Positions 1-64,000 of a stretch of 64,000 bases of DNA are shown here, one piece after another. Under the pieces are notes generated by a model, which was given only the letters and a program-made list of their open reading frames with translations, was not told the DNA's origin and did no database searches. This stretch comes from Candidatus Iainarchaeum sp. GTDB taxonomy: Archaea; B1Sed10-29; WALL01. The translations under genes were made by a program, and so were the position numbers. The first letter of the stretch is position 1. Each line of letters begins with the position of its first letter. The stretch lies in assembly GCA_023129115.1 (NCBI GenBank), contig JAGMCR010000004.1, positions 1 through 64,000 of the forward strand. The letters run 5' to 3'.

Positions 1-360
1 CCCGCGGCGAAGCCGGCGGCACCCCAGAAGCCCACAGCAAAAGGCAGGGCGGCGCCCGCGCCAAAGGCGGCGGCACCCCCCAAAGCAAAGCCCACTCCCA
101 AGCCACGGCCGCCGAGCGAGTTCACCCCGGAGACCAAGAGGAGGCTGAGGCAGTTCGACAAGGAGCTTGCCGCCGCCAAGGCCCAGCTGGCGTCACTGTC
201 CGGGAAAAAGCAGGACGTGCTGGCAAAGGCGATTGCCGAGCAGGAGAAGAACATGGCGGCGCTCGACGACGCTGTCCGGAGCAACGACAAGGACAAGGCC
301 GGCGAAGTAAGCTTCCAGCTCCTGTTCAAGAAAGGCGAAATCAAAAATCTTCTGAAGTGA
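1..360 (+). CDS. Partial (5'-truncated) hypothetical protein: Pro/Ala/Lys-rich linker followed by a helical C-terminus
   Basis: Frame 1 is open from base 1 (PAAKPAAPQKPTAK...GEIKNLLK) to TGA at 358-360, overlapping the next ATG (TGATG). Confidence 0.75.
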   Translation, partial: PAAKPAAPQKPTAKGRAAPAPKAAAPPKAKPTPKPRPPSEFTPETKRRLRQFDKELAAAKAQLASLSGKKQDVLAKAIAEQEKNMAALDDAVRSNDKDKAGEVSFQLLFKKGEIKNLLK

Positions 361-902
361 TGGGCGTGAACTTTTCCCTTATCCACGGTGTCTATGGGGG
401 CCCTGAAGAAAATTGGCTGCCGTGGCTGAAGCAAGAGCTGGAGTCGCGGGGCCACAAGGCATTCACACCCGCGTTCCCAACACCTGAAGGCCACTCGCTG
501 GAGAATTGGATCAAGGTTTTTGAAGATTTTCAAAAGGACGCGCAAGGGGCAGTCTTTGTCGCACACTCAATGGCCCCGGCTTTCGTGCTGCACCTGATTG
601 AGAAAGGCCTATCGCCAAAGCACTGCTTCTTTGTCGCGCCATTTTACGGGAAGACGGGAGACGCCGAGATTGACGAGCTGAATTCTTCGTTTATGGGTGC
701 AATCGACTGGGAGAAAGTGGCGTCCGCTTCGCACTATACCTGCTATTACTCGGACAACGACCCCTACGTGCCGGTGGAAACAGCCCTGGACTTCGCCAAG
801 CGGCTCAACGCCGAGGCAAAGATGGTCAAGGGGGCCGGCCACTTCAGTGCCGCCACTGGATACACAGAATTCCCGATGCTCCTCGAAGACTTATTGAAGT
901 AA
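360..902 (+). CDS. RBBP9/YdeN-family alpha/beta hydrolase
   Basis: IHG..G...NWLPWL start, AHSM nucleophile elbow, SDNDPYVP and GAGHF motifs. Confidence 0.88.
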   Translation: MGVNFSLIHGVYGGPEENWLPWLKQELESRGHKAFTPAFPTPEGHSLENWIKVFEDFQKDAQGAVFVAHSMAPAFVLHLIEKGLSPKHCFFVAPFYGKTGDAEIDELNSSFMGAIDWEKVASASHYTCYYSDNDPYVPVETALDFAKRLNAEAKMVKGAGHFSAATGYTEFPMLLEDLLK

Positions 903-935
903 CTGTTTTATACTCCGCTTTCGTAATGGCTTTTG

Positions 936-2234
936 ATGGCAACGAGAGTGATTATCATGGGGGCCGCGGGGAGGGACTTCCACAACTTCAACACGTTTTT
1001 CCGCGACAACCCCAACTACGAAGTCGTGTGCTTCACCGCAACCCAAATCCCGGAAATCACTGACCGGAAGTACCCTGCCGAACTCGCCGGGAGGCTTTAC
1101 CCAAAAGGAATACCAATTTACGAGGAAAAAGAGCTAGCCAAGCTCATCAAGGAGCACGGCGTCGACGACGTGGTGTTTTCGTACAGCGACGTCAGCCACC
1201 GCTATGTTATGGACAAGGCAAGCGTCGTCAACGCCGCCGGGGCCAACTTCAGGCTCTTGGGCGCCGACGCCACCATGATAAAGTCCTCGAAGCCGGTGAT
1301 AGCCGTCTGTGCCGTCCGCACGGGCTGCGGCAAGAGCCAGACCGCAAGGAAAATAGTCAAGCTCCTCAAGGGCAAGGGGAAGAAAATCGTCGCCATAAGG
1401 CACCCCATGCCGTACGGCGACCTAGCCAAGCAGGCAGTCCAGCGCTTCGCCACGTACGAAGACCTGGACAAGCACGAGTGCACAATCGAGGAGAGGGAAG
1501 AGTACGAGCCCTACATCGAGCGCGGGCTCGTCGTCTACGCCGGAGTCGACTACGGGGCAATCCTCCGCGAGGCCGAAAAAGAGGCGGACATAATCCTGTG
1601 GGACGGCGGCAACAACGACTTCTCGTTCTACCACGCGGACCTGTACATCACAGTCGCCGACCCGCTCCGCGTGGGCCACGAGCTTTCCTACTACCCCGGC
1701 GAAATAAGCGCCCGCATGGCCGACGTCATCATCATCAACAAGGAAAACTCGGCCGAGCAGGAAAACATCGGCCGGCTCGTGAAAAACATCAAGAAAATCA
1801 ACCCCGCCGCGAAAATCATCCACGCCGACTCCGCGCTGTCCGTGGACGGCGACATCGCGGGCAAAAAAGCCCTAGTCGTCGAGGACGGGCCCACCACGAC
1901 CCACGGCGGCATGGCCTACGGCGCGGGGTTCGTCGCCGCCAAGGAAGCGGCATGCCAAATCATCGACCCGCGCCCGTTCGCAGTGGGCTCAATCAAGGCA
2001 ACCTTTGAAAAGTTCAGGCATCTGGAAAAAGTCCTGCCGGCCATTGGCTACTTCGGCCAGCAGCTCAAGGACCTCGAGGAAACAATAAACAAGAGCGACG
2101 CCGAAATAGTGGTCTCCGGCACGCCCATCGACCTCACGCGCGTGCTCAACATCAACAAGCCTATTGTGCGCGTGCGCTACGACCTCGCAGAAAAAGGCAG
2201 CCCAAACCTAGAGGAAATACTAAAAGACTTCTAA
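936..2234 (+). CDS. COG2403-type P-loop protein, related to cyclic 2,3-diphosphoglycerate synthetase
   Basis: GAAGRDFHNFN N-terminus, RTGCGKS P-loop, IRHPMPYG, WDGGNND, VVEDGPT. Confidence 0.85.
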   Translation: MATRVIIMGAAGRDFHNFNTFFRDNPNYEVVCFTATQIPEITDRKYPAELAGRLYPKGIPIYEEKELAKLIKEHGVDDVVFSYSDVSHRYVMDKASVVNAAGANFRLLGADATMIKSSKPVIAVCAVRTGCGKSQTARKIVKLLKGKGKKIVAIRHPMPYGDLAKQAVQRFATYEDLDKHECTIEEREEYEPYIERGLVVYAGVDYGAILREAEKEADIILWDGGNNDFSFYHADLYITVADPLRVGHELSYYPGEISARMADVIIINKENSAEQENIGRLVKNIKKINPAAKIIHADSALSVDGDIAGKKALVVEDGPTTTHGGMAYGAGFVAAKEAACQIIDPRPFAVGSIKATFEKFRHLEKVLPAIGYFGQQLKDLEETINKSDAEIVVSGTPIDLTRVLNINKPIVRVRYDLAEKGSPNLEEILKDF

Positions 2235-3301
2235 AGGGCGGCGCTTGGGTCCTTGAGCCCGGAGCCGCTTATTATGAGGGCGATTTTGTCGCTCTTTTTC
2301 TTGTCAATTTTTTCGTAACCCGCGAGAGTCGTGGCTGCCGCGGGCTCTGCGAAAATCCCTTCCTTCCCGAGCCCGCGCACTGCCTTCTTTATCGCGGCCT
2401 CACTGACAGTGACCGCCTCGCCCTTGGACTCGCGCATTGCGTTCAATGCAGTCAAGTCGTTGAACGGCGTCTTCACCATTATCGCCGACGCGATGGTGCT
2501 GCACTTGGTCATCCGCTCCGCCCGGTCCAGGCCCTCCTTCCACGCCGCCGCAATCGGCGCGCAGTTTTTGGGCTGGACCCCAATCATCTCCGGCAGCTTC
2601 CGGACCTTCTTCATTTGCTTGAGCTCCACAAACGCCTTGTGGATTGCCGTAATCAATCCCCCGGTGCCCATGGGCACGATTATCTTGTCCGGCGCGCCCA
2701 TGTCCTCGTACAGCTCGTACCCAATGGTCTTCTCCCCCTCGATGTAGTACGGGTTGAGCCCGGTCATGGCGAGGTAGCTGCCCCTCACGATGTCGTTCCA
2801 GAGCCTCTCCACCGCATCGTGGTAACTCCCCCTCACCCGCACGAGCTCCGCGTCGTAAGCGATTATCTGCGAAAGCTTGTTGGTGGGGGTGTCCGTCGGG
2901 ACGAACACGCGCGACTTGATGTTCGCGTACGCGGCATAAGCGGCAACACTCGCGCCCATATTCCCCGTCGAGGCAGTGCTCACCACTTTGAATCCCTCGG
3001 CAACGGCCCTGGACACCACGACGCTCGTGCCCCTGTCCTTGAACGAGCCAGTGGGGTTGTCGCCCTCCAGCTTGTAGTACGCCTTCCGGTCCAGCCCCTT
3101 CACGAGCGGCGTCCCGCCCTCCTCGAGCGAGTAGTGCCTGCCCTTGTGCGGCAGGCAGGACTGGTACCTCCACACGCCCTTGCCGTCCGGCTTCCACTTG
3201 AGCTTCTTGTACTCTACAAGCAGGGCCGAGCCGCAGTCACAGAGGTACTTGCCCTTCTTGGGCTTGTGCTTTTTCCGGCAGCGGGGGCAAACCAAGTGCA
3301 T
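2231..3301 (-). CDS. thrC: Threonine synthase (PLP-dependent)
   Basis: N-terminal CxxC...CxC, NPTGSFKDRG PLP-lysine motif, ASTGN, PMGTGG, SGSGLKD. Confidence 0.85.
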   Translation of the reverse strand: MHLVCPRCRKKHKPKKGKYLCDCGSALLVEYKKLKWKPDGKGVWRYQSCLPHKGRHYSLEEGGTPLVKGLDRKAYYKLEGDNPTGSFKDRGTSVVVSRAVAEGFKVVSTASTGNMGASVAAYAAYANIKSRVFVPTDTPTNKLSQIIAYDAELVRVRGSYHDAVERLWNDIVRGSYLAMTGLNPYYIEGEKTIGYELYEDMGAPDKIIVPMGTGGLITAIHKAFVELKQMKKVRKLPEMIGVQPKNCAPIAAAWKEGLDRAERMTKCSTIASAIMVKTPFNDLTALNAMRESKGEAVTVSEAAIKKAVRGLGKEGIFAEPAAATTLAGYEKIDKKKSDKIALIISGSGLKDPSAAL

Positions 3302-3353
3302 GGCTGCCCCTACACAGTTGAGGTATTAAATAGTTAGCAGATAATTAGCAGAA

Positions 3354-6300
3354 TCAGCGCAGGCCCATGGCGCCGCCGCCCTCGAGCCTCTTCAGGTCCA
3401 CTTCGACAACCGAGCTGCCCTGTTCCTTGTTCATGGACACGCCGACAATCTGGTCGCTCGCGTGAATCATGGGGTTGTTGTGGGTGATTACAATGAACTG
3501 CGAGTCGTCAGTCCTCTTCTTAATCATCTGCGCAAGCCTCTCCGAGTTCGGCTTGTCCAGCGCCGCGTCGGCCTCGTCCAATATGTAAAACGGGCTCGGC
3601 TTGTACTCCTGCACCGAGAACAGGAACGCCAGCGCCGCAAGCGCCTTCTCGCCGCCGCTCATCGCGTCAATAATCTTGACGGGCTTGCCAGCCGGCCGCG
3701 CCTCAATCAACAAGCCGCCCTCGAACGGGTCGGCCTCGTTCTGGAGCCTGATGTCGGAATAAGCGTCCGTGTTGGGGTAGAACTGCTTGTAAATCCTGTT
3801 CAAGTGCTTCCTAATCTCGCTGAACGCCTCGAGGAACGCCTCCTTCCTGCGCGCATCAATCTCTTCCATCAAGGCAAGCACAGCCTCTTTCTCCTCGCCG
3901 AGCTTGTTCGCCTTTTCCTTCATCACGTCAAGCTCCGCCACGTACTTGTCGTACTTCTCAATCGCCGCGAGGTTTATCGGCGACAGCCGAATCATCTTGT
4001 TATTCAGCGACTCGACCTCTTCCTTCATCTCCTCCACGGCCATCTTGAAGTCCTTCACCTCGACACTCTCGTCGAACTCGGCCTTGAGGTCCGTGAGCCG
4101 CGTCTCCCACTTCGCCTTCTTGAAGTTCTCGTCGTTGAACTGCGACTGCTTGGTCTCGGCCTGCCGCTGCAGCTGGCCCCGCTGCTCCGCAAGCTTCATC
4201 ACCTCGCCCTCCAGCGAGTCCCTGCGCTCCACGAGCCCGCGGATGGACGAAGAAAGCTCTTTCTCCGCAAGCAGCTTTTCCTTTAGTACCGCCTGCACTC
4301 CCTTGTCCTCGGACTCAAGCTGGGACACCTGCTCCTCCCACGCCTTTATCGATTCCTCGCTCTCCTTGATGGAGTTGCGGTATGCCTTCTCCCGCTCGCC
4401 CATGTACTTGTCGAGCTCGGCGTTGATGGTGTTGATTTGAATCATGACCTCGGCCCGCTGGTCCCGCAGCGACTGCAGCCTCTTCTGCATCTCCTCGAGG
4501 CGCTGCGACACGACCCGCGCCTCGGGCGAGTCAATCTTTTCCTTGGCCAGCTCCTTCTTCTCCCCCGCCTCGCTGATTTGCGCCTGCAGGTCCTTCAGCT
4601 TCTTCTCGTCGTTGATTAGCTCGGTCTTGAGCCCCTGGATTTCCTTCTCGATGTCCTCTGCGGAAAGCGAGTACTTCTTCGTCATCGCCTTGTACTCGTC
4701 AATCCTCTGCTGGAGCTCGTTCACCCGCACCTCGGCCTCCTTTACCTTCAGCTCGGCCTCGGCCTTCTGGCCGCGCGTGTGGTTCATCTTCTCCCGCAAT
4801 TCCTCGAGCGCGCGCATGGCTTTCTCGCCCTTCTTCTGCAGCGACTCGCTCTTCTCCTTCAGCTCGTCGACGCGCTTGATTTCCTGGAGCGTGAGAGAGC
4901 CATGCTTGAAGCCCCCAGTGACCGCGCCGCTCGCCTCGGCCAAATCCCCGTCCAGCGTGGCCATGCGGCACGTCCCGAACCCAATCTCCTTGGTCGCGTC
5001 GATGTCCTCCACAATCACTGTGTCGCCGAACACGTACGAAAAGACATTCTGGTACTCTTTCTTGAACTTCACGAGCTTAATCGCGAAGTCGATTGCCTTC
5101 GGATTGTTCATCGCCTTCTCGGCCTGCGCGCTAATCTCGACGGGCCGTATCCTGTCGAGCGGGATGAACGTCGTCGTCCCCAGCTTCTTCCGCTTCAGCC
5201 ACTTGATTGCGTTCGTGGCCGCCTGCGAGTCCTTCGTTACTATGAAGTGCATCCGTGCGCCGGCAGTGGTCTGGACTGCATTGGCGTACTCAACGTCGAA
5301 GCTGCACAATTCCTCGACCGGGCCAATCACGCCCGGCAGCTCACTCTTGGCCTTCATGATGGCGTCGCTCGCAATGTTGCCCGTCATGTGCCTGATGGTC
5401 GCCACCTTTGACTGGAGTGAGTGGTACTTCTCGCGCACCGCGTCTAGCTCGGAACCAATTTCCGAGTACTCTGTGTTCAGCTTCTTCTCTTCCTCGAACA
5501 GGCCCTCGAGCTCCTGGTCAAATCCCCGGAGCCGGCGCTTGTGCTCGGCGAACTCCTTGTTGACCGTGTCGAACGCGCCCTTGAGCTCGCCAATCCGATT
5601 GTCGCTTTCCTCGCGCTCCACACCGCGGTCGCTCACGCTCAATTTCCTGACGCTGATTTTCTCGCGCACCTGGTCCATGCGGCCCTTGACCCCGTAGAAC
5701 AACTCCTTCTTCTTCGCGATGTCCTCGTTCATCTCTTCCAGCCGCTTCGTGATGTCGCCCACCAGGAGGTTCTTCTCGCTGAGCTCGCCCATGTACGCTT
5801 TGAGCTCGCCATCCTTTTCCTTAATCCTCTCGGCATAGGCAGAGTCCTCTTCCCCGAGCTTCTTGAGCGCCTCCCTCTTTTCCTTGGCCTCTTCCTGGCC
5901 CTGGGCTATCAGGCGCTTGGCCTTCTCGATTTCCGCGCGTGTGTTCTTGATGTCTTCCCCGCGGTTCTTGATTTTTTCCTGTGCGAGCGACAGCCTCGAC
6001 TTCAGCTGCTCAATCTCCCGCGAGATGTCGCGCTGCTCGTCCGCACCCTTGTCCATGATTTCCTGCTGCAGCGACTTCAGCTGGTTCTCCCAGTTAGTCA
6101 CCTGCGCCGAAATCTTTTTGATATTGTCCTGGAGCTCGTCTAGGTCCTTGCGCAGCGCCGCGACGTTTTCGCTCGACTCCTTGTACTTCGCCTCGACGTC
6201 CGTGAGCTCTGCGTGGATGATTGCGTGCTTCAGCTCCTTCGCCCTCTCGTCGAAGCGCTTGTACCGCTTGGCCTCGTCCCTCTCCTTCTTTATCTCCTTC

Positions 6301-8498
6301 AAGTAGCCGCCGCGCTCGTGAACGATTATCTCGGCCTCCCTTATCTTGGCGTCGGCCTTCTCGAGCTCACGCAATGCCTTGTCCTTCTTCTGGTTGTACT
6401 CCGCGATGCCGCTTATGTCGTCAATAAGCTCTCTCCGCTGCTTCGGCGTCATGTTGATTATGCTCGTCACGTCGCCCTGCATGATGATGTTGTACCCCTC
6501 TGTGGGAATGCTCATGGTGCTCAAGAGCTCGAGCAGCTCGGTGCGCGTTGTGCGCTTGCCGTTCAAGCGATAAACCGACGACCCCTTCTTGTCGATGCTG
6601 CGCGACACAGTGTACTTTTCCTTGCCGTCCCGCAGGTCAATCGAGACCTCGGCCTCGCCGGTCTTGCTCGAGTGGTGCACCAAGTCCGTCAATCGCCCCG
6701 CCCTCATGGACTTCATCGAGCCCTCGCCAAGCACGAATATTATGGCGTCGTTGAGGTTGCTATTATGCACGAACATGTTTTCTGCGACAAAGTTGTGGTG
6801 GCCGTCAATAGTTAAGTCGTACACCCATTTTTCTTTGCTATTGATTATTTGTACTTCAGTTATTTCGTCCCACAATACGTCGGATTCTGCGAAGGCGCGC
6901 AGTAGTTTTTCGGCCCCATTTTTTATTCCAACGTAGTCGAGCACTTCAGCAAGCCCTTTCCGGCTTGGTTTGCACCGGTCTTCGTAGTACGCAGCCAGTT
7001 TTTGGCATTTTGATTTGTTCTTTTTCACGGACATTGGCGCTTCTTTGATGTATTTTTTTATGAGCCCGTTGACGCCAGGAATCAAGTCGTGGTTGGGGTT
7101 TGTGTCTTTTTTGGGGTGGCGGAGCTTTTGGAGGGCCACAGCTTTTTTCCCTGTGAAGCTCAATTGTTCTGCGAGTGATTCCAGGTTATTGGCGCCATAG
7201 ACAAATACCGAATAATAAGTGCGCACTGTTTTTTTTGCTGTGTTTGCAGCGTATTTGCGTTTTTCCCTTATGCTGCTGGGTATGCTCAGCTGCAGCAGGA
7301 GTGTGGACACGTCTTTTGCGAGCTGCCTGCTTGCCGTGCAGTACTCAACGTAGTTTGGGTTGACGTAAGAGTCCCCCTCAAACAGTGTTGATAGGAATGA
7401 CTTGATGACTTCTTTGCTTGACTCGAATATCTGCGGGGGAACAGTTTTTGTTGAGGAATGGCCGTCGATTTCCATGCCAAATATTCTTTCTGCTGTTTTG
7501 CAGAGGGGTTGCGAGAAAATAATAACGTCTTTGGCGTTTTCCTTGTACTGGAGGACCGCGGGTTCAACACCAAAGCATTTTTTTGCTGTGTAGCAAAAGT
7601 CATTGATGACGCCTTCGTCTTCGTTAACGAAGCGCATCTGGTTTTGTGAAGAGTTCCTGCCCTCTGAAATCATGTAGCCAAGGAAGCGGGCGAGTTCGTT
7701 GTCCATTGCCCAAACTGGTTTTATCGTCTTGTTTTTTCTTCTGCCCTTAACCTCAATTATTAATTCGTCTTCTTTTTGCCGCAAGCCATTTAGTTTCATT
7801 AACTGGTTTAGGTTGTATATGTTTATTGACTGGCCGTCTAGAAGGCCCTTTATTGAATAGTGGGGCACTCCAGCCACTTTTGCAAGTTCGGCCCATGTTT
7901 TATTTTTTTTCAGTGCCTTTATCCCCTCAACTATCTTTTCGGTGTGCGGCACGTACACGCCGTCTGATGCCCTGAAGTATTCTGGGAACTCAATCCGTGT
8001 CTCCCGTGGCGTCGTCTCTAGTTTTCTTGGCGCAGCAATCCATTCCCCCTGCTTTAGTTCTTCTGCTTTTAGGCTAGTGATTTCATTGTTTTTGACAGTG
8101 AACAGGGGGTGGTACAACGTTGTCACGACCTCCCGCCCGCTCCGGGTCTTAATTTTTACCAGTTTTTTGGGGGAAGTTCTTTTGACGAATGCCTTGATGG
8201 GCATGGGCTCAATCTTTTGTGTTTGTGGGTTCAGGCTAAGGGCGTTGATGCCATCCGGGTTTTGTAGGCAGGCCTCTCCGTCGTCCATTGCAGTGGAGCC
8301 GTACTTGCTTATCTGGCTTTCGACAAGCTCTTTAATCGTTGTCTTTTTGCCGCTGGCAAGGACTAGTTGCGAGTCCCCCCTCAGGCACTTCCCCGAGCCG
8401 TTGGGCCCAACTACAGAAGTAAACCCGTCAACAAACGGGATGATTGCGTTGCGGAAGGACTTGAAGTCCTTCATCTTGATTTTCTCGATTTTCCCCAT
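3354..8498 (-). CDS. smc: Chromosome segregation protein SMC, intein-containing
   Basis: KDFKSF, GPNGSGK|SN Walker A split by an intein, QGDV Q-loop, coiled coils, hinge (TFIPLD, GAVTGG), MSGGEK signature, LDEADAALD, ITH. Confidence 0.97.
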   Translation of the reverse strand: MGKIEKIKMKDFKSFRNAIIPFVDGFTSVVGPNGSGKCLRGDSQLVLASGKKTTIKELVESQISKYGSTAMDDGEACLQNPDGINALSLNPQTQKIEPMPIKAFVKRTSPKKLVKIKTRSGREVVTTLYHPLFTVKNNEITSLKAEELKQGEWIAAPRKLETTPRETRIEFPEYFRASDGVYVPHTEKIVEGIKALKKNKTWAELAKVAGVPHYSIKGLLDGQSINIYNLNQLMKLNGLRQKEDELIIEVKGRRKNKTIKPVWAMDNELARFLGYMISEGRNSSQNQMRFVNEDEGVINDFCYTAKKCFGVEPAVLQYKENAKDVIIFSQPLCKTAERIFGMEIDGHSSTKTVPPQIFESSKEVIKSFLSTLFEGDSYVNPNYVEYCTASRQLAKDVSTLLLQLSIPSSIREKRKYAANTAKKTVRTYYSVFVYGANNLESLAEQLSFTGKKAVALQKLRHPKKDTNPNHDLIPGVNGLIKKYIKEAPMSVKKNKSKCQKLAAYYEDRCKPSRKGLAEVLDYVGIKNGAEKLLRAFAESDVLWDEITEVQIINSKEKWVYDLTIDGHHNFVAENMFVHNSNLNDAIIFVLGEGSMKSMRAGRLTDLVHHSSKTGEAEVSIDLRDGKEKYTVSRSIDKKGSSVYRLNGKRTTRTELLELLSTMSIPTEGYNIIMQGDVTSIINMTPKQRRELIDDISGIAEYNQKKDKALRELEKADAKIREAEIIVHERGGYLKEIKKERDEAKRYKRFDERAKELKHAIIHAELTDVEAKYKESSENVAALRKDLDELQDNIKKISAQVTNWENQLKSLQQEIMDKGADEQRDISREIEQLKSRLSLAQEKIKNRGEDIKNTRAEIEKAKRLIAQGQEEAKEKREALKKLGEEDSAYAERIKEKDGELKAYMGELSEKNLLVGDITKRLEEMNEDIAKKKELFYGVKGRMDQVREKISVRKLSVSDRGVEREESDNRIGELKGAFDTVNKEFAEHKRRLRGFDQELEGLFEEEKKLNTEYSEIGSELDAVREKYHSLQSKVATIRHMTGNIASDAIMKAKSELPGVIGPVEELCSFDVEYANAVQTTAGARMHFIVTKDSQAATNAIKWLKRKKLGTTTFIPLDRIRPVEISAQAEKAMNNPKAIDFAIKLVKFKKEYQNVFSYVFGDTVIVEDIDATKEIGFGTCRMATLDGDLAEASGAVTGGFKHGSLTLQEIKRVDELKEKSESLQKKGEKAMRALEELREKMNHTRGQKAEAELKVKEAEVRVNELQQRIDEYKAMTKKYSLSAEDIEKEIQGLKTELINDEKKLKDLQAQISEAGEKKELAKEKIDSPEARVVSQRLEEMQKRLQSLRDQRAEVMIQINTINAELDKYMGEREKAYRNSIKESEESIKAWEEQVSQLESEDKGVQAVLKEKLLAEKELSSSIRGLVERRDSLEGEVMKLAEQRGQLQRQAETKQSQFNDENFKKAKWETRLTDLKAEFDESVEVKDFKMAVEEMKEEVESLNNKMIRLSPINLAAIEKYDKYVAELDVMKEKANKLGEEKEAVLALMEEIDARRKEAFLEAFSEIRKHLNRIYKQFYPNTDAYSDIRLQNEADPFEGGLLIEARPAGKPVKIIDAMSGGEKALAALAFLFSVQEYKPSPFYILDEADAALDKPNSERLAQMIKKRTDDSQFIVITHNNPMIHASDQIVGVSMNKEQGSSVVEVDLKRLEGGGAMGLR
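6762..8387 (-). mobile_element. Intein (542 aa) with a LAGLIDADG homing endonuclease and an HTH-like insert
   Basis: Begins CLRGDS directly after GSGK and ends VYDLTIDGHHNFVAENMFVHN before Ser; block B TLYHPLF; LAGLIDADG blocks ELARFLGYMISEG and SFLSTLFEGDS; visibly AT-richer than the exteins. Confidence 0.95.
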
Positions 8499-8582
8499 CA
8501 CGCCACCAAAACACGAATTCCCACGATATTACGAAGTAAGCCAATAAAAAGCTTCTTATATGGCGAACCCCTATTCCACGCG

Positions 8583-8978
8583 ATGCTAATCACCGGAAAG
8601 GGGCACCCCAACGTCACCTCCAGGCACCCCACCACAATCGCCTTCACCCGCGACAAGGACATCACCCCCCGCGGGGACTGCTTCGTGGCAGTGGCCTGCC
8701 AGTGGGAAGCCACTCCAGAAGTCCTCGAGAAGCTCCGCCGCGCCAAAAAAGTCACGGTCACCATCGAGTGCGGCGGCCGCAAGGAAACCATTGTTGGCTC
8801 CGGGGACCCGGGGCTCACGCTCTCTGAAAACGACCTCGTCATAAGGAAGTCCGGCTGGGTGGACAATCGGACCCTGATGATTGGGGCTGATAAGGCGGCG
8901 AAAGACCTGGATAAAGAGGTGGTCCAATGCCTGAAGCAGCCCGCCCCAGTGAAAATCAGGGTTGTGGCAAAACCTTGA
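8583..8978 (+). CDS. DUF371 family protein
   Basis: GHPNVTSRHPTT, TPRGDC, VIRKS, RTLMIGADKAA motifs. Confidence 0.85.
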   Translation: MLITGKGHPNVTSRHPTTIAFTRDKDITPRGDCFVAVACQWEATPEVLEKLRRAKKVTVTIECGGRKETIVGSGDPGLTLSENDLVIRKSGWVDNRTLMIGADKAAKDLDKEVVQCLKQPAPVKIRVVAKP

Positions 8979-9402
8979 GTATAGGCGCTCCTCTACCCTC
9001 AATGGGGTGAGGAAAGGTGGAGCCCACCCAGCCATGGAGAATACGAGGCACGCACCCTATCCTCAAGAATTCGTGTGCACTTTGCCTTCCGCAATGGAAA
9101 GCAAAGAGACTTATTTTTACTTCAAACTGATATATAAAACCTTTGCTATAAATGCGCTTTTTTTAACACTGGCACTTTTTTTAACACACCAGATTATCAT
9201 CAATTAACTAAACAAACGTCACGCAGTAATGTTATTACACTATACGTTTGTCCAGTGCAGAGAAAAGTTTATATACATGTAAGCCATAATGACTTTGGAG
9301 ATAAACATGGTCTCCAAAAACTACACCTAACCGAGGGGAAGGTGAACGGGCCCACCCAGCCAAAGGGGAAATATTGTTGGTTCACAACTCCCCTCCCCAC
9401 CC

Positions 9403-9615
9403 CTACTTGCGCCGAGACTTTGTCTTCGGCTTGGTCGGAGACGGCTTGCGCGTGTGTGTTCTTGATGGCTTCCCCGGCTTTTTTTCCTGGAGCTGCACGC
9501 CTGCCACAATGACGGCGACGGCTACCCCGGCGGCGAATGAGAAGGTCACGCTCTGCCCAGTGGCCGCGAGCAGGAGAAAGCTCGTGGTCCCCAACACGAT
9601 TCCAAGCTGGTTCAT
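9403..9615 (-). CDS. Small membrane protein with a basic tail (hypothetical)
   Basis: 70 aa with two hydrophobic stretches and a K/R/P-rich C-terminus; TATA-like TTTTATATA just upstream on the minus strand. Confidence 0.5.
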   Translation of the reverse strand: MNQLGIVLGTTSFLLLAATGQSVTFSFAAGVAVAVIVAGVQLQEKKPGKPSRTHTRKPSPTKPKTKSRRK

Positions 9616-9678
9616 GGGTGTAGTTAAGGGGTTTGTATATAAAAGACGTTACACAAAAAACCCGTGTGGACGCGTAGC

Positions 9679-9740
9679 AACCCTTTTCCTGTTACGGGAC
9701 CATAAAGGTCCCGAACGGTGGAAAAGCGTTGGCGGAAAAA
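9679..9740 (+). repeat. Palindromic repeat element family A, copy 1 (AACCCTTTTCC...GGAAAAGCGTT..CGGAAAAA)
   Basis: Ends near-identical to the copy at 36995-37068 and similar to the reverse copy at 12627-12682; flanked by the 15-bp direct repeat GTGTGGACGCGTAGC. Confidence 0.75.
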
Positions 9741-9746
9741 GAGTGT

Positions 9747-9903
9747 GGACGCGTAGCCTAGTTTGGATAAGGCACTGGCCTCCTATTCGGTTACGCCCGA
9801 GGGCGATGACTGTTCCTCTGTACCGAGCCACTTCGGTGGTGATGAGGTTATGAACAACCGAGGAGCCAGCCAGGAATCGGGGGTTCAAATCCCCTCGCGT
9901 CCG
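9747..9903 (+). tRNA. tRNA-Arg(CCT) with an 82-nt intron at 37/38 (9786-9867)
   Basis: Acceptor GGACGCG/CGCGTCC; anticodon stem CTGGC/GCCAG; T-arm GGGGG-TTCAAAT-CCCCT; strict BHB with CTCC/GGAG helix, bulges TA|T and CC|A, outer helix TCGGTT/AACCGA. Confidence 0.93.
9803..9861 (+). ncRNA. Putative intron-encoded C/D box sRNA inside tRNA-Arg
   Basis: GCGATGA (C), 13 nt, CCGA (D'), UUCG hairpin, GTGATGA (C'), 12 nt, CCGA (D). Confidence 0.65.
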
Positions 9904-9946
9904 CTTGTCCATCCCTTTTGCGGCTGGACGTAAAACAACGCAAACT

Positions 9947-9972
9947 GGGGGGACGCCAATTGGCGTCCCCCC
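9947..9972. repeat. G6...C6 palindrome, family B
   Basis: Perfect 26-bp palindrome GGGGGGACGCCAATTGGCGTCCCCCC; related copies occur elsewhere in the window. Confidence 0.7.
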
Positions 9973-10009
9973 TAAGCATGTTCATTCCCCAAGCACGGTT
10001 GTGATTGTC

Positions 10010-10516
10010 ATGAAGCAAGTTGTCGTAATCGGCGCGGACCTCAGCGCCACGGAACAGCAACTAAAGATTGCTGAAGAAATTGGCGCGGGCATCGCGAAGC
10101 GCGGCGCAATCCTTGTGTGCGGCGGGCGTGGCGGTGTCATGGAGGCGGCCGCCAGGGGCGCGAAAGCGGAAGGCGGGACCACTGTTGCAATCCTGCCGTC
10201 TGCCGAGCACACCGAGGCCAACCCGTTTATGGACGTCACAATCCCCACGGGCATCGGGTTCGCGCGGAACGCGATTGTGGCTTTGTCGGGTGAGGCAATC
10301 ATTGTCGTGGGCGGGGGCTGCGGCACCATGTCCGAGATGGGCATTGCTTGGGCTTACAACCGGCCAATCGTTGCGCTGACCGGCGTCGGTGGGTGGTCTG
10401 ACAAAGTCGCGGGCACGAGGCTCGACGAAAAAGAGGGCCGCCAGCCAATAGAGCCCGCGGCGACTGCGGAAGAGGCAGTCGAGAAAGCGTTCAAGCTTAT
10501 TAAACAGAACGAGTAG
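10010..10516 (+). CDS. TIGR00725 family (LOG-like nucleotide-binding) protein
   Basis: CGGRGGVMEAA, TGIGFARN and GGGCGTMSE motifs. Confidence 0.88.
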   Translation: MKQVVVIGADLSATEQQLKIAEEIGAGIAKRGAILVCGGRGGVMEAAARGAKAEGGTTVAILPSAEHTEANPFMDVTIPTGIGFARNAIVALSGEAIIVVGGGCGTMSEMGIAWAYNRPIVALTGVGGWSDKVAGTRLDEKEGRQPIEPAATAEEAVEKAFKLIKQNE

Positions 10517-11120
10517 TTTCTCTTAGCGCCTTCAGCCGCAACCAATGCTTTTGATTAGCCGGCTTTACTTCTTCGAAGAATCTTATCACTTCTCTTTGGC
10601 GGTGTATGAAAACATTTTTGTGCTTTAGCGTTATGCTTGGATGATAACCAAGTTGCCTCAACAGCTTGAATATTAAGTTCAGTAGTTTTTCGTCGATACT
10701 CCTAAACCCTATTTGGAGGTAGTTCCCATACTTCCGGTACACACTCCCATCACCATCAAAATATCCTCTGAGAAATGGTTTCATAAGGGTGTCGTCTTTG
10801 CTTATTGATTGGGGAATTCGCGGGCTCTCTATAGTTTTGTTCCCCACCATGCCCATATCCAGTAATTGCTTAGTGATTTTCTTTGAATAGAAATAGCATT
10901 CGAGGCCATTATTGTTCTTGTAGGCGTAAATTCTTGGCGTAACCCCAAATTCGGAACTGAAAAGTGGGATAAGATGGTTGGTAAAGTAGTCCATTTCGTA
11001 CCGTTTGTCGCCAGCGATTTTTACCCGATAAACCCGGTGTTTTTCGCTGTAGTACACGTTTCCATCAGCCACCAAAATCCCCAAGAGCTCAGCCAATTGT
11101 GGAGTGATATAGGTTTGCAC
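10500..11120 (-). CDS. Free-standing double-motif LAGLIDADG endonuclease-like protein
   Basis: LAELLGILVADG and FLRGYFDGDG motifs; no intein termini; AT-rich relative to neighbours. Confidence 0.85.
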   Translation of the reverse strand: MQTYITPQLAELLGILVADGNVYYSEKHRVYRVKIAGDKRYEMDYFTNHLIPLFSSEFGVTPRIYAYKNNNGLECYFYSKKITKQLLDMGMVGNKTIESPRIPQSISKDDTLMKPFLRGYFDGDGSVYRKYGNYLQIGFRSIDEKLLNLIFKLLRQLGYHPSITLKHKNVFIHRQREVIRFFEEVKPANQKHWLRLKALRETTRSV

Positions 11121-11165
11121 GCTGTTAAATTAATATATGCCCATATATAAAACACTACCACTCAC

Positions 11166-11339
11166 GGGGTCGTGAGGTAACTTGGCATCCTGAAGGCTTT
11201 TGAGATTTAATCGTCTCTTAGCCGGGAAAGTGGCTCCAGGGTTCCTTGAAGTGTGGTATGCTGAGGCCTGTTGGCCGATGATTGCACTTTGGAGCGAGGA
11301 TACCACTATTTCCGTGTTCAAATCGCGGCGACCCCACCA
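11166..11339 (+). tRNA. tRNA-Trp(CCA) with two introns, 27/28 (11194-11229) and 37/38 (11240-11301); CCA end encoded
   Basis: Acceptor GGGGTCG/CGACCCC-A-CCA; T-arm CCGTG-TTCAAAT-CGCGG; after splicing the anticodon arm reads AGTGG-CT-CCA-GA-CCACT; BHB-like motifs at both introns. Confidence 0.85.
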
Positions 11340-11586
11340 GCTCAGTGTCCTTAGGGGGAGCTGTGCTCCCCCTGGCCCAGACGAACAACAACCGAACATC
11401 CTTTGGGATGTCCGGTATCCTGCGGGATGTACGTCATACCCTGGGAAGCCCACCCCCTCAATAATTCTGTACTAATTGTCTCTGGGAGCCTTCAGGCTCC
11501 CAAGCCTAACGTGCCAGCTTAGTTTAAGCTGAAGCGCTACGACCCCACCTACCTCTTTTTATATGCAATAATTCTAAATTATGCCT

Positions 11587-12621
11587 ATGAAGCGAGGTGT
11601 GCTAATTATTGCACTGCTTTTGTCGCTAGCCATGGCCGCGGACTGCCCCAACGAGTTCACACTCTACCTCAACGACACGCGCGAGCTTGAGGGAGACACG
11701 TTCGAGCTCGTCGGGAGCGGCGACACGTTCAGTGACATCGAGCTGGAAATCGACAACGGCGAAGTCGAGTTCGACAGCCACTATACAGTCACTGACGAGT
11801 GGCTCGTCCGAATAGTCTCAATCCTGCCCGACGGCGCAATGCTCCGCGCGTCAAAATTCTTTTCCGAGAGCGAGGGCGAAGAATTCGAGATGAACACGTG
11901 CGACAAGAGCGCCGCAGAAGTCCGCGACAAGGAAATACTCATGATGCCCTCGACATACACGCGTGCAATCTTCATTATCGACGGGGAGGAAATCATCATC
12001 GAGCTCCCCCGCGAAAAGGCGTATGTCGGCGAAGACTACCTCCTGGAGCTCATCTCCAGGGACACTTCGACGGGCGAGGGGATTACGGAAGCAGAGGTAA
12101 TGCTCACAAAGCTCCGCATCTACAACGCGTACGAGGGCACCGGGTTCACCCTCGAGTGGGGCGACAAGGCAGCCGTAAAGTTCAACGGCGGGCTCCTCCG
12201 CATGCTCCCCGAGAACCCGACGGGCGCGATTACTTACCGCGGCGAAACCATTTTCGTTGCCGGCGAAGACAAGCCGCTCGACAGTGACTACCAAATCCGC
12301 GCCACGAGCGCGAGGCCTAACGCCAACCCCCCGTACGTAAAGCTCTTGATAACAAAGCAGCCCGAGCCGACCCCGACGCCAACAGCAACTCCGACTCCTG
12401 AGCCGACAGCCACTCCTACTCCAACCCCGGAACCCGGGGTATCGCCGGAACCGGCGATACCCCAAGTTGATGAAGTGACTCCCACACCGGAACCGGTGAC
12501 ACCCCAAAATGATGAGCCGACTGTTACTCCAGAGCCAACGAAGTCCCCCGCAACCGGCCTCGTCACGCAGGAGCGCGGCATAATCGGGATTATCATTGAC
12601 TGGATACTCAGCTTGTTCTAG
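11587..12621 (+). CDS. Secreted, membrane-associated acidic protein with a Pro/Thr linker (S-layer-like)
   Basis: Signal peptide MKRGVLIIALLLSLAMA, PEPTPTPT repeats, amphipathic C-terminus IIGIIIDWILSLF. Confidence 0.75.
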   Translation: MKRGVLIIALLLSLAMAADCPNEFTLYLNDTRELEGDTFELVGSGDTFSDIELEIDNGEVEFDSHYTVTDEWLVRIVSILPDGAMLRASKFFSESEGEEFEMNTCDKSAAEVRDKEILMMPSTYTRAIFIIDGEEIIIELPREKAYVGEDYLLELISRDTSTGEGITEAEVMLTKLRIYNAYEGTGFTLEWGDKAAVKFNGGLLRMLPENPTGAITYRGETIFVAGEDKPLDSDYQIRATSARPNANPPYVKLLITKQPEPTPTPTATPTPEPTATPTPTPEPGVSPEPAIPQVDEVTPTPEPVTPQNDEPTVTPEPTKSPATGLVTQERGIIGIIIDWILSLF

Positions 12622-12626
12622 CGCCA

Positions 12627-12682
12627 TTTTTCGTCAAGGTTTTTCCACGGAGCGGCAGCTAGGCTGTAACAGAAAAAAGGTT
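12627..12682 (-). repeat. Palindromic repeat element family A, copy 3 (diverged)
   Basis: Reverse complement reads AACCTTTTTTCTGTTAC...CCGTGGAAAAACCTTGACGAAAAA; lies between convergent genes. Confidence 0.6.
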
Positions 12683-12683
12683 G

Positions 12684-13364
12684 TTAAATCACTTCGCGCA
12701 TGGCCTTGGACAAGAAACCGCTCCTTATCCATGCGGCCTTGTCTTCCTTCGCGCTGCCCATGCCGTCGTTCAGGAAAATTAGTGAATGGTCGTCCACGAT
12801 TGCGGCGCGCTTCGGCCCCTCGACAATCCGCACAGCCACCCCGCGCTTCTGCGCCAGGTGCAGCAAAGGCCCGTACTCATTGCGCTTCCGCGCAAGGCCC
12901 TCCTTGTTGCTCGACAGCAGGATGTGCTCCTTGCTCTGCCTGATGAGCTCCTCAAGAGCCGCGTAGATGCTCTTGCGGTCAGTAATCGTGAAAACCTCCC
13001 CCTCTTCGCCAGCGGGGAGCACAGCCCCCTCCAAATGCTTCCCAAGCTGCTTTTCGAGCTTCGCCAGCTCATTGAGTTCCTTGTCGAGCTCCCTCTGCTT
13101 CTCTCTCTTCAAGGCGCCCACAGCCACTGGAACAGGGACAGCAGAGTACCGCGCCGGCCGCCCCGGCTGGCTCACCACAAACCCCCTCTTCTCAAGCTTC
13201 GCCAGCACGTCATAAACCCTGGGCCGCGGAATGCTCGCAACGTCGGAGAGCTCGGTCGCAGTGCTGGCCTTGGAGCTGGTCAAAGCAAAATAAGTCTTCG
13301 ATTCGTACTGGTTCAGCCCCAGCCGCCTAAGCACGCCAATGATTTCCTTGTTCACATGCAGCAT
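12684..13364 (-). CDS. TrmB-family transcriptional regulator
   Basis: LGLNQYESKTY, IPRPRVYDVL..L..RGFV and GRPARY winged-HTH signature. Confidence 0.9.
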   Translation of the reverse strand: MLHVNKEIIGVLRRLGLNQYESKTYFALTSSKASTATELSDVASIPRPRVYDVLAKLEKRGFVVSQPGRPARYSAVPVPVAVGALKREKQRELDKELNELAKLEKQLGKHLEGAVLPAGEEGEVFTITDRKSIYAALEELIRQSKEHILLSSNKEGLARKRNEYGPLLHLAQKRGVAVRIVEGPKRAAIVDDHSLIFLNDGMGSAKEDKAAWIRSGFLSKAMREVI

Positions 13365-13414
13365 AACTCACTGCCCCTTTATATATGTTACCCATTAATA
13401 GGGACAACTATCAT

Positions 13415-13559
13415 TTGTTGTTACTAGTTGGGGACAAATAAGTTTATAAAGGTGTATGCCCATAACCAAAGTCGCGAGGTGCTTGAGGGGCTGCGCCATG
13501 TGTATGCCTTTGCAAAAAACATAAGGCTTATATATGTCGTCCCTTAAAAGTAACAACAA
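13415..13559. promoter_or_regulatory. Divergent promoter region with two inverted copies of the candidate operator TTGTTGTTACT-N5-GGGACRA
   Basis: Copies at 13415-13437 (+) and 13537-13559 (-); the second directly follows the TATA-like TTATATA at 13528-13534. Confidence 0.55.
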
Positions 13560-13580
13560 GCCTTGTACAGGTGTTGTGAT

Positions 13581-16500
13581 ATGAATAAGACCCTATCCAT
13601 CCTGCTCAGCATGCTGTTGCTGACCAGCGTTGTATCGGCGGCTTTCATAGGGGGCAATTTCAAGGCCCTCCAGGACAAGATTAAGGAAAGCGCCGGTGAA
13701 GCAGCCGCTCCAGTCGATGACACGGCTGATACTAATCATAATAAGGAGAATATAATTGTGGTCAGGCCAATCAACCCGGCCGCGGCCAAGCCAGACCCGG
13801 TTGATACAGGGCTCCCGTCAGACGAGGACTTCGAGGGCACGCCGGGCGGCGACACCACCCCCCCCATGGTCATGGCACTCGCCTCCGCGACAACCGCCCC
13901 AATAAAAGAGGACCACTCTGTCGTGGTCGTCGGGCTCAAGAACGGCGACATCCACGCCTACGACTCGCAGAGCATGAAGAAGCTCTGGTTCGACGTCACG
14001 ACCCACAAGAAGTGGATTCAGGACATACAGTTCTACAACGAAACATTCGGCTCGAAAGAGCACGACATCGTTTATATAGCGGGCGACGGCAAGGTCAGCC
14101 GCCACTTTTCCAACAACGGCACCAAAATCAGGGACTACGACTTCAGCACCAACGGCGAGCTAATCTACTCGGTCGCCATTGACTCAGGCAACATTTACGC
14201 GGGCGACGGCAACGGAAAGCTCTACAAAATGGCCAAGTCCGGCAACACCCCAACGTGGACCCGCCAGGTATTCACCAAGCCCTCGCAGTTCGACTACGAG
14301 TGGGACAATGTCTACGCGGTCCGCCTGAGCGGCGAAAACCTCTACGTCGCGGGCGGCACGGGCTTTGTCTACGAGTACAACACCGATGGCACCAGGCTCG
14401 CAACAATATTCCGGGAGTCCGACTCGTCCAATGGGGCCAACGACGTCGACGCCAGCAAGATGTACTGTATCGAAGAATACAGTGGCACGCTCTACTTCCC
14501 TGACTCAACGACCCAGACGAATCACATCACCGTTGTCGACGACGGCGACATCGAGGCCTACCCCTCCAGCAATCGCATTACCGCAGACTACCAGACCAAG
14601 ATTTACAACATCGCAGTCGCCGGCGGATGGCTCTTCACCGCACAAAAGAACAAGGAAGTCGCTGCCTACAAAATCAGCGAGAAGGCAGCCAAGCCCCCCC
14701 TCAAGCACGCGACCGGGGAGGTCTACGACGTCGAGGCGACCGACAAGTACCTCTTCACGGGCTCTGCAGACAACAAGCTCAGGCGCTACACGGTAAACTA
14801 CGCGAACTCCAACCCGGCTAGCGGCACGCCAGACACTTACACGCTTAGCGACGACATCTCCGCCATCGGCGCGGAGTACAATGTCGAGACCACCAACGAG
14901 AACCCCCAGATTGTCAAGCCCCTGAGCGACCAGACAATCAACGAGGACGCGCCCGCCAAGGAGCTCTTCCCAGTCACCGACCACTTCGCGGACTTCGAGA
15001 CCGGTAGCCTGGGCTATTCCATCAGCATCGCAGACGACACGCTCGCAGCCCTCGACGTCAACGGAAACGGCTACGTGACCGCCGCTGGCAAGACCAACCA
15101 GAACGGCGCAAGCATGGTGACCATAACAGCCACCGACGGCAGCAAGTCCGCCACCGGCACGTTCAAGCTCACTGTCAAGCCAGTGAACGACAAGCCGGCC
15201 TACGACAACAACTTCCCGGCCTACGTCGAGGTCACGGAAGACACCCCCAAGACAGTCATCAGCAACCTCAACAACCACTTCAGCGACGCGGACGGCGACA
15301 CGCTCTCGTTCGAGGTCGACACCATTGCCGACGACACGCTCCTGAGCGCGTCTGTCCCGGCGAACACCGACGACCTTTACATCAGCCCCAAGTCCAACAA
15401 GCACGGCAGCACCACGGTCACCATCAAGGCCATGGACAACCAGGGCCTCATGTCGTACGCGCTCGGCACGCTCACGGTCAAGGTAGTCTCGGACAACGAC
15501 GGGCCCTACCTGACCGTCGACAACATACAGAACCAGTACCTCGTCGAGGACGAGCAGGACAAGAAGCTGTTCATACCTGACAGCTACTTCGACGACAAGG
15601 ACGGCGACACGCTCATTTACACCTTCACCCCCGCGGACGCCACGCTCGCCACCGTCACTTGCGTGAACGGCTATGCAGTCGCGTCCGGCCTCAAGGACCA
15701 GACCGGCAACACCATCGTCACCGTGAACGCGAGCGACAACAAGGATTTCATCCTCGCGAACTTCACGCTCTACGTTACCCCGGTCAACGACGCGCCTTAC
15801 CTCAACAACACAATCCCGCACCAGTACGTCGACGAAGACATCGCGGAAACAATAATCGACGACCTGGGCGACTACTTCGCTGACGTCGACAACGCCAAGA
15901 GCGAGCTTAAGTACAGCCTCTCGGTGTCCGACACCAGCCTCTTCAAGGCCAGCCCGGCCAATGGCGGCATTGGAATCCGCATCACTCCGCAGGAGAACCA
16001 GAACGGCACAGGCACGGTCAACGTCACAGTGCGCGACCCGGACTCTGCCAGCAACTGGACCAGCTTCAAGGTAACGGTCAACGAAATAAACGACTGGCCC
16101 AAAAAGCACACGGAGCTCGAGGACAAGCACATCCCCGAAGGCTCCAAGAACCGCGTCCTCTTCGGCGACCTCGACCAGTACTTCTACGACCCCGACGGGG
16201 AAAACCTGAGCTACGACCCAGACGGCCGCGGAGGCAGGCGCGGGATTGGCGGCGACAATGACATAGGGATAATCCCCGGCATCGGTGGCGGGGCCGGCCC
16301 CGGCATTGGCCCGGGCACCAACCTCCCGGACATCCCCTTCGACCCGTGCGCGGACTGGGAGGACAACGACCGCGGCATCAAGGAGGGCAACGACCCGGGC
16401 AACGCCAGGCCCATCGACGACCCGTGCAGGCCCAGGCCCAAGCCGCTCGCCTACGAGGTGGACCCGACGTACGACACCGGCCTCGTCGAGGTCTGGACAG

Positions 16501-19500
16501 TCGGCAGCAAGGTCTACGCCAACACGACCACCCCGGACGGAGTCGGCCAAACAAGCGTCACCATTATCGCCAAGGACAGGATGAACGCGACCAACCAAAG
16601 CACCTTCATACTCTTCGTGGACGAGGCCAACGACGCGCCAGTGCTGGTGAACTACACCCTCCCGAACGCGTACGTGAACGTCTCTTACTATTACGATGTT
16701 GACGCAACCGACGCGGACGGCGACACGCTTACGTACTTCACGAATGACACGTCACTCTTCACAATCGACCCGCAGACCGGCGAGATTTCGTTCCTGCCCG
16801 CCCAGGCGGACGTGGGTAGCTACGCGTACAGGATTAGTGTTACTGACGGGCTCATGACTGACCACCAGGACGTCACTCTCCTGGTCATTGACAACCTGGA
16901 CCCCGACGTCACCATCACCAGCCCGGTCAACAACAGCTACGTCAGCACTTTGGCTTCTGCGAACCAGCTGAACCTGACCTACACCAGCACCGCGACTGAC
17001 ATCGCGTACTACAACGTCAGCATGGACAACGGCGCGTGGATAAACAACTCACTCAACATGTACCACACGTTCACCGTAGCCACCGACGGCGCCCACAACA
17101 TGACCGTTGTCGCGCATGACGGCTCTGCCAACACCGGGCCGTCTTGGGTCAATTTCACGCTCGACAACACTGTGCCGGACGTCAACATCACCAGCATCAA
17201 TGGCATTGCCCCCCCGGTCAACAACAGCAACTTCACCACCCCCAGCATAACACTCCGCTGGGCCGGCACGGACAACTACGGCATCAGCTATTACACAATC
17301 AATGGTGTGGACGTCGGAACCAATACCAGCCACAACACTACACTCCCTGATGGGACCTACACCTACACCGTGGTGGCCTACGACCTTGCGAACAACACCG
17401 ACGCGGACAGCATCACCTTCAACATTGACGCAACCCCGCCGGACGTAAACATCACTTACCCGGACAACAACGGCTACGTCAACAGCAACGTATTCAACGT
17501 GACCTGGATTGGCACAGGCGTCAGCTACTACGTCGACAACTCCAGCACCAACGTCGGCCTCGCCACGAACGACCTGCAGAACCTGCCGGACGGCAACTAC
17601 ACCTACACGGTCACGGCGTACGACAGCTTTGGCAACACGGACAGTGACACAGCCAACTTCACGGTCGACACCAAGAGCCCGAGGGTCACCATCACCTCGC
17701 CGCTCAACATTACTTACGGCGCCAGCTGGGTCTGGGTCAACGCCACCACAAACGAGACCGCGAGCTGGTGTGGCTATTCCCTGGACAACGCGCTCAACGT
17801 CACCATGAGTGGCAGTGGCACGAGCTGGTACTACAACGCCAGCGGCCTCGGAGACGGCGCACACAACGTCACTGTGTACTGCAACGACAGTGCGGACAAC
17901 TTCGGCAGCGACAGTGAGTACTTCAGCGTGCTCACCACGGGCCCAACCGTGACAATCACTTACCCAAATGTTTTGTACATCAGCACGGGCGTGTTCAACG
18001 TCACCTGGTTTGGCACGGGTGTTAACTACTACACCAACAACAGCAGCGCCAACATTGGCCTTGCCGTGTATGAGGCCCAGAACCTCACCGAGGGCGTGTA
18101 CACCTACACAGTCACAGCGTTCAACGCAGCCGGCGCCAACGCCAGCGACACGGTTGGCTTCACGGTCGACATGACTCCCCCAACAATCGTCATCGATTAC
18201 CCGGCGAACGGAGCGACAATCGGCACCCGCTTCCCAACCCTCATCTGGAACGGGACCGACAACTACGGCATCGACCACTACACAATCAACACCACGGCGG
18301 GCGACTTCGACGTGGGCAATGTCACGAACCACACCCTGTCCCTGCCTGGCAATGGCAACTACAGCTACAACGTGACCGCGTACGACCTCGCGAACAACAC
18401 GGCGAGTGCCATCGTTAGCTTCACCGTCAACACGTCACCGCCAAGCAACGTGACAATCACTTACCCGCTCGACAACCAGTACCTCAACGATGGCAACATC
18501 ACAATCACGTGGAACTCCACGGGCGACGTGAGCTACTACATGCTCAACGCATTGAACGTCAGCACCAACGAGAGCCACAACGTAAGCCGCGGGGACGGCA
18601 ACTACCTCTACACTGTTACTGCCTACAACCCCGCGGGCAACGACAGCGACAGCGTGAACTTCACGGTCGACCTGTTCGACTCCGTGGTCACCATCCAGAC
18701 CCCTGCAGACGGCGCCAACCTCACCGACGGCAACGTCAGCATCACCTGGAACTCGAGTGACAACTACGGCGTCCAGTACTACACCGTGAACGGCACCGGC
18801 GTCGGCCTGAACGAGACGTACAACGTTACACTTGGCACCGGCATTTATACCTATATTGTGGTCGCGTACGACCTCGCGGGCAACAACGGCAGTGACAGCG
18901 TCACGTTCAACGTAACGGTCGTGTCGTCCTGCAACCTGATAATCAACTCGACCCTCGACACGACTTTCGTGTCGTACTACAAGGGCGGCGACGTCACCTA
19001 CGGCAACACCATCATCCAGACGTGCTCCACGGTCAAGAACTCGACCATCACCAACTCGACCATCACGAACTCCACGGTCATCCAGTCGAACATCAGCGAC
19101 ACGACCCTCGTGGGCGCCACGGTCATCAAGAACTCATACATAGACCCGTCCGACGTCCAGGACTCGACAGTCAGCGAGTCGACCGTGCTGAACTCGACGG
19201 TCTACAACTCCACAGTGACCAACCACTCCAGAATAGTCCGCAGCCACGTCGAGTGGTCCACAAGCAACAACTCCACGGTCACCGACTCAACGGTCCTGTA
19301 CTCCAACATCTACAGGAGCTGGGTCGAGCTCTCGAACGTCACCCGCTCGAACGTCACTGACTCGACGGTGTACAACTCGACTGTCACCGACTCGGACGTG
19401 ACGTCGTCCACGGTCAACGGCTCGACTGTCACTGACTCCACCGTGACAACTTCGGACGTCACTGGCTCGACTGTCACTGACTCCACCGTGACAACTTCGG

Positions 19501-21407
19501 ACGTCACTGGCTCCACGGTCGACAACTCGACAGTCACCGACTCGACAGTCACTCGCTCGGACGTCACCGACTCCACTGTCACCCGCTCGAATGTCACCGA
19601 CTCCACTGTCACTCGCTCGAATGTCACCGACTCGACGGTGTACAAATCGAACATAACGGACTCGACCATCACGAACTCCACAGTGCTCAACTCGACAGTG
19701 ACCAACTCCACGGTAAAGGACCTGCTCGTCGAGGACGCGAACATCACCAACGGCTGGCTCGAGAGCGGCTGCGTCACGTACAAGGGCTACAAGTACTGTG
19801 TGCCCCCGAACCCGCGCAAGAAAATCGAGGACATAAAGACACTCAGCCCGCCCACAGCGAACGCGGGCCCGGACCAGATGGTCCCGGCCAACACAATCGT
19901 TACCTTCAACGGCGGTGGCAGCACTGACGACAAGGGCATTAACAACTACTCGTGGCAGATAGTCGGCGGAGCAGCCATCGGCACGGGCGTGTCGCCCACC
20001 AACAACTTCACGTCCACTGGCGTGTACACTATCACGCTCACCGTGAACGACACCGACGGGCTCATCGACAGTGACAACATGACCGTCGCGGTCTACAACT
20101 CCAGCGCGACGTCGCCAGACCTCGCGGTCAACGACGACGGGTTCAGCCTCGGCTCCCCGGTAGTGGGCGGCAAGCCCATCAACGCCACGGTCAAGCTCTA
20201 CAACCTCGGCAGCACGGCCTACAACTTCACGGTCAGGATGAACTACTCCACGGCCAACAACACCGACAGGTTCTTCGCGAGCATGGCGAACGGCACCAGC
20301 ACGCCGGTCAGGATGACGCTTGTCCTGCCGGGCGGCAGCTTCACACTCACCGCAGTCGCGGACGTGTTCAACAACGTGACAGAGTCCAACGAGACCAACA
20401 ACGTCGCCAGAATGAGCTTCACGGGCGTGAACCTCGCGCCGACCGCATCGTTCACAGCGTCCGCCACCACCATAGACAAGGGTGACTCCATCACCTTCAA
20501 TGCAAGCGCGAGCACCGACCCGGACGGCACAATCACGTCCTATGCCTGGAACTTCGGCGACGGGAAGGCGGGAAGCGGTGTGGCCAACACACACCAGTTT
20601 ACGTCAAGCGGCACCTACACAGTGCGCCTCACCGTGACGGACAACAACGGCGGCACCGACCGCGCGACAATGACAATACGCGTGAAGGGTACGCCAGGCC
20701 CCAACCCAACAGGCCCGTCGGGCACTTCCGGGAGCAGCACCGACACGACGCCGTCCGTCCCGACAGTGCCAACCGTCCCGGGCAACGAGACCGAGGAAGA
20801 GATTTACATCGACAACCTCGTTACCTACGAGGTCGGCGACTTCATCATAACCAGGGATTACTTCTACAGCCCCAAGACGGGTGAAGGCTGGTACACGCTC
20901 AACGTCGAGAACACGGGCGACCGCAAGGTCATCCGCCTTGAGGACGCCAACCCGTACGGCGCGTCCGCGGACGAGTCGCCTGACTACACAGAGGGCAACA
21001 GGCTCGGCTGGGAAAGGGACTTCGGCGAGGGCAGCTCGTTCGAGGTCACCTACGACTTCAGCGAAGAGCTCACGCCCAGCGAGGTCAAGAGCATTGGCGT
21101 GCCCCTCATCGAGGACATAACGCCTGCCCCGCCCGCACCGGCGCCAACCCCGGAGCCGACGCCAGAGCCGCCCACCAGCCCGCTCACTGGCCTGCTCACT
21201 TTCCTGGAGCCGGACTTCTGGAGCGGCTGGATTGCGACGCTCGTCATGCTGGCCCTCGTGGTCCTCGTGGCCGCGGGATGGGTAATCTTCAAGGAGCAGG
21301 GCTACAGCATTTCCATGACCGGGACCCTGTTCGGCGACACTCCTGACTCCCTCGAGGAGCTGGACTTCAACCAGCCCAGCAACTACGCCGAGGGCACTCT
21401 CTACTAA
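13581..21407 (+). CDS. Giant surface glycoprotein or adhesin (about 2608 aa): beta-propeller-like N-terminus, cadherin/Ig-like repeats, pentapeptide solenoid, PKD and CARDB-like domains, C-terminal transmembrane helix
   Basis: Signal peptide; PVND(A/K)P and D.DGD.L cadherin-like repeats; AYD.A.N Ig-like repeats with dense N-x-S/T sequons; WNFGDG...GTYTVRLTVTD PKD; ESNETNN CARDB; TM followed by an acidic tail. Confidence 0.9.
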   Translation: MNKTLSILLSMLLLTSVVSAAFIGGNFKALQDKIKESAGEAAAPVDDTADTNHNKENIIVVRPINPAAAKPDPVDTGLPSDEDFEGTPGGDTTPPMVMALASATTAPIKEDHSVVVVGLKNGDIHAYDSQSMKKLWFDVTTHKKWIQDIQFYNETFGSKEHDIVYIAGDGKVSRHFSNNGTKIRDYDFSTNGELIYSVAIDSGNIYAGDGNGKLYKMAKSGNTPTWTRQVFTKPSQFDYEWDNVYAVRLSGENLYVAGGTGFVYEYNTDGTRLATIFRESDSSNGANDVDASKMYCIEEYSGTLYFPDSTTQTNHITVVDDGDIEAYPSSNRITADYQTKIYNIAVAGGWLFTAQKNKEVAAYKISEKAAKPPLKHATGEVYDVEATDKYLFTGSADNKLRRYTVNYANSNPASGTPDTYTLSDDISAIGAEYNVETTNENPQIVKPLSDQTINEDAPAKELFPVTDHFADFETGSLGYSISIADDTLAALDVNGNGYVTAAGKTNQNGASMVTITATDGSKSATGTFKLTVKPVNDKPAYDNNFPAYVEVTEDTPKTVISNLNNHFSDADGDTLSFEVDTIADDTLLSASVPANTDDLYISPKSNKHGSTTVTIKAMDNQGLMSYALGTLTVKVVSDNDGPYLTVDNIQNQYLVEDEQDKKLFIPDSYFDDKDGDTLIYTFTPADATLATVTCVNGYAVASGLKDQTGNTIVTVNASDNKDFILANFTLYVTPVNDAPYLNNTIPHQYVDEDIAETIIDDLGDYFADVDNAKSELKYSLSVSDTSLFKASPANGGIGIRITPQENQNGTGTVNVTVRDPDSASNWTSFKVTVNEINDWPKKHTELEDKHIPEGSKNRVLFGDLDQYFYDPDGENLSYDPDGRGGRRGIGGDNDIGIIPGIGGGAGPGIGPGTNLPDIPFDPCADWEDNDRGIKEGNDPGNARPIDDPCRPRPKPLAYEVDPTYDTGLVEVWTVGSKVYANTTTPDGVGQTSVTIIAKDRMNATNQSTFILFVDEANDAPVLVNYTLPNAYVNVSYYYDVDATDADGDTLTYFTNDTSLFTIDPQTGEISFLPAQADVGSYAYRISVTDGLMTDHQDVTLLVIDNLDPDVTITSPVNNSYVSTLASANQLNLTYTSTATDIAYYNVSMDNGAWINNSLNMYHTFTVATDGAHNMTVVAHDGSANTGPSWVNFTLDNTVPDVNITSINGIAPPVNNSNFTTPSITLRWAGTDNYGISYYTINGVDVGTNTSHNTTLPDGTYTYTVVAYDLANNTDADSITFNIDATPPDVNITYPDNNGYVNSNVFNVTWIGTGVSYYVDNSSTNVGLATNDLQNLPDGNYTYTVTAYDSFGNTDSDTANFTVDTKSPRVTITSPLNITYGASWVWVNATTNETASWCGYSLDNALNVTMSGSGTSWYYNASGLGDGAHNVTVYCNDSADNFGSDSEYFSVLTTGPTVTITYPNVLYISTGVFNVTWFGTGVNYYTNNSSANIGLAVYEAQNLTEGVYTYTVTAFNAAGANASDTVGFTVDMTPPTIVIDYPANGATIGTRFPTLIWNGTDNYGIDHYTINTTAGDFDVGNVTNHTLSLPGNGNYSYNVTAYDLANNTASAIVSFTVNTSPPSNVTITYPLDNQYLNDGNITITWNSTGDVSYYMLNALNVSTNESHNVSRGDGNYLYTVTAYNPAGNDSDSVNFTVDLFDSVVTIQTPADGANLTDGNVSITWNSSDNYGVQYYTVNGTGVGLNETYNVTLGTGIYTYIVVAYDLAGNNGSDSVTFNVTVVSSCNLIINSTLDTTFVSYYKGGDVTYGNTIIQTCSTVKNSTITNSTITNSTVIQSNISDTTLVGATVIKNSYIDPSDVQDSTVSESTVLNSTVYNSTVTNHSRIVRSHVEWSTSNNSTVTDSTVLYSNIYRSWVELSNVTRSNVTDSTVYNSTVTDSDVTSSTVNGSTVTDSTVTTSDVTGSTVTDSTVTTSDVTGSTVDNSTVTDSTVTRSDVTDSTVTRSNVTDSTVTRSNVTDSTVYKSNITDSTITNSTVLNSTVTNSTVKDLLVEDANITNGWLESGCVTYKGYKYCVPPNPRKKIEDIKTLSPPTANAGPDQMVPANTIVTFNGGGSTDDKGINNYSWQIVGGAAIGTGVSPTNNFTSTGVYTITLTVNDTDGLIDSDNMTVAVYNSSATSPDLAVNDDGFSLGSPVVGGKPINATVKLYNLGSTAYNFTVRMNYSTANNTDRFFASMANGTSTPVRMTLVLPGGSFTLTAVADVFNNVTESNETNNVARMSFTGVNLAPTASFTASATTIDKGDSITFNASASTDPDGTITSYAWNFGDGKAGSGVANTHQFTSSGTYTVRLTVTDNNGGTDRATMTIRVKGTPGPNPTGPSGTSGSSTDTTPSVPTVPTVPGNETEEEIYIDNLVTYEVGDFIITRDYFYSPKTGEGWYTLNVENTGDRKVIRLEDANPYGASADESPDYTEGNRLGWERDFGEGSSFEVTYDFSEELTPSEVKSIGVPLIEDITPAPPAPAPTPEPTPEPPTSPLTGLLTFLEPDFWSGWIATLVMLALVVLVAAGWVIFKEQGYSISMTGTLFGDTPDSLEELDFNQPSNYAEGTLY
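19030..19720 (+). repeat. Coding pentapeptide tandem repeat (S-x-V-T-x)n, including a perfect 45-bp duplication
   Basis: STVTD/SNVTD/STVTR units; GGCTCGACTGTCACTGACTCCACCGTGACAACTTCGGACGTCACT occurs twice near 19419-19508. Confidence 0.9.
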
Positions 21408-21412
21408 GGAAG

Positions 21413-22558
21413 GTGAGCCAAGTGAACCTGAAGCACATCGTGTTTGGGCTCCTGATGCTGATTGCCGCAGCCCATGCAGCGCAATGCAGCGCCATCTCGC
21501 TCGACGGCGACCACCTAAGGTACGTCGAGCAGTACCAGGAGATTACTGTCCCACTGACCGCAACGAGCGACTGCCTCGCCAGCTACGACGCCACGGTGTT
21601 CTCGGACCTCCCGGTCGAGCTCACTCCCGCCTCGTTTGACATTGACCACTCGACCAAAACAATAAAGGCGTCCATCAAGCCCGGCGCGGCCAAGCCAGGC
21701 CTCTACACCGTCCACATACTCGTGGAGTCCAGGCAGGACATAGCCCGCGAAGAGTTCGTGGTCAAGGTGATAGAGACAGAGGACCCACTGCTCACCGCGG
21801 AAGCGCCTGCAGTGATGCGCATCCAGGAGACCGAAGAGTTCACAATCCCTGTTTCAGTCACGAACCGCGGCAAGACCGTGCTCAACAACGTCGTGACCTT
21901 CATCGACGAGAAGGGCGAGGAGCGCAGGTTCGCGGAAGAGCTGCAGTCGCTCCAGCCAGGCGAGACCAAGACAGTCAACTTCGACTACCCGGCACGCCCA
22001 CGCGGCGAGCACGCCTTCAACTACACTGCCACGGCAGGCGAGTACCGCTTCGTTGGGCAGGTCACGGTCACGTCGCTCACCGACAACTACCCGCTCTCGT
22101 CCATGATAACAGTCACCGGGCACGACAAGGGCTACAGGATAGCCTATCTCGTCAAGAACATCGGCCCGAACCGCCTCGACAGCCTGTTCCTCACAATCGA
22201 GGACGCGCCGTCGGACTGGAGCATTGTCTCGCCCCCCGAATTCTCCCTCGCCCCCTCCTCTGGGGCAATCGAAATGGAGCTGATTGTGGAGCCCGGCGAG
22301 CAGGACAGCGCAAGCGTCCACGTAGCGCTCTACGAGGGCAGCGGCCTGCTCGCAGAGGACGCGGTCGAGCTCTCACAGGCCCGGCTTAGCGGCACGGGCC
22401 TCATCAGCTTCGCAGAGTCGTTTGAAATCGGGCTCATTGTGCTGCTGCTCGCAGTGGTCGTGTTCCTGGGCTGGGACCTCCGCACCAAGGCCCGCAAGAA
22501 GAACATCAGCCTGCGCAGCCTAGTGCCAGAGTGGCTTGGGTCATACTGGCCGTTCTAA
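21413..22558 (+). CDS. Secreted membrane-anchored Ig-fold (CARDB/NEW3-like) protein
   Basis: Signal peptide, VTNRG..VLNNV and SLQPGETKTV motifs, C-terminal TM; follows the giant gene by 5 bp. Confidence 0.75.
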   Translation: MSQVNLKHIVFGLLMLIAAAHAAQCSAISLDGDHLRYVEQYQEITVPLTATSDCLASYDATVFSDLPVELTPASFDIDHSTKTIKASIKPGAAKPGLYTVHILVESRQDIAREEFVVKVIETEDPLLTAEAPAVMRIQETEEFTIPVSVTNRGKTVLNNVVTFIDEKGEERRFAEELQSLQPGETKTVNFDYPARPRGEHAFNYTATAGEYRFVGQVTVTSLTDNYPLSSMITVTGHDKGYRIAYLVKNIGPNRLDSLFLTIEDAPSDWSIVSPPEFSLAPSSGAIEMELIVEPGEQDSASVHVALYEGSGLLAEDAVELSQARLSGTGLISFAESFEIGLIVLLLAVVVFLGWDLRTKARKKNISLRSLVPEWLGSYWPF

Positions 22559-22631
22559 CGTTTTTGAGGGTTGGGAGCCATTCCCGCAAGCATCTCCGCC
22601 CCCTTTGGGGGGCTTGTTCTTGGCTCCCCCC

Positions 22632-23078
22632 TCAATTTATCCCTTTTGAAAACAGTATTGCCGGCTCTCCACTCGAGTAGTGGCCCGGCACAAAGCCCTT
22701 CCTCTCGAAGCCAAGCGTGGTATAGAACGCCATCGCTTCCTTGCTGCGCGGGTGGCAAAACAAGACCAGCTCTTTTTTCCCGAGCTCCAGCGCTTTCGCC
22801 ATTGCCACGTCCAGCAGGGCAGCGCCGATTCCCTTGCCCTGGTGCTCCTTCTTCACCTCAATTGAATGCACTTCTATCTTCTCAGGCGCCTTCGGGTCCA
22901 GCGCGATGTAACCCACCGCCTCTCCATTCTCTTCCGCGAGGAAGACCAGCATGCTGTCGTGCAGCATCTTCCTGATGCTCTCCTCGTCGTGCTCCAGCTC
23001 GGGCACAGCGTACCCGCTTTTTCCGGCGATGCGCCCAATCGCGAGCGCGTCCGCGTGGCCAGCCTCCCGTATGTTCAC
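22632..23078 (-). CDS. GNAT acetyltransferase
   Basis: V...HQGKGIGAALL acetyl-CoA motif, AMAFY..LGF. Confidence 0.9.
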   Translation of the reverse strand: MNIREAGHADALAIGRIAGKSGYAVPELEHDEESIRKMLHDSMLVFLAEENGEAVGYIALDPKAPEKIEVHSIEVKKEHQGKGIGAALLDVAMAKALELGKKELVLFCHPRSKEAMAFYTTLGFERKGFVPGHYSSGEPAILFSKGIN

Positions 23079-23584
23079 GGGCTGAACCTCTCAATCTTAT
23101 AATAAGTAATGTCGCCCTCCTTGTCGACGAGGGCGTAAATCATTTTCTTGCGGACGTTCTGCGCCAGCCGCACCTTCCCAGAGAAAGTGTGGAAGTCGCA
23201 CTTGAACTCCTCCGGCACGCAGTGCACCAGCCAAATCGCGTGCGCCTCCCCCGGGCGGACGCCCCTCCCGTACACGCGGTAGTGCGTGCCAAACTTGAAC
23301 CCGGTCTTCACGACGTAGCCCCTGCCACGCAGGTCCCGGTAAACAATATACTTCCTCGGGAACTCCTTGTCGCTGCGGCTGAACGACTTCATCATCCCGT
23401 TGAAGTCCAGCTCCTTCTTCCCGCTCGTGACCACGAAGCTCTTGCGCTTTTCCTTGAGGAACAGCGCCTCCTCCGGGGACAGGAAGACCTTGCCGTCCTT
23501 CTCCTCGCCGAAGCCCCGGCCCGCCAGCTCCTTGGCCTCCTTCTCGTCAGTCACCCAGACGCGCCCCTTGATTATTATTGCCAT
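23075..23584 (-). CDS. endA: tRNA-intron (splicing) endonuclease, single-unit catalytic subunit
   Basis: VYRDLRGRGY, TGFKFG.HYRVY, catalytic His (EAHA), RLA..VRK; 169 aa. Confidence 0.93.
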   Translation of the reverse strand: MAIIIKGRVWVTDEKEAKELAGRGFGEEKDGKVFLSPEEALFLKEKRKSFVVTSGKKELDFNGMMKSFSRSDKEFPRKYIVYRDLRGRGYVVKTGFKFGTHYRVYGRGVRPGEAHAIWLVHCVPEEFKCDFHTFSGKVRLAQNVRKKMIYALVDKEGDITYYKIERFSP

Positions 23585-24756
23585 GTCCCGCCCCCATAGT
23601 CCTCGAGGAACTTCAGCCCGACTGCCCCGACGGCCTCGCGGTGCTCCCCGGGGCAGAACGCGATGACGTTCATGTAGTCCCACTGTGCCTCCTTCAGCAG
23701 CCGCGTTATCAGGCTCGTCTCGTCAAGCGAGTAGTAGTCGCCGCCCTTCAGCACGCGGATGCCAACGTCCCTGAACCACGGCCGGGGGATGTAAAGCATG
23801 ACCTCGTCCGCGCCAATCCCTGCCTTCTCGGCAATCGACTCCTCGGCCTCGTGCATTTCCTTCTCGCCCATGTCCCCAAGATAAAGCCAGTTCCTGAAGT
23901 CCTTCATCTTCTGCTGCGCCGCGGACTTGTAAATCTTCCTTGCCTGCAGCCGCCCCGCCAGCTCGGCCGCGAGGCCGCCCCCATCGGCCAGCCTGCTCAT
24001 GAGCTGCCAGTCGTCCAGCTGCGTGAGCTCTTCCGCCCTCGTGTTGCCCGCGGCTATCGACGCCTCTGCCGCGCGGACGAGCATCACTTCCGTGCTCTTG
24101 GCCACGGGATGAAAGTAAATGTTGGAGTACATCAGGAAGCGCGCCATCAGCATGGCCTCTGCCGCGCTCACGCCCTTTTCCTCGAGCAGGACGCCGTCGT
24201 CCCTGATTATCAGCTTCCGCAGTATCCTGTCGGCATCGACAGACCCGTACGCCACGCCCGTGTAGTACGAGTCCCTCAGCAAGTAGTCCATCTTGTCCGT
24301 GCCGAGGTAGCCCAGAATCGCTTTGCCGATGGGCTTGTCGTAAATCGACGCGATGCTGTCCGGCGAAACGCCGTTCTCCCCCAGCACTTCCGCGATTTTC
24401 CCCCCAATGATTTTTTCCTTGGTGTGCTCCTCGTGGTTCTTGCCCGTGTGCTTCTCCATCACGCCCTCGAGCGCGTGCGAGAACGCGGAGTGGCCAATGT
24501 CGTGCAGCAGCGCCGCAATGACGAGCTTGCTGCCCTCTGGCTTGGGCAAATGGTTCAGGAAGCACCCGCGGCTCATCAAGTAATAAGTCCCGATTGAGTG
24601 CTCGAACCGCGTGTGGTTCGCGCCGGGGTAAATCATGTTGCTGAAAGACGTCTGCGCCACGCGCCTGAGCCTCTGCATGGTCTCGGTGTCGAGCAGCTCT
24701 CCCGCTATCGAGCTGATGAATACGTCGCCGTGAATGCTGTCCTTTATCCACCTCAC
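23575..24756 (-). CDS. HD-superfamily phosphohydrolase (SAMHD1/YdhJ-like)
   Basis: D.IHG, QRLRRV.Q, HTRFEHSIG, LLHDIGH, DKMDYLLRDS. Confidence 0.9.
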   Translation of the reverse strand: MRWIKDSIHGDVFISSIAGELLDTETMQRLRRVAQTSFSNMIYPGANHTRFEHSIGTYYLMSRGCFLNHLPKPEGSKLVIAALLHDIGHSAFSHALEGVMEKHTGKNHEEHTKEKIIGGKIAEVLGENGVSPDSIASIYDKPIGKAILGYLGTDKMDYLLRDSYYTGVAYGSVDADRILRKLIIRDDGVLLEEKGVSAAEAMLMARFLMYSNIYFHPVAKSTEVMLVRAAEASIAAGNTRAEELTQLDDWQLMSRLADGGGLAAELAGRLQARKIYKSAAQQKMKDFRNWLYLGDMGEKEMHEAEESIAEKAGIGADEVMLYIPRPWFRDVGIRVLKGGDYYSLDETSLITRLLKEAQWDYMNVIAFCPGEHREAVGAVGLKFLEDYGGGTWQ

Positions 24757-24823
24757 GCGTTAATTGCTGGCCGCCCGGTTTTTAACAGTTACCCTTATAA
24801 GCCCTTTTTGAATTAGCTAGCAC

Positions 24824-25891
24824 ATGCAGCTCAACCCGTGGGGCAGCGAGTCAATCAAGGACTACGACAAGCTAACCCACGAATTTGGGATGCAGAGGAT
24901 GCCAGACCTCGGCATCGACAACCACTACTTCCGCCGCGGCATCATCTTCGGCCACCGCGACTTCGACAAGTTCTGGAAGGACTTCAAGGCAAAAAAGCCC
25001 GTGTCAATCCTGACGGGCATAATGCCCTCGGGGCCAATGCACTTCGGCCACAAAATGGTCGTGGACCAGTGCGTCTTCTACCAAAACCAGGGCATCAAGA
25101 CCAGGGTCCTCGTCGCCGACGTCGAGGCGCGCACGACCCGCGGGACTACCAAAGAAGACGCAGAGCGCTACGCGCTCGAGGAATACCTCCCAAACTGGAT
25201 AGCGCTCGGCCTCGACCCCAAAAAATCAGTCATCTACGCCCAGTCCAACTACGGCGTGCCCTACTACTCCTTCTACTCCCTCCTCTCCGGCAGGACAACG
25301 CTCAACGAGATGCAGGCAGTGTACGGCGAGCTCTCGCCAGGGAAAATCATGTCCGCCATGGTCCAGATGGGCGACATACTCCACCCGCAATTGCCCGACT
25401 ACGATGGGCCAAGCCGCGTGCTCGTCCCGGTCGGCGCGGACCAGGACCCCCACATTCGCCTCGCCCGTGACCTCGCCGAAAAAGAGCACCTCGTGAAGCC
25501 CGCCGCGACGTTCCACCGCTTCGCCACCGGCATCGGGGGCAGCAAAATGAGCTCGTCAAAGCCCAACAGCTACATCTCGCTCAACGACCCCATTGAAGTC
25601 GCCGTGAAGAAGGCACTCAACGCACTCACTGGCGGCTGCAACACCGCCGCCGAGCAAAAAGAGACGGGCGGAAAAATCGAGGAGTGCGTCGTCTACGAGC
25701 TGTACGCCTACCACTTCATGCCGGACGACAAGGAGCTCACCGAAATCTACCGCAAGTGCACGAGCGGCGAAATGCTCTGCGGCGAGTGCAAGAGAATCCT
25801 CCGGGAAAAAGTCGAGAAGTTCATGAAGGCCCACGCCGCCAAGCGCGAGAAGGCAAAGAAGCAAGTCGAGAAAATGGGGGTGTTCAGGTGA
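24824..25891 (+). CDS. trpS: Tryptophan--tRNA ligase
   Basis: PSGPMHFGH (HIGH), VPVGADQDPH, KMSSS, CGECK. Confidence 0.95.
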   Translation: MQLNPWGSESIKDYDKLTHEFGMQRMPDLGIDNHYFRRGIIFGHRDFDKFWKDFKAKKPVSILTGIMPSGPMHFGHKMVVDQCVFYQNQGIKTRVLVADVEARTTRGTTKEDAERYALEEYLPNWIALGLDPKKSVIYAQSNYGVPYYSFYSLLSGRTTLNEMQAVYGELSPGKIMSAMVQMGDILHPQLPDYDGPSRVLVPVGADQDPHIRLARDLAEKEHLVKPAATFHRFATGIGGSKMSSSKPNSYISLNDPIEVAVKKALNALTGGCNTAAEQKETGGKIEECVVYELYAYHFMPDDKELTEIYRKCTSGEMLCGECKRILREKVEKFMKAHAAKREKAKKQVEKMGVFR

Positions 25892-26523
25892 TTGGAAAGC
25901 CCCTCCGCAAGTGGGCAGAAAAAAACGTCACCAACCCCATTGGCGCCCTGCTCGCCAAGACGGGCATCACCCCAAACCAGTTCACCATGCTCTCAATCCC
26001 CGTCGTGCTCGCCGCCGCGTACTTCATCTACATCCGCGACTGGCCGATGGCGCTTGTGCTGGTCGTCGTTTCAATCATCTGGGACAACTTCGACGGCGCA
26101 ATCGCCCGCGCCACGAACCGCGTCACGAAGTTTGGCTCCTACCTCGACTACATGATTGACAAAGTCGTCGAGCTCACGATTTACACCGCGTTCGCGCTCG
26201 CCGGCTACCCCGCCGAGTCCATAATCGCCGCGAGCCTCAACATGCTCAACAGCGTCGCCAAGCCCGCCGTCGCAATCCGCATCCCAATGGGCAACGAGGA
26301 CTGGCCCGCAATCGGCGAGCGCTCCGAGCGAATGCTCCTGCTCATGATTGGAATGGCGGCCGCAATCTTCTACCCACAAATCGCGGGCTACGAAACCATC
26401 TCAGTCGCCATCTGGCTCGTCGCGCTGCTCTGCCTCATCGGCACAGCCCAGAGAATGCTCTTCGCCCGCAAGCTCATCGCTGGCTACGAAAAGACGCACA
26501 AAAAGCAGATGATTAGAACTTAG
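25888..26523 (+). CDS. CDP-alcohol phosphatidyltransferase
   Basis: ITPNQFT, D.FDG.IAR......FG..LD...D motif; GTGA overlap with trpS. Confidence 0.9.
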   Translation: MIGKPLRKWAEKNVTNPIGALLAKTGITPNQFTMLSIPVVLAAAYFIYIRDWPMALVLVVVSIIWDNFDGAIARATNRVTKFGSYLDYMIDKVVELTIYTAFALAGYPAESIIAASLNMLNSVAKPAVAIRIPMGNEDWPAIGERSERMLLLMIGMAAAIFYPQIAGYETISVAIWLVALLCLIGTAQRMLFARKLIAGYEKTHKKQMIRT

Positions 26524-27148
26524 GGAACATCGGCGTCCCCTTCAATCTGCGGTACACCCTGCTCGTGAGCGCGGCCACACTCGCCCTGCCGTGCGCACTC
26601 GTTTTTCCCTTCCTTATGTCCCCAAAAACATCTTTCCCGCACTCTGTCCACGCACTCCCCATCTCCGCCTTGGTGTGCGCGTCGCTCCCCCCAGTCACTG
26701 TGACCCCCAGCTCCTTCGCGACCTTCTTGGCCTTGCTGTTCCCAACAAAGCTCTTGCCGTTAATCGCCTCGATGCCGTCGACGCCAATCTCGCGCCACTT
26801 GTCGCCCATGCCGTGCCGTGTGTAGTCGTACGGGTGCGCGGCAATCGCCAACCCCTTCTGCCTGTGGATTTCCTTCACCGTTTTTTCCGCTGGCATGTAC
26901 GCCTTGATTATCTTCGTGGCCCCCAACCCGAGCAAGTGCCCGTCCTGCGTCGACACCTCAATGCCCGGGATGAAAACCAAGCCCGCCTCCTTCGCGAGCT
27001 TTGCCGCCTCCTTGTTCCCCGCGACAGAGTTGTGGTCCGTGAGCGCGAACCCGGCGAACCCCAATTCCTTTATTCTGCCGATAATGTCCTGCACAGTCAT
27101 CAGCGAATCAGCGGAATGCACGGAGTGCACGTGCAGGTCGAATTTCAT
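26513..27148 (-). CDS. PHP-domain phosphoesterase
   Basis: DLHVHS, TDHN, GIEVST..GH, AHPY, GGSDAH. Confidence 0.9.
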   Translation of the reverse strand: MKFDLHVHSVHSADSLMTVQDIIGRIKELGFAGFALTDHNSVAGNKEAAKLAKEAGLVFIPGIEVSTQDGHLLGLGATKIIKAYMPAEKTVKEIHRQKGLAIAAHPYDYTRHGMGDKWREIGVDGIEAINGKSFVGNSKAKKVAKELGVTVTGGSDAHTKAEMGSAWTECGKDVFGDIRKGKTSAHGRASVAALTSRVYRRLKGTPMFPKF

Positions 27149-27627
27149 TTCAGCCTCTTGAACATGTAAATCTGGTCGTCGCCTTCTTCGTAAACATCCG
27201 GGATTCTACCGGCAACTTTGAATCCCTGCTTCTTGTAGAACTTCACGGATCCACCTTGTTCTTCCTCGCCGCTCGTGAAGAGACAGAACAACCTGCCGCC
27301 TCGTTTGCGTGCTTCGCCTTCCGCTTTCTCGTAAAGTCTGGTGCCGAGCCCGTCTCCCTGGAACTCTTTTTTGACTGCGATATAACCCAGCCAGTAAACG
27401 TCTTTGACACATTCTTTACAGCTGTGAATACCAACTACTCCAACCACTTTTCCTTTTTCTTCGGCCACCCAGTACTTGAGGCAGTGATAGACAGGGTTCC
27501 GGATTTTTGAGTCAAGACTAACCCTGAAATAGCTCTTCGAAGACTTTTCTTCCCATGGATAAGTATGCTCCCCGAACACTTTCGACGCGGCGTTAATGTC
27601 TTTCTTCTGGAGCGCCCGTATCCTCAT
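27145..27627 (-). CDS. GNAT acetyltransferase
   Basis: IAV...FQGDGLGTRL, KFYKKQGF. Confidence 0.88.
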   Translation of the reverse strand: MRIRALQKKDINAASKVFGEHTYPWEEKSSKSYFRVSLDSKIRNPVYHCLKYWVAEEKGKVVGVVGIHSCKECVKDVYWLGYIAVKKEFQGDGLGTRLYEKAEGEARKRGGRLFCLFTSGEEEQGGSVKFYKKQGFKVAGRIPDVYEEGDDQIYMFKRLK

Positions 27628-27884
27628 CACAGCGCCCCCAAGTGGTACCCCTCTATCTCGAAGTACCCCGCGAGCACTCCCGCGTCGATGAACCCGTGCG
27701 CGTACGCAATCGCCTCAAGCGCAGTGGCATAGTCCCCCTGCTCGGCGTAGTGCTTCGCGTCCGCAATGTAGTCCCTCGCGAACTGGAGAAAAGTGCCACT
27801 CACCTGGCCCTTCTCGACCTGCCTTAATTTTTCCATCGCTTCCCCGGTAATCCGGAGGCACAGCTCGTACTTTTCCTGGCTCAC
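27627..27884 (-). CDS. DUF357 family protein
   Basis: A.DY..DA.HY...GD...ALEA..YAHGFIDAG motif; GTG start inferred. Confidence 0.85.
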   Translation of the reverse strand: MSQEKYELCLRITGEAMEKLRQVEKGQVSGTFLQFARDYIADAKHYAEQGDYATALEAIAYAHGFIDAGVLAGYFEIEGYHLGAL

Positions 27885-28014
27885 GCTAGTGCTTATGGGC
27901 TTGGGAAATAAAAAGAGGTAAGGGCGGGGGGCATTGGCGAGGGACCTGGGCGTTGACTTGGGGTCAACGCCAATCCACTCGTCCAGTCGCGCCCGCCGCC
28001 GGGTTTGACGCGTC

Positions 28015-28287
28015 TTACTTGACCGCCTTCTTAAAGGCGTCTCCGGCCCTGAAGCGGGGCACCCGTGCAGCCGCAATGCGCATGCGCATTCCGGTCTGGG
28101 GGTTGCGGCCCATGCGTGCAGCACGCCTCGCGCGGTAGAACGTGCCAAAGCCGACGAGGGTAACCCTCTGGCCCTTCTTGACCGCGGAGGTAATCTCGTT
28201 GATCATAGTGTCGATGGCATCGTTCGCAAGCCTCTGCGAAACGTCCAGCTTCTTGGCTAGCCTCAGAGTAAGGTCGTGTTTGTTCAT
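28015..28287 (-). CDS. hup: Bacterial-type histone-like protein HU
   Basis: MNK.DL, VTLVGFGTF, R.GRNPQTG, PRFRAG. Confidence 0.93.
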   Translation of the reverse strand: MNKHDLTLRLAKKLDVSQRLANDAIDTMINEITSAVKKGQRVTLVGFGTFYRARRAARMGRNPQTGMRMRIAAARVPRFRAGDAFKKAVK

Positions 28288-28349
28288 TCATACACCTCTT
28301 TGCGGGCGAAAATACAAACCGCCCGCGGGGAATTACAGCTACCTAGTAT

Positions 28350-29084
28350 TTAATCCTTTCGAAAATGGCTCAGGAAAGCCTTTTCCATAACATGCAGTTC
28401 GCCCGGCACTATTAGGATATGAAGCCCAGTGCCGTGGTCCATTTCCGCCAGCTCCGCCGCCCTGCCGAACACAATACCGGTGTCCCCGCCGACCCGGCTC
28501 ATCGCAACAACTTCCCGCCCACCAAAAGAAGAGTCAATCTCCGTGAGGACCCCAATCGCCTCGCTGGGGGTCATCTGCCTCTCGCCCTTGATGTCGAGCA
28601 GCAGCAGCGTGTGCAGGCCGCGCGCCGAATTCTCCTTGACAGCATCGTAAAAGCTCGTGGGCCTGAAGTTCTCTTCCCAGAACGTCACGGTCGCGGTCTT
28701 GCCGAACTTGTAGATTTGCAAGCCAGACTCCGCCACCGCCGAGAAAATACTCGCGTTGTGGACTACCCTAGTCTCAATCCCTTTCTCCCACGCCCGCATC
28801 AAGAGGTCCGCGTGCGTCGTACACACCAGTGGGTCCCCGCCCACAAGCAGCGCAACGTCCTTTTCCTTTGCCTCGTCCATCCACGCGGTGTCCTGCTCCA
28901 GGTCCTCCCGCGCCAGCAGCGGCAATTCCTTCCCCACCAATTCCTCCAGCTTCTCCTTGGATGACCCCTTCAGTACCGAAGTGTACTCCTCGAGGTATAC
29001 CTCGTCACACTTCTTCGCGATTTCCAGGCCCTTGACTGTTATGTCTTTTTCGTCCCACAGCCCGAGCCCAATCAAGTAAAGCAT
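28350..29084 (-). CDS. dph5: Diphthine synthase
   Basis: MLYLIGLGL, LEEYTS, GDPLV.TTH, GLQIYKFGKT, GLHTLLLLD. Confidence 0.95.
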   Translation of the reverse strand: MLYLIGLGLWDEKDITVKGLEIAKKCDEVYLEEYTSVLKGSSKEKLEELVGKELPLLAREDLEQDTAWMDEAKEKDVALLVGGDPLVCTTHADLLMRAWEKGIETRVVHNASIFSAVAESGLQIYKFGKTATVTFWEENFRPTSFYDAVKENSARGLHTLLLLDIKGERQMTPSEAIGVLTEIDSSFGGREVVAMSRVGGDTGIVFGRAAELAEMDHGTGLHILIVPGELHVMEKAFLSHFRKD

Positions 29085-29085
29085 C

Positions 29086-29850
29086 TCAAACACCTATGAA
29101 TACCCTCGCGAGGTCCCGCAGCCCCGGCGCGAGGCCAAGCGCCACAATAGCAATCTTGAGCAGCCAGTTCCAGTCGCCCTTGTCCTTGTCAATCACGTGC
29201 AGCGCGCCCAGCACGAGCGTGACTTTCACGAGCGGGAACAAAAACGGCGTGGGCTGCATCACAAGCGCCGACACCACGTGCTGCTCCCTGTAGCCCAAAA
29301 ACGCAATCGGAATCGCGGACGCCACCGAGTCAAGCACCTGGCCGAGCGCGACAACCCTGTTCTCCCTCGAGGCCAGCGTCTTCCTGAACACCATGCACAG
29401 CAGCACCACCACCAGCACCGCCACCCCAACAATCAAGAGCAGCCACTGCAAGTTGAACGCGACGGAGTAAGCCACCGCGACCACGAGCCCCACCGCCGCG
29501 GCAGCAAGCACCCACCCAACTTTCCTTATTTTTTCCAGGTCCCTGCCCGTGGCAATGATTATCCCAATGACCAGGCCCGCCATCATCAAATAAATCCCCG
29601 GCGTGATGAGCAGCCAGTGCTTCACCACCCACGCGTCCTGCAGCGCACGCACCAGCCCGCCGAGCACGAGGTACGGAAGCAGCGCGTAAAACAATTTTTT
29701 GCCTATTTTTATCTTCCACTTCTTCAGCAGCCACTTCACGCCGTACAGCCCAACAATGAAAAGAACAGCATAAGCAATCGTGTTGAATATGTTGTACCCC
29801 TCCCCCGTATAGACCGGCCGAATGAAATACGCCTCAATAAACTCCCACAT
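29086..29850 (-). CDS. DUF63 family membrane protein
   Basis: GYNIFNT..Y, R.L.D, ITPG.Y, EQH, LGLAPGLRD. Confidence 0.85.
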   Translation of the reverse strand: MWEFIEAYFIRPVYTGEGYNIFNTIAYAVLFIVGLYGVKWLLKKWKIKIGKKLFYALLPYLVLGGLVRALQDAWVVKHWLLITPGIYLMMAGLVIGIIIATGRDLEKIRKVGWVLAAAAVGLVVAVAYSVAFNLQWLLLIVGVAVLVVVLLCMVFRKTLASRENRVVALGQVLDSVASAIPIAFLGYREQHVVSALVMQPTPFLFPLVKVTLVLGALHVIDKDKGDWNWLLKIAIVALGLAPGLRDLARVFIGV

Positions 29851-30801
29851 TCAGAACAACCCAAACAGCTTCGCTATGAACAGTGCGTAAAGGGCAAGCA
29901 GCCCGTACCCCTCATAGTGCCCAATCTTCCGGTCCATCGCCACGACGACGAACATCGCCAGCGTCGCCAGCAGGAACGGAAGCCCAACATCCAGAATCAC
30001 GCCGTTCGCAGTCAGCGGCACGAAAAGCCCCGGCAGCCCGGTGACCACAAGCGCGTTGAAAATGCACGACCCGGTGACGTTCCCAATCGCGAGCTCGTAC
30101 TTTTTCTTCATCGCCGCCTTAATCGACACCGCGAGCTCCGGCAGCGAAGTCCCGATTGCCACCGCGCTTGCCGCAATCACTGTCGCGGGAATCGCGAACT
30201 CTCCCGCAACCCCGATTATGCCCTCGACGCAGTAGTGCGCGCCAACCAGCACGCCCGCCCCCCCCAGCAGCATCTCCATAACCCCGTGCCGCATCTTCTT
30301 GCCGTCCCGGGTGGCCGTCTTATCGCGGTGCGTGCGCAGCGTGTACTTGAAGTAAACCCCATAGAGCAGTAGCGCGAGCGCGGCCTCGCCGAAGCTGAAC
30401 ACCCCGTCCGCCACCGCGAGCCACAAATAAGCCGTCGACGCGACAATCAGTGGCATGTCGACCTGCACAATGTCCCACCTGATTTTCATCCTCGCGTGCA
30501 CGCCCCCAATCATCCTCGTCGCGAACGCCGCCGCGCCAAGCACCAGCGCAATGTTCGCGATGTTCGAGCCAATCACGTTGCCCAGCACAATCGTTATCGC
30601 CTCGGGCGTGCCGTTCATGATGGCGAATATCGACGTGAACAACTCCGGAATCGACGTCCCTATGCTGGCCACTGTGGCGCCTATGACAAAAGGGGAAACC
30701 CCGAGTGCCATCGCCATCTTTTCCGCGCCCTCTGTGAAGTAGTCCGCGGACTTGACGAGCACTGCCAGGGCAATAATCAGCATGGCAATAGGCACGAGCA
30801 T
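29851..30801 (-). CDS. Ca2+/Na+ antiporter (CaCA/YrbG family)
   Basis: Two alpha repeats: GTSIPE...GNVIGSN and GTSLPE...GNVTGS. Confidence 0.92.
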   Translation of the reverse strand: MLVPIAMLIIALAVLVKSADYFTEGAEKMAMALGVSPFVIGATVASIGTSIPELFTSIFAIMNGTPEAITIVLGNVIGSNIANIALVLGAAAFATRMIGGVHARMKIRWDIVQVDMPLIVASTAYLWLAVADGVFSFGEAALALLLYGVYFKYTLRTHRDKTATRDGKKMRHGVMEMLLGGAGVLVGAHYCVEGIIGVAGEFAIPATVIAASAVAIGTSLPELAVSIKAAMKKKYELAIGNVTGSCIFNALVVTGLPGLFVPLTANGVILDVGLPFLLATLAMFVVVAMDRKIGHYEGYGLLALYALFIAKLFGLF

Positions 30802-30854
30802 TACAGTCCTTTTCACTCCCAACCTTTAATAACATTCCCGCCCAAGTCAACGCC

Positions 30855-31856
30855 GTGCTGTTCGTGAAGGCGCCGGCAGAAGTCGCGGAATCCATCCGCA
30901 AGAAGATGCTGGCCGCAGAAATCTTTGACCCCAACCACGCCGTGGAAAAAAGCAAGAGCCACGTCTATTTCCCTGCGGCCAAGCGCGCCCCAGGCTTCGA
31001 CTTCGTCGAGCGCAAGGCCCGCACACGCAAGCGCAAGCCGCGCTCGCTCCGGGAGGCCCTCGAGGGCAAGCTCGCCCCGGCCGACCTTGACGTCCTCGTC
31101 ACGTCGTTCGACACAATCGGCGACATCGCGGTCATCGAGGTCCGCTACGGCCTCGACGAAGCCCTGATTGGCAACGCAATCCTCGAGTCCCACCCCGCAA
31201 TCAAGACCGTCTGCAAAAAAGGCGGCGCCCACACCGGCCCGTTCCGCGTGATGCCGGTCAAGGTAATCGCGGGGGAAAACAAGACGTCCGCAGTCTACCA
31301 GGAGCACGGCGTCCGCATGAGGGTCGATGTGGACAGGGTGTACTTTTCCCCCCGCCTCTCGTCGGAGCGCCTGCGCATCGCAAAGCAGGTGGTCCCGGGC
31401 GAGGAAATCGCGGGCTTTTTCGCGGGCGTGGGCCCGTTCCCCCTCGTCATCGCCAAGAAAAAGAAGTGCAGGATATACGCCGTCGAGCTGAACCCGCACG
31501 CGTTCGAGCTCATGAGGGAAAACATCGCGATGAACAAGCTGCGCGGCGAGATACTCCCAACGCTCGGCGACGTCCGCGAAATCGCGCCCTACATCCCGAA
31601 GTGCGACCGCGTGCTCATGCCCTCGCCCAAGACGGGCGAGTCGTTCCTCGAGCCGTGCATCTCCGCGGCAAAGCCCGGCGGCGTGGTGCACTACTACGAG
31701 TTCGCCCCGGACGAAGACCCCTACTCGGGCGCAATCAAGCGCATCGAGGCGGCAGCCGAGTCACTGGGCCGAAAGGCAAAAATACTGAACAGGCGCGTGG
31801 TGCGCCCGCACTCGGTCCGCGTCTCCCAAGTCGCGATTGACTTCAGCGTCAACTGA
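30855..31856 (+). CDS. Trm5/TYW2-family SAM-dependent tRNA-modifying enzyme
   Basis: D.IGDIA, VYFSPRLS.ER, FAGVGPF, ELNP, G.VHYY. Confidence 0.88.
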   Translation: MLFVKAPAEVAESIRKKMLAAEIFDPNHAVEKSKSHVYFPAAKRAPGFDFVERKARTRKRKPRSLREALEGKLAPADLDVLVTSFDTIGDIAVIEVRYGLDEALIGNAILESHPAIKTVCKKGGAHTGPFRVMPVKVIAGENKTSAVYQEHGVRMRVDVDRVYFSPRLSSERLRIAKQVVPGEEIAGFFAGVGPFPLVIAKKKKCRIYAVELNPHAFELMRENIAMNKLRGEILPTLGDVREIAPYIPKCDRVLMPSPKTGESFLEPCISAAKPGGVVHYYEFAPDEDPYSGAIKRIEAAAESLGRKAKILNRRVVRPHSVRVSQVAIDFSVN

Positions 31857-32691
31857 TTAGATTCCTTGGCCTGCCGTTCCGCCACGCCACGAGGTTCCCA
31901 ACAAAAATCTCCATGCCTTTCTCCCGTGATTCTTCACTTCTCCACGCAGTGTGCGGCGTGGTTATCGCGTTCGGCAGCTCCGTCCTCGAGTGGTAGTCCA
32001 GGTCGACCGCAGCGCCACCCAGCTTTTTTGTTTTCAACGCCTCTGCCAGAGCGTTGTTGTCCACCACGGCTTCCCTAGCAGAATTAATCAAAAACGCGCC
32101 TTTCTTCATCAACGCGATTTCCTTTTCTCCAATGAACCCTCTTGTCTCACTGTTAAGCGCTAGATGAATTGAGACAAAGTCACTCTCTCCCAAGAGCTTT
32201 TCCAGCGCCACTTGGTACGGCTTTTTTTCCTTCCGGTCCCACGCAATGGCTCTCATCCCAAGCCCTTCTCCGCGTGACACAACTCCCTTGCCGATTGCGC
32301 CCAGCCCAATCACGCCAAGCGTCTTCCCCTCCAGCCCTTCTTTCCCGGCCAGCCGCTGCATCATCGTGACAGTCCAGTCCACGACTTCTTTTGTGCAATA
32401 GTCCGGGCAATTGCTCACTTTTACGCCGGCCTCCTTTGCCGCCCCGATGTCAACCCACTCGTATCCCGTCACGTAAACTGATACAAATCTCAATTCAGGA
32501 AGCGACTCGAAAAACCTCTTGGTGAGCGGGCCTGTGCGGGACCACACGGCGAGGACTGCCTCAGCTCCCCTGCATTTGGCAATCAGGTCCCGCTCGTCTT
32601 TTACTTTCTCGCCGCAGAACTCCGCGGGCCCTATCAATCCCATCTGCTCTTCCGAGAACACTTTTTTCGGGAGAAAAACGACAGTCTTCAT
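31849..32691 (-). CDS. D-isomer-specific 2-hydroxyacid dehydrogenase
   Basis: GVIGLGAIG, MKKGAFLINSAR, TPHTAW. Confidence 0.9.
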   Translation of the reverse strand: MKTVVFLPKKVFSEEQMGLIGPAEFCGEKVKDERDLIAKCRGAEAVLAVWSRTGPLTKRFFESLPELRFVSVYVTGYEWVDIGAAKEAGVKVSNCPDYCTKEVVDWTVTMMQRLAGKEGLEGKTLGVIGLGAIGKGVVSRGEGLGMRAIAWDRKEKKPYQVALEKLLGESDFVSIHLALNSETRGFIGEKEIALMKKGAFLINSAREAVVDNNALAEALKTKKLGGAAVDLDYHSRTELPNAITTPHTAWRSEESREKGMEIFVGNLVAWRNGRPRNLIS

Positions 32692-33941
32692 TGCAGTTCC
32701 TTCACGATTTCCTGCGCCCTGTCCACGCGGACCTTCTTTTCCTTGACGAGCTGCTGCGCCACTTTGTCAATCATATCGCCCTTGGCGCCCGCGAGCACTG
32801 CGATGTTCTTGGCGTGCAGGTTCATGTGCCCGCGCTGTATGCCTTCCGTGGCCAGCGCGCGGAGCGCCGCAAAGTTCTGCGCCAATCCCACCATCGCGAT
32901 TATCTGCCCGAGCTCCTGCGCGGTCTTCACGCCGAGTATCTTCACGTTCGCTCTTGCAACTGGATGTGTCTTAGTCGCCCCGCCGACGAGGCCCACGGGC
33001 GTCGGAATCTCTATCGACCCCACCAAGTTCCCGTCAGCGTCCTTTTCATAGTGCGTCAGCGGGCTGTACTTCCCGCTGCGGGCCGCGAACGAGTGCGCGC
33101 CCGCCTCCACGGCGCGGAAGTCGTTCCCCGTCGCAATCACTACTGCCGTGACCCCGTTCATGGCTCCCTTGTTGTGGGTGGTGCAGCGGTACTGGTCTGC
33201 CGCGGCGAACGCGTAGGCCTGGATTATCCGGTCCACGACTTCTTCGCCGCCGATGGCTTCCTTGTCCCACACTGCGCGGGCACTAGAGGTTCTGTGCACC
33301 GCGAGGTTGCTGATTATCCTGAGCCGCGCCTCCCCGCCTGTTATCTCTTCAAGCATCGGCGCGATTCCCTCGACCATGGTGTTGACTGCGTTGGCGCCCA
33401 TCGCGTCCCTGCAGTCCACGAGCAAGTGGCAAATTAGCATCTTCCCCACGATGCTGTCCACGACCCGCGCCTCGACGTCCCTCGCGCCGCCGCCGAACTT
33501 GACGAGAATGGGGTCGAGGGAGTTCGCCTTTTCAATTAATTCTTTTTTCCTCGCCAGAATCTGCACGATGGCGCCCTCGGGGTCGGGGACGTCCAGGAGC
33601 TGTATCTGCCCAATCATTATTGGCTCCGAGGCCTCGGTGGTGAACCCGCCCCTGATGCGCGCGAGCTTGGCCGCGTAGCTGCACGCAGCGACGACGCTCG
33701 GCTCCTCAATCGCCATTGGGATGAACTTGTCCTCGCCGTTGATTTTGAAGTTCACCGCAATCCCCAGGGGTATGGGCATTTCGCCGATAACGTTCTCTAT
33801 CATGCGGTTGGCCTGCTCCATGGGGAGCATGGCGTTGGCAATGGCCTCCTTTTCCTCGTCGCTCAAGCCCGTTTCCGCAGCGACCTGGTCGAGCCGCTCC
33901 TTCGGGCTAAGCTTGTAAAACCCGGAGACTTGTGAGTTCAC
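32688..33941 (-). CDS. mvaA: HMG-CoA reductase, class II (bacterial type)
   Basis: ENVIG, MAIEEPSVVAA, DAMGAN, THNKG, GIQRGHM.LH; GTG start after a GAGGTG RBS. Confidence 0.93.
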   Translation of the reverse strand: MNSQVSGFYKLSPKERLDQVAAETGLSDEEKEAIANAMLPMEQANRMIENVIGEMPIPLGIAVNFKINGEDKFIPMAIEEPSVVAACSYAAKLARIRGGFTTEASEPIMIGQIQLLDVPDPEGAIVQILARKKELIEKANSLDPILVKFGGGARDVEARVVDSIVGKMLICHLLVDCRDAMGANAVNTMVEGIAPMLEEITGGEARLRIISNLAVHRTSSARAVWDKEAIGGEEVVDRIIQAYAFAAADQYRCTTHNKGAMNGVTAVVIATGNDFRAVEAGAHSFAARSGKYSPLTHYEKDADGNLVGSIEIPTPVGLVGGATKTHPVARANVKILGVKTAQELGQIIAMVGLAQNFAALRALATEGIQRGHMNLHAKNIAVLAGAKGDMIDKVAQQLVKEKKVRVDRAQEIVKELQ

Positions 33942-34020
33942 TGTTTGACACCTCGGCATTATTTGGTGGGCGCTAGTATTTTAAAGTTGGGGCGCGTTTG
34001 TCCCCATGAGGTGTTCAGTT

Positions 34021-34482
34021 ATGGGCCTTTTTGACAAGCTACTGCCACCCGGGAAAATGGAGCTGACTCTTGACAAGTTCAATTACGCGACTGGCGAGAC
34101 CATCAAGGGCACGGCCAGCCTGACGACGAACAAGCCAATCCACGCCAAAGGAGTTTTCGTGAAGCTATTCGCCCTCGAGAAAGTCTCGAGCACAACGGGC
34201 GGGTCGCACAGCTCAAGCACGCGCACGGTGTTCGACTTCCAGCAGCCGCTGGACAACGAAAGGGACTACAATGGCGGGGTCTACGACTTCAAAATCACAA
34301 TCCCAAAGCAGCCCCAGCAGGGCGACCAGAAAGCCGTCCAGATGGCGCAGACCGCCGCCGCAGCCATCAACGCACTGCAGGGCAAGTTCCAGTCGCGCAA
34401 CCTAAAGTGGTTCGTCGAGGCAAAGCTCGACATCCCCGGCGGCAGGGACATCAGCAAAAAAGTGCAGATAAACGTGGCGTAG
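34021..34482 (+). CDS. Arrestin-N/SpoOM-like beta-sandwich protein
   Basis: L.K.NY..GETIKG.A.L, Y.FKITIP and WFVEAKLDIPG..D pattern; GAGGTG RBS. Confidence 0.6.
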   Translation: MGLFDKLLPPGKMELTLDKFNYATGETIKGTASLTTNKPIHAKGVFVKLFALEKVSSTTGGSHSSSTRTVFDFQQPLDNERDYNGGVYDFKITIPKQPQQGDQKAVQMAQTAAAAINALQGKFQSRNLKWFVEAKLDIPGGRDISKKVQINVA

Positions 34483-34497
34483 CAGCCTGTTTTGTTT

Positions 34498-35205
34498 TTA
34501 CTTGTTCAGGCTTTCCCACAGTATCTGCTCTGTTGGGTTGACGCTGACTCCATCCCCACTGATTTCGAAGGGGTGGATGCGCTTGTCGTGGTCCGTGCCC
34601 CTCATCTTCTTGACGAAGACCGACCGCACCGGCGGGAAAAAGTAGAGCGCGAGCACGCCGTCGACAACGAACTCTTCCACGCCGAAGCGCGAGAACTCGT
34701 CCCTCTTGCCCCCGGTCTCCGAGAGAAGCAGCGTCGTGCAGTTCAGCTTCTTCATTTCCGTGATGAGCTTGAACAAGTTGTAACGAATGTCCGCGTCGCT
34801 GCCCATGAACATCCCGAACGCAGTCGTCGAGTCAATGACCAGCCGCTTCGCGCCCATCTCGTTGACCATGTCCTTTATCTTGCCAATCTCTTCGTCGAAC
34901 TGGAGCGCGAACTCCTTGGGGTTGAACATGCCAACCCGGTAAATCTTGATTAGGTTCTCCTGCTGCATCTTCGCGATGTTCCAGTGGAAGCTCTTCATGT
35001 TCCACCAGATGTTCGTCGTCCCCTCCTCAAGAGTGATGTAAATGCCGGGGTCGTTGTACTCCGCCGCGCCGTTGTAAATGTACTGCGTCGAAAAAATGGT
35101 CTTTCCCGACCCGGCGCCCCCCGCGACCAGTATCGAGGATCCCTGCAAAAAGCCCCCCTGCAGGAGGTCGTCCATGCCCGGAATGCCGGTAGAAACGCGT
35201 TCCAT
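34498..35205 (-). CDS. KaiC/RAD55-like single-domain ATPase
   Basis: RVSTGIPG.D.L..GG, GGAGSGKT, ITLEE, VIDS, KMRGT.H. Confidence 0.9.
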   Translation of the reverse strand: MERVSTGIPGMDDLLQGGFLQGSSILVAGGAGSGKTIFSTQYIYNGAAEYNDPGIYITLEEGTTNIWWNMKSFHWNIAKMQQENLIKIYRVGMFNPKEFALQFDEEIGKIKDMVNEMGAKRLVIDSTTAFGMFMGSDADIRYNLFKLITEMKKLNCTTLLLSETGGKRDEFSRFGVEEFVVDGVLALYFFPPVRSVFVKKMRGTDHDKRIHPFEISGDGVSVNPTEQILWESLNK

Positions 35206-35267
35206 AGCCAAAACCTTTAAATTAGCTGTTTTAATAACAATATAACGGGTAAGGACTATTTAAGGGT

Positions 35268-36029
35268 ATGGGAACCATGGACGTCCACGACCAACTCGTA
35301 GAAATTGTAGAAAATCCGGACTGGAAATCCCTACTCACGGGCATAGTCAAGGCCGAGGGCATGGACCCCTGGGACATCGACGTCACCATCCTCTCCGGAA
35401 AGTACCTAGACAAAATCAGGGCAATGAAAACAATAGACTTCCGCGTCCCCGCCAACGCAGTCCTCTGCTCGTCAATACTCATCCGCTTCAAGAGCGACGC
35501 GTGGGAGCTCTACCCCCGGGAAGAATACGAGGACAAGCTCGAGGACGACCACTGGGAATACATAATCGACGGCCAGCGCGTGCCCGACCTCGACCCCGCC
35601 AGGCGAATCACGCGCCGCCGCATCACCATCGACGACTTAATCACCGCAGTAGAAAAAGTAATGGAAACAGAGCGCAAGCGCGCCATGCGCCAGCGCGAGC
35701 GCCTCGAGGTCCCGCAAGAGCTCGTCAACATCGCGTTCGAGGACCGCGAGGACTTCGAGAAAATGGTCGAGACCGTGTACAAGCGCGTGCTCGCCAGCGC
35801 CGACAGCAAAAAAATCGCGATGTTCTCGCAAGTCGTCCCAGGCAACACGCGCACCGACACCATCATGACACTCCTCCCACTCATGCACCTCGCGACGCGC
35901 GGCCGCCTCGCGGTGGCGCAGGAAGAAATCTTTGGCGAAATATTCATTTTCCTGGACGGCAATGGAAATGGCAAAAAAGCATCTCGTAGAAGCAGCACTG
36001 TTCATGAGCGCCGAGCCGCTGACAATTGA
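35268..36029 (+). CDS. scpA: Segregation/condensation protein A (kleisin)
   Basis: MDPWDIDV..L..KYL, RRITIDDL, LMHL....L...QEEIFGEI. Confidence 0.88.
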   Translation: MGTMDVHDQLVEIVENPDWKSLLTGIVKAEGMDPWDIDVTILSGKYLDKIRAMKTIDFRVPANAVLCSSILIRFKSDAWELYPREEYEDKLEDDHWEYIIDGQRVPDLDPARRITRRRITIDDLITAVEKVMETERKRAMRQRERLEVPQELVNIAFEDREDFEKMVETVYKRVLASADSKKIAMFSQVVPGNTRTDTIMTLLPLMHLATRGRLAVAQEEIFGEIFIFLDGNGNGKKASRRSSTVHERRAADN

Positions 36030-36774
36030 CCAGCTCGGCAAAATCATGGACTCGGAATCGCTCGGAAAGGCACTGGGCGTGCTCGACTCCCTAGTCCTGG
36101 ACTTCAACCAGCGCGACTCCGCGCTCGAGATAGCCAAGACAACGGACGGCCGCTACCGCATGCAGGTCCGCGGCGACTACCTGACGAGCGTGAAGCACCT
36201 CGCCATCTCCACCGACCTGCCCAAAAGCGCTTTGCGCACCCTCGCAATCATTGCGTTCAAGCAGCCCATCAAGCAAAGCATCGTCGTCAAGATGCGCGGC
36301 AACAAGGCGTACGACCACATCGAGCGCCTGCGCGAAGAAGGCTTCGTCAAGAAGACACGCGAGGGCAACACTTACATCCTCGAGACCACGAAAAAGTTCA
36401 TCGACTACTTCGGCGAGCCCATACAAAACACTGACTTCGTGCCCAAGGACACACAAACCATTCTCGGCGGCCAGGACTACGGCACAGCCGACTCAGCCAC
36501 TCCACCCGAGCCTACTACTCCAACCGGGGGGCAAGAGAACACCCCAACCGGGGAACAAGAGGACACGCCAACAGGGGGAGCCCCAACCGAAGCAGCTAAG
36601 ACTCCAACCGGGGGGTTGCCAATTGGCAACCCCCCCAGTTCTTCTGAGGAGGAAGCCCCCAGTTCTTCCGGGGACGAAACCAAGGCAGAGGAAGCCACTG
36701 AAGCCGAGGAAGCAACTGAAGCCACCGAGGCCGAAGAAGCCGAACAGCCAACGGAGGAAGAAGAAAATGCATAA
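35968..36774 (+). CDS. scpB: Segregation/condensation protein B with a long acidic/Pro-Thr tail
   Basis: VEAALF....PL, LRTLAIIAFKQPI.Q..V..RG, TTKKF.DYFG. Confidence 0.92.
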   Translation: MAKKHLVEAALFMSAEPLTIDQLGKIMDSESLGKALGVLDSLVLDFNQRDSALEIAKTTDGRYRMQVRGDYLTSVKHLAISTDLPKSALRTLAIIAFKQPIKQSIVVKMRGNKAYDHIERLREEGFVKKTREGNTYILETTKKFIDYFGEPIQNTDFVPKDTQTILGGQDYGTADSATPPEPTTPTGGQENTPTGEQEDTPTGGAPTEAAKTPTGGLPIGNPPSSSEEEAPSSSGDETKAEEATEAEEATEATEAEEAEQPTEEEENA

Positions 36775-36862
36775 GAACACTGTGATGATTCTCGTGTCAG
36801 CCGCGCTGATTATCGGCCTGCTTATCTGGGCCGCGTACCTCGCGTATACAATGCTGATGTAA
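36767..36862 (+). CDS. 31-aa single-TM microprotein
   Basis: MHKNTVMILVSAALIIGLLIWAAYLAYTMLM; ATG overlaps the end of scpB. Confidence 0.5.
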   Translation: MHKNTVMILVSAALIIGLLIWAAYLAYTMLM

Positions 36863-36918
36863 AGCTTTTTAAAGCAAAACAGGCACAATAAGCCCACGAT
36901 TTGCTATTACCATCCATT

Positions 36919-36992
36919 GGGGGGGTAGCTTAGCCAGGTAGAGCGCCTGACTGATAATCAGGAGGTCGAGAGTTCAAATCTCTCCCTCCCCA
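36919..36992 (+). tRNA. tRNA-Ile(GAT)
   Basis: Acceptor GGGGGGG/CCTCCCC; CCTGA-CT-GAT-AA-TCAGG; GAGAG-TTCAAAT-CTCTC. Confidence 0.95.
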
Positions 36993-36994
36993 CT

Positions 36995-37068
36995 AACCCT
37001 TTTCCTGCTACAAGGGGCTTGCTTGCCTGCAAACCCCTTGAACGGTGGAAAAGCGTTAACGGAAAAAA
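36995..37068 (+). repeat. Palindromic repeat element family A, copy 2
   Basis: AACCCTTTTCCTGCTAC-[hairpin]-GAACGGTGGAAAAGCGTTAACGGAAAAA, starting 2 bp after tRNA-Ile. Confidence 0.75.
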
Positions 37069-37183
37069 GTATCGCGGGGAACAGCAAATTGCTGTCCCCC
37101 CAAGTAATCGGGGAACAGCATCCCCAACCCCTTAGGGGGGAATGGCGCAATGCCACCCCCCTTCATACGGGAGATGGAAACGT

Positions 37184-38335
37184 ATGAGGAAAAGAAAGCA
37201 GTATTCGTTTACTTCTGAATCAGTGACCGAGGGCCATCCCGACAAGATGGCTGACCAGATAAGCGACGCCATTCTCGACGACTTGATTTCTCAGGACCCT
37301 GAGAGCCACGTCGCGGTGGAAGCGCTCCTGACCAATGGAGTAGTTGTTGTAGCCGGGGAAGTCCGGACCAATGGCTACGTGGACGTGCCGAGCATCGTGC
37401 GGCGGGTCGTGAAAGAAATCGGCTACACCCGTGCAAAGTACGGGTTCGACTCCGAGACGTGCGGCGTCATGGCTGCAATCCAGCAGCAGAGCCCGGACAT
37501 TGCGCAGGGTGTTGACAAGGCCGAGCAGGGCGCTGGCGACCAAGGCCTCATGTTCGGCTACGCGACGGACGAGACGCCGGAGTACATGCCGCTCTCGACC
37601 GTGCTCGCGCACAAGCTGTGCATGCGCCTCGCGGAAGTGCGGAAGGACAAGACGATTGGCTGGCTGCGGCCCGACGGCAAGAGCGAGGTCACTGTCGAGT
37701 ACGCGGACGGCGAGGCAAAGCGGGTGGAGGCAGTCGTAATCGCTGCGCAGCACGAGCCGACTGTCGAGTACGACCAAATCAAGAAAGAGATTCTCGAGCA
37801 CGTCATCAAGCCGGTTTGCGGCGGGTTGCTCGACGACCAAACAAAAGTCCACGTCAACGAGACGGGCCGCTTTGTTTTTGGCGGGCCGCGAGCGGACACC
37901 GGCCTCACCGGAAGAAAAATCATTGTTGACACGTACGGCGGCCACGGCTCGCACGGCGGCGGCTGCTTCAGCGGCAAGGACCCGAGCAAGGTGGACCGCT
38001 CGGCGTCTTACATGGCGCGCTACATCGCGAAAAACGTTGTCGCCGCCGGGCTCGCAAAAGAGTGCGAGGTCCAGCTCGCGTACGCGATTGGCGTTGCCGA
38101 GCCGGTGAGCGTGTTCGTCGACACTTTCGGCACAGGAAAAGTCGATGACGAGCGGCTAGAGGAGGTCATCCGCAAGGTGTTCCCGCTGAAGCCGGAGGGA
38201 ATCATCAAGCACCTGAAGCTATTGCGCCCGATTTACCGCAAGACGGCGGCGTACGGTCACTTCGGCAGGGACGACCCAGACTTCACGTGGGAAAAGACGG
38301 ACATGGCCGGCGAGCTCAAGAAAGCACTCGAGTGA
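37184..38335 (+). CDS. metK: S-adenosylmethionine synthetase, bacterial/eukaryal type
   Basis: [41 protein letters not shown]. Confidence 0.96.
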
Positions 38336-38450
38336 GGGACAACCACGCCCCCATTTTTCTTTTTTTCCCTGCCTAGCTTTGCCCATTCAACCAGAAAAAA
38401 TGTTTAAACATAGCTATTTATTTGACAAACGCTTTTAGGGTTAGCGCGAG

Positions 38451-39302
38451 GTGTTTTTAGTGGAGACTATCAAGGAGCTTTTCAAGAAAGACAAAATGAG
38501 GTTGGGGGGGATACTAGCATTTATTGCCCTGTTGGGCGTGGTATTACTATTAACCACTACAGGAACCACTCAAGTAACCCTTTCTAATATTCAAACCTTT
38601 ATTTTTCAACTAGGAAACTCAAAGCCTACAGAGATTACTGAAATAAACGCCTCTACAGTTGGCAATGTTAGTAAAGTAGAAAGAGAAGGCTTGGAGCGTG
38701 CTTATGGTTATGAGAGTCTCCTTGGTACGGAGAAGGTCACAGGGGAACTGTTTAAAAGTCAGCCCTCTTGCATTAGTCAAAGTCCACTAGTTGGTGATAA
38801 TTGGGATTTCGTCGAGGTAACCCTCCCATTCCGCCCCAAAATTACTACGTTTGCTATTGTGAAACCAGATGGAAAAGTATACAAACTACATGAAGGATTT
38901 AATCCTTTTTTAAAAAGCGAAAATGTTACCATCACAAATGAGGCTGAGGCATTAAAAATAGCAGAATTGTTTGCCGCCATGGCGGGTTCGGGACCTTTCC
39001 CGGATATAGTCTTATTATGTGACAAATCTGACATTCCTAGCGAGGATGGAACAGCTCCGGATGTAATCAATCCCCCAATGGTGGAAAGAGACGTGGATAC
39101 ATTTAGAGTAACATTGTATACTTGGACGTGGTGTGGTCACGTTGCGAAGTGGGAGATCCCGATTGTATCAAAAGGAGTGGCAAAGTATCCGGAGTTTGAA
39201 GTGATAGAGGGCCAGGTAGGAGATTACCACTTTGACTACAATCGGTGTGGTGGATACAAAGGCTGGTCTCTCAAGATGTATGCCGGGGAGATAAAAAACT
39301 GA
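38451..39302 (+). CDS. Hypothetical membrane-anchored or exported protein (AT-rich island)
   Basis: 283-aa ORF with an N-terminal hydrophobic segment and codon usage unlike the core genes. Confidence 0.7.
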   Translation: MFLVETIKELFKKDKMRLGGILAFIALLGVVLLLTTTGTTQVTLSNIQTFIFQLGNSKPTEITEINASTVGNVSKVEREGLERAYGYESLLGTEKVTGELFKSQPSCISQSPLVGDNWDFVEVTLPFRPKITTFAIVKPDGKVYKLHEGFNPFLKSENVTITNEAEALKIAELFAAMAGSGPFPDIVLLCDKSDIPSEDGTAPDVINPPMVERDVDTFRVTLYTWTWCGHVAKWEIPIVSKGVAKYPEFEVIEGQVGDYHFDYNRCGGYKGWSLKMYAGEIKN

Positions 39303-39303
39303 A

Positions 39304-41430
39304 ATGAAACTCAAAAAAATTGTCGCGCCTCTATTTCTTATATGCCTATTTATGGTTTTAGCTGAAGCACAATCCGTATCAGTTAATGACAACTTTGTTG
39401 ATATAAAAGTAACTGCAACGACAACTACTGTTGAAACAGCACAAATAAGCATTTCAGATTTCGATGCTAATACGGATGTAAACCTAACTGTGGTTCTTTT
39501 TGAGTATCCTCTAAGCGGTTCGAGTTCTACAGTAGCTCATATCTTACAAAGCGTGAATGTTACTACTGATGCTTTTGGTAGTGGTACTTATAATTTCACC
39601 CCCCTTACGACTGACCACACTGGCGTTGGGGATATAATTGCTGTTCAGTGGAGTAATTCCTCAATAAACTCCACTTATTACGAGTCAGGTGGGGACTACT
39701 TCGTTGTTGAAAAGATTCGAGAGGAAAAAACATCAGATAATCAGTATACTGTAAGGACGTATTATTTCAGCGCCAATTTTGATTGGAACCAATCATTCGC
39801 AGATTCTTTTGCAAACGATACGGCGGATGGTGGAGTGAATGCTTATGAAGTCCAAATTAAGCAGTGGAACTTCACTTCACCGGATCCAGATACTCTTCTA
39901 CATTACTTTATTGTAAGAAATGACGTGGAGGGTTCTGATAATTTTGACGACAGTGCAGATGTACCCAGTGGATGTTACCAAGTGGATAACGCTGGCTCAG
40001 CTTCAGGTAATGATTGTAGAGTATGTATTAGGCATGATTTAGAAAGTCATTTTGAGGCTGACGATATAGGTTATGCAAACCAAGGCGATTTGCTTACCGT
40101 TATAACGGCGCATGAGCATTTTCACAATCTTCAATATGCTTTGATGGAATCTACTAAGTGGGGTAGTTGGGATACTGTAGCTGAAGGAACGGCAAGGTTC
40201 CAAGAAAGCGTCCTCTCGCCAACTATAAGCTCGTACAATACAACAGTAACAAAGTCACTTGTGATTTTAGAACATAATAATTATGTGGCGGACACAAGCC
40301 GTGAGTTGTCTTCTTTTTCTTATGAGTATGCGTTGTACTGGGGTTATTTGTTTGATACAAATAATGGGATTAACACAATCAGGGAAATCATAAATGAAAC
40401 AAGTGAGGTTGGTGCTTCAGAGAATGAATATTTAGCTGTAGCCATAACCAACATCCTGAATGCTGAAGGTGGTGGCCATTCAAGCTATGATGATAGTTTA
40501 CGAGATTTCTCTGAAAAAGTATTCGAAAAGGACTTTTCTTGGGGAACCTACAACGGCTCGGATGAAGTGAACTGGGGCTCGTATCTCAATGATGTGAGTA
40601 GAAAGCAACCCGCTTACTCAAACGGTCGAGCGACTGTTTCGGGGACAGTTGATGCGTGGGCTATCGAATATATCAATATAAGCAACTCTGATTTCAATAA
40701 TACTGAAGTAATCTTTGAGGGCTATCTCTCTTCAGATTTTACAGTCAAAGCTTTGCTCAGAACGGGAAGTTCTTACACTAGCGAAATATTAAGTTTAGAT
40801 TCTAACCACGATGGTCACCTGATTATTAGTGACTCCAATAGCTATGATGAAATTGTTTTAGTAATAATACGATTCAATATAACCGGTAGTGGCGCTTACA
40901 TCGTTAAGGTGAACGACCTCAGTAAAATGGAGCTTTCATCTGGCTGGAATCTTGTCTCTTTCCCTGTTCTCCCAGCAACCAAAACGGTGTCAAACGTCTT
41001 GTCTTCAATCAGCGGCAGTTACGAAAAGATACAGACTTACAACACGGACACGGGTGACTGGGATACTCATGACGAGAATGTTCCCAGTGGGTACACGCAA
41101 ACTCTCACTACAATAAGCGGCGGCAAAGCGTACCGGATTTACATGAACCAAAGCGATGTGCTTGAGTACACTGGCTCTGCTGTGGCGCCAGTCAACATCT
41201 CGCTGTACACTGGGTGGAACTATTTGCCGTGGGTTGGCGGCACAGAGGCCGTTACGAGTGCCTTGTCTTCAATCAGCGGGAGTTACGACAAGGTACAGAC
41301 CAAGATTGACGGCGAGTGGGAGACTTATGATGTTAACGCGATTGGCTTCGACCAGACGCTTGACTACATGAAGCCAGGGCGGGGATACCACATACTCATG
41401 AATTCAAATGATACGTTAGAGGTGAATTGA
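39304..41430 (+). CDS. Secreted zinc metallopeptidase-like protein
   Basis: Signal peptide; TAHEHFH..Q plus downstream AEGTA (gluzincin-like); two C-terminal L..GWN(L/Y) repeats. Confidence 0.75.
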   Translation: MKLKKIVAPLFLICLFMVLAEAQSVSVNDNFVDIKVTATTTTVETAQISISDFDANTDVNLTVVLFEYPLSGSSSTVAHILQSVNVTTDAFGSGTYNFTPLTTDHTGVGDIIAVQWSNSSINSTYYESGGDYFVVEKIREEKTSDNQYTVRTYYFSANFDWNQSFADSFANDTADGGVNAYEVQIKQWNFTSPDPDTLLHYFIVRNDVEGSDNFDDSADVPSGCYQVDNAGSASGNDCRVCIRHDLESHFEADDIGYANQGDLLTVITAHEHFHNLQYALMESTKWGSWDTVAEGTARFQESVLSPTISSYNTTVTKSLVILEHNNYVADTSRELSSFSYEYALYWGYLFDTNNGINTIREIINETSEVGASENEYLAVAITNILNAEGGGHSSYDDSLRDFSEKVFEKDFSWGTYNGSDEVNWGSYLNDVSRKQPAYSNGRATVSGTVDAWAIEYINISNSDFNNTEVIFEGYLSSDFTVKALLRTGSSYTSEILSLDSNHDGHLIISDSNSYDEIVLVIIRFNITGSGAYIVKVNDLSKMELSSGWNLVSFPVLPATKTVSNVLSSISGSYEKIQTYNTDTGDWDTHDENVPSGYTQTLTTISGGKAYRIYMNQSDVLEYTGSAVAPVNISLYTGWNYLPWVGGTEAVTSALSSISGSYDKVQTKIDGEWETYDVNAIGFDQTLDYMKPGRGYHILMNSNDTLEVN

Positions 41431-42782
41431 AAATGAAGGGAAATGTTGCTATTGTGTTAATTGCTTTGGTGGTTGTTGTGGCTTTGGCTTATGCGAGTGT
41501 CACGACACCAAACTATGGGCCGCCTGGGGCATACACGGTCAGGGATTGGGTTCCCAGCGACTCTGGGAACACTACGTGCAGGGACGTGTGCGTCAGCTAC
41601 TTCACCATCAAGAACCCAACAGTCAATGATATTTCTTTCACTTCAAACACAGTCAAGATGTCGTTCGACAAGCTCCCCAAGAAGTGGGAGCTTTACAAGA
41701 AAGTCATGCACATCCATCCAGGCAACGGCACAGAGTATTGGGAGTGGGAAGACTTCACTCCAACGGGCCAATTCAAGGCAGGGGAAAGCATTGAGTTAAT
41801 GCTCGTTGGATACAAAAAGCCGGGAGAGTCAATTAAGTGGGGAGTTAACGTGTCAGGGTTCTACCTTGACCCGTGGTGGAATGAAGCAAACGCCACGCAC
41901 GGCTGGAACTTGAACAGCACTTGGAACGACGCGGTGGGCACGAACCACTTGGCAAGCAACGGCAACCCCCAGTGGGTTGCGGGCATCTTCGGAAATCAGG
42001 TCGAGCTCGATGGGACAGGGGATTTTGGCGTGAATTTTTCGGTGACTGGGATGCCCACGGGCAGCAGCACGGTTTGTTATTGGTATAAAGCGTATTCCTT
42101 CACTGACCGGGGCGCTGTCACGTTCGACAACACTGTAATTTGGGACCAAGGCAATACAAAAGTCGGGCGATGGATTGGGAGTGACGCGGAAACAGCCATG
42201 TTCCATTCACGGGTCTGCGACGCAAACAATAACAATGTTTTTGTTAGCCACACGATTGCGTTAAACACGCAATACTTTGATTGTTCAGTGTGGAATGATA
42301 CGGACAAAACTCTTTATGTCTATGTAAATGCCACGTTTAATGTGAGTAGCACAAATGCACTTGTTGGCGCGATTGACTCCAACGACGACTTTGCCATTGG
42401 CGCGAGGGACGCTGGCAACCGAGGGTGGAACGGCACGATTGATGAAGTCGTCGTATTCAACAAAGCACTAACGCCACTTGAAATAAACTCTCTATTCAAC
42501 AACAACGACATCTCAGGCACATCAGACCTATACTCACAAAACTACGCCCTGCCCCCAGTACAACCCCACTTATTCTTTGGAGAAGCAAGCAGCGGCACCG
42601 TGACTGCCCAAATAGAAGGAGTGACAAAAGCAACTACCACGGTATCAGGCGGAAAATTCTTTTTTGATGTCCCCGGAAACTGGACAGACTACAACAAAAC
42701 TGTATTAGTGAGTGTGGGCGGCGAGCAAGCCCAAGACCAATACCAACCCGGCGAAACCACCTTCGTCAACTTCACTGGGTAA
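41427..42782 (+). CDS. Secreted LamG/concanavalin-like domain protein
   Basis: Signal or TM N-terminus; ELDGTGDF and F.IG......WNGTIDEV.VFNKALT..EI LamG pattern. Confidence 0.78.
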   Translation: MKMKGNVAIVLIALVVVVALAYASVTTPNYGPPGAYTVRDWVPSDSGNTTCRDVCVSYFTIKNPTVNDISFTSNTVKMSFDKLPKKWELYKKVMHIHPGNGTEYWEWEDFTPTGQFKAGESIELMLVGYKKPGESIKWGVNVSGFYLDPWWNEANATHGWNLNSTWNDAVGTNHLASNGNPQWVAGIFGNQVELDGTGDFGVNFSVTGMPTGSSTVCYWYKAYSFTDRGAVTFDNTVIWDQGNTKVGRWIGSDAETAMFHSRVCDANNNNVFVSHTIALNTQYFDCSVWNDTDKTLYVYVNATFNVSSTNALVGAIDSNDDFAIGARDAGNRGWNGTIDEVVVFNKALTPLEINSLFNNNDISGTSDLYSQNYALPPVQPHLFFGEASSGTVTAQIEGVTKATTTVSGGKFFFDVPGNWTDYNKTVLVSVGGEQAQDQYQPGETTFVNFTG

Positions 42783-42827
42783 AAGCTTATATTCCCCCGC
42801 CTTCTAATTCCCCGTGAGGTGTGATTT

Positions 42828-43505
42828 ATGAAGAAATCTCTTTTCATATTGCTAATGCTTGTTGCCACTTCTTTCGCGGCGTGTTCCGTGCTCCAGCCCG
42901 ACCAGCGGACTCTGGGGCATTGCCAGGAAGAACTTAACAAAGGCGAGATAATTAATGCCGGGTGCTGCTATTACTTCGTCGAGGAATGGGGCGACTGTGC
43001 CCTCTACCTCTTGAAAGGCGCGCGCGCGGCCGAGCTCGAGTGGGACCTTAACAAGGGCTCGTTCGACGCCGGCAGCACAGCCAAGCAGTACTACAACCCC
43101 GAGTACTACCCAAGCTCCGGCCTGGGCTCGGAGACCGGCGTGTGCCTCAACGGCTACGGCGACTCCGCACTGACGCAAGACGTGGCCCAGTACTACAACT
43201 GGATAAAGTTCTATGGCTACGGCGGCGAAGACGACCCGCCGTTCGACATGGGCGCCAAGATTGACGCGCTCGAGAACAAGCTGCACCCGCCTGCCAAGGA
43301 AGTCGAGGCGACTCCGACGGCAACGCCAAAGCCAACTGCGGCTCCTGCGGCGGCAACAGCCACTCCTGAGCCAACTGGCGAAGGGGACAACACGGGCGTC
43401 ATGCTAGTCGTTGCAGTGGTAATCCTCGGCGCAGTCGGGTACTTTATTTACACAAAGAAAAAGCCTGGCAAAAAGAAAGAGCACTCAAAGGGCTCGGAAG
43501 AATAA
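42828..43505 (+). CDS. Hypothetical secreted Cys-containing protein with a Pro/Thr linker and C-terminal TM plus basic tail
   Basis: GAGGTG RBS, signal peptide, ATPTATPKPT linker, TM then KKKPGKKK. Confidence 0.75.
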   Translation: MKKSLFILLMLVATSFAACSVLQPDQRTLGHCQEELNKGEIINAGCCYYFVEEWGDCALYLLKGARAAELEWDLNKGSFDAGSTAKQYYNPEYYPSSGLGSETGVCLNGYGDSALTQDVAQYYNWIKFYGYGGEDDPPFDMGAKIDALENKLHPPAKEVEATPTATPKPTAAPAAATATPEPTGEGDNTGVMLVVAVVILGAVGYFIYTKKKPGKKKEHSKGSEE

Positions 43506-43548
43506 AACAAAAAAAAAGAAGGGAGGGAGGAATCTCCCTTTCCTTTTC

Positions 43549-44616
43549 CTAAAACACGTTGTAGAGCTGTAGCTCCGTCTCTGCCGGCTTTGCCTCGCCC
43601 GCAACGTGCGCCGCCTGCCCCTTGATGTGGGCGGACATGACACCAGTAAAGATGCTGATGACTTCCACCCGTCCCTCGTACTCGGGCACGATTCTCGCTC
43701 CCCAGATTACGCTTGCATTCGAGTCCACTGCCTCTGTGAGGCCGTGCCCAATTTCGTTGACCTCTCCCAAGGTCAAGTCAGGCCCACCGGTAATGTGAAT
43801 CAATACTCCGCTCGCGCCGGTGTAGTCAATGTCGAGCAAGGCGTTCTTCAAAGTGTTGTTGATTGCCTCGCTGACCCTGTTGTTGCCGCCCTTTGCCTCG
43901 CCCACCGAAATCACGGACACTCCGCCCGCGGCCATGATTGACCGCACGTCGGCGTAGTCCAGGTTAATCAGTGACGGGACAGTAATGGTCTCCGTGATTC
44001 CCTTGACCGCGCGCGCGATGACTTCGTCGGCCACGGCGAACGCCTGCTCAATCGGCAGGTTCGGCACCAATTCCACCAAGCGGTTGTTGTCAATGATTAT
44101 CACGGTGTCCGTAACTTCCTGCAGCTTCTTGATGCCCTCGTCGGCCTTTGTCATCCTCGCCCGCTCCATCTTGAACGGGTAAGTGACGATTGAGACCACG
44201 ATGGCGCCCTGCTGCTTGGCGATGTCGGCCACGACCGGGGCAGCCCCTGTGCCGGTGCCCCCGCCCATTCCAGCGGTCAGGAACACGAGGTCTGCGTTGG
44301 ACAGGACGTCCTCGAGCTCTGGCCTGCTGGATTCAGCGGCTTTTTCGCCGATTTCGGGGTATCCCCCCGCGCCAAGGCCGCGCGTCACGGTCTTGCCTAT
44401 CAGCAGCTTCTTTATCGCGCCGTTCACCAAGTTTAGGTGCAGCCGGTCAGTGTTCAGTGCCACTAATTCTGCGCCTGATACGCCCATTTTGGCGATGCGG
44501 TTCACGGAATTGCTTCCTCCGCCGCCACAGCCAATGACCACGATTTTTGGCCCGTCAGCAGAGCGTTCGCTGACTTCGTTTGAGTAAGATGTCGCGTTTT
44601 CTACTATACCCATCAT
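43549..44616 (-). CDS. ftsZ: Cell division protein FtsZ
   Basis: GCGGGGSN, GMGGGTGTG tubulin motif, INLDYADV, WGARI. Confidence 0.97.
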   Translation of the reverse strand: MMGIVENATSYSNEVSERSADGPKIVVIGCGGGGSNSVNRIAKMGVSGAELVALNTDRLHLNLVNGAIKKLLIGKTVTRGLGAGGYPEIGEKAAESSRPELEDVLSNADLVFLTAGMGGGTGTGAAPVVADIAKQQGAIVVSIVTYPFKMERARMTKADEGIKKLQEVTDTVIIIDNNRLVELVPNLPIEQAFAVADEVIARAVKGITETITVPSLINLDYADVRSIMAAGGVSVISVGEAKGGNNRVSEAINNTLKNALLDIDYTGASGVLIHITGGPDLTLGEVNEIGHGLTEAVDSNASVIWGARIVPEYEGRVEVISIFTGVMSAHIKGQAAHVAGEAKPAETELQLYNVF

Positions 44617-44913
44617 CGAGATTCCTCCAAGAGCTTTGTCCCCCCAAGCGGGACTCGTTTAAAAACACGCCCTTTATATTTATACCCCCGGAATACAAAA
44701 CAAAGTTCGGAAACCAAACTCCCAACAGTTGTTTTACAACCTTTTCCTAATTTGCAGCCCGTTACAAAACCTTTTGCAAACACGTGAAGTTCACAAACCG
44801 AAATTTTGCGCGTGAAACAGCGCGTTTCGCAACTCTTTTCCGCAGCGCGTTTTTAAAAAACCTTTAAATACCGCCCCGCCAAAAATACCGTCTATCCCTT
44901 TGGAGACTAGTGT

Positions 44914-47310
44914 ATGCCCAAGTACAACCCCCTGGAAGTCGAGAAGAAGTGGCAGGACAAGTGGCTAGCCGACGGCACCTACAAGTTTGACATCGACGCC
45001 CCCGGCGAAGTATACGCCATCGACAACCCCCCATCGTTCACCAGCGGCACGCTCCACATGGGCCACGTCCTCAACCATGCCTGGATAGACTTCATGGCCC
45101 GCTACAAGCGAATGCGCGGCTACAACGTCCTGTTCCCATTGGGCTACGACTGCCACGGGCTGCCGACGGAGCTGAAGGTCGCCAAGGAATTCGGCATCTC
45201 CCCCGGCGACCGCAAAAAATTCCGCGAGGCCTGCGAGGACTGGACCACCAAAGCCATCACTCAAATGAACGAGCAGTACAAGCGCATCGGCTACTCGTGC
45301 GACTGGGACGAGTACTACGAAACAAGAATGCCCAAGTACAAGGCCCTCGTACAAAAATCACTCCTCGACTTCCACAAGATGGGCCGCGTCTACCGCGAAA
45401 AGCACCCCGTGCTCTGGTGCACCAAGTGCAGGACCGCGCTCGCAAAAGCAGAAGTCGGCCACGTCGAAGAGCAAGGAAAATTGTGGCACCTCAAGTTCCC
45501 CCTCGCCGACGGAAGCGGCGACGTAACCTTCGGCACGACACGCCCCGAACTATCCGTCGCGTGCAACAGCTTCTTTGTCCACGAAGACGACGAGCGATAC
45601 AAAAGCCTCGTCGGCAAAAAAGTCAAGCTCCCCTACGTCGACCGCGAAGTAGAAGTCCTCTCCGACCGAAACGTCGACCGCGAGTTCGGCACCGGCGTGC
45701 TCTACGTGTGCACGTTCGGCGACGAAATGGACATCAAGCGCACCAAAGAGCACAAGCTAACTGTCTACGAAGCAATTGACGACACCGGCCGCATGACCGA
45801 AGTCGCCGGCAAATACGCTGGGATGAAGGTCCGCGAGGCGCAAGCCGCAATCGTGGAAGACTTCAAGAAAGACGGCTACCTCGTGAAGATAGAGGAATTG
45901 CCACACAGCATGCTCTGCCACACAGAGCGCACCTCGTGCAAGAACCCGATTGAGTTCCTCCCAAAGCACCAGTTCTTCATCAAAGTCACTGACAAGCTCC
46001 GCGACATAGTCGAGGCCGCGGAATCAATGCAGTGGTTCCCCGGCTACATGGAGGGCCGCCTGGTCGACTGGACCAAAAGCCTGGACTGGGACTGGATAAT
46101 CTCGCGGCAGCGCGTGTACGGCACGCCAATCCCATTCTGGCACTGCGAAAAGTGCGACAAGCTATATGCCCCCAACGAGAAAGACCTGCCAATCGACACC
46201 GCGGTGGACTCCCCACCGCAGGAAAAGTGCGAGTGCGGCGGCGCGCTCAAGGGCACGAGCGACGTGTGCGACTGCTGGGTCGACTCGTCTGTTACACCCC
46301 TCGCCGTCTCCAAGTGGCTGTGGGACCCCAAGTACTTCGAAAAGGCGTATCCCAACTACCTCCGCCCCCAGGGATACGAAATCATCCGCACGTGGGCGTT
46401 TTACACAATGTTCCGCTGCCTCTTGCTTACCGGCCAAAAGCCGTTCAAGCACGTCGTCGTCAACGGAATGGTCGCAGGGCCAGACGGAAGAAAAATGGCA
46501 AAGTCGTACGGAAACGTCGTCGCGCCCGAGCCCGTGCTGGACAACCAAGGCGCCGACGCAATCCGCCAGTGGGCACTCATGGCGTCCCTGGGCGAGGACT
46601 ACCCATTCTCGGACAAGGAAATCATTCACGGCCTCAAGTTCCAGAAGAAGTTCTGGAACGCGAGCTACTTCGCGAGCCAGTTTTTGGAAGGAGAGCCGAA
46701 AAAGCCATCTACTCTTCGCCCCTCGGACAAGTGGATTCTCCACAAGCTCAACACTTTAATCAAAGAGTCAACCGAAGCTCTCGACAACTACGAGTTCTAC
46801 AAGGCACTCGGCTCCATACGCAGCTTCTTCTGGCACGACTTCTGCGACTACTACCTTGAAATCGCGAAGGACCGGCTGTACAATGCCACGGGAGACGACA
46901 AGCTTGCAGCGCAGTACGCTGTGTACAAGGTGCTGATGAACAGCACGCTCATGCTCGCGCCGTTCGTCCCGCACATAACAGAAGAAGTACACGAGCTATA
47001 CCTGAAGAAGTTCACGAACGGCGGCTCGGTGCACTTGATGGCGTGGCCCGAGGCAGACGAGTCACTAATCGACCTGTCCCTCGACGCGGTCGGCGAGGGC
47101 CTCACCGAAATCATTTCGGCGGTGCGGAAGTTCAAGACCGAGAACCAGCTCGCCCTTAACTCCGAGCTCTCGAAGGTAACTGTTTATAAGCCTGAACTGT
47201 CTATTCTGGCTGACGATGTCCGCGAAGCGGTAAAGGCAAGAGAAGTCGCGTTCGCCGAGGGCACGGGCCCGATTGAGGCGCGGGGCTTCACGCTTGAGGT
47301 AGCCAAATGA
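44914..47310 (+). CDS. valS: Valine--tRNA ligase (archaeal type)
   Basis: LHMGH, DCHGLPTE, DWIISRQR, RPQGYEIIRTW, KMAKS. Confidence 0.95.
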   Translation: MPKYNPLEVEKKWQDKWLADGTYKFDIDAPGEVYAIDNPPSFTSGTLHMGHVLNHAWIDFMARYKRMRGYNVLFPLGYDCHGLPTELKVAKEFGISPGDRKKFREACEDWTTKAITQMNEQYKRIGYSCDWDEYYETRMPKYKALVQKSLLDFHKMGRVYREKHPVLWCTKCRTALAKAEVGHVEEQGKLWHLKFPLADGSGDVTFGTTRPELSVACNSFFVHEDDERYKSLVGKKVKLPYVDREVEVLSDRNVDREFGTGVLYVCTFGDEMDIKRTKEHKLTVYEAIDDTGRMTEVAGKYAGMKVREAQAAIVEDFKKDGYLVKIEELPHSMLCHTERTSCKNPIEFLPKHQFFIKVTDKLRDIVEAAESMQWFPGYMEGRLVDWTKSLDWDWIISRQRVYGTPIPFWHCEKCDKLYAPNEKDLPIDTAVDSPPQEKCECGGALKGTSDVCDCWVDSSVTPLAVSKWLWDPKYFEKAYPNYLRPQGYEIIRTWAFYTMFRCLLLTGQKPFKHVVVNGMVAGPDGRKMAKSYGNVVAPEPVLDNQGADAIRQWALMASLGEDYPFSDKEIIHGLKFQKKFWNASYFASQFLEGEPKKPSTLRPSDKWILHKLNTLIKESTEALDNYEFYKALGSIRSFFWHDFCDYYLEIAKDRLYNATGDDKLAAQYAVYKVLMNSTLMLAPFVPHITEEVHELYLKKFTNGGSVHLMAWPEADESLIDLSLDAVGEGLTEIISAVRKFKTENQLALNSELSKVTVYKPELSILADDVREAVKAREVAFAEGTGPIEARGFTLEVAK

Positions 47311-47447
47311 AGTCAATAGAGCACGACGCCCTTATGGAAGAAATGGAGAAAAAGAAGCGGCAGGCAATCATCATGATTGCCGCTATTGCAGTCGCTTTCA
47401 CGCTGTACTACCTGTTTGTACGGCCCATCCTTAAGGCCTACATATAA
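47307..47447 (+). CDS. 46-aa single-TM microprotein
   Basis: MKSIEHDALMEEMEKKKRQAIIMIAAIAVAFTLYYLFVRPILKAYI; ATGA overlap with the valS stop. Confidence 0.6.
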   Translation: MKSIEHDALMEEMEKKKRQAIIMIAAIAVAFTLYYLFVRPILKAYI

Positions 47448-47472
47448 ATACTCTCCCTGCCTCTCCTGCGTT

Positions 47473-47832
47473 ATGGCCATGGGCTTGGTGCAGATGGCAG
47501 TGGCCGTGGGGATAAGGCTCCCCGCGCTCTACATAGCAATTTCCCGCCAGGGCTACCCCAACCTCAGCACTGGCTTGATTATCATGCTCGCTGTCTTTTC
47601 CGCGCTGCTCGGCTTCTTCATGCCCGCCGGCGGAATCCTCGACATCGGGGGCGCGCTTTTCCGCATCGTGCTCTTCGCCGTCATAATAATGATTCTCTTC
47701 CGCGCCGAGTTCATGGAGGCGCTGGGCGTAGTAATCGTCGCCGCCATAATCGAGTCACTCATCATCCTCGCCCTCTCGATTTCGCCGGTGAGCTGGCTCG
47801 TCGCGGGAATGAGCCCGCTGACTATTCCTTAG
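47473..47832 (+). CDS. Hypothetical multi-pass membrane protein
   Basis: About 119 aa with four hydrophobic segments. Confidence 0.7.
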   Translation: MAMGLVQMAVAVGIRLPALYIAISRQGYPNLSTGLIIMLAVFSALLGFFMPAGGILDIGGALFRIVLFAVIIMILFRAEFMEALGVVIVAAIIESLIILALSISPVSWLVAGMSPLTIP

Positions 47833-48466
47833 CCACAGTGCGCGCAGACCGTATTTCATACGTCCCGCGCACGCCGTCCCACTTCTTTTCCGCTTCAGCA
47901 ATCTCAAGCCTCTTCCCGAAAAAAGGGGCGTCCACGACAAGCGTCTCGAACTCGCCGCCCTCCCCAACCGGCGACAGCTGCATCGACCGCAACTCCTCGG
48001 CAGCCCCTTCGTCCAGCCGCCTGCCGAGCCAATCCTCGCCAAGCCCCTCGGCGTACACGCCAACAATAACTATCTCCATCCCACTGCCCAATTCTTCCGC
48101 CAATACTTCTTCCTGTGGCCTCTGCCAGAGCGGCGCAACGCTCTCGATGCCCAGGTCGGCACAAATCTTGTCAATCCGCGTCTTCTGGTAGCTGCTCGCG
48201 ACCGCGCCGCTAAAAACTTTTTCGGGCTTCAGCCACTCCAGCGCCCGGCGCAAGTCCTCCAATTCCTTTTCCTTTTCGCCGGCTGTTTCCTCGACAACAA
48301 TGTCTTTCCCCATGCACTCCGCGAGCTGCGGGGCCAGCGAAATATTTGGGTGGTGGAACATGTAAGAGTCCTCGCGCTGCGGCACCATCGTCAACAGCGT
48401 GCACTCGCCAGCGAGGTGCGCGCAGTAAGTAGAGTCCTTTCCCCCCGAAAAAAGAGTTACAATCAT
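47822..48466 (-). CDS. dph6: Diphthine--ammonia ligase
   Basis: LFSGGKDS PP-loop, SYMFH, GAVAS.YQ, PLW, GEGGEFET.V.DAP. Confidence 0.93.
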   Translation of the reverse strand: MIVTLFSGGKDSTYCAHLAGECTLLTMVPQREDSYMFHHPNISLAPQLAECMGKDIVVEETAGEKEKELEDLRRALEWLKPEKVFSGAVASSYQKTRIDKICADLGIESVAPLWQRPQEEVLAEELGSGMEIVIVGVYAEGLGEDWLGRRLDEGAAEELRSMQLSPVGEGGEFETLVVDAPFFGKRLEIAEAEKKWDGVRGTYEIRSARTVAKE

Positions 48467-48470
48467 TTAC

Positions 48471-48965
48471 TCACCTGGGGGGCTTGTTCGGAACGTAACT
48501 CATCTTGTACGCCTTGACGTAAATCGTTACCTCGGTCTCCTTTATTATGTCAGAAAACTTGTTCTTCAACTTCTTGACAAGCTCCTGGAAGTGCCCCGGC
48601 GTCTCGGCGTAAAACTCGACACCAAAGTCCCACCTCCCGAGCGAGCTGAACGCAAACACTATCTCGGGATTCTTTATCACGTGGTCCATGAACTCCTGCT
48701 CCCGCTCCTCGGTAAGGTCCTTGAAAGTCAGCCGCAAGTGGCCCCACACGTCATAGCCCAGCCGCGGCAGGTTCGTCACAGTGAGAAACGCGGCAATCAC
48801 GTCCTCGTCAATAAGCTTCTTGAGCCTGTACTTGACAACGTCCCTGTTCATGTTCAGCTCGTGGGATATCCTGCTTATCGGCAGCCTCGCGTTCTGCGAA
48901 AGCAGGTTCAGGATTTTCCAGTCCTTCTCGTCAAGCTTTGCCCTATCGCCATAAGTGAGCTGCAT
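48471..48965 (-). CDS. Lrp/AsnC-family regulator
   Basis: LD.KD.KIL..L..NAR.....I...L.....V..R.KKL; C-terminal G.WDF RAM-like domain. Confidence 0.9.
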   Translation of the reverse strand: MQLTYGDRAKLDEKDWKILNLLSQNARLPISRISHELNMNRDVVKYRLKKLIDEDVIAAFLTVTNLPRLGYDVWGHLRLTFKDLTEEREQEFMDHVIKNPEIVFAFSSLGRWDFGVEFYAETPGHFQELVKKLKNKFSDIIKETEVTIYVKAYKMSYVPNKPPR

Positions 48966-49004
48966 TCCACCTTTATATTTACTTTCAAAAGCAAATCGTG
49001 GCAT

Positions 49005-49023
49005 ATTACCCATTATGGGTAAT
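49005..49023. promoter_or_regulatory. Perfect inverted repeat (candidate operator)
   Basis: ATTACCCAT-T-ATGGGTAAT between the divergent Lrp and deoxyribosyltransferase-like genes. Confidence 0.5.
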
Positions 49024-49101
49024 TATCTATATAAACCTTATTGTTTTGGGCAAAATGGGGGCGAAAACTAATTGTTAAGGGGCTCCCATAATTACTGTGG
49101 T

Positions 49102-49533
49102 ATGCGAATATTTCTAGCGGGGCCGTTCACCGCCAAAATCTGCCCTGACGAAGGGGCCATGCGCCATGACGACATCTCGCTTGTCCAAGGCCTCATATCG
49201 CTTTTCGAGGTAAAAGGGCACGAGGTCTTCAGTGCCCACAGGCGCGAGGACTACGGGCGAGCCCTCCTCCCCCCGCATGAATGTACTCAGAAAGACTACG
49301 AGGAAATGAAGTCTTGCGACATTGTTGTAGCCCACCCAGGCAACCCGCCGTCAGGCGGCGTACACATAGAACTTGGCTGGGCTTCCGTCCTCGGGAAGCC
49401 CAGCATTCTTTTGCTTGAGCATGGCAAAGACTATTCTCCGCTGGTGCATGGCCTCGGCTCTCTTTCAGAAGTAGAATACATACACTTCAAGGACCACAGC
49501 GACTTGTTCCAAAAGCTAGAGACAAGATTCTAA
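49102..49533 (+). CDS. Nucleoside 2-deoxyribosyltransferase / nucleotide N-hydrolase family protein
   Basis: IFLAGPF, D......DIVVA, SGGVHIELGWA..LGKP. Confidence 0.85.
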   Translation: MRIFLAGPFTAKICPDEGAMRHDDISLVQGLISLFEVKGHEVFSAHRREDYGRALLPPHECTQKDYEEMKSCDIVVAHPGNPPSGGVHIELGWASVLGKPSILLLEHGKDYSPLVHGLGSLSEVEYIHFKDHSDLFQKLETRF

Positions 49534-49877
49534 ATGCCCTCGAGCTTTCCCTGCTTGCGCAGGTAGCTCACCTGGTGCTTCTTGTACTTCCAGACGACGT
49601 CGCCCTTCTCGTCGCCCTGGATTTCCCACGGCTCCACAATGACGTAGTCCCCCTCCCTCGCGTACACGCGGCGCCGCGCGCGGCCCGGGATGCGGCAAAG
49701 CCTGCGCCTGCCGTCACTGCAGTCGACGTACATCCTCTTCCCGCCGAGCAATTGCTCGATGTAGCCAATGACTTCCTTGCCCTTTGGCATCTTTGTCCTG
49801 GAGATTTCCTGCTGGATGCGCTCTTCATCGGTGAGCCCATCGTCCTTCTTCTTTTGCCAGGGCTTCTTGTACGCCAT
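49530..49877 (-). CDS. eif1a: Translation initiation factor aIF-1A
   Basis: LGG.RM.V.C.DG..RLCRIPG, REGDYVIVEPW, KGDVVWKY. Confidence 0.95.
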   Translation of the reverse strand: MAYKKPWQKKKDDGLTDEERIQQEISRTKMPKGKEVIGYIEQLLGGKRMYVDCSDGRRRLCRIPGRARRRVYAREGDYVIVEPWEIQGDEKGDVVWKYKKHQVSYLRKQGKLEGI

Positions 49878-50162
49878 TTACAACATCCTCACTATTTGCG
49901 CGTGCGGCACGCCGCCAACGTCGGTGACACCGCCCTCGCGCACGAGACCTTTCTTCTTAGCTATGTTTATAACCGTTTCCCCGGTCAAGTTCGCAATCGT
50001 ACACTCGTCAAGCATTTTCCCGAACTCTTCTTCCGTGACTTTTTCGCTGCCGTAAAACCGCTCGCTGACCGTGAAGCCATCAAGCTCTTTCCCCAGCAAG
50101 TCCGCGTCGCACGCCGCCAATAACTTGTCGCGGCCGTGCATGTGAAACCTCGCGCAAATCAC
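49878..50162 (-). CDS. DUF424 family protein
   Basis: LAACD.DLLGK, SERFYG, IANL.G, GVPHAQ. Confidence 0.9.
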   Translation of the reverse strand: MICARFHMHGRDKLLAACDADLLGKELDGFTVSERFYGSEKVTEEEFGKMLDECTIANLTGETVINIAKKKGLVREGGVTDVGGVPHAQIVRML

Positions 50163-50569
50163 TTAATCACCGAAACCGGCGACCGCGCCCCGCAGGCCTC
50201 GCAGCGCATGAAGTTCACGCCGCCCTGCGTCAGCAGGTTCGTGTCCGGCTTGCCGCACTCCGTGCACAAGACGTATTCCTTGACGTACTTCTCGAGCCGC
50301 CCGTTCAGCGTCTTGTCGCGGTGCTTGCCCTTCAGGATTAAGCGCCTGCCGTCCAGGTCCGCCGGCGTCGCCAGTTCCTTCGACAAGAACTTCATCAAGT
50401 GCTTCTCGTCCCGGCGCAGCGCACCTGTAACGTCGGTAAAGTTCTGTATGATTGTCTGGTTGCCCTGTATGAAGGACTCGAATACAGGCATCTTGAACCG
50501 CGCCTTTTCCTTCGCGGTCTCCGGCAGTTCCGAGAACGCCTTTTCCATAAGTGCATTATAGCCTTCCAC
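50159..50569 (-). CDS. eif2b: Translation initiation factor aIF-2 beta
   Basis: RF..P, TII.NF, FL.KELAT, YV.C.ECG.PDT...C.ACGA zinc ribbon. Confidence 0.95.
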   Translation of the reverse strand: MEGYNALMEKAFSELPETAKEKARFKMPVFESFIQGNQTIIQNFTDVTGALRRDEKHLMKFLSKELATPADLDGRRLILKGKHRDKTLNGRLEKYVKEYVLCTECGKPDTNLLTQGGVNFMRCEACGARSPVSVIK

Positions 50570-50572
50570 TTT

Positions 50573-50944
50573 TCACACCTCTATTTCAGTGATTTCCGAC
50601 TTGGGCGCCAGCTCGAGCCTCCTCAGCTCCAGCCACTCCGGCCCAACCGGCCTGATTATTTCTGCGCTGATGAACCTCTCGCCGTCTTTCTCGCGCACCT
50701 TCCCGACCACGCGCACGGCCTCGCCCTCCTTCGCGGACAGCCCGTCGAACGACAGCACTTTTATCTCGCCGGTGCCGTCGTCCAGCACCATTGGGCTCTC
50801 CGTGACAATCGTGCCCACCACGTTGCACCGGTTGATTTCCTTGAGCCCGACGCGCACGAACGCGGGGTCGTACTCGCCTTGCGAGGCCTTGAACTCGCCG
50901 CCGAGCAAGTCGGCCACCGAGACCTTGTACGCAGTGCTCCTCAG
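50573..50944 (-). CDS. Single OB-fold nucleic-acid-binding protein (RPA32-like); start codon uncertain
   Basis: AYKV.V.DL, R.NVVGT, LDDGTG.I, V.VVGK.RE, I.AEII, W.ELR.LE. Confidence 0.8.
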   Translation of the reverse strand: MRSTAYKVSVADLLGGEFKASQGEYDPAFVRVGLKEINRCNVVGTIVTESPMVLDDGTGEIKVLSFDGLSAKEGEAVRVVGKVREKDGERFISAEIIRPVGPEWLELRRLELAPKSEITEIEV

Positions 50945-51765
50945 AACACCACCCCCGCAAGCACTGCGATGGACCACCCGATTATCGCGCCCAGCGTCAC
51001 CGGCGGCAGCGCGGGGTAGGCGCGCCCCGGCCGCTTGAACAGCCAGGCGAAGAACAGTATCAAGCAAAGCATCGAGCCCGTGACCGTGGAGAGCGCGGTC
51101 ACCAGCCCGAACTCCCGCAGCACTGCCACGGAAAACACGAGTGGCATCACCAAATCACCGCCGCCCAATTGGAACGTGTGCTTCTTCGTGGGAATTGCCA
51201 GGGTGAACGCAAGCTGCTGCTTAGTGATTTCCTTTGCCATGGTGACCATGTGCTTGGTCTTGAACACTGCAATCACGTCGTACACAGTCAGCAATCCCAA
51301 CAAGATAATCGCGGGCAGGAACCCGAGCTGCGCGCCGAGCAGCGCGCCCACGCCGATTATCGAAAGCAGTATCGCGACGTTCTGCGTCAAAATGTTTTTC
51401 CAGAACACGCGCGACGCAGTGATGGCGAGCGCGAGAGTCAGCGCAACAATGAACGCAGTGGACTCGGGCACGAACCCAAGCAAAAGCACTTCGAAAAATA
51501 TTTCTGTGGAAACAAAAATCGCGAGGAGCTCCATCACCTTGAGGAAATTCTTCCAGTACTTGATTATCAGCAGCACAAACGCGGTCGCTATGAGTATGTA
51601 CAGGAATATGCCGGCCCCCCACACGGCTTCCGTCATTGGCTCAATCTCGGGCAGCGCAATCAATTTGCTGCCGAGGTACAGCCCGAACGCCTGCACCACG
51701 AGGAACAATCCCAGCAGCGCCAGCACGACCTTCTGGCCGGGGCTGATTTTCTTTTGCTTCGCCAT
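50941..51765 (-). CDS. Presenilin/SPP-family intramembrane aspartyl protease
   Basis: YD.IAV.KTKHM, LGGGD and PALP motifs in a multi-pass membrane protein. Confidence 0.9.
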   Translation of the reverse strand: MAKQKKISPGQKVVLALLGLFLVVQAFGLYLGSKLIALPEIEPMTEAVWGAGIFLYILIATAFVLLIIKYWKNFLKVMELLAIFVSTEIFFEVLLLGFVPESTAFIVALTLALAITASRVFWKNILTQNVAILLSIIGVGALLGAQLGFLPAIILLGLLTVYDVIAVFKTKHMVTMAKEITKQQLAFTLAIPTKKHTFQLGGGDLVMPLVFSVAVLREFGLVTALSTVTGSMLCLILFFAWLFKRPGRAYPALPPVTLGAIIGWSIAVLAGVVF

Positions 51766-51790
51766 GAGCGTTAGTTAAGAAGGGGGTTGT

Positions 51791-52421
51791 TTAAAAAAGC
51801 TTGTTGGTTTTTACGCCGAGCCCTGCCAGCCCCTCAATTATCCTGCTTGGCGGGTGCTCGCCCGCCTGGTAGTGGATTGTGGCGAACCCCATTTCCCTCG
51901 CGACCTCCAGATTGGGCAAAGAATTGTCTATGAACACGCATTCTTCCGCCGCCAACCCCGCCCGCTTCAGCGCCTCTTCAAAAATCTTTTTCCCTTTTTG
52001 CTTTTTCGTCGAGTGGACGTAACAAGACACGGCCACGGGGTCGAACAACCCATAAAACCCTTCCCTCAGCAAGAGCCTTTCGGCGCGATACGCGCTGTTG
52101 TCTGTTATCATTCCGACTATGTAATTCTGCTTCAGCCGCCTCGCGATTTCTATGGCCGGCGGGTTCGGCCGCGCCACGTCAATCGCTTCGTCCAGCAGCG
52201 CCAGGCCCGGCTTTATCCCCAGTGCGCTGCAGAAGCGGGCCCACAGCTCGGCCAGCGGCCCGTCCCCGTCGTCAATGCCATAAAGGATTTCGTCAATTTT
52301 TGGCGACCTCTTCTTCCGCTATCCCTGTTCTTTCGCTGACTACCCGAATCATGAGTTCCCGGCCCGTGTTCTTCATCAGCAACACGCCGTCCAGGTCAAA
52401 AAACACTGCCTTTATTTTCAT
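51791..52421 (-). pseudogene. HAD-family phosphatase with a 1-nt frameshift
   Basis: MKIKAVFFDLDGVL begins at 52421 and stops at GCC AAA AAT TGA (about 52293); removing one A from the A5 run joins it to the frame carrying ITDN, K..IF and FIDN motifs. Confidence 0.8.
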
Positions 52422-52566
52422 GAGGCTTACCTGTCTCGCCACTTTGGCGGATTGGGGGATATGCCAACTGGCATCCCCCTAATGCACTTACCCGTCTTCC
52501 GCCGTCTTGAACAGCTGAAATCTCAGCTGGCACGATGCCCGTACTCGCTGTGCTGTGCAAGCGTGC

Positions 52567-54654
52567 TTAACGGCTCCCTGCGCTTCTGTATTGCCCGTGC
52601 TTCGGTTCGTACACGTACCCGTCCTTTTTGAGAATCGCGAGCAAGGAGTCAATGTCCTTCACGTCGAGCCCTGCGTTCTTGGCTTCTTCGACAATCATGT
52701 CCTTCGTCACAACATCGTACTCCTTCGTCAAGTTTTTGATAACTGATTCCAAGCTCCTCACCTTGTCCATCTTGGACTGCGTGTGCCCGGTCGCGATGAT
52801 GTCCGCGTCGAACATCCCGGTCTCGGGGTCAATCCCAATCTCGTGCATCACGAACATGTGCAGGCGAATAGACCGTTCCGCGTCCTCAATCTCGACGCGT
52901 GAGCTAAGCCTCCCCCGCGCGCTCGCCTCCCCCAAACGCACAAGCGCCTCGAGCTGCCTCGGCGTCGTCGCGACCGTGCCCTGCCTCTCGCCAAGCGCCC
53001 TCAAGTCAACGTAATACTCTTCAATCTTGCTCATTGCCTCGGGCGTCAGCACGGGGCTAATGTTGCGCCGCGCGTACGCGATGTACTTCCTCAACAATTC
53101 CGGGTCCAGCACGGGCATAATCTTTTCCTCTGCCCTAGCCAATTCCTCGTCCGTCAGCACTCCCTCCGCTCCCGTGCCACGGATTCCCGAGGTCTGGTGC
53201 GCCGACAAAATGTGCTGGGCCATTGCCCTGTCTTTTTTCTCGTCAAGCACGTCCTTAATCGGGAAAATCAAGTCAAACCTGCTCAACAGGGTTGGTGGAA
53301 TGTTGAACTGCTCCGCCGGCAACGACATCGGGTCGAACCGCCCGTACTTTGGGTTCGCCGCCGCAAGAATAGATGTCTCGCTCTTGAATGTCGTCACAAT
53401 CCCTGCCTTGGCGATTGAAATCCTCTGCTGCTCCATCGCCTCGTGCATCGCGCTGCGGTCCTCGTCGCCCATCTTGTCGAACTCGTCAATGCACGCGTGC
53501 CCGCCGCTGGCCAATACAAGCGCGCCGGCCTTCAGCGTCCAGCCGCCCTCACCGAACTCGTCTTTTTCTGCCGTGGCCGTGAGGCCAGCACCAGTGGCGC
53601 TCTTGCCGCCCACGAAAACGCCTTTCGGCGCAAGATTATACACGTAGTTAAGCAATTGTGATTTTGCTGTCCCCGGGTCGCCAATCAGGAGGATGTGCAT
53701 GTCCGCCCGAATCTTCATGCCGTCCGGAAGCTTCTTGTTCTTTGTGCCGCCAAACAATTGCAGCGCCAGCGCCTCCTTGATTTCATTGTGGCCGTAAATG
53801 CTCGGCGCCACCGACCCAATCAGCTTAGAGTAAATCTTTGGGTCGTCCCCGAACTCTTTTATCTGTGCCTCTTCTTCCTCGGTTAGCTCGATTTCCTCGA
53901 ACTCGCACTCGATTTGCTGCACGTGCACGGCATGAATATAAATTGAGTAGACCGCGCTCTTGTGCTTCGGCGGAATCAGCCTGAGTATCCCGGTAATCTC
54001 TACTTTGTCGCCGGCGAACAGCTTGTTCGTCAGGTCCCCCTCCATCCAAATGTCAATGTTTTTCGCTTGCTCGCCGCGCACCAATGCCTCGAGCGGCTCC
54101 TGGACCTGCATCTTCTGCATGTCCGTGAACCGCGTCTCGTCCAGCATCAGCTTGAACGCGTTGCGCTCGCACTGCGGGCACCGAATCGGCTCGTTCAATT
54201 TCCCGAACAGCTCGCCGGTCTGGTCGACCGTGATTCGCCTGCCGTCGTGCATGCACTCAAAAACCGCTACCTCGACTTTGGGCCGCACGTCAGTAATCTT
54301 ATTTATGACGCCCTCGATAGAGACGAACTTGTTGATGTGTGTCGAGTTGATGTTTCGTATCAAGATGCTCTGCGGCAAATTGAAGAACCGAACCCTTGGC
54401 GCCACGCGGTCGCCCTCGGTGTTCACCAATCCCTGGCTCGCGAGCGCCTCTTCGCTCGCCTTGATAATCGTGTCCGGGTTTTCAATCAAGTCGTCCGCGA
54501 TTTCGGGGGAATGCTTTTCCAGCAGGGCGTAGTCCACCGCGATGCTGTTCGTGTCCGGCCAGTACTCCGCGAGCTTCTCCATATCCTTCTTGTAATTGTC
54601 GCGGAAAAAGTCTTCCAGTTCCTGCACGTATGAAGTACTGACTATCCTTAACAC
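52567..54654 (-). CDS. mcm: Replicative helicase MCM; start uncertain (54654, 54645 or 54627)
   Basis: GDPGTAKSQ, IDEFDKM, MEQQ.ISIAKAG, AAANP, SRFD; no intein. Confidence 0.96.
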   Translation of the reverse strand: MLRIVSTSYVQELEDFFRDNYKKDMEKLAEYWPDTNSIAVDYALLEKHSPEIADDLIENPDTIIKASEEALASQGLVNTEGDRVAPRVRFFNLPQSILIRNINSTHINKFVSIEGVINKITDVRPKVEVAVFECMHDGRRITVDQTGELFGKLNEPIRCPQCERNAFKLMLDETRFTDMQKMQVQEPLEALVRGEQAKNIDIWMEGDLTNKLFAGDKVEITGILRLIPPKHKSAVYSIYIHAVHVQQIECEFEEIELTEEEEAQIKEFGDDPKIYSKLIGSVAPSIYGHNEIKEALALQLFGGTKNKKLPDGMKIRADMHILLIGDPGTAKSQLLNYVYNLAPKGVFVGGKSATGAGLTATAEKDEFGEGGWTLKAGALVLASGGHACIDEFDKMGDEDRSAMHEAMEQQRISIAKAGIVTTFKSETSILAAANPKYGRFDPMSLPAEQFNIPPTLLSRFDLIFPIKDVLDEKKDRAMAQHILSAHQTSGIRGTGAEGVLTDEELARAEEKIMPVLDPELLRKYIAYARRNISPVLTPEAMSKIEEYYVDLRALGERQGTVATTPRQLEALVRLGEASARGRLSSRVEIEDAERSIRLHMFVMHEIGIDPETGMFDADIIATGHTQSKMDKVRSLESVIKNLTKEYDVVTKDMIVEEAKNAGLDVKDIDSLLAILKKDGYVYEPKHGQYRSAGSR

Positions 54655-54725
54655 CTCGGGCCTTCTGTTAGGATTAGTGGCATATTTAAAATCCCCCCAT
54701 ACTTCCGGTATTAGGAGGTGGTCTG

Positions 54726-54812
54726 CGCGGGGCGCGGGATTTGAACCCGCGTAGGCCCAGGTGACCAACCTGTCCCTCAAACAGGCACATTACCATGCTC
54801 TGCCAGCCCCGC
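54726..54812 (-). tRNA. tRNA-Leu(GAG) with a long variable arm
   Basis: Acceptor GCGGGGC/GCCCCGC; CCTGT-TT-GAG-GG-ACAGG; GCGGG-TTCAAAT-CCCGC. Confidence 0.88.
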
Positions 54813-54963
54813 ACCAAAACAGTTAAATATGTGGTTTTCCATAGTTTTTCCACAGGTGACCAACCGGCTCTGCCGGCTCTTTCTTTTTTTATTAATTAAA
54901 GACAGTTTCTACTACGGCTTGCCGAGAAAACCATTAAATAACACCTTGAATACAATGGTATTC

Positions 54964-55233
54964 ATGTCCACTGTCGTGACCACGGTGCGCTTGCCGGCGC
55001 GGGTGAAGCAGGAGGCAGAGTCCCTTGTGCATAAGGGATTGTTCAAGAACTTTTCGGATGTGGTGCTCGCGGGCCTTCGCCGCGAGATAAACGCGCACAC
55101 GGCGCGCGAGGCGCGGGAACAGGTGTGGCGTGATTACCTGGAGCGCAGTGGCGGCGATGCTGAAAAGGCCAGCAGGCTTTACTTGAGGGACGCTGAGGAG
55201 TACCAAAAAAAGCATCCAGGGCTTTTCAAATGA
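54964..55233 (+). CDS. Ribbon-helix-helix (CopG/ParD-like) protein
   Basis: TVRLP......E.LV.KG.FKN.SDVV.AGLR pattern. Confidence 0.75.
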   Translation: MSTVVTTVRLPARVKQEAESLVHKGLFKNFSDVVLAGLRREINAHTAREAREQVWRDYLERSGGDAEKASRLYLRDAEEYQKKHPGLFK

Positions 55234-55319
55234 AGTCCCGGGGATGAACCACTTTTACGCCAACAATTCTCCCGAGCTCTTGCCAGTGCCTGTCTGGTGA
55301 CACCGCGGTCGCTCCCGCG

Positions 55320-57116
55320 TCAAGCAATGTGCCGCCTGGCCTTTTTCTTCACGCCCGGGCCAATCCGCTCCATCTTCCTGCCCGGGCCCATCCGCTCCAT
55401 CTTCCTGCCGAACGGCTGGGGCGCCTCCCTGACGCCGACCCTGAGCTTTCCCTTCTCAAGCCTCTTGGCGCGCCAGCCAGCCTTTTTCTCCCTCACGAAC
55501 TTCGCAATCCTCTGCGCTGGGAGCGCGCCCTCCTCGCGCTTCCCCTCCCTGAACTCAACAAGCCTCTCCGGCAGCACGAGCGACGCAAACCTCACCGGAA
55601 TCTGGTCCTTCCTGACCACGCGCTGGCCCTCCCGCACGTTCTTCTCCAGCCTCGCCAAAAAATCCTTGTCGTGCATCAGGCCAAGGTGCTCGTTGTAGTC
55701 GGCCGCAATGTCGCGCGTCGCCTGCTTCGTAATCTCGCCCATCTCCTCCCCAACGCGCCTCACGTTCTTCAGGATGCCCTCGCGCGCCCTGTCGGTCTTT
55801 GCATCCGTGTACCTCTCCTGCAGGTGCGTCAGCTCCCCAAGCTTTTCCTGGAACGCGACGGACGCGCTAAGCCGCCCCATCTCGGACGGCAGCGACGACT
55901 TCCCAGTCGCGTCGTAGTCAAAAATCCCGGACGCCTCTGTCACGTTCATCAAGTGCCCGTCCCGCTGGTAAATGTCCTTCGTGAGCCTCACGAGCCGGCC
56001 CGCGCCGGCCTTCTTCACTTCCTTTCCGACGCCCTTTTGCCACTTCTCAATCTCCCACCTGAAGACCTTCATGGCGTCGACATCGTTCTTCACGGCCTTC
56101 TTGAACATCCTCTCGATGTTCTTCTCGAGCATCGCGGCAGTCCCCTTCCCCATGGCCTCGACATTGCCCTTGTCCGCAAGCGCCGCCCTTGTGACCGTGA
56201 GCTTGTCATAGACCTCGTTGGCAGTGGCGCCGCCCCCCCACATCTTTGCCGTCGTGTCGAACTGGGCAAGCTGCTGCGCGGCACTCTGCAGCACGCCCCT
56301 CCTGAAGTCCCCCCCAGCCCTCTCCTTCAGGGCGTTGACATAGCCAATATACTTTCGTGCCTGCGCAAGCTTTCCCTTGCCCTTCTCAATCTTCTTCTCA
56401 AGCTCTTCCCTTCTCGCGCCAGTCGGCTTCTCCAGCTTGAGCAGCAGCTCCGTCTGGTTCACCGCCATCTTGGCCGTGGCCGCCGTCTCCCGCAGATTCC
56501 CCATCGTCTCGTCATAGCCCTTGTCAAGGAGGTCCCAGTGCTCAAGGCTGAGGTCCCGGCCCTTCATCTCGACGTAATAGTCCCGACCCGGAACAGGCGA
56601 CAGCCTCTTGACCTTGGTAATCGTGCCCTCTTGCTCCAGCCTCCTCCCGGCCCTGCGGTCGACCATGACCTCCTCGCCGCCAGGCACTTTCTCCAGCTCC
56701 GCGTCAACTTCGACCAGCTTGACAATGTCCGGGAACGGCTTCTTCCCGGCCATTTGCTTGAGCGTCTTGTCCAGCCCGACCTTTATCACAGAGCCCCGCT
56801 GCTCTTTCTTGGTCGTGATATAGCTCGCGCCGGGCGTCTTCTTGAATATCTTGGTGTCCTTGCCGTCCTTGGCCGCGAAAATGGCTCCGGACGCCCCGCC
56901 CCTGGAAATCGGCTTGATGTCCTTGAAGCCAAGCCTCTGAAGCTTCTCGATTATTTTCTGCTCCTCGGCAGTGGCGACCAGGTCAGCCTTCTTTTTTCCC
57001 GGCCTCTTGCCAATCCCAATAATCTCCTCTTCCGGCGCAGCCCTTTCCCTCACCCGCAGCTTCCTCGCCACGCTGGGCTGCTTGCCCTTCTTGCGGAACA
57101 AGTCAAGGAGACCCAT
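55320..57116 (-). CDS. Highly basic 598-aa protein with protein-kinase/APH-like motifs
   Basis: ISRGGASGAIF + KIFK N-lobe-like motifs and QRDGHLMN + IFDYD catalytic-like motifs, separated by a long helical insert. Confidence 0.65.
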   Translation of the reverse strand: MGLLDLFRKKGKQPSVARKLRVRERAAPEEEIIGIGKRPGKKKADLVATAEEQKIIEKLQRLGFKDIKPISRGGASGAIFAAKDGKDTKIFKKTPGASYITTKKEQRGSVIKVGLDKTLKQMAGKKPFPDIVKLVEVDAELEKVPGGEEVMVDRRAGRRLEQEGTITKVKRLSPVPGRDYYVEMKGRDLSLEHWDLLDKGYDETMGNLRETAATAKMAVNQTELLLKLEKPTGARREELEKKIEKGKGKLAQARKYIGYVNALKERAGGDFRRGVLQSAAQQLAQFDTTAKMWGGGATANEVYDKLTVTRAALADKGNVEAMGKGTAAMLEKNIERMFKKAVKNDVDAMKVFRWEIEKWQKGVGKEVKKAGAGRLVRLTKDIYQRDGHLMNVTEASGIFDYDATGKSSLPSEMGRLSASVAFQEKLGELTHLQERYTDAKTDRAREGILKNVRRVGEEMGEITKQATRDIAADYNEHLGLMHDKDFLARLEKNVREGQRVVRKDQIPVRFASLVLPERLVEFREGKREEGALPAQRIAKFVREKKAGWRAKRLEKGKLRVGVREAPQPFGRKMERMGPGRKMERIGPGVKKKARRHIA

Positions 57117-57150
57117 TACAACCCCCTTACACAGAACGCCTTTATAATCA

Positions 57151-57561
57151 TTAGACCACGCCGTACAGCAAAAACGGGATCTGGGGCAGCAGCATCGCTG
57201 CCATCGTCACCCACGGCGGCAAGCTCGTGAACACAACCGGCATCGTGGGCAGCCGCATCCCCTTGAACTCTTTGTAGTCAACAAAGTCCAGGATAACGTG
57301 CACCACAATCCCCAGCGTGAAAAACGGCAAAAACGTGTAAAGCGCCTTCATCCCCGGGAACAAATACCCCAAGTAAAAGATGGCTGACGGCACAAACGCC
57401 GTGTGCGTAATCCACGACCTGTGGAAATTAGGCAGAATATCGTCAATATCCGGGAAAATCGCGCCCAAAGCAAGGGCATATGCCGCCAGGAACTGCCCCT
57501 GGGAAAAGAAAAACCCGCCCAAGAGAACGGCGGACGCAATGTGGACAACCGCCCTCGCCAT
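57151..57561 (-). CDS. Membrane metal-dependent hydrolase (YdjM-like)
   Basis: H...PDID...HR..TH...H..LD motif series. Confidence 0.85.
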   Translation of the reverse strand: MARAVVHIASAVLLGGFFFSQGQFLAAYALALGAIFPDIDDILPNFHRSWITHTAFVPSAIFYLGYLFPGMKALYTFLPFFTLGIVVHVILDFVDYKEFKGMRLPTMPVVFTSLPPWVTMAAMLLPQIPFLLYGVV

Positions 57562-57657
57562 GGCAATAATTATGCGGCAGAGGCTTTATAAAGACCATGC
57601 TTTTTCAGTGGCGAAAACAGCACCCTTTATATAGGTTTGCAATTATAATTGAGGGCG

Positions 57658-58062
57658 ATGAAGCGATTAGTGCTCCTCTTAATCATCGCCAGCCTTGCAC
57701 TCGCGCAGTGCACGGACAACGGCATCTGCGAGCCAGAGGAAAAGCCGTTCGGGTGCCCGGACTGCAGTTTCGGCAGCGTGTGCGTGGACGACGGCAAGTG
57801 CACGAGTGTCGAGATAGAGGCGGGCTGCAGCGACTGCTCGACCACAAAAGTCGCCAAATGCGTGGACAACGGCGTCTGCTCCAAGGAAGAGAAGTCCCTC
57901 GGCAACTGCAACGACTGCAAGCCCAAGGGCATTGACACCGGCCTCCTGCTCCTCGCGGGCGGAATCGGCTTGTTCGGCTTCATGGTCATCGGCGTCATAC
58001 TCGTGATAATCGTCGCGCTCTACATGCTCTCCCAGCACAGCAACCGCAGAATCAGGATGTAG
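57658..58062 (+). CDS. Small secreted Cys-rich repeat protein with a C-terminal TM
   Basis: Signal peptide; three C.D(N/D)G.C...E....C.DC repeats; TM plus basic tail. Confidence 0.78.
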   Translation: MKRLVLLLIIASLALAQCTDNGICEPEEKPFGCPDCSFGSVCVDDGKCTSVEIEAGCSDCSTTKVAKCVDNGVCSKEEKSLGNCNDCKPKGIDTGLLLLAGGIGLFGFMVIGVILVIIVALYMLSQHSNRRIRM

Positions 58063-58117
58063 CCACCCACTTTCTTTATATATACTTTCTACGTAGTGCC
58101 TATTCGGTAGGATTCGG

Positions 58118-59125
58118 ATGGGGGTAAACCTCGGTGAGCTGCTGCCTGGCAAGAGCATTGAGCTCGAGCACCTGACAGGGCGCTCCATCGCAGTCGACGC
58201 ATACAACACTCTTTACCAGTTCCTCTCGATTATCCGCCAGCCCGACGGCACACCCCTCATGAACAGCCGCGGCGAAACCACTTCGCACCTCGCCGGCCTA
58301 TTGTACCGCACCTCCAACCTCGTGGCCCTCGGCATACGCCCCGCGTTCGTGTTCGACGGCGTGCCCCCCGAAAAAAAGGCCGAGACAATCGCCGCGCGGG
58401 TCGAGGTCCGCCGCAAGGCAAAGGAAAAGTGGGACGACGCGCTCGAGCGCGGCGCAGTGGAAGAGGCGCGGACCTATGCCCAGCAGGCCACTCGTTTAAC
58501 AAAAGAAATGGTCGTGCAGGCAAACGAGCTCCTCGCCGCGCTCGGAATCCCGTCTGTCCAGGCGCCCCAGGAGGGCGAGGCCCAGGCCGCGTTCATGTGC
58601 GCAGAGGGGGACGTCTGGGCGGCGGGGTCGCAGGACTTCGACGCGTTGTTGTTCGGCTCGCCGCGCTTGTTAAGAAACATGACTATCACGGGCCGCCGCA
58701 AGCTCCCAAGGAAAAACATTTACATCATGGTCAAGCCCGAATTGATTGAAATGGAAGAATGTGAATTGACGCGCGGGCAACTACTCGAAATCGCCTTGAT
58801 GATGGGCACGGACTTCAACGAGGGGGTCAAGGGCATCGGCCCCAAGAAAGCGCTCGCCGCGATAAAGGGCGGCAAGACAGCGGACGACGTGCACCGCGAG
58901 GCCGGGCTCGAGGGCGACCTCACCGCAGTGCGCGACATATTCCTCCACCCCGAGACGACGAAGGGGTACAAGCTCGAGTGGCGCGGGCCGGACGAGGAAA
59001 AGGCGTTGAAGCTTCTGGTCGACAGGCACGAGTTTTCCGAGTCGCGCGTCAAGTCGTCGCTGGCAAAGATGCGCGAGGCATTGTCGTCCAAGGGCACGCA
59101 GAGCAGGCTGGACGTGTGGTCATGA
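58118..59125 (+). CDS. fen: Flap endonuclease 1
   Basis: MGV, DAYN.LYQFL..IRQPDG, EGEAQAA, SQDFD, GTDFN.G..GIG.K; C-terminal PIP box QSRLDVW. Confidence 0.97.
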   Translation: MGVNLGELLPGKSIELEHLTGRSIAVDAYNTLYQFLSIIRQPDGTPLMNSRGETTSHLAGLLYRTSNLVALGIRPAFVFDGVPPEKKAETIAARVEVRRKAKEKWDDALERGAVEEARTYAQQATRLTKEMVVQANELLAALGIPSVQAPQEGEAQAAFMCAEGDVWAAGSQDFDALLFGSPRLLRNMTITGRRKLPRKNIYIMVKPELIEMEECELTRGQLLEIALMMGTDFNEGVKGIGPKKALAAIKGGKTADDVHREAGLEGDLTAVRDIFLHPETTKGYKLEWRGPDEEKALKLLVDRHEFSESRVKSSLAKMREALSSKGTQSRLDVWS

Positions 59126-59667
59126 AAATGCTTGAAAAACTGCGCAAGGCGTTCAAGGCGAAGAACCTGACGGCGCTCAAGAGAATCAGCAACCAGGCAA
59201 TCGAGCGCGCGGCATTGACCGAGGACCCGGAGATGGTCAACATCTCCCTGATTGCGTACGCCCTGTACAAATTGCTCTCGAAGCCGCACGTGCTCGAGAG
59301 CGAGCAGTGGGAAGCGTTCGTAAAGGACGTCGACGCGGACCTGGCCGAGGGCATGGCGCTCCAGGAAAAGGGCGAGGCCGTGGGCGGGCTGCTCGAGAAG
59401 GACATCATCAACGACATCAACAAAATTGACGCGTCGCTCGGCAACTATGTCCAGGACGTAATCAAAAAGGCGCGGATGAAGCAGGCGTCGCGCATCTACG
59501 CCATGGGCCTGTCCCTCGACAAGGCCATCGCCCTCACGGGCGCGGACCGCTTCCAATTGATGTCGTACATCGGCGCCACCGTAATCCACGAGCGGCCGTT
59601 CACCCGCACGAAGAGCGTGGTCGACCGCTACCAGACAACAAAAAAAATCCTTGGTGAGAAAAAATGA
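59122..59667 (+). CDS. Conserved-looking hypothetical helical protein
   Basis: 181 aa; ATGA overlap with fen; core-genome codon usage; HTH-like GLSL..A..LTG segment. Confidence 0.75.
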   Translation: MKMLEKLRKAFKAKNLTALKRISNQAIERAALTEDPEMVNISLIAYALYKLLSKPHVLESEQWEAFVKDVDADLAEGMALQEKGEAVGGLLEKDIINDINKIDASLGNYVQDVIKKARMKQASRIYAMGLSLDKAIALTGADRFQLMSYIGATVIHERPFTRTKSVVDRYQTTKKILGEKK

Positions 59668-60323
59668 AAAAAATCGTGTGTGACTCGTCCTCGCTCATCT
59701 CGATGAGCGACAACTGCGTGCTGTGGCTATTGCCCGAGTTCGGCGTGGAGTTCGTCGTGCCCGAGGAAGTCAAGCGCGAGATTGTGGACAGGCCAATGAA
59801 GGAGGTGAGGTTCCAGTTCAAGGCATTGCGCCTGAGCCGGGCCATCACCAACGGCTCAATTAAGGTAGTGACCGACAGCGGCGTCGCGAAGCGGGCGAAG
59901 GAAATCGTGCGGCTCGCGAACTCATTGTTCAAGTACGGCAGGCACAACGTGAGCATCCTCCACGGCGGCGAGGCCGAGTCCATCGCGTTGATGCAGAAGC
60001 AGGGCATCCAAACCCTCCTCGTCGACGAGCGCACGACAAGATTGCTCATCGAGGACCGGGTCGCGCTCAGGAAATACATCGAGCGCCGCACGGGGTTCAA
60101 CCTGAAGCTCAACAAGCAAATCGCGGGGCAGCTCGAGGACGAGGTCGGCGGCGTCGACGTAATCCGCTCCAGTGAATTATTGGCGTGGGCGTACGAGAAC
60201 GGGCTAATGGAAAAGTTCGGCAGGGACCGGAACGTCCTGCACGCGTCGCTCTACGGCCTGAAGTACTCGGGCTGCGCGATTTCGAACGAGGAAATCGAGG
60301 ACTACATGAAGCTCCTGGCGTAG
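59664..60323 (+). CDS. PIN-domain-like protein
   Basis: IVCDSSSLI, V..E, LHGGEAESIAL and LVDER acidic motifs. Confidence 0.75.
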   Translation: MKKIVCDSSSLISMSDNCVLWLLPEFGVEFVVPEEVKREIVDRPMKEVRFQFKALRLSRAITNGSIKVVTDSGVAKRAKEIVRLANSLFKYGRHNVSILHGGEAESIALMQKQGIQTLLVDERTTRLLIEDRVALRKYIERRTGFNLKLNKQIAGQLEDEVGGVDVIRSSELLAWAYENGLMEKFGRDRNVLHASLYGLKYSGCAISNEEIEDYMKLLA

Positions 60324-60370
60324 GAACTTATTTATTCTTTCTCTTCTTAGTTCCAGTAGCGAGGCCTTTA

Positions 60371-60484
60371 ATGAGTGTAAAATCTTTTGTTAAGCGACTT
60401 CTTGACAGGGGGCGCGACGAAGAGCCTGACGATGAAGCCGAGAAGGTGAAGGAGCGCTTGAGGGCGCTCGGGTATTCGGAGTGA
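60371..60484 (+). CDS. 37-aa microprotein ending in EKVKERLRALGY
   Basis: MSVKSFVKRLLDRGRDEEPDDEAEKVKERLRALGYSE; stop 4 bp before the next ATG. Confidence 0.6.
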   Translation: MSVKSFVKRLLDRGRDEEPDDEAEKVKERLRALGYSE

Positions 60485-60488
60485 GCTA

Positions 60489-61715
60489 ATGAAAGTGGCT
60501 GTCGTCGGCACTGGCTACGTGGGGTTGATTACCGGCACAGCATTCGCGCTGAAGGGCCACGGCGTAACTTGCGTCGACACCGACGAGGCAAAAGTAAAGG
60601 CCCTCAACAATAAGTCACCCCACATTTACGAGGAAGGGCTCGCGGAGGCACTCGAAAAAACCGTTGGCAAAACACTGGGCGCGACCACTTCTCTTGCCGA
60701 TGCAGTCAGCGGTGCTGGTGTTGTGTTCATCGCTGTCGGGACCCCGTCGCGCGCCGACGGGAGCATCAACGACGATTACGTTATGCAGGCAGCCAAGGGC
60801 ATACGGGACGCCATTCCCAACAGCGAAAAGCCAGTTGTTGTCGTGAAGAGCACTGTTCTGCCGGGCACGGGCGACCGCGTTGCCGTGCTCCTCGGCGAAA
60901 AATCTTTTGTCGCGAGCAACCCCGAGTTTTTGCAGGAGGGCAAGGCGCTGCATGGCGCCCTGCACCCTGACCGGATAGTCGTTGGCACGGAAGACGAAGA
61001 GGCGAAGGCAACACTCGGCGAATTGTACTCTTCTTTTGATGCGCCCGTGTTCCACACAAGCCGCAGCATAGCAGAAATGGTGAAGTACGCGAGCAACGCG
61101 TTCCTCGCCACGAAAATCAGCTTCATCAACGAAATCGGGAATTTGTGCAAGGCCTTGGGGATTGACACGCGCGAGGTCGCGAGGGGCATTGGCATGGACC
61201 ACCGCATCAACCACCGGTTTTTGGGGAGCGGGTGCGGGTTCGGCGGCTCGTGCTTCCCGAAGGACGTGAAGGCAATCGTGGCGAGGGCGAGGGAGGAGGG
61301 CGTTGGCACTCCTGTCCTCGACGGCGTGCTTAGGACTAACGATGAGCAGGTCCTGCGGCTAATCAAGCTCGCGAAAAAGCACACGCCATTGAAGGGCAGG
61401 CGCGTGGGCGTGTTCGGTCTCGCGTTCAAGCCCGGGACTGACGACGTGCGGGAGTCGCCTGCGCTGCGCCTTATTCCCGCGCTGCTTAATGAAGGCGCTG
61501 TTGTTTCTGCGTATGACCCGAAGGCAATGGATAACGCCGGGGGGCTGGGCATTGGCCTCGCGGCGAGCGCGAGGGAGCTCGCGGACTCCAGCGAGGTGTG
61601 CTTCATCGTGACTGACTGGGACGAATTCAAGGACGATTCTCTTTACACGGATAAGATTGTTGTGGACGGCAGGGGCGTGACCACGGCGGGGTGCTACGAG
61701 GGGGTGTGCTGGTGA
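60489..61715 (+). CDS. ugd: UDP-glucose 6-dehydrogenase family enzyme
   Basis: GTGYVG, KSTV.PGT, NPEFL.EG, GFGGSCFPKD, FKPGTDDVRESP. Confidence 0.93.
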   Translation: MKVAVVGTGYVGLITGTAFALKGHGVTCVDTDEAKVKALNNKSPHIYEEGLAEALEKTVGKTLGATTSLADAVSGAGVVFIAVGTPSRADGSINDDYVMQAAKGIRDAIPNSEKPVVVVKSTVLPGTGDRVAVLLGEKSFVASNPEFLQEGKALHGALHPDRIVVGTEDEEAKATLGELYSSFDAPVFHTSRSIAEMVKYASNAFLATKISFINEIGNLCKALGIDTREVARGIGMDHRINHRFLGSGCGFGGSCFPKDVKAIVARAREEGVGTPVLDGVLRTNDEQVLRLIKLAKKHTPLKGRRVGVFGLAFKPGTDDVRESPALRLIPALLNEGAVVSAYDPKAMDNAGGLGIGLAASARELADSSEVCFIVTDWDEFKDDSLYTDKIVVDGRGVTTAGCYEGVCW

Positions 61716-62590
61716 TAGTGGAGAACTCCTCCATCCGCGGCTGGGTGTACAACAATTTTGACTGGGTGTTCAGGTTTGCCTATTGCAAAATCCCATTCGT
61801 CAGCGGGGCTGCCCGCAGCCTGTTTTTCCCAGTGCTTTACTCCAGCGACTTTTCTATCCCGGAGCAAGTGTTCGAAGAGGTGAGGGGATTCATCAGTGGG
61901 GGCATTCATGGAAAGACCGTGCTCGAAATTGGGCCTGGGAACTCGAGCGCACTGGCCCTAAATTTTTTGGCGAATGGCGCGGCGAAGTATATCATGGTTG
62001 ACAAGTTCCCGCGCGTTTTTGACACGGAATTCCAAAAGGATTTCTTCCGCAAGGAAAGCGCGTTCTACCTAGAAAAATATGGCAGAAAAGTCGCGAAGTT
62101 CATCAAGGGGGGCGGCCTTGACGGCAGGCACACCAAGTTCATTAACGAGGGCGTAGAGAATATGCCAAGTGTGCCGGACGGCTCTGTGGACATTGTCGTG
62201 AGCGTCAGTGCATTCGAGCACGTAAAGGAAGTGAAAGAGTCTCTTTCAGAGGTCTCCCGGGTGCTTGCGCCCGGCGGCGTGCTCGTGAGCCAGATAAACA
62301 TGCAGGACCACTACAACTTCAACAGCCCATTCAGGTTCCTGAAGTACTCTGATTTCGCCTGGCGTTGCCTCCTGACGAAGGAGGGGCACTCTTACACAAA
62401 CAGGCTCAGGATTGATGACTTCCTTGGGCTTATGGCCGAGGCAGGCCTTGGCGCAACTGTCCTGAGCTCAGACAACTGGGAAGGCGCCCTGGACAAGAGG
62501 GCTTTCGCGCCGCGGTTCAGGGAAAAGAAAGAGTCAGACTTAAGAATAATGTCGGCCACAATCATCGCGAAAAAGGGGCGTGCAAAATGA
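61712..62590 (+). CDS. Class I SAM-dependent methyltransferase
   Basis: VLEIGPG, D...S...FEH, LAPGG, NRLR. Confidence 0.85.
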   Translation: MIVENSSIRGWVYNNFDWVFRFAYCKIPFVSGAARSLFFPVLYSSDFSIPEQVFEEVRGFISGGIHGKTVLEIGPGNSSALALNFLANGAAKYIMVDKFPRVFDTEFQKDFFRKESAFYLEKYGRKVAKFIKGGGLDGRHTKFINEGVENMPSVPDGSVDIVVSVSAFEHVKEVKESLSEVSRVLAPGGVLVSQINMQDHYNFNSPFRFLKYSDFAWRCLLTKEGHSYTNRLRIDDFLGLMAEAGLGATVLSSDNWEGALDKRAFAPRFREKKESDLRIMSATIIAKKGRAK

Positions 62591-63459
62591 AAGTAGAAAA
62601 AGCAGTCATCCCCGCCGCGGGCTTCGGCACGCGCTTCCTTCCGTTCACAAAGGCAATGCCAAAGGAAATGCTGCCCATCATCGACAAGCCCACGATTCAC
62701 TTCGTGGTCGAGGAGGCGGTGAACTCCGGGATTGACGACATACTTATTATCACGGGCAAGGGCAAGCACTCGATAGAAAATTATTTCGACCGCAACAGTG
62801 AGCTCGAGGCCTTCCTTGAGAAAAAGGGCAAGGCACACCAGATTCAGCCGCTGCGGGACATCGAGGAAATGGCGCACATACACTACATTCGCCAAAAGGA
62901 GCAGAAGGGCCTCGCCCACGCCATCAGCTGCGCCGAGAAGCACGTTAGCGGCGAGCCGTTTGCGGTTCTGCTTGGGGACAATATCATCCACGGGGAGCCG
63001 CCGTGCACCAGGCAATTAGTCGATGAGCACTTGCGGACCGGCAAGACCGTGGTCGCGGTCGAGGAAAAGCCGGGGGACCAGCTCCACAGGTACGGCGTCG
63101 TTGACGGAACGCCGCTGGGGGAGCGGTCGCTGCTGGTGACGGGCGTTGTAGAGAAGCCACCGCCCGGCACCGCGCCGTCGAACCTGGTGTCGAACGGGAG
63201 GTACGTGTTCAGCCCCGAGATTTTTGACTGCATAAGGAATGCCCCTGCCGGCGCTGGCGGTGAGTATCAAATCACCGATGCGATGAAGCCACTGGTGGAA
63301 AAGCGCGAAGTCGTCGCCTACAAGTACGCGGGCGAGCGGTGGTACGACACAGGCGACAAAGTAGCGTACGTAATCGCGAATATTGAGTTTGCCCTTCGGC
63401 ATGACGAGCACAGGGAAGAGCTATCAGAGTACTTGAGGGAGCTAGCCAAGCGGCTTTAG
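62587..63459 (+). CDS. galU: UTP--glucose-1-phosphate uridylyltransferase
   Basis: KAVIPAAGFGTRFLP.TKA.PKEMLP, VEKP, GEYQITDA. Confidence 0.93.
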   Translation: MKVEKAVIPAAGFGTRFLPFTKAMPKEMLPIIDKPTIHFVVEEAVNSGIDDILIITGKGKHSIENYFDRNSELEAFLEKKGKAHQIQPLRDIEEMAHIHYIRQKEQKGLAHAISCAEKHVSGEPFAVLLGDNIIHGEPPCTRQLVDEHLRTGKTVVAVEEKPGDQLHRYGVVDGTPLGERSLLVTGVVEKPPPGTAPSNLVSNGRYVFSPEIFDCIRNAPAGAGGEYQITDAMKPLVEKREVVAYKYAGERWYDTGDKVAYVIANIEFALRHDEHREELSEYLRELAKRL

Positions 63460-63612
63460 CGAGGCCACTCCGGCGACAAGCACTGTGGCGAGGAAAAGCT
63501 CCAGGCTAACGAACCCTGCTATCTCAGGTATGAACTGGGCCGTGAGCGCGGTTGCTGCAAAAAGCGCCAGCAGCAGCGTGAACGCGGTTGCCAGGGTGTT
63601 TTTCTCGCCCAT
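63442..63612 (-). CDS. 56-aa two-TM microprotein
   Basis: MGEKNTLATAFTLLLALFAATALTAQFIPEIAGFVSLELFLATVLVAGVASLKPLG. Confidence 0.5.
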   Translation of the reverse strand: MGEKNTLATAFTLLLALFAATALTAQFIPEIAGFVSLELFLATVLVAGVASLKPLG

Positions 63613-63651
63613 TGATTATTTATAGTCAGTTTTCCCTTAAATAACGCACTT

Positions 63652-64000
63652 ATGCGGGGCATTTTCAAAAAGAAGGAGCTGCTTTTCGTCGTACTTCTTC
63701 TTGTGGCAGGGCTTTTCCTTAGGGCGTATGACCTGGGCTCGCAGTCCCTGTGGATTGACGAGGCGTATTCCACTACTGCTGCATTGGGGGTGCTGGAGCA
63801 CGGCTATCCCCAGATGCCTTCTGGCGAGCCCTACTCCCGTGCGCCCCTCCACACTTATTCTGTCGCGGCGAGCTTTGCCTTGTTTGGCGTGGGCGAGGCA
63901 TCGGCGCGGCTGCCGGCAGTCGTGTTCGGTGTCTTCACGATAGCAATCGCTTACTTGCTCGCGAAGGAATTGCTGGGCAGGGACGTGGCGCTCCTAACCG
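63652..64000 (+). CDS. ArnT/PMT-like (GT-C) membrane glycosyltransferase, 3'-truncated
   Basis: LR...LG.QSLWIDEA, FGVGEASARLP..FG motifs; frame open to the window end. Confidence 0.88.
   Translation, partial: MRGIFKKKELLFVVLLLVAGLFLRAYDLGSQSLWIDEAYSTTAALGVLEHGYPQMPSGEPYSRAPLHTYSVAASFALFGVGEASARLPAVVFGVFTIAIAYLLAKELLGRDVALLT

Follow-up and report, generated by a model that had tools for sequence, protein, structure and literature searches.

The tRNA-Arg(CCU) locus and its intron

In the window, by which we mean the whole 64,000-nt stretch of Candidatus Iainarchaeum sp. contig JAGMCR010000004.1 that was analysed, positions 9747-9903 hold a tRNA-Arg(CCU) gene interrupted by an 82-nt intron at 9786-9867 (Table 1). 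This structure follows from the sequence and from ARAGORN with introns allowed, which returned tRNA-Arg(cct) with an intron of 82 nt, whereas a default ARAGORN run made no call of the gene at 9747-9903. The Rfam model RF00005 matched 9747-9903 with 49.7 bits, placing an 84-nt insertion in the anticodon loop, and DNA contigs from two samples of one study confirm the locus, which was found in no RNA sequencing run. The splice sites lie in a bulge-helix-bulge (BHB) of the hBHBh' form at position 37/38, in which two 3-nt bulges are separated by a 4-bp helix and bordered by flanking helices. Across 10 orthologues, the 13 BHB pairs are standard pairs in 98.4% of 127 cells, and two of them have changed on both sides; the strict BHB and 82-nt intron described in an initial annotation of this DNA are borne out by this conservation and by ARAGORN.

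Upstream of the gene, the TATA-like element TATATAAAA may serve as its promoter, since the motif TATATAAAAGACGTT is found about 26 nt before the orthologous tRNA start in two relatives (G002 and L162). A 79-bp upstream duplication was considered as a second BHB intron; manual inspection found neither an outer nor an inner helix, and the duplication was read as an insertion.

Table 1. Coordinates of the tRNA-Arg(CCU) gene, its BHB and the elements assigned within the intron (positions of the window).
Feature	Position	Strand	Evidence or remark
TATA-like promoter element TATATAAAA of the tRNA-Arg gene (putative)	9636..9644	+	Motif shared with G002 and L162
tRNA-Arg(CCU) 5' exon, tRNA positions 1-37, anticodon CCT at 9782-9784	9747..9785	+	RF00005, ARAGORN
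Anticodon stem of the BHB	9775-9779 / 9869-9873	+
Central 4-bp helix of the BHB	9780-9783 / 9862-9865	+
BHB bulges	U9784 A9785 / U9786 and C9866 C9867 / A9868	+	Splice sites 9785/9786 and 9867/9868
Inner BHB helix	9787-9790 / 9858-9861	+
82-nt intron at the canonical 37/38 position, probable box C/D sRNA	9786..9867	+	ARAGORN, Rfam, BHB conservation
Intron 5' segment: UCGG 9787-9790, CCGA 9797-9800, GGC 9802-9804	9786..9804	+
Stem I, 5' strand GGC / 3' strand GCC	9802-9804 / 9865-9867	+	Orthologue covariation
Box C AUGACUG, corrected register	9806..9812	+	ATGACT invariant in 10/10
D' spacer UUCCUCUGUA, 10 nt	9813..9822	+	No convincing target
Box D' CCGA	9823..9826	+	Pairs C9824-G9846 and C9823-G9847
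UUCG-capped hairpin, canonical stem of the C'/D' k-turn	9827..9840	+	Sequence, predicted folds
Box C' AUGAGGU, corrected register	9842..9848	+	ATGA invariant in 10/10
D guide UAUGAACAACCG	9849..9860	+	Pairing with 23S rRNA, covariation
Box D AGGA	9861..9864	+	AGGAG invariant in 10/10 orthologues
tRNA-Arg(CCU) 3' exon, tRNA positions 38-73, CCA not encoded	9868..9903	+	Sequence, RF00005

A guide complementary to the 23S rRNA A loop

Within the D guide, nucleotides 9850-9859 (guide positions 2-11) form 10 of 10 Watson-Crick pairs with 23S rRNA 2558-2549, in the A loop of helix 92, and A9856, the fifth nucleotide upstream of box D, stands opposite U2552 (E. coli numbering, obtained by alignment to rrlH of E. 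coli K-12). Methylation to Um is quasi-universal at U2552 and is brought about by RrmJ or through guide RNAs (PMC2584109); its modification by C/D sRNAs has been predicted in five archaeal species (PMC4644070). A guide was expected to form at least 9 bp with a stable RNA, with N+5 opposite a plausible Nm site; the duplex found here has 10 pairs and places U2552 at that point. In the genome to which the window belongs, blastn recovered a 1011-nt 23S fragment at the end of contig C7 and 253 nt of 16S rRNA at the end of contig C1, and the target, with these 10/10 Watson-Crick pairs, lies in the former (G000:C7:73521-73530). In each of the six relatives first tested, the A loop was the best rRNA match of the D guide, with 10 Watson-Crick pairs at positions 2-11.

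Complementarity within a single genome is only moderately unusual: when 1000 shuffled D guides are tried, 11 do as well on the 1-kb 23S fragment of this genome and 37 on the full rRNAs of G002, so the case rests on the site, the register and covariation. All 10 pairs are kept in each of the nine genomes that hold both guide and A loop: rRNA UUCAC occurs with guide GUGAAC in five, UUCAU with AUGAAC in three, which belong to two separate lineages, and UUCGC with GCGAAC in one. We consider it quite probable from these patterns that the tRNA-Arg(CCU) intron is a box C/D sRNA and that its D guide directs 2'-O-methylation of 23S U2552, the A loop's first nucleotide. The evidence likewise supports reading the intron as a guide that would act in trans once released by splicing.

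Box register and k-turns of the intron

All motifs from which the initial annotation had built its guide RNA are present, namely GCGATGA at 9803-9809, CTGTTCCTCTGTA at 9810-9822, CCGA at 9823-9826, GCCAC-TTCG-GTGGT at 9827-9840, GTGATGA at 9839-9845, GGTTATGAACAA at 9846-9857 and CCGA at 9858-9861. Its view of the intron as a C/D guide RNA without a target in the tRNA that carries it holds, but three of its four boxes (C, C' and D) were set in the wrong register, the functional boxes lying 3 nt further downstream as judged from orthologue alignment. In the former register, box C has lost its first GA in 2 of 10 orthologues (CTATGA, CAATGA) and box C' in 6 of 10, and the CCGA taken as box D has become CCAA in two, where it covaries with its BHB partner (UCGG to UUGG). 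The alignment of orthologous introns that the annotation had proposed as a check yields invariant box cores in the shifted register and, as described above, covariation of guide and target (10 orthologues; nine genomes). The spacing ATGA + 3 nt + 12 nt + AGGA is constant in 10/10 orthologues; the D spacer is accordingly 12 nt long throughout. Spacers of archaeal C/D sRNAs measure about 12 nt; the D' spacer varies from 9 to 12 nt among the orthologues, and that of the window has 10 nt. Stems I and II in the shifted register are paired in 98% of 50 cells, nine of which have changed on both sides, compared with 40.8% of 49 cells in the register first proposed and 38-66% in slid controls; none of 500 shuffles matched the 98%.

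The terminal C/D k-turn can be assigned a 3-nt bulge of G9805, A9806 and U9807, followed by sheared pairs of G9808 and A9809 with A9864 and G9863 and by stem II, C9810-G9862 and U9811-A9861, whose two pairs occur in 10/10 orthologues. Stem I covaries among the 10 orthologues as GGC/GCC, UUC/GAA, CUC/GAG and CCC/GGG. The pairing of both stems and the invariant GA dinucleotides are those of a k-turn, the sheared pairs themselves being assigned from sequence only. Two nucleotides of stem I, C9866 and C9867, also begin the 3' BHB bulge. In the C'/D' k-turn, the bulge would comprise G9841, A9842 and U9843, with sheared pairs formed through G9844 and A9845; the 3b-3n position on the D' side is G-C, G.U, A-U, C-G, U.U, A.C or C.U among the orthologues, and other hairpins or 3-nt linkers take the place of the UUCG hairpin. 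Taken together, a complete C/D and C'/D' RNA is supported.

None of the four boxes matches the consensus RUGAUGA or CUGA: box C reads AUGACUG, D AGGA, C' AUGAGGU and D' CCGA, and only the xAUGA and xxGA cores are kept. Compared with the Rfam C/D families, the intron gave nothing above noise (best sR53, 11 bits against a gathering score of 49, E = 6.3). The reshaping of boxes C and D to AUGACUG and AGGA is attributed to their sharing nucleotides with the splice-site structure; box D overlaps the BHB, its A9861 belonging to the inner helix and its G9862-A9864 facing C35-U33 within the central helix. An internal control for the AGGA register is provided by the tRNA-Trp intron of the window, 1.3 kb downstream, which has the arrangement C'-12 nt-AGGA and whose guides fall on the two classical sites, N+5 being C34 and the D' guide addressing position 39.

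Predicted folds are mixed. For the window's own intron, the minimum free energy (MFE) structure from ViennaRNA, which has no k-turn model, favours a different fold, in which box C is sequestered and some of the D' spacer is paired to the region of box D. UCGG 9787-9790, which pairs with CCGA 9858-9861 in the pre-tRNA as the inner BHB helix, could after excision switch partner to CCGA 9797-9800, giving a hairpin with loop 9791-9796. This 5' hairpin appears together with stem I in the circular MFE folds of 5 of 10 orthologues; the circular fold of the window's own intron does not show this combination.

A possible dependence of the guide on splicing

A sequence of events consistent with these structures can be proposed. 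In the pre-tRNA, the BHB would hold box D (AGGA) locked inside together with the final three nucleotides of the guide, GGAG pairing with anticodon-loop C32-C35 and CCGA with UCGG at the intron 5' end. Cleavage by the endonuclease at 9785/9786 and 9867/9868 would be followed by joining of the exons by RtcB, and the intron would probably be circularised. The freed intron may then refold, its ends joining in stem I (GGC 9802-9804 with GCC 9865-9867), and ligation would let UUCGG 9786-9790 and CCGAG 9797-9801 extend this stem. Formation of the k-turn AUGA-CU / AG-GA and of a second, AUGA-GG / CC-GA, would allow L7Ae, Nop5 and fibrillarin to assemble, and with guide 9850-9859 paired to nascent 23S rRNA 2549-2558, fibrillarin would methylate U2552.

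In the BHB, the anticodon loop is paired with the same strand that serves as box D, so the RNP would assemble only after excision, once the intron ends have met or been ligated in stem I. Coupled with the idea that the guide family has moved between a free gene, a neighbour of tRNA-Arg(CCU) and the intron, this is a tentative proposal, possible and on balance doubtful. If dependence on excision were real, A-loop methylation of new ribosomes would hinge on the transcription and splicing of one tRNA gene. Alternatively, the U2552 guide might be active inside unspliced pre-tRNA-Arg, as first proposed for pre-tRNA-Trp, and not after release. Methylation of tRNA-Trp has been described on the pre-tRNA (PMC7994747, PMC2584109), and the BHB model leaves nucleotides 9850-9857 of the guide unpaired, but in all 10 orthologues the BHB engages both box D (9861-9864) and nucleotides 9858-9860 of the guide in base pairs, and stem I requires the intron 3' end, itself part of the BHB bulge and helix. 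With box D, the guide end and a stem I strand all inside the BHB, k-turn and BHB are mutually exclusive, leaving action within the precursor unlikely.

Homologues and genomic contexts of the guide

Of 31 genomes in the phylum, 16 contain exactly one copy of the pattern ATGA-N5-YGAACARCC-N3-GA, which fixes 7 of the 10 guide positions and leaves only 3, 10 and 11 free or half free; the reversed control had no occurrence. The guide is found in three contexts, as a free-standing gene, as a divergent neighbour of tRNA-Arg(CCU) and in the intron. In G007 and G012, the tRNA-Arg intron is just 15-16 nt long and the guide resides in a free-standing sRNA, 1 nt upstream of CTGA. AUGAUGA and CUGA boxes are present in free-standing homologues, those with canonical boxes being found in G007, G012 and G014, and CTGA, ATGA, CAGA or CCGA stands at the exact box D offset. 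The G007 homologue matched 31 Rfam C/D families, all below gathering scores (best sR2, E = 0.002).

The U2552 guide is the D guide in intron copies and the D' guide in free copies. The G005 intron and the free G007 sRNA have U2552 and G2581 as common candidate targets in swapped order, as would be expected if a circular sRNA intermediate had been inserted. A free gene, a tRNA neighbour and an intron form of one guide offer a tractable case for studying how guide RNAs move into introns.

A 16-nt pattern, scanned across genome contigs, proved unspecific, giving at least 120 stretches, most of them chance bacterial matches. Among the matches listed, four stretches had a GGTTCRA motif within 45 nt downstream; three of these are known tRNA-Arg loci and L127 is a chance match. 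The metagenome scan gave two contigs, one a duplicate of G009 and the other from a new close relative, L162.

Protein machinery and the candidate Um2552 enzyme

The genome encodes the proteins that such an RNP and its release would need. Fibrillarin (PF01269, 260 bits) and Nop5 (PF01798, 212.8 bits) are adjacent on contig C5, an L7Ae-family protein (PF01248, 98.1 bits) and RtcB ligase (PF01139, 474 bits) lie on contig C4, and the EndA splicing endonuclease (PF01974, 110.2 bits) is encoded in the window at 23102-23362. RrmJ/FtsJ/RlmE, the Um2552 methyltransferase, would yield the same product at the same nucleotide (PMC2584109) but is a protein-only enzyme, and the 13 genomes of the order, which are 61-98% complete, hold only marginal matches to its family. 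These occur in 9 of the 13, with a maximum of 26.1 bits; in 5 of the 13 they reach 24.5-26.1 bits, barely above the 24.1-bit cut-off, which was exceeded in 14/14 control genomes. Two of the matches, in G007 and G011, span the full-length domain, and a protein enzyme for Um2552 may thus be present.

These matches bear on the suggestion that the intron RNA, as a chaperone of assembly or an antisense factor, pairs with helix 92 but guides no methylation, and that Um2552, if present, is made by a protein enzyme. The non-consensus boxes would fit such a role, as would the marginal FtsJ-family matches in 9 of 13 genomes, and pairing alone would account for the covariation. It would not be expected, however, that N+5 of a duplex lying at positions 2-11 should coincide exactly with U2552, a universally methylated nucleotide, that the 12-nt spacing should be kept in 10/10 orthologues, or that free-standing homologues should have fully canonical boxes, and no FtsJ match exceeds 26.1 bits. 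We hold this explanation to be improbable, even more so than action within the precursor.

Other candidate targets of the two spacers

Methylation of C34 in CAU-anticodon tRNAs (Met/Ile2) had been put forward as the role of the D spacer. The genome's own tRNA-Met(CAU), at C13:96310-96385, does carry TCATAACC in its anticodon loop, as the initial annotation had noted; the 8-nt match, however, uses box C' nucleotides 9846-9848 and ends short of N+5. When 46 tRNAs are compared with the D guide in the functional register, the longest run is 7 nt, on tRNA-His. GGTTATGA varies among orthologues, which have AGTTGTGA, GGATGTGA and TGATGTGA instead, though the tRNA-Met loops are conserved, and a C-to-U change in the 23S A loop of the genus accounts for the G-to-A change behind the match. 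This target is therefore abandoned as very improbable.

The proposed search of both spacers against the rRNAs and tRNAs of the genome led the D guide to the 23S A loop and gave the D' spacer no convincing target. For the latter, its score was equalled by 680 of 1000 shuffles when the target was the 23S fragment of this genome, and by 792 of 1000 when it was the rRNAs of G002, and there was no target among the 46 tRNAs. A helix-45 match of the G002 D' spacer in 16S rRNA (8 Watson-Crick + 2 G.U pairs) was set aside, as 191 of 1000 shuffles equalled it. In two relatives, the D' guide has matches that are suggestive only: that of G011 forms 9 Watson-Crick and 1 G.U pair on 23S 2487-2496, with N+5 at U2491 (38 of 1000 shuffles equal), and that of G005 forms 10 Watson-Crick and 1 G.U of 12 pairs on 2577-2588, with N+5 at G2581, a match to which contiguous-run scoring gives no significance (678 of 1000 shuffles equal it).

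That the intron is a structural K-turn RNA or a plain intron of no guide role, its box-like motifs and TGTTC/GAACA self-pairing being incidental, is scarcely credible: the MFE fold of the window's intron, in which the D-box region takes up some of the D' spacer, and the lack of a D' target would agree with it, but it conflicts with the covariation of guide and 23S target in 9/9 genomes, with conservation of the guide over three genomic contexts and with the absence of TGTTC from the D' spacer in 6 of 10 orthologues.

Comparison with known systems

The closest counterpart is the tRNA-Trp intron C/D RNA of Euryarchaeota (Haloferax volcanii; Pyrococcus sR50), which is circularised after splicing (PMC7994747, PMC2584109). 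Both systems share a long BHB intron at 37/38 with C/D and C'/D' boxes, and the tRNA-Trp RNP is described in these sources as using L7Ae, Nop5 and fibrillarin. Unlike the tRNA-Trp intron, which methylates its own tRNA, the tRNA-Arg intron is complementary to 23S rRNA and not to its own exons: on mature tRNA-Arg, self-targeting of the 34/39 kind was not found, the D' guide reaching runs of at most 6 nt and the D guide of at most 4 nt, in agreement with the initial annotation. The host differs as well, being tRNA-Arg(CCU), and box D derives from the strand that pairs with the anticodon loop.

The 66-nt intron of elongator tRNA-Met in Nanoarchaeum equitans has been described as 'potentially guiding RNA methylation', with no target named in that account (Randau 2012, PMC3491384). 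Like the present intron, it belongs to a tRNA other than tRNA-Trp in a DPANN archaeon and has been put forward as a stable C/D box sRNA; it differs in its host tRNA and boxes and, as far as that account goes, in that a target with covariation is identified here. Free-standing archaeal C/D sRNAs and yeast snR52, which is named as the guide for Um at the U2552 equivalent (PMC2584109), address the same nucleotide by the N+5 rule, whereas here the guide lies within a tRNA intron, is a D and not a D' guide, and has non-consensus boxes C and D. The literature searched places tRNA-intron C/D RNAs in tRNA-Trp, acting on its own tRNA, and tentatively in N. equitans tRNA-Met, and supplements may list more.

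If the present reading is right, a tRNA-Arg(CCU) guide for the ribosomal A loop would add a different host and a different class of target, and in small-genome DPANN archaea tRNA splicing and the maturation of the peptidyl-transferase centre would be directly linked. For annotation, searches based on canonical boxes miss guides such as that of the tRNA-Arg intron. The k-turn of the U4 snRNA 5' stem-loop combines AAUGAGG with CCGA and has Watson-Crick pairs directly after the tandem G.A pairs; although U4 is a spliceosomal RNA and not a methylation guide, the C'/D' motif of the window (GAUGAGG / CCGA) resembles it, as in principle does its C/D motif (GAUGACU / AGGA).

Host gene, splice site and orthologues

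The window is contig C14 of an archaeal genome bin (G000; 1.25 Mb, 19 contigs, 88.6% complete) from a small-genome DPANN group. The Rfam tRNA model matches 9747-9903 (49.7 bits) with a long anticodon-loop insertion, and when ARAGORN is permitted to consider introns it predicts tRNA-Arg(cct) with one of 82 nt, whose boundaries form a strict bulge-helix-bulge (BHB); the region around the gene is overlapped by mechanical ORFs only. Each motif listed in the initial annotation was found at its position by a sequence check. Contigs from DNA sequencing runs bear out the sequence of the locus, which was found in no RNA run. Downstream of the gene, at 9947-9972, lies a GC-rich hairpin whose arms form a perfect palindrome (GGGGGGACGCC-AATT-GGCGTCCCCCC), retained with compensatory changes in the relative G002 (…TGCC-AATT-GGCA…) and on L162, a metagenome contig (…GCATC-AATT-GATGC…); a spurious frameshift-element match is all that Rfam returns there.

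A DNA search for the tRNA-Arg gene covered 61 relatives, the order being represented by 13 genomes in the collection. Long alignable introns were found in eight more genomes of the same order (G002, G003, G004, G005, G006, G009, G010 and G011), and L162 added a close relative, giving an alignment (A1) of 10 intron sequences. The intron is just 15-16 nt long and devoid of boxes in G007 and G012, and this search returned no tRNA-Arg match from G001 (89% complete) or G008 (66% complete). A second intervening sequence is present in some orthologous genes; it falls in the T-loop region of the G009 (L007) and G006 (L009) copies and in the D-loop region of the G005 (L003) and G004 (L005) copies.

Coordinates of the host gene, the predicted k-turns and copies of the repeat family
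Feature	Position	Detail
BHB anticodon stem	9775-9779 / 9869-9873	
BHB central helix	9780-9783 / 9862-9865	
BHB bulges		UA↓U and CC↓A
BHB inner helix	9787-9790 / 9858-9861	
Flanking gene	start ~9615	minus strand
Flanking gene	start ~10010	plus strand
Terminal k-turn, stem I	9802-9804 / 9865-9867	GGC / GCC
Terminal k-turn, bulge	G9805 A9806 U9807	
Terminal k-turn, G.A pairs	G9808 + A9809	opposite A9864 + G9863
Terminal k-turn, following pairs	C9810-G9862, U9811-A9861	
Internal k-turn, hairpin	9827-9840	
Internal k-turn, bulge	G9841 A9842 U9843	
Internal k-turn, G.A pairs	G9844 + A9845	opposite A9826 + G9825
Internal k-turn, following pairs	G9846-C9824, G9847-C9823	
Repeat family, example in window	36996-37067	
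Repeat family, examples on contig C4 of G000	3739-3792, 9195-9246, 64034-64049	

Box register and k-turns

Three elements make up the invariant core of the aligned introns: ATGACT near the 5' end, ATGA ahead of the second spacer and, at the 3' end, TGAACAACC-R-AGGAG. The initial annotation had placed boxes C, C' and D 3 nt further 5', a register that is not conserved: the first GA of its C box is gone in G009 (CTATGA) and G006 (CAATGA), and that of its C' box in 6 of 10 orthologues. Its D box, CCGA, reads CCAA in G006 and G009, where the BHB partner covaries from UCGG to UUGG; it is therefore the splice-site helix that keeps this tetranucleotide, rather than a role as a box.

Once the three boxes are moved by 3 nt, a coherent terminal k-turn is predicted, with 98% of 50 alignment cells paired, nine of them changed on both sides, versus just 40.8% in the earlier register; none of 500 column shuffles equalled this pairing, and slid controls reached 38-66%. 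Stem I varies across the alignment as GGC/GCC, UUC/GAA, CUC/GAG, CCC/GGG and UCC/GGU (the last with one mismatch). The need to pair with the AG of AGGA accounts for the invariance of the CU following AUGA; AGGA, for its part, is held constant by the pairing of GGAG with anticodon-loop nucleotides C32-C35. A second k-turn would likewise be formed by the internal motif, and in it the pair beside the G.A pairs appears among orthologues as G-C, G.U, A-U, C-G, U.U, A.C or C.U. In a 7-nt box frame, all 10 orthologues have 12 nt between C' and D, and 9-12 nt separate C from D' (10 nt for the window).

The D guide and the 23S rRNA A loop

With AGGA as box D, the 12-nt D guide is UAUGAACAACCG (9849-9860). 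In all six relatives with 23S rRNA available, it matches the helix-92 A loop best, through ten Watson-Crick pairs at guide positions 2-11. Covariance-model family searches for rRNA in G000 gave none; a motif scan and blastn then located fragments, including the last 1011 nt of 23S rRNA at a contig end (C7:73145-74155), which contains GGTTGTTCAT, and thus the pairing holds inside one genome. The first 253 nt of 16S rRNA lie at another contig end (C1:70733-70985). Alignment of the C7 fragment to the annotated E. coli K-12 rrlH places the paired stretch at 2549-2558, with A9856, fifth when counting upstream from box D, facing U2552 (the N+5 nucleotide). Shuffled guides gave an equally good match in 11 of 1000 cases on G000's own fragment and in 37 of 1000 on a full rRNA set (that of G002), so a single genome is weak evidence.

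The comparative evidence comes from the pattern ATGA-N5-YGAACARCC-N3-GA, which occurs exactly once in each of 16 of the 31 genomes of the phylum, with no occurrence of the reversed control pattern in these 31. The A-loop sequence is also present in nine of the 16, and guide and own rRNA agree at 10/10 positions in all nine; the pattern fixes seven of the ten. The information lies in positions 10 and 11, each of which follows the rRNA. UUCAC in the rRNA accompanies GUGAAC in the guide in five genomes, UUCAU accompanies AUGAAC in three (in the window's genus and, separately, in G014), and UUCGC accompanies GCGAAC in one (G023).

The genomic context of the guide varies between an intron, a free-standing sRNA and a divergent neighbour of tRNA-Arg(CCU). 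In G007 and G012, it is part of a free-standing sRNA of textbook layout (terminal stem, AUGAUGA, 12 nt, CUGA, 3 nt, AUGAUGA, 12 nt, CUGA), 1 nt upstream of CUGA, the same offset as from AGGA in the intron; the G007 sRNA matched 31 Rfam C/D families, all below threshold. In one other family of the same class, all four guide-bearing genomes (G030, G021, G027 and G023; loci L168-L171) carry the U2552-guide sRNA gene ~105 nt from tRNA-Arg(CCU) in divergent orientation, and the linkage therefore reaches beyond intron-bearing lineages. G000 also has a candidate free-standing C/D sRNA near C1:65725 (minus strand; AUGAUGA-12 nt-UUGA-hairpin-AAUGAAA-13 nt-CUGA, 3-bp terminal stem).

tRNA targets and the D' guide

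None of the 46 predicted tRNAs offers a match to either guide in the functional register, the best D-guide run being 7 nt (tRNA-His). On tRNA-Arg it is 4 nt, in agreement with the original proposal that the intron does not target its own tRNA. The tRNA-Met match proposed there is real in its letters, but it is not in the N+5 register, nor is it conserved.

For the window's D' spacer, rRNA offers no credible target, and the D' guide differs among relatives. Suggestive matches place those of G010 and G011 on 23S 2487-2496 (N+5 = U2491) and that of G005 on 2577-2588 at 11 of 12 positions (10 Watson-Crick pairs and one G.U; N+5 = G2581). G2581 is also where the second guide of G007's free-standing sRNA falls when placed on G011 rRNA, so the G005 intron and the G007 sRNA seem to have the two targets in common but in exchanged order, as in a circular permutation.

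tRNA-Trp intron as an internal control

Neither ARAGORN nor Rfam at its gathering threshold detected the tRNA-Trp(CCA) gene at 11166-11336. This gene has a 35-nt extra insert (11194-11228) relative to G002 and a 62-nt canonical intron (11240-11301), in which AUGAUUG-12 nt-AGGA places N+5 at C34 and a CUGA-linked guide places it at position 39, the two classical tRNA-Trp sites. This intron serves as an internal control for AGGA as box D in the lineage. In G002, tRNA-Trp lies ~110 nt downstream of tRNA-Arg; in the window, a protein gene stands between them.

Processing and protein machinery

In the BHB, base pairing occupies box D and guide nucleotides 1-3, and stem I takes the last three intron nucleotides; the k-turn and the splice-site structure are therefore mutually exclusive. 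The simplest reading is that the RNP would form on the excised intron. Ligation would place the intron ends inside a continuous helix (U9786.G9801, U9787-A9800, C9788-G9799, G9789-C9798, G9790-C9797, then stem I). Circular minimum-free-energy folds contain the 5' hairpin and stem I in 5 of 10 orthologues, the window's own intron not being one of them. From sequence, we infer that the intron is released and circularised, that L7Ae binds the unusual boxes and that methylation takes place.

G000 encodes adjacent fibrillarin and Nop5, an L7Ae-family protein and RtcB, and EndA is encoded inside the window. RtcB (C4:41556-44339) matches its profile in two pieces (positions 1-50 and 49-426) separated by ~1.5 kb inside a single open frame of 994 aa, which suggests an intein-like insertion. 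A protein Um2552 enzyme may exist but is not evident among the order's 13 genomes, where FtsJ/RrmJ-family matches are marginal throughout (≤26.1 bits).

Relation to published systems

Um2552 is described as quasi-universal and made by RrmJ or guide RNAs (PMC2584109), and in five archaeal species an sRNA is predicted to target U2552 (PMC4644070). In the sections consulted, a 2021 review has tRNA-intron C/D sRNAs acting on tRNA only, citing tRNA-Trp (PMC7994747), and a 2011 paper places embedded C/D sRNAs in tRNA-Trp introns only (PMC3218864). Randau (2012; PMC3491384) describes in N. equitans a stable 66-nt tRNA-Met intron that has C/D-like elements and is 'potentially guiding RNA methylation'. 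Our search of openly available main texts found no tRNA-Arg intron guide and no tRNA-intron guide for rRNA.

Probable insertion upstream of tRNA-Arg

A 15-nt direct repeat (GTGTGGACGCGTAGC; 9664-9678 and 9743-9757) flanks a ~64-nt hairpin-forming element (9679-9742), an arrangement also found in a second sample's contig. The promoter motif precedes the first repeat copy at the same distance as it precedes the tRNA start in G002 and L162; hence, an insertion seems to have duplicated the first 11 nt of the tRNA plus 4 nt upstream, leaving an ~80-nt leader. The element belongs to a genome-wide repeat family (consensus roughly ACCCTTTTYCTGTTAC-hairpin-GGTGGAAAAGCGTTGRYGGAAAA), with 20 matches to its 3' module, six of them ≤50 nt from a tRNA gene and others adjoining protein genes. 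The family could be a terminator-like or MITE-like element.
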